A stretch of 16,596 nt of DNA from UHGV virus genome UHGV-1601287, one strand, 5' to 3'. Each line of letters begins with the position of its first letter. The first letter of the stretch is position 1. Below the pieces are notes generated by a model. The model was not told the DNA's origin, ran no database searches, and saw only the letters and a program-made list of their open reading frames with translations. The DNA comes from a virus. Positions 1-16,596 of this stretch are shown here, piece by piece. A program made the position numbers and the translations under genes.

Positions 1-1
1 G

Positions 2-2857
<2,856 letters not shown>

Positions 2858-2885
2858 TATTAAAGCATATTAAAGAGGATTAAAA

Positions 2886-4865
2886 ATGACTTTATTATCT
2901 CCGGGCATTGAGCTCAAAGAAACTACGGTTCAAAGCACCGTGGTTAATAACTCTACTGGTACAGCAGCTTTGGCCGGTAAATTCCAGTGGGGTCCTGCTT
3001 TTCAGATTAAACAGGTTACAAATGAAGTAGATTTAGTTAATACTTTTGGTCAACCAACCGCTGAAACTGCTGACTATTTTATGTCTGCGATGAATTTCTT
3101 GCAGTACGGAAATGACTTACGAGTAGTTCGTGCTGTTGATAGAGATACCGCTAAAAACTCATCGCCAATTGCTGGTAATATTGAATACACAATTTCTACC
3201 CCAGGTAGTAACTATGCAGTTGGAGATAAAATCACGGTCAAATATGTTTCAGATGATATTGAAACTGAAGGTAAAATTACTGAAGTAGACGCAGATGGAA
3301 AAATTAAGAAAATTAATATTCCTACTGCAAAAATTATCGCTAAAGCGAAAGAAGTCGGTGAATATCCGGAATTAGGTTCTAACTGGACTGCAGAAATTTC
3401 TTCGTCTTCCTCTGGTTTAGCCGCAGTAATAACTCTTGGAAAAATTATTACTGATTCTGGTATTTTATTAGCTGAAATTGAAAATGCCGAAGCTGCTATG
3501 ACAGCGGTTGACTTTCAAGCAAATCTCGAAAAATACGGAATTCCAGGAGTAGTAGCTCTTTATCCAGGCGAATTAGGCGATAAAATTGAAATTGAAATCG
3601 TATCTAAAGCTGACTATGCAAAAGGAGCTTCTGCATTACTCCCAATTTATCCAGGTGGTGGTACTCGTGCATCTACTGCTAAAGCAGTGTTTGGATATGG
3701 ACCACAAACTGATTCACAGTACGCTATTATAGTTCGTCGTAATGATGCTATTGTTCAAAGTGTTGTTCTTTCAACTAAGCGTGGTGAAAAAGATATTTAC
3801 GATAGTAACATCTATATCGATGACTTTTTCGCAAAAGGTGGTTCAGAATATATTTTTGCAACTGCACAAAACTGGCCAGAAGGCTTCTCTGGAATTTTAA
3901 CTCTTTCTGGTGGATTATCATCAAATGCTGAAGTAACAGCAGGAGATTTGATGGAAGCTTGGGACTTCTTTGCTGACCGTGAATCTGTAGATGTTCAACT
4001 GTTTATTGCGGGTTCTTGTGCCGGTGAATCTTTAGAAACAGCATCTACTGTCCAAAAACATGTTGTTTCAATTGGGGATGCTCGTCAAGATTGCTTAGTA
4101 TTGTGCTCACCACCACGTGAAACTGTAGTTGGAATTCCTGTAACTCGTGCAGTAGATAATTTAGTTAACTGGAGAACTGCGGCAGGTTCATACACTGATA
4201 ATAACTTTAATATCAGTTCAACCTATGCAGCAATCGATGGCAACTACAAATATCAGTATGACAAATATAATGATGTGAATCGTTGGGTTCCATTAGCAGC
4301 TGATATTGCTGGTTTATGCGCAAGAACTGATAACGTATCTCAGACTTGGATGTCTCCAGCTGGTTATAATCGTGGCCAGATTCTTAACGTTATTAAACTT
4401 GCTATTGAAACTCGCCAGGCTCAGCGTGACCGTTTATACCAAGAAGCTATCAACCCGGTAACTGGTACAGGTGGTGATGGTTACGTATTGTATGGTGATA
4501 AAACAGCTACTTCTGTTCCTTCTCCGTTTGATCGTATTAACGTTCGTCGTCTGTTTAATATGTTGAAAACGAATATCGGACGTAGTTCAAAATATCGTTT
4601 GTTCGAATTAAACAACGCGTTTACTCGTTCATCGTTCCGCACAGAAACTTCCCAGTACTTACAGGGAATTAAAGCTCTCGGTGGAATTTATGAATATCGT
4701 GTAGTTTGCGATACAACAAATAACACTCCGTCAGTAATTGATAGAAATGAGTTTGTTGCAACATTCTACATCCAACCGGCTCGTAGTATAAATTATATCC
4801 AACTTAATTTCGTCGCAACTGCTACTGGTGCAGATTTTGATGAGTTAACTGGTCTTGCAGGTTAA
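2886..4865 (+). CDS. 18: Contractile tail sheath protein gp18
   Basis: 659 aa, the T4 gp18 length. N-terminus MTLLSPGIELKETTVQSTVVNNSTGTAALAGKFQWGP is recognisable as T4 tail sheath. AAGAGGA Shine-Dalgarno at 2872-2878. TATAAATA late promoter at 2850-2857. Confidence 0.96.
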   Translation: MTLLSPGIELKETTVQSTVVNNSTGTAALAGKFQWGPAFQIKQVTNEVDLVNTFGQPTAETADYFMSAMNFLQYGNDLRVVRAVDRDTAKNSSPIAGNIEYTISTPGSNYAVGDKITVKYVSDDIETEGKITEVDADGKIKKINIPTAKIIAKAKEVGEYPELGSNWTAEISSSSSGLAAVITLGKIITDSGILLAEIENAEAAMTAVDFQANLEKYGIPGVVALYPGELGDKIEIEIVSKADYAKGASALLPIYPGGGTRASTAKAVFGYGPQTDSQYAIIVRRNDAIVQSVVLSTKRGEKDIYDSNIYIDDFFAKGGSEYIFATAQNWPEGFSGILTLSGGLSSNAEVTAGDLMEAWDFFADRESVDVQLFIAGSCAGESLETASTVQKHVVSIGDARQDCLVLCSPPRETVVGIPVTRAVDNLVNWRTAAGSYTDNNFNISSTYAAIDGNYKYQYDKYNDVNRWVPLAADIAGLCARTDNVSQTWMSPAGYNRGQILNVIKLAIETRQAQRDRLYQEAINPVTGTGGDGYVLYGDKTATSVPSPFDRINVRRLFNMLKTNIGRSSKYRLFELNNAFTRSSFRTETSQYLQGIKALGGIYEYRVVCDTTNNTPSVIDRNEFVATFYIQPARSINYIQLNFVATATGADFDELTGLAG

Positions 4866-4872
4866 TTGATAA

Positions 4873-4888
4873 GGGGGCTTCGGCCCCT
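4873..4888 (+). terminator. GC-rich hairpin with UUCG tetraloop after gene 18
   Basis: GGGGGC-TTCG-GCCCCT: 5 bp G:C stem plus a wobble pair, starting 8 nt after the gene 18 stop. No strong U-tract follows, so it may be an RNA-stability or processing element rather than a full terminator. Confidence 0.5.
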
Positions 4889-4904
4889 ATTCTCGAGGAA
4901 TCAA

Positions 4905-5510
4905 GTGATTATTTCTAAGTTTGTTACAATAAAACCAAGAAATCATTCAAAAATGTGGTCGACAATTCTGGGATATAAAGTATCATATCATGATACAGTA
5001 TCTGTTCCAATAGAATTAATGCCAAAGAATAGTAATAAAATAGTTGACGCTAAATGTGATTTGTGTGGTATTAAATTTAGTAGAAGCATTCAGCTTTTAA
5101 ATAGAACACCCACGCATGCATGTAGAAAATGTAGCATTAAACAAGTTGCTATTAAAAATTCGGAAGTTCAATCTGGAATAAGTAGACCATGGCAAAGAGG
5201 TGATAAACATCCTCGATGGACTGGTAAAAGAAAAGAGTTTGCATTATATGCTAGTAGAGTTCATTCTATAACTAAGTCAGCTAAAATAAGAAAAATTTGG
5301 TCAAAATGGCCAAATGCTGATAAAATAGGAGTGTGTGGTACAAAAGGTGCTTACCAACTTGATCATAAGGTATCTATCAAATATGGATTTGATAATTTAA
5401 TTCCGCCGGAAATTATAGCAAGCGTAAAAAATTTAGAAATAATCACTTGGGAATCTAACCGAGAAAAGTCAAAAAGAAATAGCGTAGATCTTTGGGATTT
5501 ACTAGAATGA
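4905..5510 (+). CDS. HNH-family endonuclease (putative free-standing homing endonuclease) with an N-terminal Cys4 zinc-finger-like motif
   Basis: ORF in the 18-19 interval ending TGA 5508-5510. C-terminal HNH-like motif QLDHKVSIKYGFDN…NLEIITWESNREKSKRN. Upstream CxxC…CxxC (CDLCG…CRKC). Start is ambiguous: the track's TTG at 4866 lies inside a hairpin and is unlikely; GTG at 4905 has GAGG (4895-4898) at good spacing; ATG at 4953 has a weak ribosome-binding site. AT-rich with AGA/ATA codons, unlike the neighbouring structural genes. Confidence 0.6.
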   Translation: MIISKFVTIKPRNHSKMWSTILGYKVSYHDTVSVPIELMPKNSNKIVDAKCDLCGIKFSRSIQLLNRTPTHACRKCSIKQVAIKNSEVQSGISRPWQRGDKHPRWTGKRKEFALYASRVHSITKSAKIRKIWSKWPNADKIGVCGTKGAYQLDHKVSIKYGFDNLIPPEIIASVKNLEIITWESNREKSKRNSVDLWDLLE

Positions 5511-5517
5511 TTCTAAA

Positions 5518-5535
5518 GGCCTGTTTCGGCAGGCC
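5518..5535 (+). terminator. Hairpin after the HNH ORF
   Basis: GGCCTG-TTTCGG-CAGGCC: 6 bp stem, extendable to 7 bp with a UUCG loop, 8 nt after the HNH stop codon. Confidence 0.5.
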
Positions 5536-5536
5536 A

Positions 5537-5544
5537 TATAAATA
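5537..5544 (+). promoter_or_regulatory. T4 late promoter (TATAAATA), distal copy upstream of gene 19
   Basis: Exact TATAAATA immediately 3' of the hairpin that follows the HNH ORF. Confidence 0.6.
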
Positions 5545-5595
5545 CACTATATCCTTAATTCTTTAATTCTATATGCCCTAGGTTAAACATAGGGA

Positions 5596-5603
5596 TATAA
5601 ATA
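5596..5603 (+). promoter_or_regulatory. T4 late promoter (TATAAATA), proximal, for gene 19
   Basis: Exact TATAAATA 15 nt upstream of the gene 19 ATG, with AGAGG Shine-Dalgarno in between. Confidence 0.75.
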
Positions 5604-5617
5604 CTACAGAGGCTAAT

Positions 5618-6109
5618 ATGTTTGTAGATGATGTAACACGAGCGTTTGAATCTGGTGATTTTGCTCGACCTAACTTATTCCAAGTAGAAATTTCTTATCT
5701 TGGACAAAATTTTACGTTCCAATGTAAAGCCACTGCTTTACCAGCTGGTATTGTAGAAAAAATTCCAGTCGGATTTATGAACCGTAAAATTAACGTAGCA
5801 GGCGATCGTACATTCGATGACTGGACTGTTACAGTAATGAACGATGAAGCTCATGATGCTCGCCAGAAGTTTGTTGATTGGCAAAGCATTGCTGCAGGAC
5901 AAGGAAACGAAATTACTGGTGGAAAACCTGCAGAGTATAAAAAGAGCGCTATCGTTCGTCAATATGCTCGTGACGCTAAAACAGTAACAAAAGAAATTGA
6001 AATTAAAGGTCTGTGGCCTACTAACGTGGGTGAACTTCAATTAGATTGGGATTCAAACAATGAAATCCAAACCTTTGAAGTAACTCTTGCTCTCGATTAT
6101 TGGGAATAA
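5618..6109 (+). CDS. 19: Tail tube protein gp19
   Basis: 163 aa, the T4 gp19 length. TATAAATA at 5596-5603 and AGAGG Shine-Dalgarno just upstream. Position after gene 18 as in T4. Confidence 0.95.
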   Translation: MFVDDVTRAFESGDFARPNLFQVEISYLGQNFTFQCKATALPAGIVEKIPVGFMNRKINVAGDRTFDDWTVTVMNDEAHDARQKFVDWQSIAAGQGNEITGGKPAEYKKSAIVRQYARDAKTVTKEIEIKGLWPTNVGELQLDWDSNNEIQTFEVTLALDYWE

Positions 6110-6114
6110 AATGA

Positions 6115-6132
6115 ATGGGGAGAAATCCCCAT
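6115..6132 (+). terminator. Hairpin with GAAA tetraloop after gene 19
   Basis: ATGGGGA-GAAA-TCCCCAT: 7 bp stem, 6 nt after the gene 19 stop. Confidence 0.5.
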
Positions 6133-6141
6133 CCTGCTTAA

Positions 6142-7766
<1,625 letters not shown>

Positions 7767-7767
<1 letters not shown>

Positions 7768-8009
7768 TGGAAGGTTTAATTGAAGCTATTAAATCAAACG
7801 ACCTCGTAGCCGCTCGTAAATTATTTGCTGAAGCCATGGCTGCAAGAACGACTGATTTAATTAAAGAAGAAAAAATCGCTATCGCTCGTAATTTCTTAAT
7901 CGAAGGTGAAGAACCTGATGACGAGGATGATGACGAAGACGAAGATAGTGATGATAAAGACGACAAAAAAGACAAAGACTCTGATGAAGATGACGAGGAT
8001 GATGAATAA
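7767..8009 (+). CDS. 67: Prohead core protein gp67 with acidic C-terminal tail
   Basis: 80 aa, as in T4. Start is ATG in a TAATG overlap with the gene 20 stop. C-terminal ~34 residues are almost entirely D/E/K. Confidence 0.88.
7905..8006 (+). repeat. Purine-rich GAT/GAA/GAC simple-sequence tract encoding the acidic tail of gp67
   Basis: Run of GAx codons translating to [32 protein letters not shown]. The reverse strand gives a spurious poly-Ser ORF. Confidence 0.8.
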
Positions 8010-8434
8010 TGCTTCTGATCCCTGAAACTCATGAATTAGTTCTCGAGAATGTCGAAGCACTTATTCCTGAAGCACAGGGTCGCTTTGACGAATTGTCTTC
8101 TGCTTTAAATAAAGACGATATAAATACAATTGTCGAGAATATGCTTGATGATGAAACTGATTTAGCGGTTGCATTAGCTTCTATTAATGAAAATATGCCG
8201 TTAAATGAATTTATCGTTAAACACGTTTCTGCCCGTGGTGAAATTACTCGCACTAAAGATCGCAAAACCCGCGAACGTAATGCATTTCAAACTACCGGGT
8301 TGTCTAAAGCAAAACGTAGACAAATTGCTCGTAAAGCTACCAAAACGAAGATTGCCAATCCAGCAGGTCAATCTCGTGCTCAGCGTAAGCGTAAAAAAGC
8401 TCTTAAACGCCGTAAAGCATTAGGATTAAGCTAA
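8009..8434 (+). CDS. 68: Prohead core protein gp68
   Basis: 141 aa, as in T4. TAATG overlap with the gene 67 stop. Basic K/R-rich C-terminus. Confidence 0.88.
8119..8126 (+). promoter_or_regulatory. Candidate intragenic late promoter (TATAAATA) inside gene 68
   Basis: Exact TATAAATA within the gene 68 coding sequence, ~310 nt upstream of gene 21. Could be a real late promoter or a chance octamer in AT-rich DNA. Confidence 0.35.
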
Positions 8435-9072
8435 TGAATGAACCCCAATTACTAATTGAAACTTGGGGTCAACCTGGCGAAATTATTGATGGCGTACCAA
8501 TGCTTGAATCTCATGATGGAAAAGACTTAGGTTTAAAACCGGGTTTATACATCGAAGGAATATTCATGCAAGCGGAAGTCGTCAATAGAAATAAACGTCT
8601 TTATCCAAAACGTATATTAGAAAAAGCGGTAAAAGACTATATTAATGAGCAAGTTTTAACTAAACAAGCTCTCGGAGAATTAAATCATCCTCCACGCGCT
8701 AATGTTGACCCGATGCAAGCCGCTATCATTATAGAAGATATGTGGTGGAAAGGAAATGACGTATACGGACGAGCTCGTGTTATTGAAGGTGACCATGGTC
8801 CTGGAGATAAATTAGCAGCTAATATTCGTGCCGGATGGATTCCAGGAGTTTCTTCTCGTGGATTAGGTTCATTGACTGACACAAATAAAGGTTATCGTAT
8901 CGTAAACGAAGGATTCAAATTAACTGTAGGTGTTGATGCAGTATGGGGTCCAAGTGCTCCAGATGCATGGGTAACTCCTAAGGAAATTACCGAATCACAG
9001 ACGGCGGAAGCCGATACAAGTGCCGATGACGCCTATATGGCTCTCGCAGAGGCCATGAAAAAAGCGTTATAA
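8434..9072 (+). CDS. 21: Prohead core protein and maturation protease gp21
   Basis: 212 aa, as in T4. TAATG overlap with the gene 68 stop. Position immediately upstream of scaffold gene 22. Confidence 0.93.
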   Translation: MNEPQLLIETWGQPGEIIDGVPMLESHDGKDLGLKPGLYIEGIFMQAEVVNRNKRLYPKRILEKAVKDYINEQVLTKQALGELNHPPRANVDPMQAAIIIEDMWWKGNDVYGRARVIEGDHGPGDKLAANIRAGWIPGVSSRGLGSLTDTNKGYRIVNEGFKLTVGVDAVWGPSAPDAWVTPKEITESQTAEADTSADDAYMALAEAMKKAL

Positions 9073-9075
9073 ATA
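9068..9075 (+). promoter_or_regulatory. T4 late promoter (TATAAATA) for gene 22
   Basis: Exact TATAAATA overlapping the gene 21 stop codon, 28 nt upstream of the gene 22 ATG. Confidence 0.75.
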
Positions 9076-9102
9076 TCATTATCTAAACAACAGGACTACA
9101 AA

Positions 9103-9912
9103 ATGCTTAAAGAACAACTGATTGCCGAAGCGCAGAAAATTGATGCTTCCGTTGCTCTTGATAGTATTTTCGAATCAGTTAATATTTCTCCGGAAGCAAA
9201 AGAAACTTTCGGCACTGTATTCGAAGCTACCGTCAAGCAGCACGCCGTTAAATTAGCTGAATCTCATATCGCTAAAATTGCTGAAAAAGCAGAAGAAGAA
9301 GTAGAAAAAAATAAAGAAGAAGCAGAAGAAAAAGCTGAGAAGAAAATCGCTGAGCAAGCTTCTAAATTCCTTGACCATCTTGCAAAAGAATGGCTCACTG
9401 AAAATAAATTAGCAGTAGATAAAGGTATCAAAGCCGAACTGTTTGAATCCATGCTTGGTGGATTGAAAGAGCTCTTCGTTGAACACAACGTTGTTGTTCC
9501 AGAAGAATCAGTTGATGTTGTAGCTGAAATGGAAGAAGAGCTGCAAGAACATAAAGAAGAATCAGCTCGTCTGTTCGAAGAACTCAATAAGCGTGACGCA
9601 TATATCAATTATGTGCAGCGTGAAGTGGCATTGAGCGAAAGTACTAAAGATCTGACTGAGTCTCAAAAAGAAAAAGTCTCTGCTCTGGTCGAAGGTATGG
9701 ATTATTCAGATGCATTCTCAAGTAAATTGAGTGCAATCGTAGAAATGGTGAAGAAATCTAATAAAGATGAAAGCACTATTACTGAGAGTATAAATACTCC
9801 TGATACTGAAGCAGCCGGACTGAATTTCGTCACTGAAGCTGTAGAAGATAAAGCTGCACAGGGTGCAGAAGATATTGTAAGTGTATATGCGAAAGTCGCA
9901 TCTCGTTTCTAA
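9103..9912 (+). CDS. 22: Major prohead scaffolding core protein gp22
   Basis: 269 aa, as in T4. Highly charged, E/K-rich, coiled-coil-like sequence. Late promoter TATAAATA at 9068-9075. Confidence 0.93.
   Translation: MLKEQLIAEAQKIDASVALDSIFESVNISPEAKETFGTVFEATVKQHAVKLAESHIAKIAEKAEEEVEKNKEEAEEKAEKKIAEQASKFLDHLAKEWLTENKLAVDKGIKAELFESMLGGLKELFVEHNVVVPEESVDVVAEMEEELQEHKEESARLFEELNKRDAYINYVQREVALSESTKDLTESQKEKVSALVEGMDYSDAFSSKLSAIVEMVKKSNKDESTITESINTPDTEAAGLNFVTEAVEDKAAQGAEDIVSVYAKVASRF
9789..9796 (+). promoter_or_regulatory. T4 late promoter (TATAAATA) for gene 23, located inside the 3' end of gene 22
   Basis: Exact TATAAATA ~135 nt upstream of the gene 23 ATG. No TATAAATA occurs in the short 22-23 intergenic spacer. 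Confidence 0.6.
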
Positions 9913-9930
9913 TTTTAAAGGTTAACACAA

Positions 9931-11496
9931 ATGACTATCAAAACTAAAGCTGAACTTTTGAACAAATGGAAGCCATTACTGGAAGGTGAAGGTTTACCGG
10001 AAATTGCTAATAGCAAACAAGCGATTATCGCTAAAATCTTTGAAAACCAGGAAAAAGATTTCCAGACAGCTCCGGAATATAAAGACGAAAAAATTGCTCA
10101 GGCATTTGGTTCTTTCTTAACAGAAGCTGAAATCGGCGGTGACCATGGTTACAATGCTACTAACATCGCTGCAGGTCAGACTTCTGGCGCAGTAACTCAG
10201 ATTGGCCCAGCTGTTATGGGTATGGTACGTCGTGCTATTCCTAACCTGATTGCTTTCGATATTTGTGGTGTTCAGCCGATGAACAGCCCGACTGGCCAGG
10301 TATTCGCACTGCGCGCAGTATATGGTAAAGATCCGATCGCTGCCGGTGCTAAAGAAGCATTCCACCCAATGTATGGTCCAGATGCAGTGTTCTCTGGTCA
10401 GGGTGCTGCTAAGAAATTCCCAGCTCTGGCTGCTAGCACAGAAACCACAGTAGGTGATATCTATACTCACTTCTTCCAGGACACTGGTACTGTGTATCTG
10501 CAAGCTTCTGCTCAAGTAACAATTAGTGCAAGCGCAACTGATGCAGATAAATTAGATGCTGAAATTAAGAAACAAATGGAAGCTGGTGCACTGGTAGAAA
10601 TCGCTGAAGGTATGGCTACTTCTATCGCTGAACTCCAGGAAGGTTTCAATGGTTCTACCGATAACCCATGGAATGAAATGGGCTTCCGTATCGATAAACA
10701 AGTTATCGAAGCTAAATCTCGTCAGCTGAAAGCTGCTTACTCTATCGAATTAGCACAGGACCTCCGCGCTGTTCACGGTATGGATGCTGATGCTGAACTG
10801 TCTGGCATTCTGGCTACAGAAATTATGCTGGAAATCAACCGTGAAGTTGTTGATTGGATTAACTACTCAGCTCAGGTTGGTAAATCTGGTATGACCCTGA
10901 CTCCGGGTTCTAAAGCTGGTGTATTTGACTTCCAGGACCCAATCGATATTCGTGGTGCTCGCTGGGCAGGTGAATCCTTTAAAGCTCTGTTGTTCCAGAT
11001 TGACAAAGAAGCAGTTGAAATTGCTCGTCAGACCGGTCGTGGTGAAGGTAACTTCATTATCGCTTCCCGTAACGTAGTTAACGTTCTGGCTTCAGTTGAT
11101 ACCGGCATTTCTTATGCTGCACAGGGTCTGGCTACCGGCTTCAACACTGATACTACCAAGTCAGTATTTGCTGGTGTTCTGGGTGGTAAATACCGTGTAT
11201 ATATCGACCAGTATGCTAAACAGGATTATTTCACTGTAGGTTATAAAGGTCCGAACGAAATGGATGCTGGTATTTACTATGCTCCATATGTAGCTCTGAC
11301 TCCGCTGCGTGGTTCCGATCCGAAGAACTTCCAACCGGTAATGGGATTCAAAACTCGTTACGGTATCGGTATCAACCCATTTGCAGAATCCGCTGCTCAG
11401 GCTCCGGCTTCTCGCATCCAGAGCGGTATGCCTTCTATTCTGAATAGCCTCGGTAAAAACGCTTACTTTAGACGTGTATATGTTAAAGGTATCTAA
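9931..11496 (+). CDS. 23: Major capsid protein gp23 (precursor)
   Basis: 521 aa, as in T4. Recognisable gp23 sequence with the propeptide junction LTEAE/IGG around residue 65. Strong E. coli-optimal codon bias (CTG, GGT, CGT, CCG). Followed by a hairpin terminator. Confidence 0.97.
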   Translation: MTIKTKAELLNKWKPLLEGEGLPEIANSKQAIIAKIFENQEKDFQTAPEYKDEKIAQAFGSFLTEAEIGGDHGYNATNIAAGQTSGAVTQIGPAVMGMVRRAIPNLIAFDICGVQPMNSPTGQVFALRAVYGKDPIAAGAKEAFHPMYGPDAVFSGQGAAKKFPALAASTETTVGDIYTHFFQDTGTVYLQASAQVTISASATDADKLDAEIKKQMEAGALVEIAEGMATSIAELQEGFNGSTDNPWNEMGFRIDKQVIEAKSRQLKAAYSIELAQDLRAVHGMDADAELSGILATEIMLEINREVVDWINYSAQVGKSGMTLTPGSKAGVFDFQDPIDIRGARWAGESFKALLFQIDKEAVEIARQTGRGEGNFIIASRNVVNVLASVDTGISYAAQGLATGFNTDTTKSVFAGVLGGKYRVYIDQYAKQDYFTVGYKGPNEMDAGIYYAPYVALTPLRGSDPKNFQPVMGFKTRYGIGINPFAESAAQAPASRIQSGMPSILNSLGKNAYFRRVYVKGI

Positions 11497-11509
11497 TCTT
11501 TGACGATTT

Positions 11510-11529
11510 AAGGGACCTTCGGGTCCCTT
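11510..11529 (+). terminator. Intrinsic terminator after gene 23
   Basis: AAGGGACC-TTCG-GGTCCCTT: 8 bp stem with UUCG loop, followed by the T-rich TAGTTGTTTTTAT. Confidence 0.7.
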
Positions 11530-11544
11530 TAGTTGTTTTTATGG

Positions 11545-11552
11545 TATAAATA
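11545..11552 (+). promoter_or_regulatory. T4 late promoter (TATAAATA) for gene 24
   Basis: Exact TATAAATA 28 nt upstream of the gene 24 ATG, immediately after the gene 23 terminator hairpin. Confidence 0.75.
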
Positions 11553-11579
11553 AATCATATAAACCAAAAGGAAAGCGCA

Positions 11580-12863
11580 ATGGCTAAAATCAACGAACTT
11601 CTGCGCGAATCAACCACAACGAATAGCAACTCAATCGGTCGCCCAAATCTCGTTGCTTTGACTCGCGCTACCACTAAATTAATATATTCTGACATTGTAG
11701 CAACGCAAAGAACTAATCAACCTGTTGCTGCTTTTTATGGTATCAAATACCTTAACCCAGACAATGAATTTACATTTAAAACTGGTGCTACTTACGCTGG
11801 CGAAGCCGGATATGTAGACCGAGAACAAATCACAGAATTAACAGAAGAGTCTAAATTAACTCTCAATAAAGGCGATTTATTCAAATATAATAATATCGTT
11901 TACAAAGTATTAGAAGATACACCATTTGCTGATATTGAAGAAAGCGACTTAGAGTTAGCTCTTCAAATTGCAATCGTTCTTTTAAAGGTTCGTCTATTTT
12001 CTGACGCAGCGTCAACAAGCAAATTTGAAAGCTCTGATAGCGAAATTGCGGATGCTAGATTTCAGATTAATAAATGGCAAACCGCAGTTAAATCTCGTAA
12101 ACTTAAAACTGGTATCACAGTTGAATTAGCGCAAGATTTAGAAGCAAATGGATTCGATGCTCCTAATTTCTTGGAAGATTTGCTTGCAACTGAAATGGCA
12201 GATGAAATCAATAAAGATATTCTACAGTCTTTGATTACAGTGTCAAAACGCTATAAAGTTACAGGAATTACTGATAGTGGATTCATCGATTTGAGTTATG
12301 CATCTGCTCCTGAAGCTGGTCGTTCATTATATCGAATGGTATGTGAAATGGTTTCGCATATCCAAAAAGAATCAACTTATACAGCAACGTTCTGTGTTGC
12401 TTCAGCTCGTGCCGCTGCGATTCTTGCTGCATCAGGTTGGTTAAAACATAAACCAGAAGATGATAAATATCTTTCACAAAATGCCTATGGGTTCTTAGCT
12501 AATGGTTTACCGCTTTATTGCGATACTAACAGCCCATTAGATTATGTAATCGTTGGTGTAGTAGAAAATATCGGTGAAAAAGAAATTGTTGGGTCAATTT
12601 TCTATGCTCCGTATACAGAAGGTCTCGACTTAGATGACCCTGAACATGTAGGTGCATTTAAAGTTGTTGTTGATCCAGAAAGCTTACAACCATCTATCGG
12701 TTTATTAGTTAGATATGCTTTATCAGCAAATCCTTATACTGTAGCAAAAGATGAAAAAGAAGCAAGAATAATTGACGGTGGAGACATGGATAAAATGGCA
12801 GGTCGTTCAGATTTGTCTGTTTTATTAGGTGTTAAGCTACCAAAAATTATCATTGATGAATAA
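11580..12863 (+). CDS. 24: Capsid vertex protein gp24 (gp23 paralogue)
   Basis: 427 aa, as in T4. Late promoter at 11545-11552 and AAAGGAAAG ribosome-binding site upstream. Followed by a bidirectional terminator. Confidence 0.94.
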   Translation: MAKINELLRESTTTNSNSIGRPNLVALTRATTKLIYSDIVATQRTNQPVAAFYGIKYLNPDNEFTFKTGATYAGEAGYVDREQITELTEESKLTLNKGDLFKYNNIVYKVLEDTPFADIEESDLELALQIAIVLLKVRLFSDAASTSKFESSDSEIADARFQINKWQTAVKSRKLKTGITVELAQDLEANGFDAPNFLEDLLATEMADEINKDILQSLITVSKRYKVTGITDSGFIDLSYASAPEAGRSLYRMVCEMVSHIQKESTYTATFCVASARAAAILAASGWLKHKPEDDKYLSQNAYGFLANGLPLYCDTNSPLDYVIVGVVENIGEKEIVGSIFYAPYTEGLDLDDPEHVGAFKVVVDPESLQPSIGLLVRYALSANPYTVAKDEKEARIIDGGDMDKMAGRSDLSVLLGVKLPKIIIDE

Positions 12864-12866
12864 AAC

Positions 12867-12888
12867 AAAGGGACCGAAAGGTCCCTTT
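12867..12888. terminator. Bidirectional intrinsic terminator between convergent genes 24 and rnlB
   Basis: AAAGGGACC-GAAA-GGTCCCTTT: 9 bp stem. A-run 5' and T-run 3', so both transcript orientations see a hairpin followed by U-rich sequence. It fills the 29-nt gap between the two stop codons. Confidence 0.75.
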
Positions 12889-12892
12889 TTAT

Positions 12893-13897
12893 TTAACTCA
12901 CCAACTCAATCCAAGCTGGACGAAGTACATCTTGTACCATTTTAACTAATTCCTTCTTAATCAAAGAAGGATTATCCGCTTGAGTTAGAGTAATACCTTC
13001 ACGAGAAGTTTCTTCCAAAATATCTTGAACAGTTAACCCCATCACCTTTCCAAAATCCTTTGGACCAATTTCGCCAATTTTAGAAATAACGTTATTTACG
13101 CGGTTCAGTGTAACGTAACAAGCTAAAATTCCAACCAATTTGTTATCAGCTTCTGATAGCTCAACTTTAGCTTTAATAGGCTTATCAGACTTTTTCTTTT
13201 CACTAAATTTGGAATTCTTGCATTTGATGGCTACACGATTGCGATTAGGCAGCCAAGAAGGATAACAAGGTTTCAATACATATCCTTCAGCGGTAAATAC
13301 TTCGCCTTTTGCTTCGGCATTCCAAACGCATTTATTTGCATCAACTAATCCAGCATGGTCTACTGTAAAATTATAATCTTGGACGACAGAATCTAAATCA
13401 TTTGGCAATTTAATAAGCTCTTCAAATTTACCGCGACCTAAAAGTGGAGCCATTTTAAATTTAAACGTATTACAGAATGATTCCATCATATAATCATCGA
13501 CATAAGTCACATCACCACTTTCTGTAGTGACAATAATGTCAAATACATAAAAATCTTTATCGCCATAATCGACATTCTTCTGAATGCCAGGTCCAGCGAA
13601 TTCACCAAAGACTTGATAAGATACAACCGCTGAAGTTTCCATAATATCTTGTACTGCTTTAATGGAATCAGCGTAATTCTTTAAAATAATTTCATACCCA
13701 AAGAAATCTTCAGCGGGAAGAATCGGTCCAGTACGCTTAGCGCAAGTTACTTTATCACGCTCAATAATCAATGAGAAATTTGTGCCGTGAATCTTTTCAC
13801 GAGCTACCCACTCCCCACCAGTCAATCCCAAGCTATAAAGTTTTTCAATAAATTTAGAGTTGTAATGATTTTCAAGACTGCTATACTTTTTAAACAT
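12893..13897 (-). CDS. rnlB: RNA ligase 2 (Rnl2)
   Basis: 334 aa, the T4 Rnl2 length. Nucleotidyltransferase motif [10 protein letters not shown] near the N-terminus (the adenylylated lysine). Convergent with gene 24. Confidence 0.92.
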
Positions 13898-13906
13898 AAT
13901 TAATCC

Positions 13907-14185
13907 TCAAAATGTAATTTCTAACCAATCACCATCACGCTGATCACTATTGACTTTAAAGCTAAATCCTTCTTTTCTCAGCCAATCACCAATTTCTTCA
14001 GTAATCAATTTATCACGAGCAATACAATAATAATTAAAATGTGTTTTACCTTGTTCAGCAGCTTTATTAGCAAGTTCCGAAAAATCTTTAATAAAACACT
14101 CTAGCTTAAACTGTTTACTTTTAAGTGCTTTTTCACGCAATTGATTAGCAAAAGATTCATTTTCATAAAGATCATACTGTTCCAT
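13907..14185 (-). CDS. 24.2: Conserved hypothetical protein (T4 24.2-like)
   Basis: 92-aa ORF directly upstream of rnlB on the same strand; position matches T4 gene 24.2. Function unknown. Confidence 0.7.
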   Translation of the reverse strand: MEQYDLYENESFANQLREKALKSKQFKLECFIKDFSELANKAAEQGKTHFNYYCIARDKLITEEIGDWLRKEGFSFKVNSDQRDGDWLEITF

Positions 14186-14387
14186 TTTTCACCTTTTTAT
14201 TGATATGTCTTTTTCTATAGACAACTTTTTCTCGAGTTTCAAATTTATTCTTAGCAGTCATAGCTCGAGCCCATAATACAGCCACTTCTTTTGCCTGTAA
14301 GTTTAATTCACGAGCAATTTCAATGAATGACTTTCCAGACTCATGAAGAGTAAACACCACAACCTCAGTTCTCATAATCAATCTCAT
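14172..14387 (-). CDS. 24.3: Small hypothetical protein with predicted helix-turn-helix (T4 24.3-like)
   Basis: 71-aa ORF overlapping the 24.2 start by 14 nt. HTH-like segment SGKSFIEIARELNLQAKEVAVLWARA. Start uncertain (ATG 14387 or ATG 14375). Confidence 0.6.
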   Translation of the reverse strand: MRLIMRTEVVVFTLHESGKSFIEIARELNLQAKEVAVLWARAMTAKNKFETREKVVYRKRHINKKVKNGTV

Positions 14388-14454
14388 GTTATCGAGTTGG
14401 TGCCATTATATACATCATTTTCTGATTGTGTTTTGTGTGCTTTCAAAATGAAGA

Positions 14455-14472
14455 AAGGGGCCGAAGCCCCTT
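14455..14472 (-). terminator. Terminator hairpin after hoc (minus strand)
   Basis: Minus strand reads AAGGGGC-UUCG-GCCCCUU followed by U-rich UCUUCAUUUUG, 10 nt downstream of the hoc stop. Nearly identical to the hairpin after gene 18. Confidence 0.65.
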
Positions 14473-14482
14473 ATGATTATGA

Positions 14483-15901
14483 TTATGGATAGGTATAGAT
14501 GATACCAGTTTCTAAAGCAGTTTTATGAATGATGTATCCATTACGCGATTCTTGGACATCAACTTCTGGATAGTCTTTCATCATCTTCTGAAGAGTGTAA
14601 CGATGCAGGTAGTATTTACTATCTGGATCTTCAGTTTTCCAATCTTTACCTTCTTCAGTCATTTTTTGGATTTCATCCATAACCCACCAACCGCACCAGA
14701 TGTAAGCTGAAGTACGATGTGGAAGAGGATGGACATAAGGTAATTCACCTTCTGGTTCCGGAGCAACTTTATCAGTTACCTGAACTTGACCTTCTGCTGT
14801 AATAGTTTTGCTATCATAGTCATCTGCAGTAACGACGGCAGTCACTTCAATAGTTTGACTTCCAACAGATGAAGTATCAACGGTATATACATTAGTTGAT
14901 CCTTCTACTGGAGAAGAATCTTTCTTCCATGAATAAGTAATTTGTGCCGGTTCGGGTGCACCAGTAACATTAGCTGTAAATGTAGCCGAAGCATCTTGTT
15001 GAACGTTAATAGAAGGAGGAGTCAATGTAACCTGTGGATTCATTGTCTTCTTATTAACCGTTAATGATACTTCATTAGAAGTAACTGTTTTTGCGTCATA
15101 ATCCGTTGCTGTTACTTGGGCTACGCATTTAATTATTTTTACTCCAACTGCAGTAGGAGTATAGCTAAATGTAGCGGAAGTTGCTTCACTAATTTGTGAA
15201 TCATCTACATACCACTGATACGTAGCAGATGCTCCATCAGGTTGAGAAACTAAAGCGGCTGTAAATTGAACAGCTGTTCCGATTACTCCGGCAGCAGGAT
15301 TAGCAGGAGTTACAGCTAGGGTAGTCGTTTGTGTTTTCTTGTTAACAGTCAAAGATACTTCATTCGAAGTAACTTCCTTTTCATTGTAATTTTCTGCAGT
15401 TACTTGGGCTACACACTTAATTTTTTTAACTCCGCTTGTGGCAGGAGTGTAATTGAATGTAGCGCTAGTTGCTTCGTCCACAGGAGAACCGTCAACGTAC
15501 CATTGGTATGTGGCGTTTGCGCCAGATGGCTGCGAAGCTAAAGCGGCTGTAAATTCAATAGCTGTTCCAATTACTCCAGCGTCAGGGCTATTAGGAGTTA
15601 CAGCTAAGGTGGTCGTTTGTGTCTTATTTTGAACTGTGATAGTTGTAGTAGCTTCTGCTGTTTCAGCTTCAGCTTCTGGAACTGTATTTGTTGCAACTAC
15701 TTTAATAGTCTTTTGACCGGCAGGTCCCTTTAATACGTAATTAAAAGTTGCTTCAGCTCCATCTTGTGGAACATTATCTACGCTCCAAGCATAGGTAATA
15801 GGTCCATCTCCAGTTTGACCACTGGGCGTAGCAGTAAACTGCTGAGTCTGATCTATAACTCCAGTAGGTGTTTTAGGAGTTATATCAACTGTAAAAGTCA
15901 T
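14483..15901 (-). CDS. hoc: Highly immunogenic outer capsid protein Hoc, expanded form with four Ig-like domains plus the C-terminal capsid-binding domain
   Basis: N-terminus MTFTVDITPKTPTGVID and C-terminus …YIIHKTALETGIIYTYP are recognisable as Hoc. It is 472 aa against 376 aa in T4. The extra 96 aa is a second copy of the KTQTTTLAVTP…SLTVNK domain (residues 93-188 and 189-284, ~77% identical). Confidence 0.92.
   Translation of the reverse strand: MTFTVDITPKTPTGVIDQTQQFTATPSGQTGDGPITYAWSVDNVPQDGAEATFNYVLKGPAGQKTIKVVATNTVPEAEAETAEATTTITVQNKTQTTTLAVTPNSPDAGVIGTAIEFTAALASQPSGANATYQWYVDGSPVDEATSATFNYTPATSGVKKIKCVAQVTAENYNEKEVTSNEVSLTVNKKTQTTTLAVTPANPAAGVIGTAVQFTAALVSQPDGASATYQWYVDDSQISEATSATFSYTPTAVGVKIIKCVAQVTATDYDAKTVTSNEVSLTVNKKTMNPQVTLTPPSINVQQDASATFTANVTGAPEPAQITYSWKKDSSPVEGSTNVYTVDTSSVGSQTIEVTAVVTADDYDSKTITAEGQVQVTDKVAPEPEGELPYVHPLPHRTSAYIWCGWWVMDEIQKMTEEGKDWKTEDPDSKYYLHRYTLQKMMKDYPEVDVQESRNGYIIHKTALETGIIYTYP
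15050..15625 (-). repeat. In-frame tandem duplication (2 x 288 bp) inside hoc encoding two Ig-like domains
   Basis: Unit 1 at 15338-15625 (Hoc residues 93-188) and unit 2 at 15050-15337 (residues 189-284). Both begin KTQTTTLAVTP and end SNEVSLTVNK. About 77% amino-acid identity, and the DNA is visibly alignable. Confidence 0.85.
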
Positions 15902-15910
15902 AAGTTATCC

Positions 15911-16591
15911 TTATTTTAATGTTACGAAAGAAGAATTGCGTGTTTCACGAATTAAAACTGATCCATCGCGATTAATGTAATAAATTAAGCTAAATAAAGT
16001 TTGGTGTGCTGACGCATGTTCAAAACTAGTTGGGTGAGATTTCCAATCCGGAGTTTCAGCAATCCATTGATAAATCCACCAAGGAACAGTACAGAATCCT
16101 GGATTTTTTCCAATCAGCTGAAGATTCGGACTAAAGTTTTCTGGAAGAGTAAATACAGACGGCTTTTCAGATTCAATAATCTCAGCTACAGCCTGTTCAA
16201 ATTTTTCTTCAACAAAAGGCGTATCTTCAATCAAAACATCGGTATTTTCAGGAATTTTATCCGTTTCTACTACTTCAATTTTAATGTCAGATTTAACTGG
16301 AGAATCAATCAGAAGTGCTGCTTCTGGATTGACTTCTTCATCGTCATATTTTAATCCCTCTGCGGCATCAGCAGCATCAATTAAGTCTTTAATAGATAAC
16401 CCATCAGTCTCTGGCATAGGTTCACTAGCGAGCTTCTGGAGGGCTTCTTCAATATCAACAACGATATTATCAAAAGATTTATTCTTTTTGACCTTTATAC
16501 CAAACTGTTCAGCATATTCAGCTAATTTAGCTTTAGCTTCTTTGTTATCATCAAGAGCCTTCAGCTCTGCAATATAATCTTTATCTATCAT
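15911..16591 (-). CDS. inh: Inhibitor of prohead protease (Inh)
   Basis: 226 aa, as in T4. Directly upstream of hoc on the same strand. N-terminus MIDKDYIAELKALDDNKEAKAKLAEYAEQFGIK. Confidence 0.88.
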   Translation of the reverse strand: MIDKDYIAELKALDDNKEAKAKLAEYAEQFGIKVKKNKSFDNIVVDIEEALQKLASEPMPETDGLSIKDLIDAADAAEGLKYDDEEVNPEAALLIDSPVKSDIKIEVVETDKIPENTDVLIEDTPFVEEKFEQAVAEIIESEKPSVFTLPENFSPNLQLIGKNPGFCTVPWWIYQWIAETPDWKSHPTSFEHASAHQTLFSLIYYINRDGSVLIRETRNSSFVTLK

Positions 16592-16596
16592 AATAT

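Follow-up and report, generated by a model that had tools for sequence, protein, structure and literature searches.

Hoc sits on the T4 capsid as one molecule per gp23 hexamer centre and is dispensable for growth. Across 650 homologues, a conserved capsid-binding domain is combined with 1 to 10 Ig-like domains, and the protein is highly variable even among close T4 relatives (PMC10385173). The residues that contact gp23 lie in the elements PYVHPLPHR, GWW and ESRNG (PMC10385173). A natural two-Ig variant lacks domain 3, and MUC2 binding has been mapped to S183-L184-T185 in domain 2 of the PhiPNJ-9 Hoc (PMC11853027). Adhesion studies compared the 376-aa form with the shorter domain-3-less variant, not the 472- or 568-aa forms (PMC11150434, PMC11853027, PMC13390416). 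Variable Ig-domain number in Hoc is already known from this published work. No explicit description of a 472-aa, four-Ig Tequatrovirus Hoc was found in the literature, including the supplements of PMC10385173; public records hold abundant 472-aa sequences annotated as Hoc.

The DNA analyzed here (the window) is the whole 16,596-nt stretch of UHGV virus genome UHGV-1601287. From end to end it shares 97.4% identity with Escherichia phage VEc74, and it is the head and tail structural-gene block of a Tequatrovirus (T4-like phage). Terminase genes, tail sheath, portal, prohead core, gp23 and gp24 are followed on the minus strand by rnlB, 24.2, 24.3, hoc and inh. The open reading frame list places hoc at 14483-15901 on the minus strand, encoding 472 aa plus a stop codon (TAA at 14483-14485). 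The gene is flanked in the head-gene region by inh and 24.3, as in the annotations of VEc74 and T4T; the neighbouring DUF2774 gene corresponds to 24.3, and RnlB is encoded downstream. Its product has a calculated pI of 4.52, matches PHROG 1149 ('Hoc-like head decoration') in a profile search (E 1e-140) and aligns to T4 Hoc (5vf3_Z) at E 2e-218. Locus, PHROG 1149 match and near-T4 C-terminal domain identify the gene as hoc. With a gap of 9 nt between the inh stop codon and hoc, the two genes are probably co-transcribed. The features of the locus are as follows.

15908-15912, minus strand: Shine-Dalgarno-like AAGGA, read from the sequence, overlapping the inh stop codon and 6 nt upstream of the hoc ATG.
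15626-15901, minus strand: Ig-like domain 1, residues 1-92; 81/92 to T4 domain 1; predicted all-beta by AlphaFold2 (pLDDT 85-93).
15338-15625, minus strand: module A, residues 93-188, the first domain-2-type copy, of 'PEA' type; 73/96 to T4 domain 2.
15050-15337, minus strand: module B, residues 189-284, the second copy, nearer to T4 domain 2 (82/96).
14774-15049, minus strand: Ig-like domain 3, residues 285-376, the counterpart of domain 3 in T4; Pfam I-set and Ig_3 at 289-373; AlphaFold2 pLDDT 87-94.
14486-14773, minus strand: linker and C-terminal capsid-binding domain, residues 377-472; near-identical to T4 281-376; low AlphaFold2 confidence.
14455-14472, minus strand: candidate terminator-like hairpin GGGGCTTCGGCCCC with a T run, a consensus match only; GC-rich; 11 nt past the hoc stop codon.

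A direct-repeat search returned a 288-nt repeat at 15044-15331 and 15332-15619 (spacing 288, 75% identity). A preliminary description of this DNA had placed a tandem in-frame duplication at 15050-15625, which is the same repeat offset by 6 nt because the two codons (K-T) after each copy are also common to both. It had put the copies at about 77% identity, and residues 93-188 and 189-284 indeed share 74 of 96 amino acids (77.1%) and 216 of 288 nucleotides, ungapped and in frame. By codon position, 80, 80 and 56 of the 96 first, second and third positions are identical. Comparison of hoc with itself at all in-frame offsets gave a best 288-nt window of 75% at offset 288, starting from residue 93. 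The next-best offset reached 47%, and 200 codon shuffles of the gene gave a mean maximum of 41.3% (sd 1.1, largest 45.1%). Tandem Repeats Finder, run over the whole window, missed the repeat, presumably because 75% identity falls under its score threshold. The unit of 288 nt (96 codons) is adjacent to its copy, in register and bounded as a structural domain, as for an in-frame tandem domain duplication. Both copies are kept by selection: dN/dS between A and B is 0.16, with values of 0.08-0.24 for paralogous pairs in four other alleles. Opposite-strand reading frames within the repeat, for example 15329-15541 (plus strand, 70 aa), are unsupported and antisense to a conserved gene, and were set aside.

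T4 Hoc (376 aa; 5vf3, 8t1x; P18056) shares with the window protein the inh-hoc-24.3 locus, domain 1 (81/92), domain 3 with the capsid-binding domain (174/188) and the gp23-contact motifs. It differs in having three Ig-like domains rather than four, and chain 5vf3_Z, at 376 aa, is not the same 472-aa form; hoc in the T4T record is 1131 nt. The difference of exactly 96 aa noted in the preliminary description was borne out by alignment of residues 1-112 to T4 1-112 and of 189-472 to T4 93-376. Module A is the added one, placed after domain 1 and before the T4-like domain 2. Synonymous divergence (dS) from T4 was 0 for 24.3, 0.05 for inh and 0.16 for both 24.2 and the capsid-binding domain; module B against T4 domain 2 gave 0.31. 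Over the Ig-coding part of hoc it was 0.3-0.6, with 1.3 for module A, compared with only 0-0.16 for the adjoining inh, 24.3 and 24.2. The Ig-coding part of hoc is a sharply bounded island of old allelic diversity.

AlphaFold2, using a 40-sequence alignment, predicted four all-beta, beta-sandwich Ig-like domains over residues 1-376 (block pLDDT 85-96), with low confidence for the capsid-binding domain at the C-terminus. Strand patterns of modules A and B were almost superimposable in the model. In keeping with the extra Ig-like domain first proposed, the additional 96 aa were predicted to form a second domain-2 module with an independent Ig-like fold (pLDDT 85-96). Pfam returned PKD, I-set and Ig_3 domains above cut-offs. 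Foldseek searches of the PDB with the whole model gave four-Ig fragments as best matches, for example Sidekick and Dscam Ig1-4, at low TM-scores because inter-domain angles differ; RB49 Hoc was absent from the top 50 matches. The Foldseek result supports a predicted string of four Ig-like domains, nothing more specific. Pfam, AlphaFold2 and Foldseek agree on the N-terminal Ig-like string expected of a Hoc. At the other end, the capsid-binding domain keeps PYVHPLPHR, CGWW and ESRNG and has a dN of 0.017 relative to T4. From this near-identity and the kept gp23-contact elements, attachment of the window Hoc at the gp23 hexamer centre can safely be inferred.

Megablast of hoc against 50,697 phage records matched 657, and among the best 40 of these, 36 aligned over the full 1419 nt in one piece. 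Frequency was taken from an evenly spaced sample of 60 rows down the ranking of the 657 records. This sample held 51 full-length matches, with 20 spanning 1419-1425 bp and 31 spanning 1117-1132 bp; the short class includes T4T, T2, T6 and RB7. As estimated from these 60 rows, the long form makes up about a third to 40% of sequenced T4-like phages. Protein cluster representatives fell into classes of 376 aa (n=80), 472 aa (n=29) and 568 aa (n=7), plus singletons of 570, 567, 468 and 378 aa. A module HMM found 1, 2 and 3 full copies in the 376-, 472- and 568-aa classes, respectively. The three-module, 568-aa Hoc was found by tblastn in more than 20 isolate genomes, including UGKSEcP1, YUEEL01 and slur03. 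Among the nearest backbone relatives of the window (96.8-97.4% identity), some carry a long hoc and some a short one. The domain is 'extra' relative to T4, as the preliminary description held, but the rarity that this implied is not seen: the 472-aa form is common across Tequatrovirus, and 568-aa forms occur as well. At a third to 40% of T4-like phages, it is therefore an ordinary old length variant and no discovery. The four-Ig Hoc is a common, widely shared, old length allele of T4-like phages. The numbers in the preliminary description all proved right, and so, in substance, did its interpretation.

Among the closest known proteins are the 472-aa Tequatrovirus Hocs of Pu-Krd-SF4 (PQ759884), VEc74 (MT932213) and teqskov (NC_054934), whose architecture and length equal those of the window; wV7 (NC_019505) has the same architecture at 474 aa. 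In nucleotide sequence, the hoc of Pu-Krd-SF4 is 95.2% identical to that of the window. The match is 98-99% for module B, domain 3 and the capsid-binding domain, whereas module A matches at 84%, with a patch replaced at gene nt 310-489. The window therefore holds a different mosaic of the same building blocks. The 568-aa Hocs (UGKSEcP1 OV877085, YUEEL01, slur03, and P0001 from GCA_050537045.1) have the module family and flanking domains of the window protein but carry an additional module; one in-register exchange separates the two forms. RB49 Hoc (3SHS), the two-Ig Hoc of PhiPNJ-9 and the ten-Ig Hoc of Serratia phage Muldoon are distant sequences. In the window's case, by contrast, very closely related genomes are polymorphic for the copy number of one and the same module.

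Several other records carry irregular or unexpected hoc genes. Yersinia phage PST (NC_027404; locus L004, 301-1720) has a two-module gene of 1420 nt with a 1-nt frameshift. This hoc is one base too long, and the annotated CDS is therefore reduced to the 3' part; the frameshift is either real or a sequencing error. In NHEP10 and FriedrichMiescher, hoc is annotated in two parts. The PST frameshift and the split annotations fit a dispensable Hoc. The hoc match in Shigella phage KNP5 (KX452698; locus L007, 501-2572), a record marked UNVERIFIED and of unusual length (193.6 kb), is split into three pieces over 2072 bp, which probably reflects faulty assembly rather than a Hoc with six domains. LR597660.1 (Escherichia phage T4_ev151, 107091-108794), whose name marks it as a T4 derivative, carries a 568-aa, three-module hoc at 93% to the UGKSEcP1 Hoc, unlike T4.

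Modules A and B are separated by a dS of 1.04 (dN/dS 0.16). The nearest relatives of module A are the position-1 modules of other two- and three-module Hocs (up to 87/96), and those of module B are the position-2 and position-3 modules of other phages (up to 91/96). Module B matches module 2 of Pu-Krd-SF4 at 99.3% of nucleotides and module 3 of P0001 at 96.9%. In a motif-class survey of 168 modules, the 'PEA' type occupied position 1 in 39 of the 40 multi-module cases, and the 'QGE' type, that of T4, occupied position 2 in 28 of 29. Modules and their nearest neighbours mostly hold the same position. Single-module representatives occur in both types, 52/81 being PEA-type and 26/81, T4 included, QGE-type. 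The copies within 31 two-module proteins share 54-82 of 96 residues, never above 82, and no recent duplication was visible in any cluster representative. Average-linkage clustering of the modules was uninformative because they are mosaics; motif classes and informative-site strings worked better.

An A-B dS of about 1.0, set against 0-0.16 for flanking genes, indicates that the two module lineages are old. The lineages predate the divergence of the sampled genomes and are far older than that of the surrounding genes. The preliminary description had read the divergence of the copies as the mark of an old duplication. Long-standing divergence of the copies stands (dS 1.04), but a simple duplication followed by divergence within this phage does not, because the modules are positional orthologues across phages and module A looks recombinant. 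Across phages, 21 of 96 module positions are strongly variable. Between A and B, 14 of 22 differences lie outside the predicted strands, which make up 55% of the module, suggesting a mild enrichment in loops.

Module A is itself mosaic. Against the three modules of P0001 (71 informative sites), it agrees with module 1 as far as nt 212 and from there to its end with module 2 (20/20 sites, from nt 218 on), with zero mismatches to module 2 over the last 75 nt. The switch falls at module nt 213-218, within a short tract conserved between the copies.

15399-15412, minus strand: conserved 14-nt tract GTAGCCCAAGTAAC in module A, coding VAQVT, an exact A/B identity run that holds the parental switch.
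15111-15124, minus strand: the module B copy of the 14-nt tract GTAGCCCAAGTAAC, the same exact A/B identity run.

Of 68 differences from Pu-Krd-SF4, the closest relative, 45 are concentrated in one module-A patch (gene nt 310-489, window 15413-15592) that ends at the switch point, and the modules of Pu-Krd-SF4 are modules 2 and 3 of P0001. T4 domain 2 (locus L002, T4T 1777-2064), compared with the three-module allele, is module-2-like in its 5' two-thirds and module-1-like in its 3' third. It switches at the same conserved tract as module A and is its reciprocal mosaic. These patterns point to module A as a recombinant of two module types. The mosaic is known from one metagenome-derived sequence, with an identical copy in a second ENA assembly that possibly derives from the same reads, and a small residual chance remains of a strain-mixing assembly chimera within module A; the two-module architecture is independent of it.

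Several other accounts of the repeat were weighed. A duplication confined to this phage, or to a very small clade, and unusual among T-even phages is highly improbable. T4 itself has only one module, and no phage-collection record is more than 95.2% identical to the window hoc. Against this, the 472-aa, two-module form is present in many independent isolates (VEc74, wV7, HP3, teqskov, phiD1), and PST too has a two-module gene, albeit frameshifted. Each copy is also nearer to same-position modules elsewhere (87-91/96) than to its partner (74/96), and A-B dS is about 1. The shared architecture and positional orthology refute a private origin. Very little probability likewise attaches to an assembly artefact, in which a repeat was expanded or strain variants were concatenated. 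The window corresponds to an ENA metagenome scaffold (ERZ28657847, ZELL14-1_SAMEA2467067 scaffold_2675, 16,607 bp), base-for-base over the 3.1 kb compared, and mixed T4-like strains can yield chimeric contigs. However, at only 75% identity the copies are not repeats of a kind that collapse or expand in assembly. The reading frame is unbroken, and purifying selection acts on both copies. An identical hoc region is present in a second ENA assembly (ERZ27334065 k115_1015). The matching architecture of many independent complete isolate genomes also speaks against an artefact, as the preliminary description had held, and on these grounds the artefact account was rejected. Hypermutation of the Ig-like domain by a diversity-generating retroelement (DGR) was given almost no credence as the source of the A/B differences. 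DGRs can target Ig-like and C-type-lectin domains in phages (PMC10743442), and 14 of the 22 differences lie outside strands that occupy 55% of the module. The substitution spectrum is not that of a DGR variable region, however, and led to rejection of this account: at 30 of 72 nucleotide differences neither copy has an adenine, transitions are in the majority (45 vs 27), and synonymous third positions are the most diverged. The variants, moreover, are discrete haplotype blocks common to several phages. No reverse transcriptase was identified among window open reading frames of at least 100 aa by annotation of the closest record.

A further account concerns the order of events. The modules may have diverged as single-module hoc alleles in different phages and been joined later by unequal crossover in co-infection, in which case the A-B divergence does not date the duplication. 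We consider this possible, though not probable. Single-module Hocs exist in both types (PEA 52/81, QGE 26/81), both A and B are closer to certain single-module relatives (84/96) than to each other, and modules clearly recombine between phages. A later join would nevertheless need a crossover from the end of one module to the start of another, where homology amounts to few nucleotides. The nearly invariant order of A-type then B-type fits a single origin with losses equally well, and the near-identical copies expected after a recent join of similar alleles are seen in no two-module protein.

We favour the reading, at a probability of roughly 85%, that the four-Ig Hoc carries a tandem in-frame second module and is one of three old alleles (376, 472 and 568 aa) reshuffled by recombination. 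The 96-aa domain-2 module, present twice in tandem and in frame, supplies the fourth Ig domain. Copy number and content would both change as modules recombine, homologously and in register, at short tracts of conserved sequence, and module A would be a product of such inter-module exchange. Architecture, sharing of the allele, age and mosaicism are shown by the data, whereas recombination, for reshuffling and for copy-number change alike, is inferred from the mosaic patterns. Those patterns are symmetric: a three-module allele that lost a module would explain them, and so would two-module alleles that gained one by crossing over unequally. By analogy with T4, one Hoc per gp23 hexamer centre would be anchored through the C-terminal domain, and the extra module would be expected to extend the reach by one Ig domain (~4-5 nm) and to supply a second domain-2 surface. 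A longer fibre and altered binding are plausible, and adhesion may be affected.

We also considered that module copy number, together with sub-block reassortment at the 14-nt tract, is a selected and frequently switching polymorphism, similar to an antigenic or adhesive cassette. This proposal is speculative and rather unlikely. It is suggested by the divergence of the Ig region (dS 0.3-0.6 vs 0-0.16 in the flanks), by long and short alleles on near-identical backbones, and by the S-L-T motif in each module. The motif occurs in the window protein at residues 183-185 and 279-281. If the proposal were true, the cassette would tune Hoc fibre length, the number of mucin- or glycan-binding surfaces, or evasion of anti-Hoc antibodies in gut T4-like phages.

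As a discovery, the finding carries little weight. It does serve as a reminder that, where hoc is concerned, T4 does not stand for its genus: in roughly a third or more of the sequenced relatives Hoc is longer, with a predicted longer fibre, and in some it is longer still. This is relevant to Hoc phage display, to vaccine scaffolds and to mucus adherence comparisons among 'T4-like' therapeutic phages. The reciprocal mosaics at the 14-nt tract offer a small, tractable case of domain shuffling by what appears to be homologous recombination in lytic phages.

Other parts of the window yielded minor observations. The late-promoter motif TATAAATA occurs eight times in the whole window (1.9 expected), always on the plus strand and mostly directly upstream of structural genes; none was found within the window on the minus strand, which carries hoc and inh. 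Between gp18 (tail sheath) and the next tail gene, an open reading frame at 4905-5510 (plus strand, 201 aa) matches PHROG 5104 and has no Pfam match. This stretch is covered in about 70 of 503 matching phage records, whereas most, many close relatives included, match only its last ~108 nt, a pattern that suggests a variable accessory insertion. At 9283-9344 (plus strand), an imperfect GAA-rich tandem repeat with periods of 3 and 24 codes for a Glu/Lys-rich stretch and sits in the scaffold prohead core gene (gp22 equivalent, 9103-9912).
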